This document shows positions 1 through 64,000 of a stretch of DNA of 64,000 nucleotides, in pieces. A program made the translations under genes and the position numbers. Below the pieces are notes generated by a model, which saw only the letters and a program-made list of their open reading frames with translations, made no database searches and had not been told where the DNA came from. This DNA is from Paramecium tetraurelia (Eukaryota), in NCBI GenBank assembly GCA_000165425.1, contig CT868058.1:1-64000 (forward strand). The letters run 5' to 3'. The first letter of the stretch is position 1; every line of letters begins with the position of its first letter.

Positions 1-1400
1 CAGGTATGTTCAAGATGCTTGCTAACTAACAACATGAACATTGTGCGCAAGGTGAAGATGATAAATAGATTTTCATAGGATAAAGGAATGGAAAAAGAAA
101 AAGTCAAAATAAGTGGAAATTATCTCAAAGAAGAATTACATAATTACTATATTTAGTGACAATTAAAGTTGAGCATAAGTATAATCAGCAGATTTTTAAT
201 GTAGCATAAAAATTAATGAAATATTTACTAACCAAGTCAGATATCAATTAGTCATAAGGTAAGCATAGAGATAAGATTTACAAAACTCAAGACATAAAAC
301 TATGTGCTTGAACGAGACATAAATTAGTAATGCAAATAAATGTACAGCCAGAAAATAGTTTACCTTATGTAATTCTAGGTCAGCATAAGACCAAATCTTG
401 CACTCCATCCATCTGCACTTCAAAACATTGACAGGCTTTAAAGTTTGCATATTAAATTTAGCTTTATGCTACACTATACATAAAAATCCTGTTTCAAAAG
501 TTTGACATAGACTATCCCTAGTTGATTTGTACAAGCAAACCTAACTCGAAATTAACTATTATGCCATCTTAAATTCGCTACTTTCAGTAACTTAATGTAA
601 AAGATAGGTAGACTTGAATACCAGTGGGAGTTTCTATTTACAAATGGTGTAATAATGAAGGCAATAAACTAATAATGGTTATTGAAATTCATGCTTTTAA
701 TCTCTAGTGTTGATGTAGTGTCCATTAGTGATAGTAGCGTAAGAGCTTGATCGTGGTAGAACGTTATGAGATGGACATTACGAACAAGACGTAGAGCATC
801 CTTTACAACTACTACTAACAAGTGGTTCCAAGTGGGATGTCCATTTTTAAAATCAAGAGTAGCAATTAAATTACTAGGTGTATCAGCAGAATGCAAATAT
901 GCTATAAAAAGTGTTTAACATATTTTAAGTGCTTTGATCATTGATTATACTTCACCTGGTAGACAATACAAACAGGTAGCACTTCACTTCCTGAATATTT
1001 CTTATGACTTCAGAAGAAACAAAAATTATAATATTGCCTTCTTTATAAGAAGTTTAACAAGCTGACTTATGTATAGACAACATGAACAAGAACATAAATT
1101 AGAATGGCTGAAGGTTTGTAGCTTTAAAATACAGAACACTGAGTACTATAAGTAGTATACTAATACACTATGTATACATCAAGGGTTTATTGTACAGAAC
1201 AGCTAGTTACATAGATATGTAGATTGGAAACAAATAATTACATTTAGATTTATTTATACAAAAGTCTAACCTTAAGTAGATGGTAAAAAAGTACTTATAA
1301 ATTCATATTGAATATTGAATAGGCTGAGTTACAAGATTATAAGATTACTACATAAAATAGTGTGAGAGCAGCGCTTGTATTAAGTGATACCCCAATTATT
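1..1400 (+). pseudogene. Decayed WD40-type gene remnant (loosely beta'-COP-like), 5' end possibly off-window
   Basis: Peptide fragments in different frames resemble WD40 blades (LHPS, KDRQT*IPVG, VSISDSSVRA*SWQN, HPLQLLLTSGSKWDVHF). They are interrupted by TGA stops and frame switches, and I found no coherent intron model. Confidence 0.3.
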
Positions 1401-2399
1401 GTATGATCTGTTTAGGAGATTCAAGTTAAAAAAAGGACAAATTACAAAAATTAAAATTATAAATATAAACAACTCAGCATAGCCATAGCCAGCACTCTAT
1501 ATTTACAAATTTATCAAATTTAATTTTGAGGCTATTTCTGAATGAATGAGATGATATTAATTTGTATTGATTTATTTCTTTTAATTTCTTCATAATACAT
1601 GCAGCAAATGTTGAAAAGAGTTTGTATATATAAATTTGGATCTAGTGTTTGCATTCAAACATTAGTAGCAATGCAAGAAGTGAATTGTCAAACCATCAAA
1701 GGTTACGAATAGTTTTAGGTACAAATATTGGTAATTAAAAGTAAGCGTAATCTGAATCAAATTAACAGGTATATCAGTAAGATTAAAGAATGCAAGTCTT
1801 ATGTTCATATCAAAAAGAATTAAATGCAGATTATTAAGATCCTCTCAGAATCAATATTTCCTTTAATCATCAGCATTTCAATATGTTTTGAATAGTTCTT
1901 CTCAAGGAACTACCTATCAATACATGATAGTTATTCAATAGAACCAATTGAGTAAGAAGCAAAAATCCCATTCTTTTACACCATTAACTCCTAAAAATGC
2001 AAATTGAAAAAATAACAAAACACCATATAGCAATGGAAATTACACAACTGAACATTTATTTGATTAAATTTAAAGACAGGTTCCCGCTCAATAAATCCAG
2101 CAACACAACGTTTAAAGTTGGGGCTTTATTACTCCAGGTTAGACAAAAGAAAGAGATTACATCAGAAGAACGTAAAGTATTATAGTTACAATACAAACGA
2201 CAAACTACTGCATTTTTAATCGGTAAATTTTTTGGCAACTTCCACCTCAGTAAAAGTTAGACATAAGTATAATAGCACAACTAATGCAACATATTAAAAT
2301 GTGCGGTAGAAATATCATTATCTTTATAGGAATCATTATAATATGTATCACATTTTAGAACTAGTTCTAATATATAACCAAAAGACAACATTTAGTTGA

Positions 2400-3800
2400 A
2401 CCTAATTTCTTGAAAAACTGTTGTAATGGAAGCTGTACTTTACATAATGGAACGCGTTGAATTTACTTAGTAGTTTCTCATATTTTATACTAAGTTTAAT
2501 AAGTAAGCACTGGCTCATGCATTGCTAGATTCATAATTAGAATCACAATCGGTATAAAATTGGATACTTCATTACAGGATGGATCTCAAATGCATTGCTC
2601 CAGGAAAGCCACCAAAAAATTATTTACAATTAAGAGTATTTCCAGTGCACTTCTTGATGATAACAGGAAGACTGATATCATAAAATCTTTAGTTGCTTTT
2701 ATTTACTGTTGCAATAGTAATCTTTAGATACGTTGGGTTATTTCTTAATATTATTTAATTTAGTTTCTTTTCCCGCCTATCAGTGATTTGGTCAGGAGTG
2801 CATCAAGCCCTTTTAAAATCAGTGATATCCTCTCTTCTACCTGGAAGTTGATTAAACAATCAAAATGTAAGAAGCAGGGCTGTTCAAAACATTGTCAGAA
2901 ATAATGTATTCTGGCGAATACTGAATGAACTTCAAATACTCTGATTATATCAAAAACTTTTGGAAAACAAGAATTGGATCTAAAAGAGTAGACTGGCGAC
3001 CTACTTGTAACGCCAAAACAAATACTTGCATCACATCAGAACTAGATATTGAAATGATAATTATTTTATATCTAGTTCCTTAAAAGGTATCTTCATCATC
3101 AATTTTTAATCAAGCTCTTGATTTACGAACATTATTTGTACACTCATATATCTAATTTTTTAGATTAAGTAAGGCTAGAAGCAACTTTATAGATTCTGAG
3201 AAATGTGCATAAGTTGTTCTATTCAAATAAACTGGTGTAAATTTAACTACCAGTTTACAAACTGCATCCACAAGTGTTAGGTTAATCAACGATGGACATT
3301 ATATCTTGAAATTATAAGTAGAACAAGTAGCGCTTTAAGAGAAATATAAGAGAATTATTAAAAAAATAAGCATTCAAGCTGAGCTCCAATTGTAGATTGC
3401 TACAAGATGAATCGCAAATAAATGAAGGCTGCACTCCATTATAGACATCAAAATATAGTAGCTAGAGCATTTCTGTTAAACTTTTAAAGGTAGCAGGAAT
3501 TTTGATTTAACAAAATCTTCAGTTTTTTAACATATAGTTGGAAGAGCGTTGTAATTTTTTACATAATTTGTATTCATCTTAAGACGCTGCTAAACAGCGA
3601 CAGAGAGCTTCTAATAATTCTAATATACATATTCTATACTATATGAGCATTTTTCATTTTTCTATTCTTCATCTCTCCTAATCTTAATAATTTGTTCATA
3701 GCATTCTCCAAGTGCTCACTTATTTAAAATGATCAAATTTTAATTAAACTTCCAACCTTTGCAAAAGTCTGCTCATCACCCTTACAAAAATATGCAAGAT
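2400..3800 (-). pseudogene. Decayed coding remnant of unknown family
   Basis: Long codon-like stretches on the minus strand in the ciliate code (e.g. FYDISLPVIIKKCTGNTLNCKQFFGGFPG; FDVYNGVQPSFICDSSCSNL) are broken by TGA and frameshifts. Confidence 0.25.
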
Positions 3801-3866
3801 ACTTTTGATTTATATTACTCTTCTTAAACTAAAGTAATAGAAATTCAAAATTTTTTTATAAAAGTC

Positions 3867-6353
3867 ATGAATTGCACTTACCATATCCAAAATCAAGTAT
3901 AATTGATTTGCATAGCTCCTCACAAGTGTAAATGCTTACGGAAACTGTGTATTGAATGCCAATTTGAACATGGAGTGGATATCCAAAAATATGCAGTTCC
4001 GATTAATAGGTTTCAAGAGATAGTTATCAAAAAATTATAAGAATATAGGCTTTAAGAGAAATCTGAAATAGCATAATAAAGAAAAGAATTTAAATGTATT
4101 CTATCTCAAACAGAAATTATGTTGAAAAGAATTTGGGATGAGTTATCATAATAAATTAATTAGCTTTATGATTTCATTGAATAAACAAATAACTCATACC
4201 TGAATCTTGTCAACGAAAATGATAATATAATTGAATCTTCATATTCAGACATTGAAAAATTAGTATAAATTATATAAGGGAACACATTAAATGATTGGAT
4301 TTTTTAGAAAGATTAATATTTAGTTTAATTGGAGAAGGCAAAGAATTGGTGGGATCAAGAAGTTAAAGCTTTTAGTGAGAAGATGAATAAAGAGATGAAT
4401 TAAAATATGCCATTTATTACGTACTAATTTATTAATAATAAAGGATTCAAATCGTTGAAAAGGAAGACTAAGTTAATGTTTGGAAGGATGATTTATATGA
4501 ATTGTTGGCATAGACAAAAAATATTGATTAACAATTAATAAACATGGTTATTGAATTGCTAAGGAAGGAGTAAATCACAGATTGTATAGGGTATCTTTCA
4601 AACTCTGAAATAGTAAAAAAATTAGAACATCCTAGAATTAATAATATTTTGCTCTTAATTAATACTCTCAAAAATATTAGCGAAATTGATTTTAATAGAA
4701 AGAATTACTCCACAGAAGATTATAGTTAAATTAGAAAGGATTTGATCGAAAAAATAGCAAATGATGGAAGAATAATCTAATTTCTAAAATTTCTAGTTGA
4801 TCTTACAGCTATTGATGAAAGATTGATCTAATGTGGATCCAATTCACTTAATTTATTAGCAGAGATGAAGGCGGATGTGAGAGAACAAAGCTTTCAGAAT
4901 ATAAGGATTAGAGATACTTCTTTAAGTGGTGCTAATATGGTAAGATGCAATTTAAATGGATCAATTTTTGATAATGTTGATATTAGTGGAATGAGCTTGA
5001 ATGGTGCATCATTATTCAATTGTAAATGGAAGAATATACAAATACATGATTTAAATAAATTCGATGCTCATAATGGTAGTGTTTATACAATCTGTTTCTC
5101 TCCTAATGGTGCTACATTTGCATCTGGTAGTGGTGATAACTCTATTAGATTATGGGATGTTAAGACAGGATAATAAAAAGCAAAATTAGATGGTCATACT
5201 CATTATATTTATTCAATCTTTTTTTCTCCTGATGGTAGCACAATAGTATCTGGCAGTGAAGATAAGTCTATCCGTTTATGGGATGTTTAGACAGGATAAT
5301 AAATAAGAAAATTAGATGGTCATACTAGTGCAGTTTATTCAGTCAGCTTCTCTCCTGATGGTGCTACATTAGCATCTGGTGGTGGTGGTCAATTTGGTGG
5401 TGGAGATTCTTCCATCCGTTTATGGGATGCTAAGACAGGATAATTAAAAGCCAAATTAGATGGTCATACTAGCACAGTTTATTCAGTCTGTTTCTCTCCT
5501 GATGGTACTTCATTAGCATCTAGTAGTTATGATAAATCTATTCGATTATGGAATATTAAGACAGGATAATAAAAAGCCATATTAGATGGTCATAAAGATT
5601 ATGTTAAAACAGTATGTTTTCATCCAGATGGTACTATATTAGCATCTGGTAGTCATGATAAATCAATCCGTTTATGGGATGTTAAGACAGGTTAATAAAA
5701 AGCCAAATTAGATGGTCATAGTTAACTAGTAATATCCGTATGTTTCTCTCCTGATGGTACTACATTAGCATCTGGTAGTTATGATAGGTCTATTCGTTTA
5801 TGGGATATTAAGACAGGATAATAATAAGCCAAATTAGATGGTCATACTAGTTATGTTTAATCAGTCTCTTTCTCTCCTGATGGTACTACTTTAGCATCTG
5901 GTAGTCATGATAATTCGATTCGTTTATGGGAAATAAAGATAGGATAATAATAAACCAAATTAGATAGTAATACTAATTATGTTCAATCAGTTTGTTTCTC
6001 CCCTGATTCTACTATATTAGCATCTGGTACTTCTAATAACACTGTCAGTATATGGAATGTTAAAACAGGTTAACAAATCGTACCTTCGGACAATAATTAC
6101 AAAAGTATTCTTGCATAATTTTAATCCCCAATATTTAAAAACAATATTCTTCCAGAAAGAAGTATTTATTTTTCACAATTCTTTAGTTACCTCAAATATT
6201 ACAATCCTTAGAATTTCTTAAAATCCTAATCTAGAAATTTAAGGAGCCTTAATCTTGAAAGGAGAATTTATAAATTCTTAAGGTGTAGATTTGCGATAAT
6301 TATTAAAATCTAAAGGATGTTATATTTTAGAAAACTAATTTGGATTTCAATGA
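3867..6353 (+). CDS. Cys/His N-terminal domain + coiled coil + pentapeptide repeats + 8 WD40 repeats (Paramecium expanded WD40 family)
   Basis: ATG 3867 ([35 protein letters not shown]). Introns 4421-4443 and 6162-6186. Pentapeptide segment [38 protein letters not shown]. Eight [29 protein letters not shown] repeats. TGA 6351-6353. Confidence 0.92.
5062..6075 (+). repeat. Tandem ~126-bp (42-codon) WD40 repeat array, 8 units
   Basis: Recurring DNA motifs ttagatggtcat, ttctctcctgatggt, ttagcatctggtagt, cgtttatgggat and aagacaggataa at ~126-bp spacing. Confidence 0.93.
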
Positions 6354-9245
6354 TTATTTTTTAAAATTCATTCAAATTATCCAAAATCATTTAAATTTGT
6401 TTATATTTTGTTTTTTTCCATTTTACTATATCACTTTCTTATGATTCTATCATAAACTAAGTCATCTAGAATTTCAACAATGAAGTCAAATAATATTTGA
6501 TAAAATAGCTTTATTCTATTTCAATAAAACTAGGTTTTTGTAGATTGTGTCATCCTTCACAAAAAGGGAGAAGAAGAAAGAATTTAGAGAACACATACCT
6601 ATTTTCAGATTAAGGTTTGTAGATGAATATTATCAGACCATTTTGAGTTATCTAATGATAGGAGAAGATTCATGGCTATGATGTCAATGGAGCAGAGTTA
6701 TATTAAAAATATAAAAATTCTCCAATAACTAATTTTGTGGAGATATTTCTTCAAATATGAGATCTAAATGCTTATGAATTGATTTTTGTTCAAGTATCAA
6801 GGGAACGTAAATAACCAATACATTGATTGTTTCTTTAAAATTTATTACCAATTTATTTAACAGCAGAGTGTATTTAACATATCCTTACATTCTTCTTGAA
6901 ATGTCTTTACTTAATAAAACCATAACGTTATAAAATTAGAACTACTTGAAGTTGTGTTAGCTTAAAATGAATCAATTAATAAAATGCTGATTTTTGTAAT
7001 TAATCTTATAAACGATATCTAATATTTAATGAAACCCAGTTTTCATTTGACGGAAATTTAAACCAGGAAAAATAAAAAAAATTGTATTATACAGGTAATT
7101 TACAACATGCCACAGAGATGCAGATTTGCAAGATAATGGAAAATCAAAAATAGGATGTATTTTTATAATAAATTTGTGCATCCAACTTATAAAATCGACT
7201 AAAAATGTACTATTTCTGAAATTTTGAAATTTCTCAAATATTTCAAATTAATTAATATCTTGCAAATCAAATTAGAAATTTAATAATTTATTGAAAAATA
7301 ATTTCTAAGTAGAATCAAAGGATGAAGAAAATTTTTTATAGAATTAGAAAAATTATATGCAAATGAAGTAAATCAGGAGCTTTATACAAAACCCACTTCA
7401 ATTAGATATAGGCGATACATGAATGAAGAGCATGAAGTTAGAAAAAATAAGAAAGAAAGTTAAGATTCAATTTGTTATGATACATTTCAATATCATACTC
7501 AATAAACAATTCAAAATACTTATCTGGAATTTTTTCTCCGTAAATAAAACTCTTAAGGATATATCTAAATATCAACTTTACTTGTAAGGCTTTTAAGAGG
7601 TGTAAAATTTATTTAACGCCTATGAGGCAACATATTTAAGAACTACTTAAACCCAAATCTAATAGGTACCAATATCATAAACACAAGTCAAGACAACAAC
7701 CTTAACCAGCATTCGACTGTGGATTTAAATTCTCTTAAACAATAAATACACAATAATCAAATAAATGCATACTAATTAATATACAAACATCTAAACAAAT
7801 ATAACCAAACATGTAATAAAATTTAAGAATAATTTAAACATAGATTCTACAACTTTTGAATTATTTTCGGTTATAAAAATTTAATAAAGTAAATAAAATC
7901 AACACAATATTTTTATTATATACACCAAACCGCCTTATTTTTTTAAATTTATTATAAAAGGATCAAAGTTTCCCCTTATATGTTTAACAAAGATTGATGA
8001 TATTATAATTATCAATAATATAATAGATTCCAACCATTTTAGACAACTTTTGTATTTCTTGATTATAATGATTTGTTTTAAATCAACCAATGAAAAACTT
8101 CAATAAACAGGTTTTGAATAAATGAAAGGCGGAAATTTTAACTGTTCAATAGGCTTAAGTTAATATGAAGAAATATATTATCATAATAACAAACTCAAAC
8201 ATCGCTCTTAAGAAAAATAATAAAAGTACATAACTTACTGATATTAGATGAAAGACTAAAATCATTTTGATAAAATTTATTGCATCCTTTAAATGTGAAA
8301 TTTGAGATGTAGAAATAAGAGCTTTATATTATAACGATATCAATATATCTAATTCTAATCTTTTAAATATTTGTATTGTTGAAAAATATCTTTTTATCTA
8401 ATGTAGGGTTGATTACTATTTCTCATCTGATAAAGTAATTTTTCTGATATTAATATGGGAAATTGCATGTTTTCCTCTTTACTAATTTAAAACTTAATTA
8501 AGAATTATAATTATCAGAGGATAAATCTAAATAAAACCTAAGCGATTTTTGTTTAACAATTGTAACAACATTTTATTGATGCATGCTAATGGAACTTATT
8601 AATAAAAGGATATCTTGTTTTTCATTTTCTAATCCTTAATTCAATAATTTTATAAACTATTATGATTCATGAGTAAGGTTTATTTACAATAAGGTTTTGA
8701 TTTTTCCAGAGCTATGTTCAAACTCTTGGCTTAATCTATTATGGTATATAATTTGAATTACCATTAATTTAAAAACTATTTTGATTTAAGATTTCTAACT
8801 ATATCAGCTGTTGCTCAAGGGAAAACAAATAATTTTGAATTTTTGTTTCAAAAAAAAATATTATTGCTTTAAAATTAATGGTGATTATATTGAGCCATCC
8901 CTTGCAGGCTTAGTGGATATTAATTGCTTCTTTAATCTATTTAGCTAGATATCACTTAGAATGTTTCGGTTGATTTTAAATTAATGTGATAAAGAAAATA
9001 AATTAGTCAAACAGTATGAAGTCAAATAAATATAACAAAATAATTCTCCTTCCTAGATAGTTGGAAAAGTATTTTTTAGTGTTTATTTAACGAAAAATCA
9101 AGTTTTATATCCCTATTCTTATTTCAAACAATTATTAATTTAATTTTTTATAAGATAAATTATCCATTTATTATTTAAGATAATCATAAGGAAAAAAATT
9201 CACTTTTTATATTATATTAATAAAATTTCATTCTTCATGAAAATT

Positions 9246-12152
9246 TCACTATTAAAAGTAAAAATTTGAATTAGATTCAATTTTAAATACTGTTCCAAGC
9301 AGTACATTCAATTCATCTTATTTAACAGGCTTTTAAAGAAATGTGTTAATTCCAATGTTTTTTCCTTATTATATATTTTCTTAAGTATCATACGCAGAAC
9401 AAATCACAATAAAAGCCTAATTAGAGGTCAATTCAAGGATCTATTTAGTATCTTAAAAATTTACTTGTTAACTTGCTTAAAACCCATCCATTCCTGGCAT
9501 TTCGATATCCATAAAAATTAATTTATAGTTTTGACAATGTTTTAGCATTTTTTGTTTGACTTTTTCAATGGCTTGAAATCCATCAAATGCTTAATCAACT
9601 TCTATTTTATATTTACTCAGTATCATTTTTAGTGCTATCTAATTGAATGGAATATCATCTACAATAAGTATATGGACACAATTTTGACAGAGTATATCTG
9701 CATTTTGAAAGTAATCTTCTGGTAATTACTTCTAAATTTTGTTGTGATAATCCAGAATCTTCTTTGAAAAGTATTCTGGACTGATAGGAAGAAAAATTTC
9801 AGGTTATTTTTCTGAATCATTCAATCTCAATGTAATAAATGACTCTGACTTTCCTTCTTGAAGATTTACGTCATTATCTAATTTTAAGGTCTTATTACTC
9901 AAACTGAATACCTTATCTTAATCTAAATTTTAAACATTATTTTCTTATCGGTTTACCAAATTATTCAATTTCTCGCCTTATTAATTTGAAAGATAAATAG
10001 ATTATAAATTGGTTTATTATAAGTCTTCTATTTGAAACTATACCATAGTTCCTTTATTTTTCTTAGAGCTAAGAGTTAATTTATTTTCTTTTGATTCTGT
10101 CAAACCTTCTATCAATTTTGCTGCAATGATTAAACCTAATCCTGGCTATTTGATTTTTGAATGAGATTTCAACACAGCTCCAAATTCAATAGTATTATGC
10201 AAGCAATTCTAAATTTTGTTTAGTTTATGTTCATCTATCCCAATTCCATTATCTTTAACTGAAAAATTAATGTATTATTAATCAACTTCAATCACACTTA
10301 AAAAAATGCTTCCTCCTTGAGGAGTAAATTTGATTGCATTATTTAATAGATTTACTAATAACTATATTATTCTCTGTTTATCATTACGAAAGATCCTTCC
10401 TGCTAAGTAATCAGAGACTTTGATGGTTAAAGCAATATTTTTTTATGACACCTGTAGTTTATATAAGTCCTCTATTTCCTAAGTAATTTGATTAATCTTA
10501 AAATTAGCAATATTATAATTAAAGGAAAATGATTATAGTGCAGCATAATCTAAAATGTCATTAATTTAATGAATTAACAAAGTTATTGAACATTATGCAA
10601 TATCAATATAATTAGAAAAAGCTTTAGAAATTTGTTAGCATCTCATAAGATTCAACATTTGATAGCAACTATTCAATGGAGTTCTTAATTCGTGGGAAAA
10701 TGATTTAATTAAACTATGATGAATTATTTATTCATCTCTCATTTATTGACATTTGTATTTATTTGTGACATTCTTAATTATGATCAGCATAACAGGACGC
10801 TCTTAATCACTTTAATTATTTGATATATGACTTTTAATTGAGGATTTAAATTATGAAGAAGCTGAAATGTATTCTTATTATTAATTGGTCATTGATGTTG
10901 GCATAATTATTAATTTCAATTTCTTTTAGTAATTTTATTATGTTTGTTCTGATTTGATAAGCCATTCATAAATAAATATTTGTTGATGAAATGCTTACTA
11001 AAAATCTTTGTAAAATTAACTTTCATTTTGTCCTAGAATTCCAAAATATTTTTATGGTTACAGAATGATGTCCAAAACATCAACTGAATTATTGCTTATT
11101 TATAACTTTTTTATTATTTATTAGAGTAATTGGTAATGATGTTATTTCTTTTGTTATTTATTTGATGTTTCGCTTACATTTTCTTGGATTTTTGCAGTAT
11201 TGACACACATTTTCACTTTTTCCAGAACTTGCTCAATCCCTTAACATTCTAATATTTTTTCACATTTATTGTTAATAAAATTAATTGATTAATGCTCATT
11301 AATAATCAATATACCATAAGGAAATATATTTATCAAATTAGAGTATAATTAAAGCATCTAATACTGAGAGTTCCCTTAACTTAGAATATTTTTCTGAGAT
11401 TTTGAAAAGCTTGTCAAATGTGAATATCGTTTTAGTTTTAATTCATCTGGAAGATCCTTCAATTAAATAGTAAAATATTTTTTAGGAGATTAAACAAGAG
11501 TAATTTTACTCTATGATCTTATTAAGGAATGCATGAGATAATTTTTAGCGGGTGCAGGTGTTTCTTCATTTTATTAATTTTATATTATTTATCCCTATTT
11601 AAATGTTTTAAGATAAAAATTTTATGGAAATCTTTCATATTTTCCAAATTTCTTATAGTTTTTAATTCCTTAATGAACTAAAACAACTCCAATGAGAGTC
11701 AAGCACTCAAGTGTTTAGTAATTTTAACTGCAAACGACCATCCATATTGTTCTAATAAATAAATACGTAGGGAGTCCTAATCTACAAATTAAACTAGATT
11801 TCTGCCTAGCCTTCTTTAAGTAAGTGTTGTAATTGATAATCATTAACAAACAATTGGTAACTATGTAAAATGTTTAAGTGTAATTCAAAATCAATAATGA
11901 TTCTACGTAAATTACAAAATATAAAAGAGAAACTACATGCAAAAATATATTATAGTCTAACCCTCTTCGAATTATGTAATATTAACATATTCTTGCCAAT
12001 ATGCAAACTATCTATAATATAAATAACTCATAATTTATAGTTGACATCAGATTTGTCGCCAAAAATATCCACCAAAAGCATTAAGTTAGATTAGCAACAA
12101 AGATTAAAATGATTGAAATCTACTTTAAGAAATTCTAATCTTACACTTTCAT
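9246..12152 (-). CDS. Membrane-anchored hybrid sensor histidine kinase (TM region, PAS-like, HisKA, HATPase, C-terminal receiver)
   Basis: ATG 12152 (MKVQDQNFLKQISIILIFV). H-box FSHELRTPLNSC, N-box LVNLLNNAIKFT, G1 VKDNGIGI, G2 GLGLIIA. Receiver ILIVDDIPFN..LIFMDIEMPGMDG..FLQKP. Intron 9441-9464. TGA at 9246. Confidence 0.92.
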
Positions 12153-14547
12153 GTTCTTTTATTTAAATATTGTCTAAATAAAAATTAAAGATAAAAGAGA
12201 AGGTTCATGTAAAGATTGACGATATCTATAGAATCTTTATTATAAACAATAAGACATAGTAAGATTAAATAGAGTAAAATGAATATAATATTTCAGAAAA
12301 TTATTATCCTAATGTTGTATATCCATCTTCGATTTAAGATAATGTTATTTCTAAACTTTTTCAAATACGCACAGAATCTGGACTATTATAGTGATTAGGG
12401 TGCTTTAACAAGTCCATAAATTAAAATTGTGCCTAAAAAGATAGACATTTTAGTCTTAAAGAATTAGCCATTGGTATCGATTATTTAAGTGAATTTTATA
12501 TTTATTCATTAATAAAATAAAATACCACTATACAATATATTAATAATAAATATAAATTCCAAACGTGATACAATTCTTATTCAGTGTTGAAACTAGGTTT
12601 AAATCTAATAGTAATCTATATATAAGTGTATTGATCAATAATATATGATATTTAATTTTGAGGCATATGCGTAGATGTTAGCTATTTCAAAGTACCACTA
12701 TTATATTTGATGGACTCTTAATTTTTTTTGAACTATGGAATTAAAATTATTATTCACAAGGGAGAGCAATAAAACCTTTAATAAATAGATTCTTTTTAAA
12801 TATACTATCAATATCACTCTTAATATAATTTATAAAAAATACCCCTCCTAAAAATAAAAGGAAAGAATTATTCAGGTTAGATGTATCCTCCTTGTATTAG
12901 ATTAAATTAATTAGGAATACATTTTAGGAAGATGAATTTGATATTTGTCAATATATTAAATAAATTAATTGAGAAAACTTGTAAATTTTTATATTTATTA
13001 TTATTAATTTATTTTTTTATTTTGGATGTTTTCCATTTACATCTTAATTCAACCAAGCTGAATTGTATTACGATGAATATTAATTATTACCTTTACTAAC
13101 CGCTCTTAACAGTTAAGGAAAAACACCATTAGTCTTAAGGAATATATATTAAAAGGAGAATAAATATATTTAACTATATACTAATTAAATTTGAGTTTAT
13201 TATTATTATAAAGAAATAAAAAACTTAATTTCAATTAATAGTTCTTGGATAGAGATGTGGTCTAAATGCATCTCCCCTCTAGTTTAGAAAAATGAGTTTC
13301 AAAAAATTTGTTTGTTAAATTAACAAATGTTGTGAAAAAAAATTATTTACCACAAGAAAAAAACAGAATCAATAATTTATTTTGTTCTGCTCAAATAGGT
13401 TACAAATAAAAAATTGAGATAAGATTATAAAGAAGATAGAGCAATAATCAAACATATATGATATATCCCTAGTAAGTAAATACTTTAGTACAAATTTAAA
13501 GCAATTATGAATTTAAAAATAAAGTAATTCTCTTTGAACTCAACTGTCATTTTTATCAACTTTATTTAAACAAATTTATTGGAAGTAACCCTTAATCATA
13601 ATCATTTATGTTTAAATTTGTTATCAGTCATTTGTAAAAAAAAAAAGTTTAAGTGAATTCCACATAAACTATATATTAGGAAAATTGATTCAGAAAGATT
13701 AGAAACTCTCAAAATTAATTTATTTTAATTTGATTAATGAATGCAATTAATTATATCCGATTGATAGCTTTTTCTTTAGAATTTTAAGGAGATAAAGAGG
13801 ATAGTTATTGAAAAGCATGATTTCAAATTAACAGGATGTCTTTTTGCAACTACATCAAATTTGTGGCCTTTATTTGTTTAAGAAAATTAGATAAAATAAG
13901 AATAATTTGGATATTCTATTAGAAAAATAAAACTTATTGGTATAAAATCTCAATTAGATTCTAGATTTAAATTAGAAGACAACTTAGTTAAGCAAAAAAT
14001 CCCTTTAACTCTATCCGAGAAGTTCAACTTTCTTTAATTACTCAATTGAAATTGACAAATTAATTTTAATCCTACTTAATGATTATTTCTCTGTCTATCC
14101 TAGATTTCATTATAGAACCTTTGAAATCTTTTAAAATTATGTAAAATAAAATAATAGTTAATAGACCTATCGATAAATTCCAATCCACTAAAAAAATTAA
14201 ACCTATTACTAATGATATCCTCGGCATAAATAACTTCGTTTTCAATTTAAATACCTATAAAAAAAATATAAAGATCTGGATGAATCCCTAGTGAGTAAAA
14301 ATTATTAATAATAATAGTTTCTTTAAATTTAGAATATACTTTTACTATCCTACAATAAAAAATTGTTTGTGAGTCAAAAGAAGGAAAATAGATTATTTTA
14401 TCATATCTATTCTATTAACTCACGGCTATTAAATTTTCTTGATAATCAAATAAATGAATTTGATAATTCTAGAATTCTATAATTTTTATAATTTAATTTC
14501 AAAAGTATTATTTATTCATATTATTATTTTTAATAGAAATACAACAT

Positions 14548-16426
14548 ATGATTAGCAATCAAGACCTAATTTGTTTAAATATGCAATATACCAAAGAAAA
14601 TGCTTTGAAAAATGTAAACATATAAAATCCCTTAACAAAAAACAGTCTAGCATAAAAGCTTTTGTAATGGAATAGCTTGCCATTAATCAATTTTGAACCT
14701 ACTAAATTAGATATATATTTTGGAGTTTTCTTACATTAAATTATAAAATCCTCTTAAAATTTATAGTTAAAAATTCTGTACTAAGATATTATGAATAAAA
14801 TTCAATTTGAGATTAACAATAAATAACACCTGTATGCTGAGCTTTGTAGGAAGATAACGAACAAAGACACCCTATACCCTTTCCCCGATTAATTTGACTT
14901 TAAAACCTTTGATTAATCAATTTAAGAAAGCTTGGAAATTGAAATCTGTAATCTTCAATTTTGGCAGAATAAATTATATCAAAGTACTAAACTCTAAAGC
15001 AAAGAACCTTTATAATTTAAAATTTTATTCTATCAATTTAGTATTGATAATAATGTGAAACAACTTCTCATATTTTCAACTAACAAAAATTTTCAACCAA
15101 GGTTGTAATCATTTCCAATTGTATCACAATTTTATTATCCAAATACAACTAGAGCCACTTATATAAATCCTGGCGAGTAATCAAATCAAAATGATATTCG
15201 GTAAACAAATCAGTATACTAACAATATTTCATTTAAATAGCAAATTCTACCAAAGGGTTTTTTTCCTTTACCATAACAAACCTTTAATTAAAGCAAATTC
15301 AATAGCTGTGCTTCTGCCAAGGGTCCTTAAGAATTTTAATTCAATAATCCAAATTAAATTAACCCTAATTTTCAATTTCCTACTCCTAATGGATTTTAAA
15401 CATCAGCTTAGATATAAGGGGATAATAGGAATTAGTAAAACAATAATTTTGTTTCTTAATATCCTTATTAAAGGACAGAATATTAACAATAAAATATTTA
15501 GTTTAATCTTGCTAACTAGCAATCAAGTGCTAATGATGATACTGATGTGTTTCGCACAGAATAAATAGCTACAAAAGAATCAGTTGTAACCAATCCGAAA
15601 CCATAAAATGAAGGGAGAATACTAACCAAAATGATTTAGAAAGAAGGAGAGAAATCTGAGTGTTCAGTATGTTATGAAAATTATTATTAAAAACCTGATG
15701 AAGCAATTATGACCCCTTGCTGCAATAAAATGGCTCATAAGCCATGTATGTTAAATATGTTAAATGATAACGCTAAATAATAGATGAATTTAGAAACAAT
15801 TAGATGCTATTTATGCGAAAAGTTACTAAAGGAGTACTAAGAGTTTCTAAGAAGTAATATTCCTAAGTAACTTATTTTTAACATAAAACTCAGAGAAGTT
15901 TTGGCAAAAGTTACTTCAAAATGCTGTAAATGTAACTCACCGATACAAGCAAGCACAGAATATAAATAGGTGTAAATTTAATGCTTGAAATGTAATACTA
16001 TACTTTGCCGTTATTGCTATTAAGAATATCACGGAGAAAATCAAGCAGTAATTTATATTTTAATAGAATTAGTCATGTCCAAATCTGTTAAAAGAGATTT
16101 TAAAAGCAATCGATGGTATGCCAGTTCTAGTTTGTCCATTTTGTGGTACAATGCAAACAAAAGATGAGAAATGTAATCATGTGAAATGCCACGTTTGCTA
16201 GAAAGATTTATGCTCAGCATGTTCTGTTGATAGATCTCCAATAATGGATCATGGCAATCATTATCACAGGGTGGGTTGTCCTGACTATTAACCATGGATA
16301 TAAAATGGCAAAGTGATGACAGAACCTAAACTCGAGAAAAGAAGCTGTCAAAAATGTAGAGAAACAGGTTAAGCATGTCAATTCCCTATAAGTTTGGAAG
16401 AATACAAATAATTAAAATAGTTTTGA
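14548..16426 (+). CDS. RBR (RING-IBR-RING2) E3 ubiquitin ligase with Q/N-rich linker
   Basis: ATG 14548. RING1 CSVCYE..TPCCNKMAHKPC..CYLC, IBR CCKC..CLKC..LCRYC..YH, RING2 CPFC..KDEKCNHVKCHVC..CSAC. Intron starting at 16048. TGA 16424-16426. Confidence 0.88.
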
Positions 16427-17225
16427 ATTTGTGAAAATGTTATAATAATTATATTTAATAAGATGTTTAAATCTTCTAAAGAACATGTTTCATAAATTAT
16501 TCTCTTAAAGAAATTGAGATAACTGGTTAGATTAATTATTTAATCTCCCATTATTTTCTAGTATTAAATTATTAATACTAATTTTTCTTTGCTCAATCTA
16601 TATAAATTTGGTTATAGAATTAAATAAAGAAGAATTAGTTGATATTTTTAAGTTGGAGTAGTATTTAAATAAGTAAATAGATACGCATTAGTTTTATTAT
16701 TATCAGTTAAATTACACTTGAATAATAGTCATTAAATAAAGTAAGAAATTTATAACCAAGTGAGCCACAATAATTCAACTACTAATAAACTTTACTAAAT
16801 ATTTGTATTAAAAAAGAATAATTCTCACAATAAAAGATTGAGGGTGCAGTTATTTTAAATTCCATCATCTAAGGAAATTTCTAAAATTATTATCATTATT
16901 CATATTCTTAATGAAATAACTTTTAATTACTCAAAGTTTATAATTAAAGTTGATTTAAACCCAATTTATGGTAAAAATGTCTTATATTCATTAATATTTA
17001 TAAACTAATTACTTAAGTCTTAGATTATGTTCAAGAATGAAGTTTGATTTTTGTTTTATCAAGTCGCAAGAATATGAATTTAACTTTAGAAATCTCATCT
17101 AGAACGAGGGGATACCAATTGTAATTCCAAGAAATGATTTCATTATTTGTTATTCCAAAAGCCTATAATTATTGTAGAATAATTTAAAACATTTTTATTG
17201 AGATTATAATTAAATAAATTAATAG

Positions 17226-20200
17226 ATGATAAAATTATTCTCATTTATAGGATTCCTTTTCACAGTGCTAACTAAATTAATAGTGTATGAATAAAAATTT
17301 AATCATGCTTTGAATGGTATATACATTATTAATAAAAGATTGGGTTAATAATAATAATAATGAGAATCTTAACTATTAAATTGATGCTTCAAATAATATT
17401 TAAGAAACTCCTAAATTAAATGAAAACACAATAATATAAAGATTTTTTAAGTTTCCACCACACAATTAGCTTTTTATAGACATAAATATTATTCTAAATA
17501 GAGCTTTAGATTTAGTTGTGTAGATAGGCAATAAGAAATATTTATCATTTGCTTAATACGACGCATCTAATCCGACGGCAACTTGTAAGTTTACCTTTGT
17601 TCATTTATATGAAATTGATGTAATCACAATATCAGCACAAAAAAATCCATCGCAATTAATTTCTTTCGACTGGGCATTAAAATAAATATCAATATATATC
17701 GAAGAATGTCCAGCAACTTGCAGTTACTGTCCAGATCTTTATGGAGTTGATGCTTGTTCTCAATTTTCAGCACTTTTTCCATTTTAAGGATTGTATTCTA
17801 AAGAAGCTGATAATTGGATAATCACACCAAATATTTAAAATTCTTCTACTAACTAACCCATCTCTTCACGTATCAAAATTTATTATAATAGAAAATGTGA
17901 TTTTTTACCAACTTGTCTCTAATACTTATTCTTTAAAGCTTGAAAGAACTGTTGCCATTCCAAGTAATTATGGAACTATTATAAAATTCAAGCTTATCTT
18001 TAAACAATAATGGCTTAATTATGTTCAAATAAAAATAAATAATTATTTCATTTTAATACATTATTCTTAAGCAACAGCAATGATGATAAATACAAATGGT
18101 AATAATTATCCAGGTTGGACATATACTAATAATTATTTTTTCTATTAAGTATCAGTGAGTAATTCTGACTACAATATTCAAATTAAAAATATTCTAGTAT
18201 ACATCTAGTATTAAAATGATAACAATGACTATTTTAGCATTTAAGAATTTAATATTTATTATAAAAAATTAGAAGCTTATTGGATAGATCAACTTCAAGG
18301 TTGTTTTACAATTTTATTTAATAAATGTGTATAATGCCAAGAAGGCTGGTATTTCAGAAATGATGAATAAATATGTGTTCCTTAATGCGGTGATTTAATA
18401 ATATAAGGTTAGGAAGATTGCGATGACGGAAATACTGAAGCATATGATGGTTGTTTTAATTGTAAATTCTCATGTGCTAAAAATTGTAAATATTGTGTTT
18501 TTGGAGAGTGCTTACTTATGGAAAAATAAAAATAGGGAATAGTTACAATAGAAAAGGATTGCTAGAGAATTGGTTACATTTCAAGAATAGGATATTATTA
18601 TGATATATAAATGGATGATTGTCAACCTATATGTGGAGATGGAATAGTAAGCATGCATGAGGATTGCGATGATTAAAATGATACTCCTTATGATGGCTGT
18701 TTTAATTGTCGGTTTTCTTGTCCTACCAATTGTCTTTTTTGTTAATATGGTAGATGCCTATATTGTACAGTTGGATATGATTTGCAAAGAGGTAGATGCT
18801 AACCTGTTTGTGGAGATTCTAATGTGTTAGAATAAGAAACTTGCGACGATGGTAACGATCTTCAATTCGATGGGTGCCATAACTGTGAGAGTAGTTGTTA
18901 ATTAGAATGTACAATGTGTTAAAATACATAATGTTATTAATGTCTAGATGGTTGGACTCTAGAGGAGGGGAAGTGTTAATAAGTGTGTGGAGATTCAAAA
19001 GTGGCAGTGGCATCATACGAATTATGTGATGATCCAGCTGATGTTAATTGTATTTAGTGCCTTTACTAATGCTCAGAAAATTGTTAGAAATGCGATGTAC
19101 CACTTTCATGCAACCTTTGTGAGGACACTTATACATTGATAAAAGGCTAATGCAAATCAGTTTGTGGAGATAAGATGATAAACCCTCTTTATGAGGAATG
19201 CGATGATGGTAATGATATTCCATTTGATGGCTGTCATTATTGTTCGTTATCATGTTCTTTCGGTTGCATAACATGTGAAGAGAACAATGTTTGTAAACAA
19301 TGCGATCCAACAAGTTACTTTTTAAATTCCACGACTGCCTTATGTCAAGAGATTCCCTAACAAATTATTGAAGGAGAAGAGGAAGAGGAAGGTTAAGACG
19401 AAGTACAGACAGAAGAGATATTATGTAATGACAATTTTATACTAATTAATGGAAAATGTGAAAGTTTGTGTGGTAATGGAATGCTTGCTAGCTTATACGA
19501 GGAATGCGATGACAATAACAAGAATAGTGGAGATGGTTGCTCATCTTATTGTAAATTGGAGGATTCTTTTATTTGTTTAAATACAGAAGATTCATTCAGT
19601 ATATGCTCATTCATCATCCTTCCAGATTTCAACCTTCGATCTTTGAGTGATGCTAAAGATTAAACACAAATCATTGAGTTAACCTTCACTGAAAAAGTCA
19701 AAATGTTCTAAGATACTGTTCTTGAAGACATAAGCAAATTTACTATTACACCTTAAACTGAATATGAAATGAAAATTGTCCCTATAACTAATTTAACCAC
19801 AATGATAAGCAATCCTAAATATTAATTTAAAATTCTGTTTTAACAACCTATCTAGAACCCTATGCTTCAGATTAGTTTTGCTAAACAATAAATTTTTAAT
19901 GCTAATGAAATGGAATTAAAAAAATTGGAAAAATTAATTAGTTTAGGGAGTCCTTTTGTGATGTCCAAAGAAAGCAAAGAATATGTCACTTCTATTGTTA
20001 AAATGAATGATGCTATGATGTATACTACGATAGCTATATCTGGCTTTGCTCTATTAACAGGAACTCCAGCCATGTTATTCAATCTAATAGATTTACTATA
20101 ACAGCTTTCTTATATTCGATTTATGCAATATAAATTTCCATCTCATCTGCGCTAGTTTCTTGAGAGTTATACCAAGATTTCCTTAAAACCTGTATTAGAT

Positions 20201-21223
20201 TACCTTAATTTAGATTAAATATTGACAAATCTAAATGGTGGCTAATTACCCTTCCAACCTAGAAAAAACTAACCCTCCAGTTAAGCAGACCCTTTAAATC
20301 AGTTTTATATTATGAATGCTAAAAGTTGTTACTTTTCACTGGTTGCTTCTTTTTTGTCTTATGTAGTATGCCTCATATTCTCTAAAACAAGTGCCTTAAA
20401 CTATTTCAATAAAATTATCATTCAAAAAGGGATGAAATTAAGGAATTTAACTAAGGTCTTTTAACTGTACCATAACTTATAAGTAGCATGCATAAAATAC
20501 AGAAATTAATACTTTTACTCTGGATTGTTTCAAGTCTACTACACAATTATGCATCAATTTTTATTTAGTGCATTCCTCCAATTTCCTAATTATACATTTA
20601 CATCATTATTTGAGGCTGTTAATTCATTAAATGCAATATTAGCGTTAGGTTTCATTTTATTTGTAGAATTCTAATAATTTATAATTACTACAGGATCTAT
20701 AAAGAATATAAATGATTGGAAATTCTTTTTTGATGGGATAAACAAAAAATTTTGGTCTTAAATTTTAAAGCCTATTTAAATGTTAAAGATAACAACTTAT
20801 ATTTTTTCAATTGTATTTTTAATGGATTATCCTGAAGCATAATCATTTGTTTTATCAGCCCAATCTAGTTTTTATGTGGTGTATTTGATATTATTCAAGC
20901 CAATGGATATTGGTTTTGAGTATATAAAATTAGTCTCACGAGAAGTCCTTTTCATTTCTACAATTTGTTCTTTCTATGTTTATAGCTATGATTTAGATGA
21001 CGAAAAAATGTTATTACTTGGTTGGGCACATATAGCACTGTTCACTTCTATATTAGGCTCTAATTTACTCCTTGATATTGGTAAATACGTTAAACTAGGA
21101 TATGACAACATCCAGATAAAAAAGCTAAAAATCGAGAGACGATTGAATTACCAATATCAGAATAATTATCTGCACTAATTCATAATGGTAGAATATGGAT
21201 AACGAGCTAGATTAAGATAATGA
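17226..21223 (+). CDS. Cysteine-rich surface/membrane protein with DUF4215/Myxococcus-type CGD..ECDDGN..DGC repeats and C-terminal multi-pass TM region
   Basis: Signal-peptide-like start MIKLFSFIGFLFTVLT. Two early introns (~17318, ~17870). Six CGD/CGN..CDD repeats at ~18385-19560. Hydrophobic C-terminal segments. TGA 21221-21223. Confidence 0.87.
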
Positions 21224-21474
21224 TAATTTATTTTGTCCAAGTTAATATTGTTTTAATTATTTTTCAATAGTCTTAAGTATTATTATTTAATTAGAATAAT
21301 TTCTGGATTTAAGCATTCTTTATTTTAATCATTCAAATACTTTTATGTTATTCAACCCAGATAATATATACGTTTTATATATTAACAAACACTAGTCAAA
21401 AATGAAATATTAGACTATTATTTTTTAAATAATTAATTTTTATTAGAAGGTTATTTAAAACAAAAATAACAATA

Positions 21475-22323
21475 TCAATTCTTTTATGCTATTATTCTTC
21501 TGATAAGAAATTGAATTTAACTAACTATGTCTTAAGGTTGGACATTGAGAATCTACGAACATGTTTCAACTATAACATTAGCCTACATCTTTTTTAGATT
21601 CATGTATTCTGTGCATATGCCCTTTATCCAATGCCAGCAATCTCGTAATTAAGGTTTGGAATGCTGAAATATATCCTTTGGAGTTAATTTAATTACTAAG
21701 TCTTAAACACATCCAATAAATTTGTCTTATTTAATGCACTTTTATTATAATCTATGAACTTCTTGTATAACATTTTCTGTTTTTAAAATTTCAGCTAACT
21801 CCTCAAAAATTCTTTTCCAACAGTTCTAATCATCATATTTGGATCTAGTCCTTTTTCTACTATAATCTTAAGTTTAATCTTATTCATAGGTAATGTCCAA
21901 TAATGTAGAGTGCATTGATTTATTTCGAAATTGCTTTTATTGTTATAAACTGTCAATAGTAGACTCTAATTCTTAAATCTTATAGATGAGCAAATCCTTT
22001 TATTGAGTGAGATCTTCGATTATTTGCATCATATTTTATTTTGTTCTACTTAATTCATCTTGAAGTAAGTTGATCTGCTATCGTAATGATTCACAGTCAT
22101 CTTCTTATGATTCAGTCAATTACAGTACATCTGAAGAGGTTGACAAATACTTGCGATCATCTTCGTTATTTTTTTGAATTATTTTCAAATTATCTTTATA
22201 GCATTAAAGTTTTCTTTGTATTAGTTAATAGTCCTACGGATCCTCTTCTTGAGTATTTAGAGTACAAACTGAAGGAATCAGTTGTGTGGGATGGGAGTAT
22301 TACTATTATTTGTTTTTATACAT
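21475..22323 (-). CDS. Hypothetical coiled-coil protein (intronless)
   Basis: Continuous ciliate-code ORF MYKNKQQQYSHPTQ...LRDCWHWIKGICTEYMNLKK...QKN*. Confidence 0.8.
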
Positions 22324-22387
22324 AAATGAATTTAATAATGTTGCTAAATTGTAATATAATATATATTTGGATTAATATTATAGATGA

Positions 22388-24041
22388 TCAATCTGCATTG
22401 TAATCGTCCAATTTCTTAAGCAATTACTATTCGTATCCAGCACTGTAATATTGGATGATTTCTGGTGGATAAAAGGAATTGATTTCGTCGATGTATTGTC
22501 TTAACTTGGAGCCAGGATTTGCTTTGATTTCTTGGATTTTCTTTAATCCTTCTGACAAAACAAACTGTCTAAAGATGATATAAGGGATTGTATACTTTTT
22601 TGGCAGCATTATCATTAGGGCAGAGTCTTTTGGAATTGATGCAAGACATATTATAAAATATCAGGGGGAGCTTCTGAGATTAATGGTTCTAGAGCAGGCA
22701 AGTAAGTGCACATTTATAATATGGATTTCAAAGCTTAACTTGATTTCTTTTTGAGATCTTCACTGGAATCAGGGAATTTATAAACCTTAAGATGTGAGGA
22801 GCATTTTTACAGCTAACAAATGGGATGGAACATCAGCTTCAGCCATGGCTCTTGAATGATCGGCTGAATGTCCACCAATCATTCCAAGAGACCAAGCAGA
22901 AGCACTCTTGACTGATTGATCAGGTTCTTTTATTAGAGCATCTTTTAATGGGGCAATTCCTTTGGCTGCAATGATTCCCATGGCCAATGCTTCATCAAAG
23001 GCTCCGATGAACCCTAATGTCATGATGCCTGGTAAACGTGCATCTCCTTTGGCCTCATTGATGTAATCAACAATAGACACAACAGCTCCTGCACTACAGA
23101 TCATTTTAGCTAGGTCTTAAGATTGTCTTGCGATTTCTCTAATGCATGTTGCTGCAGCTTTTCTATCTATTAGATCAATGGGATGTACCTAACTCCAGGG
23201 TCAGTGTCTTTCAATCTATATAAGATTTTGGGGAAGATGTCAACATCTACAATAGCTTCTGCCAAATCTATTGTGTGTTTAGCTATATTGGCCAAACAAA
23301 AGCAAACAGATCTCTTCAACTCAGCATCATGATGAGGAATCAAGGCACTGAGAAATGGTGCAGCACCTGCATCAACTACATTCTAAGCCAATTCGGCTGA
23401 ATGCTTACAAATTTCTGATAGAGCTCCAGCTGATACTCTTTTCAATGTAGTTTCTGGTTCCTAAATACAGAGCACCAATAATGGAACTGCTCCTGCATCT
23501 ACCACAGCCTAAGCCAAATCTGCTGTGTGTCTAGACAGAATATGTGTGATACTTACTTGGCAATGTAACGAAGAGCACTGGCTGCAGCTTCTTTGACACT
23601 TGGATCAAATTCTTCTAAACACTAGACCAAAGCTTCCAAGGCTCCAGAATTCACGACTGCCATTGCCAAAGTTGAAGAATGTTTAGCAACGCATCTAAGT
23701 ACAAATGCTGCAGCCTTTTTGTAGAAACGATTTTGTTCTCCCAACGAACTCACTAATTATGGCAATATTTCATTGGAAACAACTGCTTCAGCCAAATCTT
23801 CTGAATGCTTGGCCAATCTTCCCAATGCCAAGGCTGCTGATTATTGAATTGATGGCACACAATCTAAGAGCAAAGGTCTCAATAAGGACATCACACCTAT
23901 AAGATTGGTTACGGTTTCATTACCTGCTGATTGCAATGCCTCAATATTTTATGGTCTTTTTGCTAACTCAGCCACTGTCTACACAAATTAAACTCTTGCT
24001 TTCTGATAAACTTCAAAAGGTTGTAACACTGCACGACTCAT
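22388..24041 (-). CDS. SPAG6: Sperm-associated antigen 6 / PF16, axonemal central-pair armadillo-repeat protein
   Basis: Start MSRAVLQPFEVYQKARVQFVQTVAELAKRPQNIEALQSAGVMSLLRPLLLDCVPSIQQSAALALGRLA and end YPPEIIQYYSAGYE are hallmark SPAG6/PF16 sequences. Five tiny introns. Confidence 0.95.
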
Positions 24042-24119
24042 TTTTAATTTATTATTGAATTAAATTATATGTACAGATCATGTTAAATAATCCGAAAATA
24101 ATATATTATTTATTCCTCA

Positions 24120-24914
24120 TCATTCTTTTTTCTCCTTTTTCTAATGTTTGCTATGCAACATCGACAATAATGCTATTCATAGTTGAATTACATTTTACTA
24201 TAAATCACAATGAATGAAACACTGACCACTGTTCTTATGTCGTTCACATTGTTGGACTATACACTAAGCTGGGGTTTCAAGTGGAAATTCCAGGCATACA
24301 CATTTGCTATTGCAAACGAATACGTGATGAAATTGTCTATTGTTGATTATCGCATAATCTTAATTGATTCTACTTGTGATTTCGATTCCAACAAACCGAA
24401 ATAGATCACTAAATTCGTTATTGAGAATCCCACTGTTGTTATCACTGCCAATTCAACCATACTTGGATTTGGCTGACTTAAAACATGATGATAACAATTT
24501 GACAGCGTAATACATTAAGAAACCTTGTCAGACAAGTTCAATCCGAATTTTAAGGTGTAATGAGAATCAAGAAAACTTGAGATTCTCTTTATTACAAAAG
24601 GATTCCCCAAAACTATAGTTATAATGAACACATAGAATGCCAATTTCAATGTTTTTGGGTCAAGCAACGAATGTCTATTATGCAAATACATCTACGAATA
24701 GAGTTATACTTACTTCAAGGAAGAATCCTTTGATAAATGTATTGACGAATGTGATAAAGGTATATAATAAGAATCCGAACTCTTTGTTTGAATTGTAGAT
24801 CCCAATCATGGTTAAAATGGCTGACAACACATAAAGGGGCATTTTGTACTCAGAAACGTCGAAGACCACTGAAAAACCAATGTGCACCAAAGCCAAGATT
24901 ATTTTGATTAACAT
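24120..24914 (-). CDS. Hypothetical multi-pass membrane protein with C-terminal di-lysine (ER-retrieval-like) tail
   Basis: ATG 24914 and several hydrophobic segments. Two introns (~24692-24713, ~24179-24204) give a C-terminus of ..LHSKHQKKEKKE*. Confidence 0.7.
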
Positions 24915-25603
24915 TAATAATATTACACATTTACAAATAAATAAAATGATATTTTAATGTAATTGAGATGGCCTTACCGTTAAGGAGAGCAGAACTATCA
25001 TCTAAAGAGGATAAATATAGAATCATTTCATTTAAACCTCATATTTCTCAAGGATTTGAAGACTTTATTTTCAAACTTTTTGTTTTAATAAATTACAAAA
25101 ACTTAATTATAAAAATGATGGATAGTTAATTACATTTTAGAAATCTTTGATAAAATGTGATCAGGATACTGGATAATATGAAAATTAATATTGAAAATTT
25201 ACAATGAATTGAATAATTATTTGATAAAATTTGCATACATAGAGATAAAAATGTTAAATTATATACAAAAGAAGAAATTTAATCTAACTGTCTTTCATTT
25301 GAAAGATTACCTATATTATATCATAATAGTCTATATGGAGAGTTAAATTTTGAAAAGCGTTTAAAACTTATAAAAATATGGCTGACTTACATTCTGGTGA
25401 ATAATATTGGTTGAGTTTAAAACACAATATGATAAATATACTAGAGATTTTATGTGATCAAGCTATTGAAGTCTGAAATATAGAAATTTTAATCATTCAT
25501 TTCAATTTAATCGAGAATTTACGATGTATTAAAATTCAAATTAAATACTAAAGAGTAATTTAATTGTGCCAATATTTTATTAATCAAAATATAAATATAT
25601 ATA

Positions 25604-27334
25604 TCACTCATCAAATCTAAATTTTATTTGTCCTGCGCAAATGACATTTTCATTACAATTCATATATTCACATTTTATTGTTTATTTTGAGCATTCTAAA
25701 CAATATGAAATTAAATGACTTTTATTGCAATATGCAAATTCAGTTCCCTTTGATTTATTACATTTTTAGCAATAATATTAAGAGAAATTGATTTCATTCT
25801 ACATTGTATTAATTTTTAGATTTTGCTCAATATTCAAATTTTACTAAAATGAACACTTCAATAAATCCTAATGTTTCCACATTAACTCCTTTAATAGATC
25901 ATTTTTATTTTGATCTATTAACTTGATTTCAAGCTTCTTCCTTGTTTAAATTTTGGTCTCGCAATAAAGACATTCTTAAATCTCAGCCTAGCAATCATAG
26001 CAATAACGGAAATGACCACACGGAACCAACAGAGTATCAGACAACTTTTCCAAGCATATTCTACATTTAGCAATATGGTTTCCTTTTTGTAGCAGCTCTC
26101 CTCTAGCTATATTTTAAATTATGTCTTCGTCATTGATTGGAATATGGAACTACTCCATCAATTGTAATTCTTGTTTAGGGTTCTTATTTTGATTGAGCTT
26201 GATTTCAAAGTTATCTGATTCAACTAACCCAAAGACAACGATCTCCTCGGTAGTTTTATTAAGTATTCTAGAGTTAATATAAAGTTATATACAGAATTTA
26301 ACTATTGATTTTGAAACCCTCGTTTGTTGAAAACTTTTAAGTACAAATAAACTGTGAGCTTGATAAAGTTAACTTTAAGGTATTTTCATTAAGTGTAGCA
26401 AACTCTATGTTTTTGATATCATCTACATATACTTCTATAAAATATACATTGCCCCCCTCCAATAATGACCGACCAGTCTGAAGTTTTTCGATAATTTGTA
26501 TAGAATTCGTATCGTTTTTCAATTGAATCAAATTGAGGATTGAATAATATCTAGGGATTGAATTTGTTAACAGAAAAGATAGTATTTGAGAGGAAGGATT
26601 GCTCTTTCAACTCTGAATCATCATTGATTTTGAGTCGAAAGATTTGCTGATCTTCATTGGAATTGATATAATTTAATTTGCCTTCAATTTCAGTTAATTA
26701 GATTGGTTTATTGTTCGCAGTTTAATTTTCAAGGTAGCAAAAATCAGATTAAATTGCAATTCCTTAGATGAGAGCAACTTCTAATTCGTTTTTGTTTCGA
26801 GATATAATTTACATTAAAGTATCGTTAGTTTTATTAAAATCTGGTTCTTTGGGGGTAGTTTAGAAAAAGCGTAGTGAATTAAAGATGCTTTGTTAAGAAT
26901 GGATAGATTATATATTGTAGTTAGGCTGGGTATAATTAGAAAACTTAAAGTTTGAGACACTTACGTCAATATACTTTTTGACAATATCCATTTTCCATTG
27001 GCATTTCTTAATTGGTTCTGCCAAGACAATGAAACACAAGACTTTCTTGACTCTAAATTATTGATTATGCTTACTAAGCAAATTGTATTAAATTGAATAT
27101 ATTCTATATTTTGTCATCGAATTCGATCAACTCTTCATATTGAATTAACAAAATCAGGTTCTTATTAATGAGTATGTTCCTACAAAGTTCTGGGAAATTA
27201 CAAGAGTAAATGTTGAATGACGAATCTTCTAATTATATTTAAGCGCATTTTTGCGGAGATTCCACAATCTATTATAAGCTAATGTGATTGATAGTTGTTC
27301 CAAACTTAATCAAAGGGATCTTGAGGTAATTCAT
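25604..27334 (-). CDS. C3HC4 RING-finger protein with a second C-terminal Cys-rich finger
   Basis: CRICLEKLSDTLLVPCGHFRYCYDC..ECLYC RING-HC, followed by CQKC..CNKSH..CLEC..C..C. Four tiny introns. TGA at 25604. The start is uncertain (an upstream in-frame ATG lies near 27442). Confidence 0.75.
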
Positions 27335-27496
27335 CTACTCTTATTGAAATTCTTTAATTAAGTTTTCCAAAAAAGAAATTACAATATATAAACCAAAATT
27401 TTCTGTTATTTTCTGATATTATATTGGGTATTAAAATATCATAAAAATTATATAGTCACAATTCAGATATATCTCAATGGTTTGTAATTTATTAAG

Positions 27497-27780
27497 ATGT
27501 CTAAGGAATCGAATAAATTATTGTAAAGATCTTTGACAAATTTCCTGTTATCGGTATATAGATAAGCTTTTAGATTCAATAACAATAAATTTTTCCAAAG
27601 TATTTAAGTAATGCTTTGAAAGAGTTATTTGAAAATTTAAAGTAACCCATCTTACATGAGCTAATTCTCAGATTAATGAGGTATTTTCATATTTGGGGTT
27701 TCAGTCTTGGCAATCTTCCACTACAGGAGATTGATAATTAAGTAGAATCTGAGTCAGTATAATTTAACAATAACTAATGA
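27497..27780 (+). CDS. Possible short hypothetical protein
   Basis: ATG 27497 plus two intron-like GT..AG segments (20 and 24 nt) give a ~80-aa ORF ending TGA at 27780. No recognisable motif. Confidence 0.3.
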
Positions 27781-28057
27781 ATGAGAAAATGTCATATCAA
27801 CTTTTGATTTTTTGTAAAATGGAAGTGGAAGTTCATTAATAACTCTAAAAGGATTGAATCAGGGTTTAAGATTTAAAGCTTAAGATTGTGAAATAGTAAA
27901 TGAAAATTATTGTTGGTTCCTTCTTTAAGAGTTTGCATATTGACTAAATAATTATAATTATTATATTGCATCGTAATGGATTTATTTATATATATATTTT
28001 CAATTATACTAATGAATTTTAATGTATTTACGTCCTGCAATTAATATATTTAAGGCG

Positions 28058-29491
28058 ATGGACCTTGCAGTTGCATATAGGAGTATCCCAGCTCCAAGTC
28101 ATCCTGATATAGATTGGGTTATGATAACATCATTCAGTGCTTAATTAACAATTTTAGGATTCGCATTTATAGGTTCGGGAGCGGTTCGTTATAAATCAGT
28201 TCAATCATCAGTGATAACAGTGCTATTGGGATCAGTTATAACCATTTTCTTTTTTTGGCTTGTAACGAATAAAATAATAAATAATTGATAGATAGGATAT
28301 GGTTTTGCATTTGGAGATGAAATGGGAAATTAATTCATTGGTTTTGGTAAATTTGCAGGAGCAGGATATTCTGCTGAATTCTAGAAAGACGATTATTCAA
28401 ATTTCAGTAATAGATTTTTTTTATACTTTAGTCCACTCAACAGTTGGAGCTGTAATAGTTGCATCTCTATTTGGATTGGGTACCTTAGAGAGATCTAGAT
28501 ACTTTTCTGTTAGTGTATGTTTAGCATTCATCACAGCAATATTGTATCCAATAGCACTTCATTGGGTCTAACCTACAGGATGGTTGAATACCATAGGATT
28601 TGTGGATTTTGCAGGAGCAAGCTATATCCACTTGTTTGGTGGTATTTTAGCATTGGTTGTTTCAATATTTTTGAAGGAGAGACGAGGTAAAAGAGGCTAT
28701 GTAGATCCAAGTATTTTCCTACATCATTCTCAAATTTATATTGGATATGGATCATTTATTCTGACAATAGCAATATTAATATTCGTTAATGGAGCTAACT
28801 CAGAAGGAAAATTTGATAAATACAACTAGGGATTGATAGCAACCAACACTATCGTAGCATCTGCATTCTCAGCTCTCACTAGTTTCTTTTTATACTACTA
28901 GCAGACTCTCAAGTTAAGCTTAATTGCTCTATCCAGAGGTAGTGTGGCTGGAATTGTTGCTATTTCAGCTATGGCTGATGATGTTCGAATCTGGTAATCT
29001 GCTTTTACTGGTGTCTTGGCTGGAATTGTTTATATTTTTCTCATCCTTGTAATAAAGAGATCTCCCATTGATGACCCTGCTTACACTATTGCTTCGCACT
29101 TGGTATTGCTACTAATTTTATTCTTTAGGGTCCTGGTCTCTTGGGAACCATTCTGGTTGGTTTTCTAAGTCTTACCCATGGTTTGATGACTGGGCATGGT
29201 TTCAAATAATTGGGATTATAAATAGTAGGAATCATTGTATTGGTTTTATGGGCACTTTTTGTTGCATTAGGACTCTAAGCTGCAGCCTATTGGATTCCAA
29301 AAAGTAGTATTGATGTTTTTAAGATTCATCTATTCCAAGAAGCTTAGGGAATCGATATTAGTTATGGTAATTAGTATTTTAAGCATTTATTAGCTGAAGG
29401 GGAAGCCATTCAATTGCTCGATTACCAGCCAGAACCTACTTTGTTGAGCAATTTTCCCAAGAGGGGAGTCTTTGAATTTTCAAGCAATTGA
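28058..29491 (+). CDS. amt: Ammonium transporter (Amt/Mep/Rh family), divergent
   Basis: GFAFIGSGAVRYKS, GYGFAFG, GTLERSR, YPIALHWV, GFVDFAGASYIHLFGG, IDDPAYTIASHLG. Four tiny introns. TGA 29489-29491. Confidence 0.9.
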
Positions 29492-29527
29492 ATAAATAAG
29501 TAAATATTAAAAAATTCAATTTAAATT

Positions 29528-31347
29528 ATGCACAATATCACTGTTGCCATTAGAGTCAAGCCAGTTTAATAAAGTTTCAAAACCATTATTGTTAAATGGC
29601 TCCACGGTCACTCTGCTTGATCCAGAATTAGAATTCAATAACCCTGTCGATGTAAAATGACATTTCTATATTATATTTTACATCCTAAAGATCCTGAAAA
29701 AGAATAGAATTAAAGATGCATCTTATGAGTTTGACCTTGTCTTTGATTAACAAGCCGATCAAAAGGAAGTCTATGAAAAATCAGCAGAACCCCTTCTCGA
29801 TGATCTTATTTCAGGTTAAAATGTAACTATTTTTGCATATGGAGCAACAGGAAGCGGCAAAACTCATACGTATATTTATCATCCCTAATTTCTTATAGCA
29901 TGATGGGAAGCCAGAATCAGCAAGGCATAATACCAAGAGCTTTGAATGATTTGCTTGGTCGATTGTCAAAAGAATAAGCAGCTCAAGTATCAACATTCCT
30001 AATCTCTAGGCCTCACTCACCTTCTTAGAAATATACAATGAAACTATTCGAGATCTCTTAACTGGGAAGCTTTTGGACTTGAGAGAAGATGGCAATAAGG
30101 GATTGGTGGTTGTGAACTTATTCAAAGCGCCTGTCCCCTCTCTTAATGATATAAACCAATACATCAAATACGGGAACAGCAGAAGAGCAAAGGAGCCAAC
30201 AGGTGCTAATGAGAACTCTACACGTTCTCACACAGTTTTGCAATTGATGCTAAAGCAATGCACCTTTACCTTTGTTGATTTGGCTGGTTCTGAAAGAGCT
30301 TCCCAAACCACTAACAAAGGACAAAGAATGGTTGAGGGAGCAATGATAAATCGATCACTTTTAGTTCTTGGCAATTGCATCAAGGCCTTATTCTCAAAGG
30401 AATAATTTGTGCCTTTTAGAGGCAGCAAGTTGACGAGACTTTTAAAGGATGCTCTCCAAGGCAATTCTAAAACTGTCATGATCGCTAATGTTGCTCCCAA
30501 CAATTATGAGGATTCATTTAATACACTCCTTTATGCTCACAGAACTAGGAATATTGATCCAACACCTAACAATTTCTAAGAGATGATTGTTTAATTAAGG
30601 GAAGAGAATGAAGACATCAAAAAGACTCTCAAGAAATAAAATAGTTAATCCAAGATGCAGTTACAAATTGAGCAGTAATTTAAAGAGCAATAGAGATAAG
30701 AGAAGATGGATAAGCAATAATCATAACAATAAGTTTAGTAAATTCAACAGTAATAAATTCAATAGCAACAAGCAGAAAAATAAGCCTATGATGAAGAACA
30801 AATTAAATCAATTATTTTAAAGTAATTTGCTTAGGAATCAGAGTTAATTAAGTCATTGTTTAAGTTAGAGGATGCTTTGATGCAGACTCATCTAGACATA
30901 GTTGAATATTAAAAATAGCAGAGTGTGTAATTCCAATAGAAGACTGAGGATCTGATTACTAAATGCACTGATTCAATTAATAATACAGAGAATGAGTAAT
31001 TTGAAATTGCTATGAAGTATAAAGCAATCTTACAGTAAAGAAGAAAAATATATGATGTATATTATTTATTTGATAATTAAATTTAGTAATGCATGCAAAG
31101 TCAATTTCAATCAGTCAAGGATGAATTTAGAAAATAGGTTCAAAATATAGAGAAGATGAAGGGTTTACAGAGTGACAAGAGGGAAGAAGTGATGAAGAAG
31201 TTTAAGGAGTTGGAAATAGAACATCTTAAAAAGATTTCTAATTAAAAAAATGGGAATCAACCCTAAATTGATGAGGAAACCTTAAAAGAAATTAAGAAAA
31301 ATAGATTGCAAAGTTTAAACAAACAAATTAAAGACGGAAAATTGTGA
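29528..31347 (+). CDS. N-terminal-motor kinesin (kinesin-8-like) with coiled-coil tail; apparent +1 frameshift near the 5' end
   Basis: [10 protein letters not shown]-loop [57 protein letters not shown]. Read from ATG 29528, the frame hits TGA at 29618 unless it is shifted or spliced. Confidence 0.88.
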
Positions 31348-31385
31348 ATGAATAAAATATTAAAATAAAAAAAATTGACTATTAA

Positions 31386-33354
31386 TCAAATTTCTTGATT
31401 CTTCTTGTCTTCCAATTTCTCATAAATTTGATCAGCTATTTCCTTAGAGATCTTAGAATCTAAATATGGAATCGCAACAACTAAAATAATTTATCTATTT
31501 ACATGATCCATTTGTTAAATTGACTTTCAATAATTATGTTATTATTTTTGGATTTTTATCATAATATCCTTGTTCTGCTTCATAGTGTTGAATTATAAAG
31601 AAATTCCCGTAAGCTAGAGCACCTTCAGAATCTTGAACAGGACTGAAGATGTCATTACCAATTGTTTTTCTTTTGTATGGAGTGAGCACGTGCTCTGGAG
31701 GGTCCAAAGAGAATAAATCATTCATTTTTAGAGTTGCATTACCCCAATCAAATGTGTAGACTTGTCTTTGATCAGTATTTTTGAACTTCATGCTCTCTCC
31801 AGATAATAGCAATTAATTGGTTCCATAATAGGGACAACTAAATACAGGATTTGCCAACACACTTCTATGATATGGATCATCATCAAGGAATTTAACTTAA
31901 AAATCCTATTTTTATTCCCCAACAAACTTTTCCTCTTTACAAGCAAATATCTAACCCAAGTGTTATTGAGGTCCTCTGTGATTTCCGAAACTATCAGGCT
32001 CTCTAGAGACCCCTCCAAAGAATACAATCAATTTATCAAAGGCAAAGTGACTAATTGTGAAGAAGCTTCCATCAAACCTTTCCACAAGTTTTAATTTCAG
32101 CTCTTCCCAACGATTGTTCCTAAATACATACTAACAATTCAATAATTCATGTCGAATTGCATTATCAAAATGTTATATTTACTTCTGACCATAGAATACA
32201 AATAGCAATCTAATGATTATAAATTTGATATTACTATTTATAGCATGTTCCCATGAAATTATAACCTTCCTTTGGCAATTTAGGCAATTCCGTTATTTTT
32301 GCTTCTTATCCATTCTAAATCATAGATTTTGGGAAGGAAATCTAAAGTACTTAATCAGACTACTAACCTCTCTCCGCCTTTCTTCCTCCAATCACATATA
32401 TGTGATTATGAGTAAGGCTTCCCTCCCCTTTGATGTAGAGTGCCTATTCTAACTATACATACGGTTATCCTTTAAACTTTAATGAAAACTCGTACCAAAT
32501 ACCATATTACACCAAATAAACAATTAGCTACATAAAATTGTATTATTACTATTGATTAAACTTGATTGTTCGTAGTTATCTTCTTGAATGCAAAGACATA
32601 ATCTTTTTACAAGGATTGTTTTCCCAAAGATATTAATTTCATGGATTTAGTCAAGACCTACTTAAGGTCAAACTTCCTAAGTGCAACTTAAGATTGTAAA
32701 TCCTTAAAAGTCAATTAAGATTTATTAGGTAATTTAAGTGTCTTTTAAATTCTACTATAAATTAATGATTGCAATTTCACTAATGTTTAACTAATTTCAT
32801 CTGCAATCAAAGCGTTTTCTGGCGAAGTTAACTCTAGATTAAGTCCCTGTTGTCTTTTAGTTACTCCCAATACGGGATTTGAGCCTGCAAATTAAAATCT
32901 TTTCTTAGTTATTTTTTCTTCAACATAATAGCTCTTGTTGCTATGCTTGTATATCAATTGAGATGCATTTATTTAAATATCAGGGTTCCTTATCTTGAAG
33001 AGTTCTAGCGCTTATAAAACATGATAGAAAGTGTAATCGACACCATATTCTTTAAAATTTGCAAACTTTCTGCATCCAGGACAAGCGAAACCACTTTGAA
33101 GTATTATGAATAGCATACCTAGGTTCGACCTTTTTATACATTAATGAATAATGTTCAAGCCAACATTCTAATTCAAATACGCAATGAATGTATCCAGTAG
33201 GATTATGTCTGATTGGTATAGTCACAGGTAGTTTAGAAAATTGGCAGATTGTCGTAAGTAATACTTCTTAATTGCCAAGCTTATCTTATAGTAGTCTCTA
33301 AAATGATTGACTTGTATTTTAGGATTTTAATAGCATTTTATACTCTTCTGACAT
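31386..33354 (-). CDS. SP-RING/MIZ-like zinc finger + Kelch-like beta-propeller protein
   Basis: N-terminal ICQFSKLPVTIPIRH..IHCVFELECWL..FACPGCRK..GVDYTFYHVL. C-terminal Kelch-like YVIGG, LFVFYGQ, NNRWEEL, LIVFFGG. TGA at 31386. Confidence 0.72.
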
Positions 33355-33411
33355 TTCTATTAATTATATTTATAAAATAATCAATTATTATTGAATTGAT
33401 AACAAAACATT

Positions 33412-36400
33412 TCAATTGACTTCCTTGAAAAAGTTACTTCGTTACTTTTGAATGCCTTAATAAGGTTTTTAAATCTTCCTTAGACTCCTCATCATCATTG
33501 GACTCTTTGCATTTTTGGATGTTTCTCCAAGTCTTCTTAGCTTCCAACCTTTTTTGATGGCCATAAAGAAGAATGAGTAAACAGAATATTCGGGATACAA
33601 TCTTTTTTTACCAAAGAATCGTTAAACTTTCGCATATCTAAATTTATTGTGTTAAAAGATTAATTACCTCTTTATAACCATATCATAATTATGTAATGGC
33701 TAATAGATTAAAAAGATATGCATTTTATCAAAGCCAGGTAACATCGGGGCTATTGTTTGGGTACTCATATGTTAATTGTTTTGAGTGTTATTCTCTGTAA
33801 AGAGTGTCTGATTATTATTTGTTGTAGTTCTTTTCATTTGTACTCTGGGATTGTTAGCAAGATTTTTAATATCCATATCTGATTTTTATGGAGCAACCAT
33901 TATCAACTTTTAATCAATTGACAACCTATGTGGCTGATGATTGTGGTCTTCATTAGATGCACTTCTTGATAATTACTTTTTAAGTTGGGGTTGTGGTAAA
34001 GCAAGAGAAGGTCGAGGATTATTCTATTGAATCAAGGTAAGTTAGGGCTTTGTGTGAGGCAATACGAATTAGTCTTGAGTTTCAGAAAGATTCTTTGAAT
34101 TAAGCAAGTCGTCTTTATAAGCTATGTATAATGAGATTATGGTTACAATCTTTGGTTAGACTCCCTCCAAAACCTGCGGTTTACAAAGTTGATTTAGGTA
34201 TATTGGATTTTCTATAGTAATTGATGGTTGCGTTTTAACCGTCGTCATCATCAGCATTTTAGAAAGCTGTACCAGATATACTATTTTCATTATTTTCAAC
34301 TAAAAATCATGTCGAAATCTACCTTATTCCATCAGTACTTCTTCATCTTCATATGCATCATTCATTTACAAGGTATGAGAGTCGCCATCGTCGTAACCTT
34401 TTGCATAAGCATCATTCTGAAAATCTTGTCCACGAGTTGAATTCAATTAGAAATTGGTCCATGCATTATACTTACCCATATCCCTTCTGGAATATCTTTA
34501 AGATCTTCTTTGATTCACAGGATAAAACTCTTTTTTGATGATCTTTTCTTTGTCAGCACAAAAATGCAAGTAATTACAATTTTGAATTAGATGAGAATTG
34601 CTTTGACAACTAAAGCAGTTGAGCGACAAGGCTCCATAATCGCCATTTATAATGCGATCTCTGATTTCACAAAACCTTTCATAATCATCTGGATAAGAAG
34701 ATATGACATTTAAGAATTTGGCTCTGGATATTTTGAATACTCTAGTAAACCCCTTTGAGATTGCAGTGGCAGTCCTGGAATTTCCAGTAAAAAAGGCCAG
34801 TTCTCCAAAGCAGTCAAATTAATTGTAATTTTGGAATGTATTCCTCTTGACCCTTTCTTTGACCTAATTGGCTTCGAAGATCAACTCAACTTCCCCTTTG
34901 GTGATAACGTAGAGGGAACAATCATCCAGTTCGTTAATCTTATAATATTTCAACAGAACTTACAGTGATAATTCTTTCTTCTGGTGAGTATGCTTGTTCC
35001 TCCATGTAATGTAGCAGACTCTTGATGAAGGATTCAGAAAATAACTTCATAATTATTTTACAATTCTTTAAGATGTTCCCTCTTAATTGATACTGTAATT
35101 CATCTTGTAAATGTTTGCTAAGCTTATTAACAATGGATCCGACCTCATCATCATTCATTTCCTACTCCTCCTGCCAAATGTACTCTAAGTAACTCCTTAC
35201 TTTGGTCTGTAATTCAAATTGTATCTTATTTTTACTCATATAGGTATTTATTAAACTAACAGTCCTATTGTACTCCATGGTGCCTTTGTACATGTTAGAC
35301 ACAAATATTCCAATGCTATTGACTGAATATGCAAACACAATCGACCCTATAAACATAGTTAAATTGTTAATGAGTAATTCCAAGTCGTTCTTGGCTGTGA
35401 TATCTCCATATCCAACTGTGGTCATCGTCATCGTAGCCCAATAAATGGCCACATTGTATTGAGACGCATTTGATTTATCTCTCAAATTATAGGCATCCAG
35501 CCAAGAAAAGGAACTATTGTAATAGGCTATCCCATGCCAAAGACAACCGCATATGTGTACAACACTCACGATAACCATTAGAACTTTCAATAGACCGACT
35601 AAATCATTTAGATAGCCACTTAGATTAAAGAACCTAAATAAGATGTTAGTTATGTACTCTTAAATTTGAGCTAGGATCTTGTTTATTTTGGTTATCCGCA
35701 ATATATAGAAGACAACGCAGAGGATTGACTAGATCAAGATCATGGTGTAGTCTTTGGAACTCAGACTCGGCACAAAGAATTGGACAGTCACAGTGAAAAA
35801 GGAAACCGCATAAATATATACATATAGTTACTAAATCGACAAATGCATTCTTGTTGAAATAGTTTACAATTATTCTTTTTCTGTCCTTGATTATTTGTCC
35901 TTTTTCAATAAAAGCTAAATTCATGCCCACCCCGATATCCAAAGCCAAAATCATCATCAGCAGGTATTCAATGGTACCACTTTTGGTCTCAGAGAACAAT
36001 TCACTAATGTGATAAATTTCAAATGATATTTTGTAAGGCAACCAAAAGAAAATAAGGAGATACGTAATAATTTGAAATGCATCCCAACATGCAATGAATT
36101 TGCTGTATGGTGTAAATACATCCACCATAATCCACAATTGAGAGGCCTTGCTATATTCATTTCCCTCACTTACCATCTGGAGGTCGTCCAATTATTAAAT
36201 TTAAAAAAAGCTTAATTGATTTAATTTTCTCAAATATGATCTATTCCACAAATTGTTTATGAAGTTATTCTGCAAACTCTTGGCAATGATTGTTTTTAAA
36301 AATTAAGGCTTAGATCCATATTGAATTTCTTCGTTCTCATAAGCAGACTGATTTTCAGATTTCTTGACTCCAAAAGTCTTTTACCTGACCAAAGACATTG

Positions 36401-36524
36401 GAATTTGTTGATGAAAACTGCTCAAACTATATTGTTGAAGATCTCCTTCCTGAAACCCAACTCTGCTGCTCAATAAAGGCGGGATGGGTCCTTTGAATTC
36501 CGAATCAACTGAACTCTCAAACAT
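33412..36524 (-). CDS. Cyclic-nucleotide-binding-domain K+ channel (EAG/HCN-like ciliate family)
   Basis: Pore YWATMTMTTVGYGDI, C-linker VRSYLEYIWQEE, CNBD LYVITKGEVELI..FGELAFFTGNSRTATA, downstream CFSC..H..QNC..LH. One required intron (35807-35831) has a non-AG end. Confidence 0.9.
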
Positions 36525-36728
36525 TATAATAACACAATTTAATTTTGATATATTTTTTAATTATTATTGTTGAAATTGTCTCTTTAATACGAAGATCAAA
36601 TTATGGACAAGAAGAGTCACGGTTGTTATTTTGTTCGTCCTCCTATACTATTATATTCCAATAATTATTACAAACTAATTTGTTAATTTGAATTCTCAAA
36701 TAATATTTTTATTTGATTTTTTAACGAA

Positions 36729-38381
36729 ATGCAGGAAATTTTGTAAATTGTATTTGATTTGGGCGAAAAGAAACAAGTAAAACTAAGATTCATATCAAGG
36801 AAACACTCAAAGTTTACAGGGATTCTGACCCTGCCCAATTGGCATATGATTTTGTCCAATAACATAATTTAAAAAATGAGGCTATTCCGATGATCGAGGA
36901 AACCATTTGGCATCACCTTAAATAAATGACGATCAATAAACCTCAATCGCAAGACAACATCTTCGATAGATTGCACAAAGAAGCATAGATCAAACAGCAA
37001 AGGAAACAAATCTAATTTGCTAATCAATAACTCAGTCAAAGGGGAAACATCCCATCTCCAGTTCTCAATTACAACCCTGGAGACGTGCTGTATCAGAAGG
37101 GAATCCAACACAAAGAATAGATGGAGTATCCTCCCCCTTTTTATTAATATCATTAGACGTTTGCAAGATTAGAAGAAGTTGGAGCAATCGTAAGTGGAGT
37201 ATCCATTTAAGCCGTTCATCAGCGAGAGGAGCCAACTCATAGCCAAACGACCGCATAAGCAATCAATGCCTGACTACTTGATGCAGATGGGCAAGGATAT
37301 GAGCAAACACAAAGATCAAATGCGGACGAGTAGATATCAAATAGAAACACAGGAGTGTTCATTTCGCCCAAACATAAACTAGATGTAGTTTTAATCAATA
37401 TCAACGTATGTAGAAGTCAAAAAATACTCATGGAGAAATCAAGAAATTCGCAATCCAACATTTATGATAGATTGTATAATGAGGGAATGCAATCCAAAGT
37501 AAAGCGTTTGAGCAACATGGACAATACTGAGAGCCAATCTCAAAGTTAACTATTCAATCAATAGAGTTCAAGAAAGCATAGCAAAACTGAAATTCCATTC
37601 TTAGAAAGGATGCAAATATCTGTCTTTGAGTAGAGGAAGAAGAAGGAAGCCCTTCAACCCCAACAAGAATTCGATCAAAGCACTGGACAAAAATTGTATC
37701 ATCCTCAAATATGTCGACCTCCCCTCTCTGTATTACTTAGTGTTTATTCTAGCGTAATGCTGATCATTTACCAATTGGGGAATATTTGTATCAGATGCGA
37801 ACAGTAAAGGAGGACAAATTTCATTTTCTGGTTGAGTAAGACAGACAAGAACAATAGAACCAAAGAGCAAGATCTTTGGACAAGTCTAATCAAATTTATG
37901 AGATGAAAAAGAGGAAATTCCTTTATGAGATTTTCAATTTATTAGATTCAGATGGTGATGGAGTGATCTCAGCATAAAGAATAGAAATATCAGCTATAAA
38001 TGCTGAAATCTTATAGATATTAACGCCCTTGTTATGCGAGATGGAATAAATTAATGCTTAACTAAATCAGCATCAATTCTATGAGGCAGCGTCCAGATTG
38101 ATATAAACTCTGCCCATAGTCGACAGAGATAAGTTGATGAAAGGGTTGTCAAACAAAAAGAAGACGAATCAAGAAGAGTATTCATTTTAGGTATGAGTGG
38201 CTGTTTAATATATTAGCCTTAATTGAATTAAAATTCGATGAGGATAGTCAGCACTAGATAAAATCATTCTGCTAGCAATCACAAACATCAAGTGCAACAA
38301 AAGGATGAGATGGCAGAATGTACATTCAAACCTAAATTATATACTCCACTTAAAATATATGAATTTATGCTTAATTAATGA
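36729..38381 (+). CDS. Hypothetical EF-hand protein with repeated E(C/Y)xFxP and DRLY motifs
   Basis: MQEILQIVFDLGEKKQETLKVYRDSDPAQLAYDF. Repeats EYPFKP/ECSFRP/EYSFQP/ECTFKP. EF-hand FNLLDSDGDGVISA. Several tiny introns. TGA 38379-38381. Confidence 0.8.
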
Positions 38382-38418
38382 ATGTTGTTATATTTATTTT
38401 TAAGCATTAATTATAAAA

Positions 38419-39820
38419 ATGAATTCCAAAATAAAGCTGGCTTTAGAGAAGATTGTTGGAACCACAAATATTTTAACACAGGATTTAAACCCCTTTAATA
38501 CAGATTGGATGAATAAATATGTTGGGTCTTCAGAAATCGTATTGACTCCTCAAACAACTGATCAAGTTTCTTAGATTCTTAGATTTTGCAATGAGAATGC
38601 ACTTAAAGTTGTGCCTCAATCTGGTAATACAGGATTGGTGGGAGGAAGTGTGCCAATTAAGGATGAAATAATTATTTCGATGAGAAAAATGAATAAAATT
38701 TATGAATTTGATTTAAACTCAGCCATAATAACCTCAGATTCTGGAGTGATTTTGGAGAACCTTAATAATTATTTATTCCAATACAAATGTTTCAAATATG
38801 ATAACTAAATTTAGATTAAATGCCTTGGGATTTGGGAGCAAGAGGATCTTGTTTGTTGGGTGGTAACATTTCAACAAATGCAGGGGGTTTGAATGTGGTT
38901 AAACATGGATTGCTAAGGAATTACGTTCTAGGATTGGAGGTAGTGTTGCCTAATGGAAAGATCTTGAACTTATTGAACAAAAACAGGAAGGACAACACTG
39001 GAACTGATTTGAAATAGCTGTTTATTGGATCTGAAGGAACTTTGGGCATTATCACAAAGGCAAATGTATTGTGTATACCTATTCCTAATGAGAAGAAGGT
39101 GTTCTTTTTAGAACTCAAGTCCTTTCAGGATGTGATTAAGGTGTAAGGCTTTATTAAATAGATTAGGTTTTATAAAAAGTGAAGAGGAATGAACAACTAT
39201 TGGCGTTTGAGTTTATGGAGGGTAAAATACTGCATAAGAATAAGCATAGACATAGTGGGAATAAGCTACCATTTGAATTTCAAGAGGATAAGTATTACGT
39301 TCTTCTTGAGATTGCTGGATAATCTTTGAATGTGGATTAGTTTAGTTTGGATATGATGGAATTCACTGAGGAAATTGTAATGGATCAAAGTGAAAAGGAA
39401 GCTTAATTTTTGTGGAAATTGAGGGAGGAGATTGCTGAATCGATGGGCAAGATGGGATATGTGTTGAAATATGATGTAAGCATTCCTCCTGATAAATTTG
39501 AATGGTTGGTCAATGAGATCTACCCTAAAAGAGAAGGTCCATTCCATGTATACTATGGTCATGTCGGAGATGGGAATGTTCACATCAATATAGTGTTTGA
39601 ATCGTTGTCGGAGTTGCACAAGGAAGAGGATAAAATAGAATAGAAGTTGTTTGGATTGGTGAAATCTCAAGGTGGGAGCATCAGTGCTGAACATGGCATT
39701 GGATAGCATAAGCGAAAGTATATGGAACTGCAAAAGGGAAGGGATGTGTTGGGATGTTTGAGTGAAATAAAGAGTCTATTCGATCCGAATGGTATTATGA
39801 ACCCGAACAAATTATTATGA
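38419..39820 (+). CDS. D2HGDH: D-2-hydroxyglutarate dehydrogenase-like FAD-linked oxidoreductase, copy 1
   Basis: [87 protein letters not shown]. Two introns. Confidence 0.92.
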
Positions 39821-39845
39821 AAGGAATACGCATATTAATTTTATA

Positions 39846-41247
39846 ATGAAAAAATATCTCAATTCTTTCAAGTAAATTGTGGGAGCCTAGAACATGATAA
39901 CAGATCCATTCGATCTTAAGCCTTTGAATTAGGATTGGCAGAGATTCTATTAAGGTAAATCGGAATTGGCTGTCACTCCTACTTCATCAAAGATGGTGAG
40001 TGAGATCTTGCAATTTTGCAATTAAAATAATATCAAAGTGGTACCTTAAGGAGGCAATACTAGTTTTGTAGGAGGAGCAACTCCAGTGCAAGATGAATTG
40101 ATTTTGAGTCTAAGAAAGATGAATAACATATTGGAATTTGATACGACAACATCAATAGTTACAGCTGAGTCAGGAGTCATTCTATAATCTATGAATGACT
40201 ATTTGCAGACATACAGATGTAATGATTTATCTAATTGATTAGATTAAATGCCTTGGGATTTGGGAGCAAGGGGATCATGCTAATTAGGTGGAAATATTGC
40301 TACGAATGCAGGAGGATTGAATGTGGTGAGGAATGGACCTTTAAGAAATTATATTCTCGGATTGGAGGTAGTGTTGCCGAATGGAAAGATCTTGGACTTA
40401 TTGAACAAAAACAGGAAGGACAACACTGGAACCGATTTGAAACAATTGTTTATTGGATCTGAAGGAACTTTGGGCATTATTACGAAAGCTAATGTTTTAT
40501 GTGCTCCCATTCCAGAATAGAGACAGGTGTTCTTTTTGGAATTGAAGGGGTTTGATGAGGCCATTCAATTGTTGAGATCGGCTAAATAGTTTGAATAATT
40601 AGGGGCATTTGAATTCATGGAGGGTAGGATCTTGTAGAGATGTCTGCCTTTTAATCCTTAGTTAAAGGCTCCATTTGAATTTAAGGCTGACAAATATTAT
40701 GTTTTGATTGAGATTTGTGGGTAGTAGATTGAGTTGGAGTATTATTTTGAGCGTTTATTGAAACACACTGAGTAGATAGTGTTCAATCAGAACGAATCTG
40801 AGTTGCAGGCTATGTGGAGATGGAGAGAGAGTGTGCCAGAAAACCTACATAAGATGGGACATGTTTTGACGTATGATTTGAGGTGAGTGAATTATGAATA
40901 TTGGTAGCATACCTCCTGATAAATTTGAGTGGTTTGCAGAGGAGATCTATCCGGAGAGGAAGGGGCCTTATAATGCGTTTTATGGGCATTTGGGAGATGG
41001 GAACATTCATTACAACATCATATTTGAGAGTGTGGAGGAGATGCACAAGGAGCAGGAGAGAGTTGAGGACAAGATCATCAAGTTGACTAAGAGTTTGAAT
41101 GGATCGATCAGTGCTGAACACGGGGTTGGGTAATTGAAGCGACATTACATGGAGATATAGAAGGGAAAGGAGACTTTTGGATACATGTAGGAATTGAAGA
41201 GAGTATTTGATCCAAATAACATTCTAAATCCTGAAAAGTTATTGTGA
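39846..41247 (+). CDS. D2HGDH: D-2-hydroxyglutarate dehydrogenase-like FAD-linked oxidoreductase, copy 2 (tandem paralogue)
   Basis: [64 protein letters not shown]. Two introns. Confidence 0.92.
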
Positions 41248-41268
41248 TAAATATATATAGATAATTAT

Positions 41269-41478
41269 TCAGTATTCAGTATTGATTCTCCTAACATTCA
41301 AATGCTTTATCACTATGGAGGGGGGTTTTGGAATATGAATGGTTTTGCGAGGCATATGGAGATCTCGGAGATGGAGATCCCGGATATGGAGATCCCGGAT
41401 GTAGCGATCGTAGACATCATCTATATATGCATCGTCGGCCATCCCGAAAAAGGCTGTTGTGGTTGCATTTGCAGACAT
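41269..41478 (-). CDS. Candidate 69-aa microprotein with (I/L)RDLH x3 repeat
   Basis: ATG..TGA ORF valid in the ciliate code, with AT-rich flanks and a GC-richer body. It fills the gap between D2HGDH copy 2 and the next gene. Confidence 0.5.
   Translation of the reverse strand: MSANATTTAFFGMADDAYIDDVYDRYIRDLHIRDLHLRDLHMPRKTIHIPKPPSIVIKHLNVRRINTEY
41356..41400. repeat. 15-bp tandem repeat (atggagatcYcggaK) x3
   Basis: atggagatctcggag atggagatcccggat atggagatcccggat. Confidence 0.85.
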
Positions 41479-41492
41479 CGTTAATTTTATTA

Positions 41493-44400
41493 ATGAAACA
41501 CAAAATACCCACTTTGGATCTACTCAAAACAACCAGACCAACCAGTAGAAATGATTCCAGATAATAGTCTCATGTGTCTTTTCGTATTACTTTGCAAACT
41601 CCCAAATCCACTGCGAGGTACAACCATCCCCAGACTTCAAGAATAATTGAGTAATCAATACTTAAGAATGATATTTCTTAACTCAAATAAAAACATCATA
41701 AAGCCAAGACTGAGACTGATCCTCTTGTATTTTGGGATCAGGTTCAGAACTTTGGACACTTGCGCACTATAGAACCACCAAAATTTAATCAGGAGAAGCA
41801 AACATAATTGTACCAAAAACTTAAGAAAATGAAATTGGAAAAGGAGGAGAAAATAAGGAGGGAACAGGAAGAAACAGAGAGAATCAAGATGCTGGAATTG
41901 GAGAGAAAACACAAGGAGCAGTTGGCTTTGGAGCAGGAAAAAAAAAGAATGTTGGACTCTTAAAGGTATCAGGAGTACTTGGCTGAAAGATACAAAATCG
42001 ATAGAAGATTCTCCATCTTCACTCTCGTTAATGCCCTGATGTTGAGACAATTACATTCCAAACCCACCTCATTCAGATTGGCCAAATTGATTGCCAATCA
42101 ATATCTCAATCTCTTAAATTACAAAGCCATCTTACACAAAATCACCATGCAGCAATCCCAACCCCTTCAAATCTCTCAAATCCTCCAAGGAAATGCTGAG
42201 CAATTGGCTCAATTGAAGAATGTATAACATCGATTGAATGAAGGCCTAATAATCAAGAGAAAACAAACCAGAGTATTCTTGAACAAATAAAAAACGATCT
42301 ATGAACAAAGTCTGGCACCCCCTCAGTTCTCAGAACCAGTTCTGAAACGCATTCGATTTCTCTAGGCTTGTCTAAGACTGAAGGTGTTTAAATTAAATAA
42401 AAAAAATGTTGAACCAAAACAGAAAGTCAAAACCAATAGAGTGCATCCCAATAGAGTCAAGGCACTTAAGAAGAGATTGGATGACATCGATTTTATTAAG
42501 GCCAATTCACCCTCTTTCAATAGTCCACTATCCTCTCCTGGACAACCTGTTAATAACCCTTTGGGTTTATTTTGCACACTCTATAAGGTCACTGATACTC
42601 TCAAAAATTATGACAGAATCAAAACCTAAAAAATGATACAAAAAACTAATGATTATTTAGTTAAGAGAGTATAATCTTTATATTATCCTGTTATAAGATA
42701 TGTCTCTATCTTCTACAAAAACGTCGTTGTTTGGTCAATTCAATATTCCGATATTACATTGGATCGAACCTGCATTGTGTTATTTTTTAAAGGCGAAGGC
42801 AGGTCTTAATATTTCTATCGTTTGGACATACCAATTGGAGCAATTCAAAAGGAAGATATCGGAGACTAGAACTGCATCACTGTCTGGCCCACTGTTCGCG
42901 ATTATCTGATGAGTTATCTAGAATTGAAAGGACAATTGGCCCTCCTTAATCAAACTAGGTATGGATGTGCCAAAAATTACAAGTTGAATTTCATCCAAGG
43001 CCTATCAATGCGTTCTAGAAAGAACATCACTGAAGATGACATCAATGCGATAGTGGATACTAAGGAAATCCTAAATTACCTGTAGACATCACAAATAGTG
43101 AGAATACGAAAGATATTTGGATCGGTCTATGAGTTATTGCCTTAATTTTAAGACTGTAATCTTCTGTCTGATGCCACTTAATACATCTTGAATTTACCTC
43201 TTGTTCATGATACAATTTTACAATTAAGAATACTTGAACAATAGATCCTAGAATATCGACGTAACATTTATAAAAAACCATAGGATTTATCAACAAGGTA
43301 TAGGGATTTCATTGAAAGAAATAAAAGCATACTCAATCAAATTCTCGCATTCCGTTTTGTTCATAACAATAGCATGTTTTTCTAGGATTAGATGCTTGAA
43401 GACATCTATGATCTCTCTCATAAATCCATTTATATACAATGTGCAACAATCAACATCCAAGATCTCTTGAATCATTATGACTTCTAAATATGCAATTAAA
43501 TCAGTAAGTTCTGTCTGATAAGTCTTCATTTGACACTCAAAAGCCAATTCCACTTTGACGATTTACTGTTTAATGCATAGAAGCATTCAGTCAGAACAGG
43601 ATTTCAAACCATAACTAATTTTTTTGAGGTTGATTATTCACACTTCGACTGGAAATTCAATTAGGATTACTTCAAAGCAAGGATTGAAGTATCAGTTTTT
43701 GAGAGAGACAAATCCCTTAAATGGAGTGAGAAGTAACTTTCTCAAGACATCAAACAGTCCAGAAGTGAGCGTGCCTTTCGACCATTGAAAATGCAATTGG
43801 ATGACTTCTGTAAACTGGGATAAGCATTACAAGAAACTACATTCAAAAATGGAGACATACAGCAATGCAATTTCGATTAGATACTTAAAAACATCATATC
43901 AGAATAATGTTCTTATTCATAGGTGGCTGATCTCGTATTGAAAAATGCATTTACTTTGGATATAAAAAATAGGAAGATCATCATCCAACCCAAATACCTT
44001 CACATTCTATCAAAAACCCATAATTTTATTTAAAAGATGGATCATCAAAGTCTATACAATAAAATCGATTGTGTGTATAAATACAGTGTGTATCCCGGCG
44101 AATAACATGATATTAGAAGAGGCTATGAAAATATGGAGAAAGAGAATCAGATAGCTTAGTTGTTGCCATTCAATAAGCTATTTCAGGATATAAATCAAAT
44201 TGATATGAGAATCACTGTAGAGGCTCGTAAGATTGAACAAGTGACTGATTATGCTTTTGATTTCTAGGACTAGTGGAGTGATCTGCATAAGCAAACCATG
44301 ACATACAATAAATACTAAACTTTTGAAATGTTTTAAAGGAAGTTCCTATTTATTGATCAAAATCACTTCATGAAGATAATCTATATTAAACAAAATCAAT

Positions 44401-46808
44401 CGCCTATCATATTGTATTTGCATGACTAACACTTAATTCATCAAATTTCTAATTGCTAGAGAATGAATAAGCACACAAAATGTTAGATCTTAACTGGTAT
44501 CATTCGTGTGTTGTATTCCCCGACATCATTTTTGTATTTGAAGGATCATCGATTTTACAACTACTTAAAGGTCTAGCTGCCCAACTATCATCAGATAAAG
44601 GTGTTATTAGTTAGCAATTCTAAGAAGCTCTTGCAATTCCTGGACAGATTGGATTACATATACATCTTGAAGTTGTGGAACAATCAATAGTGTTATGTTC
44701 ATGTGAAGGTGTATTATATATAGGATCAGAAATAGTAGAAGGGGTCGGAGAAGATCTTTGTTTATGATGGGGAAAACCTATTTGTGAGTGTGGAGTTATA
44801 TGAATTCAATTCGAAATTAAAGAAATACATCTTATTATTTAATAAGTATGATTTAGAACTTTAATTTGATGTTGAAAAGTATTTTGATTCAAACATCATA
44901 TTCAATTGGTGTAAGGCCATCATATCAAATACGAAATTCGATAAGAGATTCTTGTACAGAGTGCCTTAGATTATGAAGTACAATCAAAACCAATCCCCTG
45001 TGAATTTTAATAAATCCATGCTTAATTCCTTTTTTAACAGACAGCAATCCATTAATGTGAATTATAATGAAAAGGTGACCAGATGCACATTCAATGAATT
45101 TCCAAAAAACAACTTTGACCAAAACATCACAGATAAGAACTATTTAAATACGGTCCATCGGATTTTCAGAGTCATTGGACACTACATCTAAAAGTTTTAT
45201 GTAATCAAATAAAAAAATAAAGTAAAAATAGTTAATGAAATGCGATTCAAAGATTTGAAAAATGTTAAATTAATAAAATAGGAATTTGTTATTATTTCTA
45301 TCCTTGCCCACACTTACTTGGACATGTTTTAGATTCTCTATTACTTCCCTAAAAGTAAAAGAAAGTTGATGACTTACATAAGCATTTTGCACTTTTAGGA
45401 AATGGATTTCAAAGATCATGTCATATTCAATTTGATTGACAATCCCTAATTTACAGATTACAATGATTTAAGTAATAAAGAGAAGGGCACTCAAATTAAT
45501 GTTAAAAAGCATCCCCAATTAGATATGAATTTAATATAAAAGATCAAATTGATAAAGAAAGCTGAGCAGTCTCCTTTTGATTTGCAATCGGCAAGGTAAA
45601 AGAAGAAATTGCACTCGAGAATTGGATTCGCTCAGATAAGCAATGAGATTTTAATGAAAAACAAAGTAATCAAGCAAGCCATTAATCAAAACAATTAAAT
45701 TTCAGATAATGTGATGAAATTCTTGGGTTTCACTAGAAAATTACATTATAATGAGGACAATCGTGATAAAATGATTGAAATCTAGATTTGGAATAGGTTA
45801 TTAACTGAGGTGTTTTTGCTGAATTTGGAACAAGATAAGAATTTCAGTAATTTCAACACTCTGATGGATCGATTGATAGAGACATTTGAAGACATCTCAG
45901 ATTAGAAGATCAAAATAATAGGGAAGGAGCATTTGATGAAGAGACAATCTATGGAGAATTCTAGGTACAATTACAAAGTGTAGACGGAGTTGACTGAGAA
46001 GTTTGAAAAATTGATAATATCCAATCATGTGAGAGTCACTCAGCAATTCAAATTCTCTAAGAGTAGATACAGTTTGAACACCAATTTCTCGGATAGTTAG
46101 ATTATGGAATTCATTTGCAGTGCACAATTTCGAATTGAAAGGTTGGGATCAGCTTATGTAGAATGCTTCTTAGAACCTTTGAATAACAAAAGAACCGACA
46201 TCTTAAAACCCTTGAATCCCATGCCTTATTCTTCCTCTTCCAATTACAATATCTATTTTAGATATTATTGTTTAACCAACTACTTCTTCAAGGACATCAG
46301 AGTCAACCTTAGGGAACTCTTGAATTTGTTTATAGCAGATGGCTTTTTCAAATCCTAGACCAATTACATGAACAGCAAGTTGTCCATTTCTGACATCATC
46401 AACATGTGTCATTACTTGACTTACAAGATCAAGACATAAAACTATCTGAATCTATCGTAATTGGCTCTACAGCATTAAGAAACTGCCAACACTCTGAGGA
46501 AGTACATAATTACTGAAAGTGTGGATCAGTTCCAAACGGACAAGAAGAAGGATGGGGAAGGGTACATTTATAGCGAAGTCATAAAGAAAAAGAACAAACA
46601 CCTAGTGTTATTGTAATTACAATTATTCCATACACAACATAAAGTGATTGTAAATCTATTCGAAAACAAGACGGATTACTTTTAGTAGAAGGAGTTGACA
46701 TTCACTTACATTTAATCTGTGGTGCCTAATTTTTAATTCCTTATCAAGACAAGCAATTATTTTAAGGCTCTATAAAGATTAGTAGAAGTACTTAAATAAA
46801 AATAATGA
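41493..46808 (+). CDS. Large (~1750 aa) hypothetical protein with N-terminal charged coiled coil
   Basis: ATG 41493 and a 23-nt intron at ~41618-41640, then a long TGA-free frame in the ciliate code (read in part) to TGA 46806-46808. No recognised domain. Confidence 0.75.
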
Positions 46809-46855
46809 TGATACTTATTTATATAAATAATTTTAATTAATAATAATAACAATTA

Positions 46856-47056
46856 ATGAGTTCAATCTAATCAGGATAATTATTCGTCAGTCAAGCATTT
46901 AAAAACTGCTTTAATTAGCTTGTTCCAGATATGAAAAAATTCAGTGGTCAATACACAGAATAAGATCAAGATGCCATGACAAATTGTTTGGTCAGATATA
47001 TTGACAGCTTCAGAACAACTTAGAAGGTGTTCTATTAGACTCATGAGCAGGAATGA
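46856..47056 (+). CDS. Small Tim (Tim8/9/10/13, zf-Tim10_DDP-like) mitochondrial IMS chaperone-like protein
   Basis: 66 aa, MSSIQSGQLFVSQAFKNCFNQLVPDMKKFSGQYTEQDQDAMTNCLVRYIDSFRTTQK. The CF...C..RY.D pattern and size match small Tims. Confidence 0.7.
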
Positions 47057-47271
47057 GGCAAATGCATATAATAATCAATAACAAAACATTTCATTATATT
47101 ATATTATGCACAATATCAATAAAATATATATAATATTTATATATATGTCTGTTCAGAGTTTCACTTTTACTATCAGATGAGATACTGCATAGAGTGTCTT
47201 GTGTCTACACAATTGGAATATGAATGTAAAATGAAGAAATTTAATTCAATATTTAATCTATTTTATTAAGT

Positions 47272-48800
47272 ATGAATGAGACTGATTTATTAAGAGGCAA
47301 AAGAGAACAATTTCACACAGAAATTCGAAGAAATCAACTTGAGAAGATCTTCAATCTGAAAAGAAAAGTATCGAATTCTGATTCTCAGCTTTCTGATTAT
47401 TATGCGTAGTAAATGCAATAGATGGGAAAAATTAAATTACTAGATCTACTAATTTTGATTAATGAAAAAGTGAATAAACCTATAGTTGAAATGCTTTAAA
47501 ATGACCTTGGTTTCCAATTGTGCAAATTGCTCAATTTAAATGAACTCTATTCTAATTGGGATTTGTTCAAAAATATTTTGACTTATCTAAATATTTTAGT
47601 GCTATTGCCTGATGAACATTTGCATAACTATCCCAAATTCAACGATATGCTTATCTCCTTTTCCTAACTTTTCATCTTGTTGGAAGCTGAAATATTTCGC
47701 TAGGGCTTATGCATAAAAGGAAATGACCAGAATTGTCCATTGGAGGCGGGATATGATGAAATTTCTCGATTGTCATATTCTTTCATCAAGGTCGATCAGA
47801 TCTTGATGTATTCTTCAACAACCTTCGAGGCAAGAGGAGAACTATTGAGAAGCAAGTTGTTTACACATAGTATTTGCCATGCCTTTCATGTATAGATAAA
47901 TTGTATATAATTTAGAATTAAATGGATAATTGTGTTCTTGAGTTGCATTTGCAATTGATAGCCTCTTTGCTATAGGATTTGTACAAATAGGACAATGATT
48001 GCAGGAAACATGCAGAAGTGTTCATTAAACCAGTTTGTACTGCATTGTCAACCAAAAATTTGGATAAATTAAATTACTTATTGTAAATATTGCTCAATCT
48101 CACTTTTGTGGGAATGCATAATGGTTATGTATAAATTTGATTGCACCTTAGATCAATCAAATATTTAAATTCAATGGAGCTTTGGAATTGATGCAAATAT
48201 TGAATGAAGGTTTTAATGATTAATTGACTTTGAGGATCCTGGCAGAGATAGCTACCCAAAGTCCAGCTCATATCGAAATTTTGATCAAAAATGGATTGCT
48301 GCAACAATTAAAATTGAAACTCTGTTCAAATAAGTATTACTATTTAAGATTCTTCTAGTAAGCTAGTTTAAAATTAAGCCTTATGGGTCTTAGAATTCTG
48401 CGTGTGTGGGGGAAAATAATTTTATGATCTCATATTTCTATAGACTGACATCACTAATTATGTATTCCAGTTATTGGATTCAAAAGATGAATAAATACGA
48501 ATCTAAGCCTGCTTTACTTTGTGTGCATATCTTCTAAAAGGTAATTATTAATAAACTCTGCAACTATGTTAATCTAAAGTGCATATAAAGGTATTTGAAT
48601 TCTTGTAATTGGAAAATGTGGAGTTAAATTAGGCTATTCTTGAAGCCGTAGTGGAAATATTAAACAAGGAGACTTGGCACAGTAGTCAATATGTATTGAT
48701 GTAACAGTCAGACAGGGAGAATTTACGATATATTTTAGAGAGACTTGAGGAAGACCAATCTATCTTTTCTATGATAAATAATGTATTATCATATTTATGA
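47272..48800 (+). CDS. Importin-alpha-like ARM-repeat protein (divergent)
   Basis: N-terminal IBB-like KREQFHTEIRRNQLEKIFNLKRK followed by helical ARM-like repeats (ILLNLTF, IRIQACFTLCAY). TGA 48798-48800. Confidence 0.65.
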
Positions 48801-48822
48801 ATTTTGTATTAATTATTATAAA

Positions 48823-49146
48823 ATGATAAAAAGTTACTAAATTAGAGTAATTAATTATGAAGACATAAAGTATGACACCGATGATGATTAATTTTTCAAT
48901 TTTCAATTTGAGGCTCCGCAAAAAGGATCACTAGATGATCAAAACAGTAATGACTTTTGGTTTAAAGTATCTCATCTTGTCCATTAAAAAGTAATTTCAA
49001 ATTATCCAACAATGAGAAGATCTCTATCTGTTGGTAATAAGAACATAATTGAATTGAAAAGGCAAAACTAATTCAAGTACTTCTTGAAGTATGTTGCTGA
49101 AAAGAAAACCTGTTCTGACAATCTTCATAGTACCACTAAAAAATGA
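48823..49146 (+). CDS. 107-aa protein with TPX2-N-terminus-like FEAP...DFWF motif
   Basis: Intact ATG..TGA ORF containing FNFQFEAPQKGSLDDQNSNDFWF. Confidence 0.6.
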
Positions 49147-49270
49147 ATAGAATAGAAAATAATTGTTTTGTTTATGATTGTTTATAAATTCGAAGTATTC
49201 TATAGAGCGATTTATTCCCAATGCATGAGATGTTGATTTAAACATTTTAAATATATAAATAAATACCAAG

Positions 49271-49741
49271 TCAAATAATGTGATCGGGTTTGAACACTCC
49301 TGAATTGTACAATAGTACAGTTTCCTTGCTAATCTAAGGCTGCCAGGATTTACTCCATTAATATAGTAACTGCTGTAACTTTTACTTTTATTCAATCCTT
49401 AAGCATTCTTACTTGGATGATAGATTGCCCAACATCTGCAATGCAAGGACCTTCCAAAATTCTGATTTCATCAATAATTTAATCTTCTGATGCAATTGGA
49501 AAGCCACCTTCTAACTCAACTTATTTACACAAGGTCCAGTGATCGTCATCAACCTCAACAAATATAAGTCATCTTCTGATATCAATATTTCTTCGTAGGC
49601 TTTATTGATGTCTCCAGCATCCAAATATTCCAATGCCTTATTCCATTCAGCCACCTAGACCACAGCAGGTTATTACGGTTTCGATTCTCTTTAAGCATTA
49701 GCAGGAGGATCTTTTATTAAATTTTGGAAGTTCCTTCTCAT
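49271..49741 (-). CDS. 156-aa protein resembling the TORTIFOLIA1/SPIRAL2 C-terminal domain
   Basis: WNKALEYLDAGDINKAYEEILISEDDLYLLRLMTITGPCVNKLS. Intact ORF. Confidence 0.65.
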
Positions 49742-49761
49742 TTGATATTTATTATATTGTT

Positions 49762-51755
49762 ATGAGTTTATTAAACTTCAATCCTGCAGTGAGGAGTGAA
49801 ATAACTACGTATGTAATCTATGATGTAAGGTAGTCCTCGATCAAAAAAAGTACTGGCTGCTCTGGGTTTGGTTGCTCAAGATCTCTACTATCCGACAAGA
49901 GAGGAGATCTTACAATTGGGAGTGTAATTTGAAGATGTAGACTTTTATGTCGAAGCCAAATTGCAGCATATGCGTGAAAGAGTTGACAGATTTTTGGATC
50001 TGGTTAGGTAGGAATACAATAATAATTCCGAAGAACATGAACGAAATGTAACTTATCGTCTAACTTTTAGTCTTAATCTAGTCAATTGTAATTGAGTCAA
50101 TCTTTTATGTAAAAGTAGGAACAGATTCTCAGAACTTTGCAAAACAAATAGAAGATTGAAATTGAAAGGGAAATGCAAACTGAAATGAAGATCGAAGAAA
50201 TGAAAAGGAAGAATCAAATGAAGGAAAAGAGAATCGAAGAGCTAAGGAAAATGTAGGAAGAAGAGTTTCATTAAAGAATGGAAGAGAAGGAGGCAAAACT
50301 CAAGTTGAGAGAACAAAAACTTAAATAGGCTAAGTTATAAGCAGACATTCACAATGAAACTATTATGCGTAAGTTCCAAGAGGAGGAACTCAAGATTCAA
50401 TAAAAATAAGCTAAATATGCGTTGATGAAGCAGATAGAGAAGGAGGAAAGGGAAAGAGAAATTTAAGAAAAAATGAACAGGAGAGCCTAAAGAATGGCAG
50501 AGTAAGAAGAACTAGTGCAGCATGAGAATCTGATTCGAAAACAAGAATATAACAAGAAATTATAAAATATGGAACAAATGCTGTTAGAAAAATAGCAATA
50601 CATCAGATAATAAAATTAATTAAAAGAGGAACGAGCTAGGGAAAAATATTAAAATGCTACTGCTCTAAAACAATTAGAGACATACTAAATGGAGCAAAAA
50701 ATTCATTCCAAAGAGAAGGAAATTCAAATGAGAAATACCATGCAAGAATTCAATAGACAATAATTATTACAGTAAAAGAGAAATTAGGAATAGTAAAAAC
50801 AGTACATGATGGAATAGAAGAAATTGATCATCAGTCAAGAACAACACAAGAGAAATCAAGAATACCTTAGTTAAGAGAAAGAAAGAGAGCTGAAGAAATC
50901 CAGGTTGGAAGAATAAAAGAAATTGAAGAGAGATGAGAGCAGTCTCATCTTATAATCTCATATGGAGGAAGTGTAAATGGTATATTAATTCATTCTACAA
51001 TATTTATTAGAAATAAAGATATCTGGATAAATAAACTGAGTTGGAGAAGCAAAGAATTATGGCACTGAAATAATAATAATTCTTAAATGCTGAAGAGTTG
51101 AGACAAAGAAACATCTAAAATATGAAGAGGAAATATGTTTAAGAGTTGTTGAAATTGGAAGATGCGGCTTAGAATTATTAAATTCAAAAAAGAAAAGAAT
51201 AATATAAAAATGCAGTTCTATTAGATGTATCATTCCATTTCCATTTTAGAGATTCGAAGAAACAGATAGAAGATTGAAACAATAATAAAATGAATATTAA
51301 AAATTACAGGACACTAAAAAGTAAATGGAAATTACTATTTAAAATGAAAAAATGAGGATTTTAGCAGTATTAAATACTAAATTTATTTAGAGGAATTTGA
51401 TAAAAAAAAATTATAATTAGCTGAAGAAAGAAGTACTCAACAACTCAGTTAAATTATTAAAGCTAACCCAACTGATAGATTGCCAACCAATAAACCAATT
51501 AAAACTAAAAGTGCAACCAGCTTTCATTTACCTCCTACAAAAGAATAAAAGGAACCAAAATTACCCTCTGAAAATAGATCTACTAATAACAAAAGCAAAA
51601 GGACTTTAGATGAAAAATCTATGTCCACTACATCATAAAAGAAAAGACATTATTTCATTTCAGAAGAAACCATGAAAGCTGTCCAATTATACGCAAATGG
51701 AGAGACCTTAAAACAATTTTAGATTGAAATACGTCCAAGTAAAAAGAAGAGATGA
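49762..51755 (+). CDS. Long charged coiled-coil protein
   Basis: N-terminal TTPRSKKVLAALGLVAQDLYYP, then an E/K/Q-rich coiled coil. Tiny introns at ~49809, ~50980 and ~51367. TGA 51753-51755. Confidence 0.8.
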
Positions 51756-52292
51756 GAAGAATTTTGAAAAGAAATTTATATCTATATATCAAAATAGAAT
51801 CACTATATCAGTCTTTATCATTAGAACTATATAACTATTTTATATAACACAAAAGCAAGGGTTTGGCTTAATTTTTTCAATAAAATAACTCAGGAGTACC
51901 ATATTATTTGAATTTTAATATTGGATTCATCAATGTATTATTTAGATTACTTTAATCAAATAGAATTCTATTTTTAATTTAATTAAATTAAGATCTTCTA
52001 TATTTCTAAAAACTGATTTAATATGTTATCTATAACTGAAGTCTTACTATTATATGACATTCTTATTTAATAGTATTTCTGAAATGTCATAAATTTGAAT
52101 CAATCCCAATTCTAATTAAAAATACTTTGATAAATTAAATAATTTAAGAAATCAATATTCTACTTAGTAATTTTATTTCATCCAAAACTATATTTCAGAT
52201 CTTCAATTTATCATTTTCAATTTCCAAATACACTATTATTATACTATTTAAGTGGTAATTATACCATAATATTATTAACTTATAAAATATTA

Positions 52293-54862
52293 ATGAATTC
52301 TTGCCAAAAAGTGCATCATTAAAACAGCAAAATTATTGGTATTTGCCAATAATGTAAGTAGACTTATTTGGGTTGTAAGTTTTGTTTTGCCGAAGTCCAT
52401 TATATGCATATTGATGATTTTCTATTAAATGATAATATTCTCTTAATCATAGAGTCAGTACTAGAGAAAATGGAAATGGCAAAACAATATTTGGAGTAGA
52501 AAAATTTGTAAATAAATGAACAGTTTAATTCATTTATTCAAGCCAAATACACTTAGCTTTAAAAGATAAAATCCCATCTCTTAAATCAAAATTTACAAAA
52601 TCTATTAAATTTGGAGTTTCTTATTACAATAAATTAGGACTACATTTTATATGATATCTTGGCTTATTTGAAATTATCGTCAGAGCTCTTTTCTTAATAG
52701 TAAATAGAAAATATTCGATAAGTTTTTGTTAATCAATTCCAAAATGTCTAATAAGAATATTAAATTATACTAATGTTCGATAAAAGTATATTGCATTCAT
52801 TTATAAGGTTGCCTATTATATTCAATTCAAAAATATGAGAAAGCACTTTAAATATCCTCTAAAATACTAAAATTAACATAGAAAATATATTTTCTAAATA
52901 AAAACATTCTAGAATTTAATAAGGAAATCAAATTGAAATCTAATAGTTATAAATGGAGTTTAGAATGTTTGTTTGGGAGAAATCTATATTTAATCAAAGA
53001 ATACAAAAAGAGTCTTGATTTCTTTTAGAAATTGAGAAATAACAATACTAATTAATAAATCCTAAAGGAAAGTTCTCTGTACATAAGCCTCAACTTAATG
53101 TAGTTGAATAAAAATGAAGATGCAATAAATTACCTTTCTATGTATAGTAAAATAGACTCAACTAATTTACTCATAAATCTTTTTGAAGGTATTTTTTAAA
53201 TTTACCTTTTTAGCTTTTGCTTTAGAAAGATTTGGGAAGTTAGAGTTTGCTCTTTAAAAATATAAATTAATGGCTCAAAAAACAAATAAATCCTTTTATA
53301 ATCTACTCTATGGTAACTAATTTAAAATTAAATTAACAGGAAAAGTCTTACTCAATTGCAAGAAGTTTCACTAAGCCCAAGAAATATTTGATAAAGTTAT
53401 TGAGCATAGGAATTTGAAAGAGATTGCCTAAGTTTACAAATGTATTAATCCACATTTATAAAGGTTTGACTCTATTAAATCAAAATGAACTTGAATCAGC
53501 TATGAAATAATCAGAAACGCTGATTGATACTAATCAAAACAGTGTTTATGGATGTCTACTGAAAGGTAAAAAAGTAAATTGAATAATATTAGGTATTATC
53601 TTACAAATGTAAGATAAAATAGAAGATGTTAATGCAATGAGCAAATACATAAATTAACAATTCCCTGATAATGGATGGAACTATTTTTTTTAAAGTGAAT
53701 ATTTTAATTTAGATTTATAGGTTATGTTTTAATTTTAGATTCTAAATTTGAATAAGCATAGATCTTTTTAGAGAAGATCTCTGGCGAGAAACATAAGCTT
53801 CTATTTTTCAAAGTTTTATTTTTACTTAAGCTTAATAAAATTCAAGAGGCTTTTGAGATCATTTAGTAATTGAATAAGGAAGATTAATATATTGCTCTCT
53901 TAAAAGAAGCATTTTTGATTATAAAAGAAAATGGATAGGCTAAAATTGGGATATTGTAATTTAAAAGGCTATTTGAAATCAACCCTTAGGATTATATGGC
54001 TATGCATTATTAAGGTATTCTTTCTCATCGTTATGTAGGATACTGTTTCTATCTTGAATTATCATACAGTTAAGCAATTGAGTGTTTTAACGAAGCTATA
54101 AAGCTGAAACCAGACCTCGCTGAATCATACTTTTATAAAGGTAGAATAATGAAGATTATATTTAGGCGAATCCTTATTTAGAGAGTTAGAATTTTCAAAG
54201 GCATTGGATTGTTACATTATTGCAAGCAAGAATGAAGAATTTAATAATGAATAAGTAAACTTTTAGAAAGGAAATCTTAATTTATTTTTATCTCAATTTG
54301 AATTCGCCTTATCATCTTATGAAGATTCTAAGTCAATAGATTTGGCTTCTATTATGAAGGCTGTAATCGATTGGTATCAAAAAAAATTTTAAGAAGCATC
54401 AGTAGAAGCTGAAAGAAAGAAGGATAGATACAAATAGCTCTTTTTTATGTTAGGTAATAGAATTAGATAGAAATTTAGGAATGTTGTATAATGAATTAGG
54501 AAATAAATAATTTGCTCAGTATTATTAAGATCAATTCAAGACTATGAATCAGCTTGGAACCTATAATTTTCACAAGGGAAATTACTAAAATGGTAAAGTT
54601 TTTATTAAATATATGGAAAGGAATTCTCAAAGTTTTGAAAAATTATCCGATAGTATTAACTTTAATCATATGATATATAATAGGGGAATATGAAATACTG
54701 AAATATGCGGCATGGTTTTTAGATTAATAAGCTAAAGAAATTAGTTTATGCAAAGCTTAATGGAAATGTCCAAAATTCTTTTATTAATCAATAAATATTG
54801 AATAGAATAGGAATATAAATGAGGAGTTATTAAAGCACTTTGCTAAATATCCAGTAATTTGA
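52293..54862 (+). CDS. Tetratricopeptide-repeat protein with N-terminal Cys/His (B-box-like) domain
   Basis: MNSCQKVHH..GICQQC..GCKFCFAEVH. TPR motifs such as AIECFNEAIKLKPDLAESYFYKG. About 8 phase-1 introns. TGA 54860-54862. Confidence 0.85.
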
Positions 54863-54927
54863 TAATTTTATATATATATGTAATTTTATTTTATAATGAA
54901 TAACTATCTGTTTTTGAAAAAATATAA

Positions 54928-56402
54928 TCATTTCTATCTACTTAGAATAGATGGTTTTATGTCTCTATTATAAACTTACTACTTTTGAACGTAGTTGTCT
55001 TCTACACTTTATAAGGAATCGAGATTTTGTTTTTCAAGTGTTGGGTTTAAAACTTGCTTAGATTTAAGACTAATTGAATGTCCAACATAGTCAGTATACA
55101 TAGTTGAGAACGTATCTCCAAAGAAGGGATGTTGAAGAGCTTAGTATGCTGTGATTCTTTCTTCGGGATCTTTTGCTAACATTGCTTTTAATAATGACTA
55201 GCCATATATGATTGAACTGTTTACAATGCAATTTTTAGAATAATTATGCTGTTAGACTATAGACCAATCGATTTAACATTTTTTGTTGTTGGCCAAGACT
55301 TGATCAGAAGTTTAGCCTTAAAAGCAACTGATGCCCTTTGATAATCTATAAGGATTAGAGAATGTATTAATACAATTTAAAGAATACCACTCCAAGGCTA
55401 AAGATATCACAAAGGGAAGTCCAAGCCTTCTGCTAGTCCTTTCTCATGTTAACAATTTCAGGAGCCATGTAACCAGGAGTCCCACATCTATTGTATTACA
55501 ATTAGTTCTTAATGCTGAGTCCAAAATCAATAATTTTGACGCAATTATGATGTTATTAGGAAATCATTATATTTTATGGTTTTATATCTCTGTGTATTAC
55601 TTGTTCTTAATGTATAACAGCCAGTGCCATTAGCAAGGCTTAGAGGATAGTTTTGATTTCTGATTCTTTAAGAATATTTTAATTTTTCTTCAGCTATTCG
55701 ATTAGAGTAGATAATGCAATTCCATCCAAATATTCAACTATAATTCCGTAATGATACTCTTCAACACGATAGACTTCGTATATTTTAAGGATGGATTCGT
55801 GATTAAAGGACCTAAGAATTCCAATTTCATTCTCAACTAATTGCTGCTAATATTCGAAAATTTTACCATATTCTCCTTGTCGTTCTTCTATTTGCTTGAC
55901 ACATATTTCATAGCAAAGACTTTTTTGTCATTTTACCTAAAAATTTTATATACAGAAGAAAAAGATCCCTTCCCAATTAATTCATCTATTTTATAGTGGT
56001 CATCGAAGGAATGGAACCCAATTAAACAACTTATTTCTTGTCGAAATTTTTATAATTATTCTGAAGCGGCCTCAAAGTATTTCACATTCTTTCTAATTTA
56101 TTCTCATTTTTGAAAACTTACTTATATTTTATACCGAAGGCACGATTTTAACCGTGTTCTTACTTCCAGTAGACGATATTTTTCAAATTGAGTTCTAATT
56201 TATACTTAGGATTAGGGTCATTGATATGCTAAGATTGTGGTTGATTATATACTTCTCCTATTGTAATCATATTGGGTAAGGCATGAACATAGTAGACTTT
56301 ATCTTTAAATAAGTGTCGACGGACACATTTGAAAGAGTATTTTACAGTCCCATAATTTATGAGAGGTTGTGTTTAAGGTATTTCACCTATTGATTAGAGC
56401 AT
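54928..56402 (-). CDS. Ser/Thr protein kinase (CAMK-like) with N-terminal PH-like region
   Basis: IGKGSFSSVY, FAMK, IHRDIKPQN, IIDFGLS, RCGTPGYMAPE, DIFSLGV. Several tiny introns. TGA at 54928. Confidence 0.92.
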
Positions 56403-56751
56403 ATATATATTAATAGATTCAATTTGTTATACTAAATAAATTATTTGGAGTTGTCGAGATCAAATCTAAATGGTGGGCACCTTATGAACCGAAATAACAG
56501 TGCACTATAAATAGTAAATCAAGTTTCTAAGGGAAGAATATAAATGAACGAGAGAAATAATATTAGAAAATGAGAGTATTGAGAAGGTGAGGTAAGAAAA
56601 ACGAAATAAAATAAATCGTTTTTTTATGAGTGATATTATGATTAAAACAGCAAAATGATTAAAGGATTGAAATAGATGTTTCAGTTATTAATCAATGATA
56701 CCACTATTAATAGTAATAAATAAATTTATACTAAAATTATAAATTAACTAA

Positions 56752-57630
56752 TCAGAATATTTAACACTCTCCACAACAGGCTCTGGTTTTTGGCTACTCT
56801 TTAATTTCCCTTCTTTCATAATGAGATTTGTCCACGCTTTCCCTCAATACAGCAGATGCAACTATAGATTTCTCATCTTCTTCCATGACTGTGGTTTCCA
56901 TTTGACTCAGTAATTATTACACTTTCTATTCTTGGCCATTGATTAATTCATCTATTTCATATTGAAGTCTTTATTTTTCCTCTAACATTTATTGTATTAG
57001 TAGTTCCTCGTTCTTTGCTGTTTTCTCTTTCAATAATTATTTCTGCTCCTATTTCTTTTATTTCAAAAGCATCTTTTCATCGAGTTCTTATTGTTTTTAT
57101 TTCTCTTATTTCATTCTTCTTTTCATAAATTGTTAATTTTGTTTATTGATTTATTCTTATTCTTTGATCTCAAAATTGATGTCTTGCAAAAGTAATTGTT
57201 TATCCTTGATCAAATTGGTCAAATCATTTAATATCACTTGATCTTTGTTAGTTTGTTTCATGCATTGGCAAATAATGTCTTCCAATTCATCGATTCTCTA
57301 CGTATAAATATGCTAAACTACCTAATTCATAGTGAATATTTGCTCATCTTATTTGCATGTCTCTTAATCGATCTCTTCCAATTGCGACAAGCATTTATCA
57401 TTCATTTCTTATATCACATCATCTATTTGTTTTTCATCAAAATCCAGAACATGTTGATAGATTTCATTTTTATTGTCATCCTATATTTTAACGACAATAT
57501 TTTCTGTTATCTCATTCTCAGCTTCGATTCTATTTTAGAGTTCCAATACTAGAGAGAGTGCTCCATATAATTATTCTTAATAGTAAGGTATGGCATCTAA
57601 AGACAATTAATCAACAACAGTTTAATCCAT
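56752..57630 (-). CDS. Coiled-coil protein with C-terminal CaaX-type prenylation motif
   Basis: One 24-nt intron. Ends ..PKTRACCGECQIF*. Confidence 0.8.
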
Positions 57631-58644
57631 TTTTATTAATAAATTTTATATATATAACGAATATTTAGCGGGTAATTTTTAATCATAATTTCTATTTAGG
57701 TATAAACTCAAAAGGGGGAGGTTTAGATTACTTTACTTATTGAAATTTTATTTATGGAATTGTAACATTCCTAATACTTGCAATACTTTATAACTGATTT
57801 GGAGGATGAAAGGTAAATTCAAAGGTTATTATTTCCTTTTATCTTCTTCCTGTTTGATATTACGTAAATCCAATTTTGAGGCATACCTCCATTAAATTAG
57901 TTCTAATTCTTCATTCATCTCTTACTCAATTTGATGTTAAAGTCACTATCTCTACTTCATTTCAATATTACATAAATCCTAATTACATGTAGTTCCTTGC
58001 AAAAATGTAAAACTGAAAGTTAATTTAAAAAAGTTATTCATGATTATTTTAAGTTATTTCCATAATTTTTAAGGGATTCAATAACTTTAGGGTATCTTAA
58101 TTTTTCTTGATATTGAAAATATGAACTTCTCTTCTGGTTGGAAATCTTAAATGAAATGATCAATTTAATTTTATAATATTTGTTAAAATAATTGAAATAC
58201 TTTTGATAAATTAATAATTGGTTGTAATGAATTATTTCTGAACCAATTTGAATTCTAGCATTTTGAGATTGTTTTTTCAATTTTTGATATTATGAAGTTC
58301 AATTATTCTTATGTATAGTTACATTTAAGCATGAATTTACAAGCTTGAATTTATAATAAATTTTAGACAATTATAAATGAAATTGAACTAAAATTTGTGA
58401 TAGTGTAGATTGAAATAATAAAAGAAAAGGTGGATTAAATATTACAATAAATCTAAAAAGTTACATACTTTGAGAACTTGGGAGAGACAAATAAAAAAGT
58501 TCAAATATGGAATTCTAAATGAATACTTTGGTGAAATTAATTAAAAGTTTTAAAACCTATTAATTAATGTGACAACATCTATTTAATATGATGAGATTGT
58601 GATATATATTTAAGGTGATAAGATTTTGTAAAAAAGATTCACAA

Positions 58645-59016
58645 TCAATCCAGCAGAAAGATGGGACTGTTTGATCTAAGTCTCTTTTGAGATACATTCT
58701 TTCTTAATAATCTATTGACAGAGGGATTTAACACTATTTTGTCAGCAGAATTTCCAATAGTATCTAAAATAATATTTTAACTTCTTTATCTCTTTTCCTT
58801 CCAATACTGCTATTCTTTAATCTGAGGATCTGTTTTAGTCTGTACTCCCAAATTGTGCAGATATCGGACAATTTCCAATTCAGTCTAATATTCTTTTTAG
58901 TCTATATAGTATTCAATTGAGTCATTCAAATCAGTTGTAGACATAGGGCTAGTTTGGGTTGAATTTGAGCCCAGAAGTGCGAAAACAGGATTTAAATGAT
59001 TATAAGTTTGTTTCAT
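58645..59016 (-). CDS. Hypothetical 123-aa protein
   Basis: Intact ATG..TGA ciliate-code ORF MKQTYNHLNPVFALLG...RSNSPIFLLD*. Confidence 0.6.
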
Positions 59017-59681
59017 GGAATCACTTCTCAAGTATTTTAATTTAATATATTATTGATATGTTTCGAATATGTAAATATGAATCCTCCTTCAGTCGAAATA
59101 CAGTGTTGGGAAAAGTTAAGACTATTTTACTAAAGTTAAAAGGTTTTCAAATTCTAAGTATGCAGCTTTAAATACATTTTATTAGTTCAAAAAATGAAAT
59201 GAAAAATGTTCACAAATTTAGATTAAAGCCATATTTAATATAGTTGTTATCATTGTTAGTACCAATTTATTGAAACAAATCAATTAAAAGACTCATGATC
59301 TGAAATTAACAGTTGAGTTATTTCAATATAAAATTAAATAATATAAAAAATACTAGTAATTCATTATTATTAACATTCTTACAGAAGTTATAAAAGAAAG
59401 TATCTGGGCTGGAAAGTGATATTTGTTATTCTCATTGTTCCTATTCACTCTAAGTAAAAATACACTGGAATTATTAAGAATCAGTAATTTTAATTTACTC
59501 TCTTGGTATGAATTTAAGACCTATTTTTAAATTAAATTATCCTTAATTAAACATTAATTTTTGTAGAAGATAATGAATTCTACCATAATAATCAATAAAA
59601 TGCAGATTGAAAGACTGATATGAGATATTATTTAAGAATTTATTAATGTTCATTATCTTACACTCTTAATATATAAAATAA

Positions 59682-60459
59682 TCATGATATTAACTTTTCT
59701 ATAATCTCTTATTAAATGTTATAAGCTTGGGGTTTAAAAAATTCTATGGTTTTCATATTTTTATAATTTGATTACAAGTACTCATCAATAGTACCGATTT
59801 CATCAACTATTCTCATAATTTGCATGATGCTTACTTTAATTTTTGAGCCTGATAGCCAGTTAATATGGAAGACTGAAATGCCTCATTTAAACAGTCTGTT
59901 TATTCATGTAGATTTATGAACTTTTTAGACAGGTTCAATGTTATTTGTTTTTTAAGTTCAATTTCATTATTTTTCATTGAATTGTTTAACCATTCTTTAT
60001 CTGTCTCTTTGTAAGGTTGAAAGGGATTCAAACGATCCTTGTACTTTCCATGTGACAAATTAATCACTTCTAAATTCTCTCTCTTTATCAATTCAGAGAT
60101 GTTCCACAGTTATCCTGAAAAAGTATAATCTCCAATTTCTGAATTATTTGCAGCAATAATCTTATCTGCACAACTCAATATGATATTTGCACTATTATAA
60201 ACTTGAGCTCCTGCAAAGCATAAAATAGGGAGTCTAAATTTAAATAAATCAAGCACTTTTGTTTTTAAGCAAATTTTTAAAGTAAATATTATATTTGCTT
60301 TGCTTAGACTACAGATCCACCTTAGCAATCAATTTGTACAGCAAGGACTTTTGCCTAATAAAAAGAAAAATTTTCCAATTGATTTCTTATTAATTAGGTT
60401 AATTTTGAAGTGATTGGTCTCTGTATATTGATTCTAATAATCCTGTTTAATAAATTCAT
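59682..60459 (-). CDS. Peptidase S49 (SppA/SohB-like) family protein, probably catalytically impaired
   Basis: LAVQIDCQGGS (cf. INSPGGS), LPILCFA, ILSCADKIIA..SEIG, HGKYKDRLNPF, LTGYQAQKLKIVDEIGT. Two introns. TGA at 59682. Confidence 0.78.
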
Positions 60460-60642
60460 GAATAAAATTAATTAATTTCCATACACTATTCCTATTTTTC
60501 ATTCAATTGGAAAAATACTCAAATATTTTTGGCAATCTCTTGTGAAATTCGTATAATTAATAAAATTGTGTGATTTTAAGATTACTATATGAAATTCTCA
60601 AAGATTAATTTAAAACATTAATTTATTTTTATTTCTATTAAC

Positions 60643-62456
60643 ATGATTGAAGATTGCGAACTAGATTAAATTATTGGTACGAGAAATCAATTCGGCCCCA
60701 ACAGATATATTGTAGTTTCGGAATCGCTTTTCTTTGAAAGTTATGAATTATGTAAATCCTTTTACTATTAAATAGTTTAATAATCAGCATAGTTAATCAA
60801 CATTCAAAAGGAGAATGAAAAGAATTCAACGTTGGAAAAGAATGATCGTTTCATCATTTTTGCTACAAGTATATTAAGGCAACAAGCATTTGAACAACAT
60901 ATGAAATTTAATTCATAGCAATTAGAGTAATATCGGTAAGGCAATTAAGCAAGTGTTATAATCTCAACTATAAATAAATTGATAAAAGAAAATATAGATC
61001 CTACAACTGCAAAAAAAAAAGATGAGCTAAATAATTTTTAAGATAAGAATGAAGAAGAAAAAAAAAAAATAGAGCAGTAAAGAAGAGAAGCTTTCATTTA
61101 GGAAAATTGCATAATTATAATAGAATTAGAATAAACTGAAATCTATGAAATGAAGAAAAAAAATTCTCATAAATTATAGGCTGAGGATTTTTTAAAATTT
61201 TTAGAAACTAAATCAAAGGATAATGTAGAATTTTGGGAAAATTAAAGCAGGCTTAGGCAAGTATATTCGAAAGAAATATCTAAATTGATGTACAATCCTC
61301 AAATTGACGAGACATATATATATATAACTAGAAGATAAATATCAATTAATGATATTAGGAGTTAATTTGAATAACAATTTTAAATTAAGTAAATTGTCGA
61401 TGAAAATCATCAGCAAGTTGAAGAACTTTATTAAGATATTATAAATATTCCAACTTAAAGATATGTCCCTTTAATAATTTATAATTAGTTATTTAGAGAC
61501 TAAGTTATTAATCCAATACTTGAATTAGCAAAATAAAACAGATAAGTGAGCTTTTAAACCATTTAGACATGTTTAGGTTTTGCAGAATTTAAACCTATTG
61601 AAGTATTTCTAAAATTGATTGAAACTGTTGAAAATTGCAGAGACATAATAAGATGGATTAATGTAAATAATTTCAATATACATAGTTATTATAAAGACAT
61701 TTAGAAGGCAAATCCGTATAAAAATCATCTGAAGCCGTTGGCGATAAGGATTAAATAATTTATAAAGTGAGAGAGTATTTAATGAAATCTTATAAATAAT
61801 TGGATAAGAGATTTCAGGACGAATTTTTGGATGCAAAGAAAGAAGACTCTTATGATAAATTTTTAGTGAGCAAGGATAATATGGAAAATACCTAGTTCAG
61901 GGAGTAGTAGTAGGAGTAGATTTTCTCAAACACTTACTTTAGTCTTGTGTTGTATGAAATCAAAGAAAATTTCTTAATGCTTTATTAAAATTTTAAAATT
62001 GGAGCAGAAAGTTTCAATGTAATAGCAAAACTAGAATTTTTTAATTAAAATAAAAATGAAGATAATTTTCAAACTGACTAAGGCGATCCTACTTCAAAAG
62101 CCAAAGGAAACAATCCAGTTTAAAAAAAAAAACAAAATGAACAACCTTCTAAAGACTATCCTCCTTAAGCTGACCATGTCGATATTAATTAAATTAGTTT
62201 GATTGATAAAGAGGAAGGAAAAACAGTTTATACGTATTTATTTTATAGATTGTAGACTTAAATTTTAATTGAAAGAAGAGCATTAATAATTAGTTTAAAC
62301 TAAAAATGAGTAATATAGAAATCTAATAATGGAGTAAATAATAATATTAATAATAGTGTTCTAATAAGAACCGTTACCATAAAGGTGAAGCAAACTATGT
62401 ATAATCCTTAAACTAGAAAGTTTGCATTAAAAATTACACAATTTGTTGTAATTTGA
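60643..62456 (+). CDS. Hypothetical protein
   Basis: A coherent model with about 5 tiny GT..AG introns runs from ATG 60643 to TGA 62454-62456. No recognised domain. Confidence 0.65.
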
Positions 62457-62621
62457 TAATTATCTAAGTGAATTAAGAATAGTTTTTAATATATACAATC
62501 CATATTAATTTTCCAATTTCTCTATTCATTACTACTGATGTATCAATAATTTTCCTTTTGTTTATTTTCTAATTTCGTATTTCTTTCTTTACTTAATATT
62601 ATAATTTTAAGTCATTTTTTA

Positions 62622-64000
62622 ATGGCCACAAAGGCTGCAATTGGAGAGGAACCTGAAATTGGTAATTTATGTTGTTTATTTCAAGAAAAAAAAGTGTGTA
62701 TTACGCCTGTTGCTAATTCTATACAACTACCTTAAAAAATTGATATTAGCGTGGTAAACTCTCAATTAATGTTAAGATTGATCACGAAACCCCGAAAAAG
62801 AATTTCAAATAAAAAACCTTATAAATCTTATTAATGTGGTTGTTTTGCAAGAATCAAGTTAATCCATTATGGCTAACTGTGACTGTAATGCTTGTATAAT
62901 AAAATAGAATAAACATTTAATTAGATGTTGCGTAGTGATGAATTTAAACTTTGCATTAGATTTATCATCATCTCAATACTTATCATCTTTTAGCCAAAAA
63001 GACAAGATTGTGTAATTTAAGCAAATGGATTAAGGGAATGTGAACTTTTGGCAATCAGTATTTTATACTAAGTATCACGAAGACCAAGCATCTCAAACAT
63101 AAAATTAACAATAAATGAATCATCAGGATATTCTATAAGAACACTTAATTTACAATCAATATAGGAATTTAATTTTAAACAAGGAATAGCTTAAAATGAA
63201 CCTATACCCAATTGATGAAAAAATATATCACGATTATGTGAGATTGGATGGGAAAAAAGGGTAGAAGAATAGGATGAATATATTTGCAATTGATTGTGAA
63301 ATGGTGTAGACTGAAAATCGATTAGAGCTTGCCAGAGTGTCAATAGTTGATTACAATTACAGGGTTGTACTTGATATATTAGTCAAACCATAAACAATAA
63401 TCTTAGATTACAACACTAAGTATATAAGGAATAAATTAATCCTATAGATATAGCGGTATAACTGAGGAAATGTTGAGTAATGTTACTATTACATTGGCAG
63501 AAGCACAAAAGATGGTGAAATCTATTTTAGATGAAGAATCTATTTTGATAGGTCATTCCCTAGAGAATGATTTGAATGCTTTGCAGATGATACATCATAA
63601 ATGTGTGGATACAAGTGTCCTTTACATGACAGAAAGTAACAGAAAGTAATCATTAAAAAACTTAGCTCATAAATATTTAAATTTAAGTATTTAAAAAGTA
63701 AAAAATCGCATTTAAATTTATAGGATACTCATGACTCAAATGAGGATGCCAAAATTGCATTGTCTTTGGCCAAGTTGCGAATTGAAATTTTGAATCATTT
63801 TTCTAGTGCTTCATTCCCTCAATAATAAACTGCGACTCCTGATGTCCTGATCTAACTTAGGAAATTTGGAGGCATACATCTGGTGGATTCTAGATAAGAG
63901 GTAGAACTCTTATTAAAATACGATGTTGGATTTGAAGATGGAGAATAGATCAATGATGAAAAAAGTACATATTGTTAACATATTTAGAGATGAAAAGAAT
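62622..64000 (+). CDS. DEDDh RNA exonuclease (REX1/REXO-like), truncated by window end
   Basis: IFAIDCEMV..LELARVSIVD..LVKP..ILDYNTKYSGIT..ILIGHSLENDLNAL..CVDTS..HDSNEDA. Confidence 0.9.

What the first reader, a model, noticed from the sequence alone, without database searches (positions are those of the whole stretch)
5062..6075. HET-E-like WD40 array: conserved DNA scaffold with variable surface positions, in an NLR-like frame lacking the NTPase
Seen: eight 42-aa units share a near-identical scaffold, but the residues after GH (NGS.Y, THY.Y, TSA.Y, TST.Y, KDY.K, SQL.I, TSY.Q, TNY.Q) and around S-x-D-x (G/N, E/K, Y/K, H/K, Y/R, H/N) differ in almost every unit. The array is preceded by 'NSLNLL..' plus pentapeptide repeats and followed by a '[19 protein letters not shown]' cap. 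Known: Podospora HET-D/E NACHT-WD40 receptors show high internal repeat identity with diversified top-face positions, and pentapeptide-WD40 modules occur in fungal and bacterial STAND proteins. Inference: this could be a rapidly diversifying non-self sensor in a ciliate, here with a Cys/His + coiled-coil N-terminus instead of a NACHT domain.
Basis: partly seen in the sequence, partly recalled or inferred. Interest (0 to 1): 0.72.

Follow-up and report, generated by a model that had tools for sequence, protein, structure and literature searches.

The report
Paramecium WD40 sensor gene without NTPase
An expressed Paramecium gene joins a zinc-finger and coiled-coil head to an eight-bladed WD40 propeller that it shares with NLR-type relatives, but its binding surface is conserved in the sister species, so this copy is not evolving fast.

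Summary
The array is real. It has eight WD40 units (window 5057-6082) in a spliced, transcribed three-exon Paramecium tetraurelia gene (3867-6353).

The protein reads, in order:
- a Cys/His zinc module
- a coiled-coil hairpin
- a family-specific helical domain
- pentapeptide repeats
- 8 WD40 units
- a conserved C-terminal cap

There is no NTPase. "Near-identical" overstates the repeats: they are 69-85% alike in DNA and 43-79% in protein. Their codons still agree more than codon usage predicts.

The variable residues sit at positions 6, 7, 8, 10, 26 and 28. These include the canonical WD40 top-face contact positions, and they are the most variable positions family-wide.

The same helical-pentapeptide-WD40-cap cassette is joined to NACHT NTPase or kinase heads in Paramecium paralogues, including one in P. 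tetraurelia. So "NLR-like frame without the NTPase" holds.

"Rapidly diversifying" does not hold for this gene. The P. octaurelia orthologue keeps all eight blades one-to-one, and only 3 of 48 variable sites differ, against 25 of 288 other sites. A few paralogues do carry truly near-identical arrays.

Verdict: a NACHT-less, TRIM-like-headed member of an apparently undescribed Paramecium NLR-related family. Function is untested.

The parts
3867..4420 (+). Exon 1, starting at the ATG at 3867. It encodes the Cys/His zinc module (aa 1-45, about 3867-4001) and the long helical (coiled-coil) hairpin (aa 46-184).
   Evidence: Matches the N-terminus of annotated protein P0001. An RNA contig starts at 3861. 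C3, H6, C15, H19, C21, C28 and C31 are invariant in 13 family N-termini. AF2 model: pLDDT 88, helices 46-59, 65-117, 126-137 and 139-183.
4421..4443 (+). Intron 1, 23 nt (GTA..AAG).
   Evidence: RNA contig record 26 of run X20 covers 4257-5177 with exactly 23 letters missing. The junction ...MPFIT|IQIVE is the one in P0001. The frame change was worked out.
4444..6161 (+). Exon 2: helical middle domain, pentapeptide repeats, eight WD40 units and the linker.
   Evidence: Open frame under code 6. 99% identical to P0001 over 100% of its length.
4466..4864 (+). Family-specific all-helical middle domain (8 helices) that ends in the ..[22 protein letters not shown].. motif.
   Evidence: AF2 model: pLDDT 90, helices at 8-140 of the exon-2 numbering. 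No Pfam family and no clear fold match. A profile of this domain finds only 147 representatives with E<=0.001 among 1.84 billion proteins.
4904..5047 (+). Pentapeptide-repeat beta-helix.
   Evidence: PF00805, E=2.9e-7, 30.3 bits (cut-off 20.2), at 4910-5014. Strands at 154-201 in the model. Structural matches to pentapeptide proteins, e.g. MfpA 2bm4_A with Z 8.6, rmsd 2.3 over 73 residues.
5057..6082 (+). Eight WD40 units of 126 bp. Unit 3 is 144 bp and unit 8 is degenerate. Variable positions 6, 7, 8, 10, 26 and 28 of each unit form the putative ligand surface.
   Evidence: positions mapped with PMC3419727.
5387..5405 (+). In-frame 18-nt stretch (GQFGGG) inside unit 3. The public P. tetraurelia model removes it as an intron.
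   Evidence: P0001 lacks these 6 aa, while the P. octaurelia orthologue P0002 keeps them. Coordinates. No RNA contig was seen joining across it among the rows shown, so its status is open.
6162..6186 (+). Intron 2, 25 nt (GTA..TAG).
   Evidence: RNA contig record 32 of run X20 covers 5913-6296 with exactly 25 letters missing. The junction ..ILPER|ITSNIT.. is the one in P0001. Found by the intron pattern scan.
6187..6353 (+). Exon 3: conserved C-terminal cap (..[31 protein letters not shown]..) and the TGA stop at 6351-6353.
   Evidence: The cap is found in 72 of 274 fetched proteins, and in 55 of the 69 that have the middle domain. It occurs on NACHT-, kinase- and zinc-finger-headed forms alike. 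No Pfam family.

Best explanation
This is an intact, transcribed P. tetraurelia gene for a protein of about 812 residues. It belongs to a multigene family found so far only in Paramecium. The family is defined by one sensor cassette: a helical domain, a pentapeptide beta-helix, a variable number of WD40 blades, and a C-terminal cap.

Paralogues carry this cassette behind a NACHT NTPase (a true NLR layout) or behind a protein kinase. Here it sits behind a small Cys/His zinc module and an antiparallel coiled-coil hairpin. That head resembles the B-box plus coiled-coil core of TRIM proteins.

Shown:
- the gene model and its transcription
- the domain order
- the absence of an NTPase
- the shared cassette
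- the blade-to-blade differences at the canonical top-face contact positions
- the conservation of those residues in the sister species

Inferred: the eight-bladed propeller binds one specific, evolutionarily stable ligand through its top face. The pentapeptide helix is a rigid spacer. The zinc/coiled-coil head self-associates, standing in for NACHT-driven oligomerisation. So this protein would act as an NTPase-independent sensor or adaptor of the NLR-related family. The blades diversified in the past; this copy is not doing so now.
For: Gene and expression:
- RNA contigs lack exactly the 23-nt and 25-nt introns. RNA depth is 0 outside about 3861-6326.
- 99% identical to the annotated protein.

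Domains:
- WD40 x8 and pentapeptide repeats.
- Head model pLDDT 88 and middle-domain model pLDDT 90.
- Seven invariant Cys/His.
- 18 of the 49 listed weak Foldseek rows for the head are B-box or TRIM B-box/coiled-coil structures: TRIM54 3q1d (E=0.2, TM 0.60 on the target), MuRF1, KAP1, TRIM5alpha.

Family:
- All 45 hits to residues 1-395 are Paramecium.
- The middle-domain profile finds 147 representatives.
- NACHT heads: P0163, and P0184 below cut-off. Kinase head: P0157.
- P0275 of P. tetraurelia has a Walker A motif, the middle domain (E=1e-36), 16 WD units and the cap.
- The cap occurs on all head types.

Surface:
- Positions 8, 26, 10, 6, 7 and 28 are the most variable of 42 in 552 repeats.
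- Positions 8, 10 and 26 are R1-2, R1 and D-1.
- Between this gene's repeats, dN at these sites is 0.99, against dS 0.33 overall and dN 0.17 elsewhere.

Stability:
- 8 of 8 blades match their positional counterpart in P. octaurelia at 88-98% identity. None of the 8 has its best match inside its own protein.
- Variable sites: 3/48 changed, against 25/288 for the rest.
- WD40 divergence is 8.0%, against 12.9-14.2% for the coiled coil, the middle domain and the cap.
Against: - No ligand, localisation or phenotype is known.
- The B-box reading rests on weak structural rows only. No Foldseek match reaches E<=0.001. Pfam gives no B-box hit even at E<=10. A profile of 13 N-termini finds 0 PDB chains at E<=10. 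The ESM Atlas gives zf-B_box clusters only at 0.78 and 0.76, which is lead level.
- Self-association of the head was not tested.
- There is no RING or other catalytic domain, so the output step is unknown.
- dN>dS at the variable sites between repeats may be inflated, because codon bias caps synonymous difference and the repeats are old.
- Conservation was tested against one sister species only, at protein level.
Confidence: 0.5

Rival explanations
1. Ordinary cellular scaffold. The protein is a lineage-specific WD40 adaptor with a fixed endogenous partner (for example cortical, ciliary or trafficking machinery). Its kinship with NACHT proteins reflects domain shuffling only, and it has no role in non-self sensing.
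For: - The contact residues and blade order are conserved between sister species.
- It is transcribed in an RNA-seq run; the conditions of that run are unknown.
- Blade-specific top-face residues are what any WD40 protein shows (PMC3419727).
- Moderate internal identity is common in protist WD40 proteins (PMC5587647, passages).
Against: - The cassette, with its family-specific helical domain and cap, is shared with NACHT-headed proteins.
- Some paralogues have near-identical arrays that differ mostly at the contact sites: P0010 scaffold 97% against variable sites 47%; P0054 94% against 21%.
- In two other orthologue-like pairs the contact sites change 1.7 to 3 times as often as the rest.
- The family is large and is found only in Paramecium.
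Confidence: 0.3
2. One reading: a HET-E-like, rapidly diversifying non-self sensor whose repeats are kept alike by concerted evolution while the surface codons are driven apart.
For: - The variable sites include the top-face contact positions.
- Codon identity between repeats exceeds the codon-usage expectation: 81% against 49-62%.
- dN at the variable sites is 0.99, against dS 0.33 between repeats.
- Thousands of contig pieces at least 85% alike pile on the array in every run. This hints at a large pool of similar repeat DNA in the genome.
- Paralogues with truly near-identical arrays exist.
Against: - Internal identity is below the >80% of HNWD genes.
- 0 of 8 repeats have their best match within the gene, and 8 of 8 match the positional blade of P. 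octaurelia.
- Variable sites are not faster than the rest (3/48 against 25/288, p=0.78), and the array is among the slowest-evolving parts of the protein.
- The idiosyncratic features (the GQFGGG insert and the degenerate blade 8) are shared by the orthologue.
Confidence: 0.12
3. A decaying or non-functional family member, that is, a NACHT-type gene that lost its NTPase.
For: The last blade is degenerate. Many family gene models are truncated.
Against: - The frame is open across three exons, both introns are removed in RNA, and the orthologue is intact at 88-90% identity.
- By the Cys/His pattern, the zinc-finger head is found on 31 of 121 rows with a near-full middle domain. The window gene lies in a clade of such forms, apart from the NACHT clade (quick tree).
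- No remnant of the NACHT or post-NACHT region aligns to it.
Confidence: 0.03

Closest known systems
Podospora anserina HNWD genes (HET-E, HET-D, HET-R): HET-NACHT-WD40 NLRs with highly internally conserved repeats
   Same: 42-aa / 126-bp WD40 units. Differences between units are concentrated at a few top-face positions. Repeat DNA is more alike than codon usage predicts (PMC12222747, passages).
   Different: There is no NACHT and no HET domain. Internal identity is 43-79% (protein), not >80-100%. There is no sign of concerted evolution or repeat turnover since the split from P. octaurelia. A pentapeptide spacer, a helical domain and a C-cap are present.
Paramecium NACHT-WD40 proteins (e.g. 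P0275 of P. tetraurelia, P0163 of P. pentaurelia; public records named only 'NACHT/NB-ARC domain-containing protein')
   Same: Homologous helical middle domain (E about 1e-36), WD40 array and C-terminal cap. Same genus and same species.
   Different: They carry about 500-1100 extra N-terminal residues that include a NACHT NTPase (PF05729), and 11-16 or more blades. In the quick tree they form a separate clade from the zinc-finger-headed forms. No part of their N-terminal 1128 residues aligns to the window protein.
Bacterial and fungal NACHT-pentapeptide-WD40 NLR-like proteins (e.g. the Mycoavidus cysteinexigens 'NACHT and WD40 repeat domain-containing protein', P0312)
   Same: A pentapeptide spacer followed by consensus-like WD40 repeats. 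P0312 is the best non-Paramecium hit to the Paramecium NACHT region (E=1.2e-9). Its internal repeat identity is comparable, at 0.63.
   Different: No NTPase here. The helical middle domain and the C-cap were not found outside Paramecium: all 45 named hits are Paramecium. One search carries no names.
TRIM-type B-box plus coiled-coil proteins with a C-terminal ligand-binding domain (TRIM5alpha; TRIM-NHL/Brat, which end in a beta-propeller). The architecture is recalled from general knowledge.
   Same: An N-terminal small zinc module followed by a long antiparallel helical hairpin and a C-terminal propeller. Weak fold matches to the TRIM54, MuRF1 and MID1 B-boxes and to the KAP1 and TRIM5alpha B-box/coiled-coil structures.
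   Different: No RING. No sequence-level B-box signal. The Cys/His spacing differs from the B-box2 pattern as I recall it. The propeller is WD40, not NHL. Dimerisation is untested.

Membership tests
WD40 repeat (Pfam PF00400) | Repeated units of about 40 aa with GH...WD that match the profile above the curated cut-off | tested here: met
   8 stretches, E=9.8e-97, 313.8 bits against a cut-off of 27.
Pentapeptide repeat (Pfam PF00805) | Profile match above the gathering score, and a right-handed beta-helix | tested here: met
   30.3 bits against a cut-off of 20.2. Structural matches to MfpA, Rfr, NP275 and the SV2 luminal domain.
HNWD / HET-E-type highly internally conserved WD40 NLR | Central NACHT NTPase | tested here: not met
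   No Walker A motif. No NACHT in Pfam at E<=10 on the non-WD parts. The models are all-helical or a zinc module.
HNWD / HET-E-type highly internally conserved WD40 NLR | Repeats >80-100% identical within the gene (PMC12222747) | tested here: not met
   Protein 43-79% (mean 63%); DNA 69-85% (mean 77%).
HNWD / HET-E-type highly internally conserved WD40 NLR | Differences concentrated at a few hypervariable top-face sites | tested here: met
   Positions 6, 7, 8, 10, 26 and 28: pN 0.55 against 0.15 elsewhere. The same positions are the most variable in 552 family repeats. Positions 8, 10 and 26 are R1-2, R1 and D-1.
HNWD / HET-E-type highly internally conserved WD40 NLR | Concerted evolution, with repeat number or order changing between close relatives | tested here: not met
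   8 of 8 blades correspond one-to-one with P. octaurelia, and 0 of 8 have their best match inside their own gene. Within-species polymorphism was not testable: the contigs that span unique parts of the gene are identical to the window, and no contig spans the array.
HNWD / HET-E-type highly internally conserved WD40 NLR | Positive selection at the hypervariable codons | tested here: inconclusive
   Between repeats, dN(hv)/dS is about 3, but codon bias and age confound it. Between orthologues there is no excess of change at these sites (3/48 against 25/288). No orthologue DNA was available for codon models.
NLR / STAND | Three-part layout with a central NTPase | tested here: not met
   Head and sensor are present, but the NTPase is absent in this gene. 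It is present in paralogues that share the cassette.
B-box zinc finger (Pfam PF00643) / TRIM-like B-box plus coiled coil | Sequence match to a B-box profile | tested here: not met
   No Pfam hit at E<=10. A profile of 13 N-termini finds 0 PDB chains at E<=10.
B-box zinc finger (Pfam PF00643) / TRIM-like B-box plus coiled coil | B-box fold followed by an antiparallel coiled coil | tested here: inconclusive
   18 of 49 listed Foldseek rows are B-box or TRIM structures, but the best is E=0.2. The VIA search was filled by generic helical hairpins, Z<=7.2. Seven invariant Cys/His.
B-box zinc finger (Pfam PF00643) / TRIM-like B-box plus coiled coil | RING domain upstream (full tripartite motif; recalled) | tested here: not met
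   The protein starts at the Cys/His module, with Met1 invariant in 28 aligned sequences. The RNA contig starts 6 nt before the ATG.
Highly-Repetitive WD40 proteins of Hu et al. 2017 (PMC5587647) | Internal sequence identity at least 0.7 (Moderately-Repetitive: at least 0.4) | tested here: not met
   Mean 0.63 by my own pairwise measure, which falls in their 'moderately repetitive' band. Their exact measure differs from mine.

The most novel reading that the evidence does not exclude
Paramecium has an NLR-related recognition repertoire in which one sensor cassette (helical domain, pentapeptide helix, WD40 blades, cap) is shuffled among three kinds of head: NACHT, protein kinase, and a TRIM-like zinc-finger/coiled-coil. 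The zinc-finger-headed forms, including this gene, would be NTPase-independent pattern receptors that assemble on their ligand through the coiled coil, as TRIM5alpha does. That would be a ciliate convergence of the NLR and TRIM logics of innate immunity. Young near-identical arrays such as P0010 and P0054 would supply new specificities, and old arrays like this one would keep useful ones.
Probability: 0.2. Interest if true: 0.75.

Novelty: new variant of a known kind. Interest (0 to 1): 0.5.

Why it matters
Almost nothing is known about how ciliates recognise endosymbionts, parasites and viruses. Six full-text searches found no paper that describes this family.

This gene shows that the WD40 sensor cassette of Paramecium's NACHT proteins is also used without any NTPase, behind a TRIM-like head or a kinase. 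If these proteins are receptors, that gives a natural experiment on whether the NTPase switch is needed for such sensors. It also gives a tractable system (RNAi by feeding, known Holospora and Caedibacter infections) for testing protist immunity.

If they are not receptors, the family is still a clear case of lineage-specific head swapping on a conserved repeat module. It is also a warning that blade-to-blade variation at top-face sites does not by itself mean fast evolution.

Tried and rejected
- Whole genome: none is held, so genome-wide paralogue DNA and per-codon dN/dS could not be done.
- Paralogues in the window: tblastn found only the gene itself.
- Orthologue DNA: the run search returned only runs labelled organism A or B with near-identical sequence. 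No sister-species DNA was obtained.
- Laid contigs: the WD40 part is buried under thousands of paralogous pieces. No contig spans the array, so neither repeat-number polymorphism nor the fate of the 18-nt stretch 5387-5405 in RNA could be judged.
- VIA-align wide search of the head gave only generic helical hairpins (Z<=7.2).
- For the helical middle domain, Foldseek and VIA gave nothing above Z 5.5 outside the pentapeptide part.
- A profile of the zinc module against PDB sequences gave 0 hits.
- The ESM Atlas gave ciliate clusters without Pfam at 0.91 and 0.89, and B-box clusters only at lead level.
- The careful tree search did not finish in 300 s. Only the quick tree is used.
- Earlier-findings look-ups by place and by sequence gave nothing relevant.
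- Two papers that hold both 'Paramecium' and 'NACHT' were opened and proved irrelevant.
- Considered and rejected: that the middle domain is a remnant of the NACHT module. In P0163 it lies after the NACHT and post-NACHT regions, and nothing from residues 1-1128 of P0163 aligns to zinc-finger-headed members.
Full report
WHAT IS THERE

The window is AT-rich (29% GC) and reads openly only with TAA/TAG as glutamine. The region 4445-6160, translated with code 6, is 99% identical over its full length to a public Paramecium tetraurelia macronuclear protein (P0001, 806 aa). It is 90% identical to a P. octaurelia protein (P0002, 812 aa).

From the frames and the public protein, the gene has three exons:
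- exon 1: 3867-4420
- a 23-nt intron: 4421-4443
- exon 2: 4444-6161
- a 25-nt intron: 6162-6186
- exon 3: 6187-6353, ending in TGA

Contigs of an RNA-seq run (X20) cover 4257-5177 with exactly 23 letters missing and 5913-6296 with exactly 25 missing. One contig starts at 3861. RNA depth is zero at 3600-3801 and beyond 6327, while the three other runs, of DNA or unknown kind, continue. The gene is therefore transcribed, and both introns are removed.

The public model also removes 18 in-frame bases (about 5387-5405, GQFGGG) that the P. octaurelia protein keeps. I could not settle this from the contigs.

THE OBSERVATION

Tandem Repeats Finder reports a 126-bp period with 7.4 copies and 72% matches (82% for 5417-6029). 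Pfam WD40 matches eight stretches (E=9.8e-97). The eight units run from 5057 to 6082. Unit 3 carries the 6-aa insert, and unit 8 is degenerate.

Pairwise identity is 69-85% in DNA (mean 77%) and 43-79% in protein (mean 63%). "Near-identical" is therefore too strong.

The DNA likeness is nevertheless more than codon bias. Of 708 repeat pairs with the same residue in a column, 574 (81%) use the same codon. The expectation is 49% from codon usage in the non-repeat part of the same gene, and 62% from codon usage inside the repeats.

Five of them are the five columns with the highest non-synonymous difference.

The flanks are as described:
- NSLNLL and a pentapeptide-repeat stretch lie before the array (PF00805, 30.3 bits against a cut-off of 20.2).
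- The GALILKGEF...DLRQLLKSKG cap lies after it, in another frame because of intron 2.

THE REST OF THE PROTEIN

Residues 1-45 hold seven invariant Cys/His (C3, H6, C15, H19, C21, C28, C31) in 13 aligned family N-termini.

An AlphaFold2 model of residues 1-184 (28-sequence alignment, pLDDT 88) shows a small strand/helix module followed by a long helical hairpin (65-117, 126-183).
- Foldseek against the PDB gives no match at E<=0.001. Even so, 18 of the 49 rows listed are B-box domains or TRIM B-box/coiled-coil structures (TRIM54 E=0.2, MuRF1, MID1/2, KAP1, TRIM5alpha, TRIM72).
- Sequence methods do not see a B-box. Pfam gives nothing at E<=10, and a profile of the N-termini finds no PDB chain at E<=10.
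- The ESM Atlas puts zf-B_box clusters only at 0.78 and 0.76, behind two ciliate clusters.

I therefore call the head "B-box-like" and treat membership as unproven.

A second model (exon-2 residues 1-204, 43 sequences, pLDDT 90) shows eight helices and then a beta-helix. Only the beta-helix finds relatives, and all of them are pentapeptide proteins (MfpA Z 8.6). The helical domain has no Pfam family and no clear fold match.

There is no Walker A motif in this protein or in any of the 69 fetched family members that carry the middle domain.

THE FAMILY, AND THE NLR QUESTION

- A search with residues 1-395 returned 45 proteins, all named as Paramecium of the aurelia complex. Some carry a kinase domain in place of the zinc-finger head.
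- A profile of the helical middle domain, run against 1.84 billion representative proteins, found only 147 at E<=0.001.
- Two of these have a Walker A motif upstream. Pfam calls NACHT in both: P0163 at E=1.3e-8 and 35.3 bits, above the cut-off; P0184 at 21.8 bits, below the cut-off and N-terminally truncated. P0157 has a protein kinase.
- These are public records of P. pentaurelia and P. sonneborni.
- Searching with the NACHT region of P0163 gave 42 hits. Of these, 39 are Paramecium proteins: 7 from P. tetraurelia and 5 from P. bursaria. The next best is a Mycoavidus NACHT-WD40 protein.
- P0275 of P. tetraurelia (2077 aa) has a Walker A motif at 481, the middle domain at 1037-1176 (E=1e-36), 16 WD units and the C-cap.
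- The C-cap occurs in 72 of the 274 proteins fetched up to that point. It is present on zinc-finger, kinase, NACHT and unknown heads alike.
- A quick maximum-likelihood tree of the middle-plus-pentapeptide region (121 rows; the careful search did not finish) puts the NACHT forms in one well-supported clade. The window gene sits with P0002 and P0026 inside a zinc-finger clade.
- Seven further members of the NACHT clade begin, at their residue 1, inside the post-NACHT region of P0163. They are likely truncated models.

The sensor cassette is shared with true NACHT proteins of the same species, and this gene has a different head. No NACHT remnant aligns to it.

IS IT HET-E-LIKE AND FAST-EVOLVING?

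Passages of PMC12222747 describe the HNWD genes as having:
- repeats over 80% to 100% identical within each gene
- concerted evolution
- hypervariable sites under diversifying selection
- length polymorphism

Only the hypervariable-site pattern is met here. Among 552 repeats from the 69 family proteins, the entropy is highest at positions 8, 26, 10, 6, 7 and 28 (2.7-3.8 bits, against 2.3 bits or less at every other position). By the rules in PMC3419727 (passages), positions 8, 10 and 26 are R1-2, R1 and D-1. These are the residues generally used for binding on the WD40 top face.

Between the eight repeats of this gene:
- dN at the six sites is 0.99
- dS overall is 0.33
- dN elsewhere is 0.17

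This fits past diversification of the surface on a shared scaffold. It is confounded by codon bias and by the age of the repeats.

Against ongoing diversification:
- Each of the 8 blades has its best match (88-98%) in the same-numbered blade of the P. octaurelia orthologue. None has its best match inside its own protein.
- The two proteins differ at 28 of 336 array positions: 3 of 48 variable sites and 25 of 288 others (Fisher p=0.78).
- The array (8.0% different) and the pentapeptide part (6.3%) are the most conserved parts. The coiled coil, the middle domain and the cap differ by 12.9-14.2%.
- By internal identity the gene ranks 38th of the 65 family proteins with at least four usable repeats. 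By the cut-offs of PMC5587647 (passages) it is "moderately", not "highly", repetitive.

The family as a whole is more dynamic:
- P0010 has 97% scaffold identity but 47% at the variable sites. For P0054 the figures are 94% and 21%.
- Blade counts range from 2 to 14, though some models are truncated.
- In two of three collinear orthologue-like pairs the variable sites changed more often than the rest (10/47 against 20/275, and 7/36 against 23/201). Pooled over the three pairs, the counts are 20/131 against 66/762 (p=0.024).
- Only 4 of 65 proteins have at least half of their repeats best-matched within the same protein.

MECHANISM (INFERENCE)

- The propeller most likely binds one specific partner through its top face.
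- The pentapeptide helix is a rigid connector.
- The zinc/coiled-coil head probably self-associates, standing in for NACHT-driven oligomerisation in the paralogues.
- There is no catalytic or RING domain, so the output is unknown.

Whether the partner is foreign or cellular cannot be told from sequence.

NOVELTY

The proteins are in public databases under automatic names. Six full-text searches found no paper on a Paramecium or ciliate family of this kind. Two papers holding both 'Paramecium' and 'NACHT' were opened and proved irrelevant. Supplements were not searched.

The principles are known: WD40 sensors with variable top-face sites, NLR head swapping, and repetitive WD40 proteins in protists. 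What looks new is the cassette with its own helical domain and cap, and its use behind a B-box-like/coiled-coil head without an NTPase. I rate it a new variant of a known kind, with interest 0.5.

SURROUNDINGS

No paralogue lies in the 64-kb window. The neighbours look unrelated:
- a hybrid histidine kinase at 9246-12638 on the minus strand
- a DUF4215 cysteine-rich repeat protein at 17360-21223

Noticed in passing
window 5387-5405: The public P. tetraurelia protein (806 aa) lacks 6 residues (GQFGGG) that the window encodes in frame and that the P. octaurelia orthologue keeps. The implied 18-nt intron is shorter than the two confirmed introns of this gene (23 and 25 nt). It may be an annotation artefact.
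   Followed up: partly
window 9246-12638 (-): A long open frame with HisKA, HATPase_c and response-regulator receiver domains, i.e. a hybrid histidine kinase gene.
   Followed up: no
window 17360-21223 (+): A 1287-aa frame with six DUF4215 cysteine-rich repeats followed by a hydrophobic C-terminal half.
   Followed up: no
related proteins P0141, P0175, P0142, P0179, P0070, P0191, P0010: These public Paramecium models begin, at residue 1, inside the region that follows the NACHT domain in P0163. They are probably N-terminally truncated NACHT-type genes. P0010, the array with the highest internal identity (0.90), is one of them.
   Followed up: partly
related protein P0149 (P. tetraurelia, 1708 aa): It carries the same middle domain, about 20 WD-like motifs and the cap, behind a 530-residue N-terminal region with no Pfam family. 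This would be a fourth, unknown head type.
   Followed up: partly
window 5115-5922, runs X1, X15, X19, X20: Thousands of contig pieces 85-99% alike pile on the WD40 array in every run (13,671 pieces in X1), and no contig spans it. Repeat DNA of this kind is abundant in the genome and breaks short-read assemblies.
   Followed up: no
model of window 3867-4418: The top Foldseek row for the head (E=0.1, 165 columns) is a chain of the Toxoplasma gondii pre-conoidal ring 2 (9ya0_AD, 865 aa). This might hint at a wider alveolate zinc-finger/coiled-coil head.
   Followed up: no
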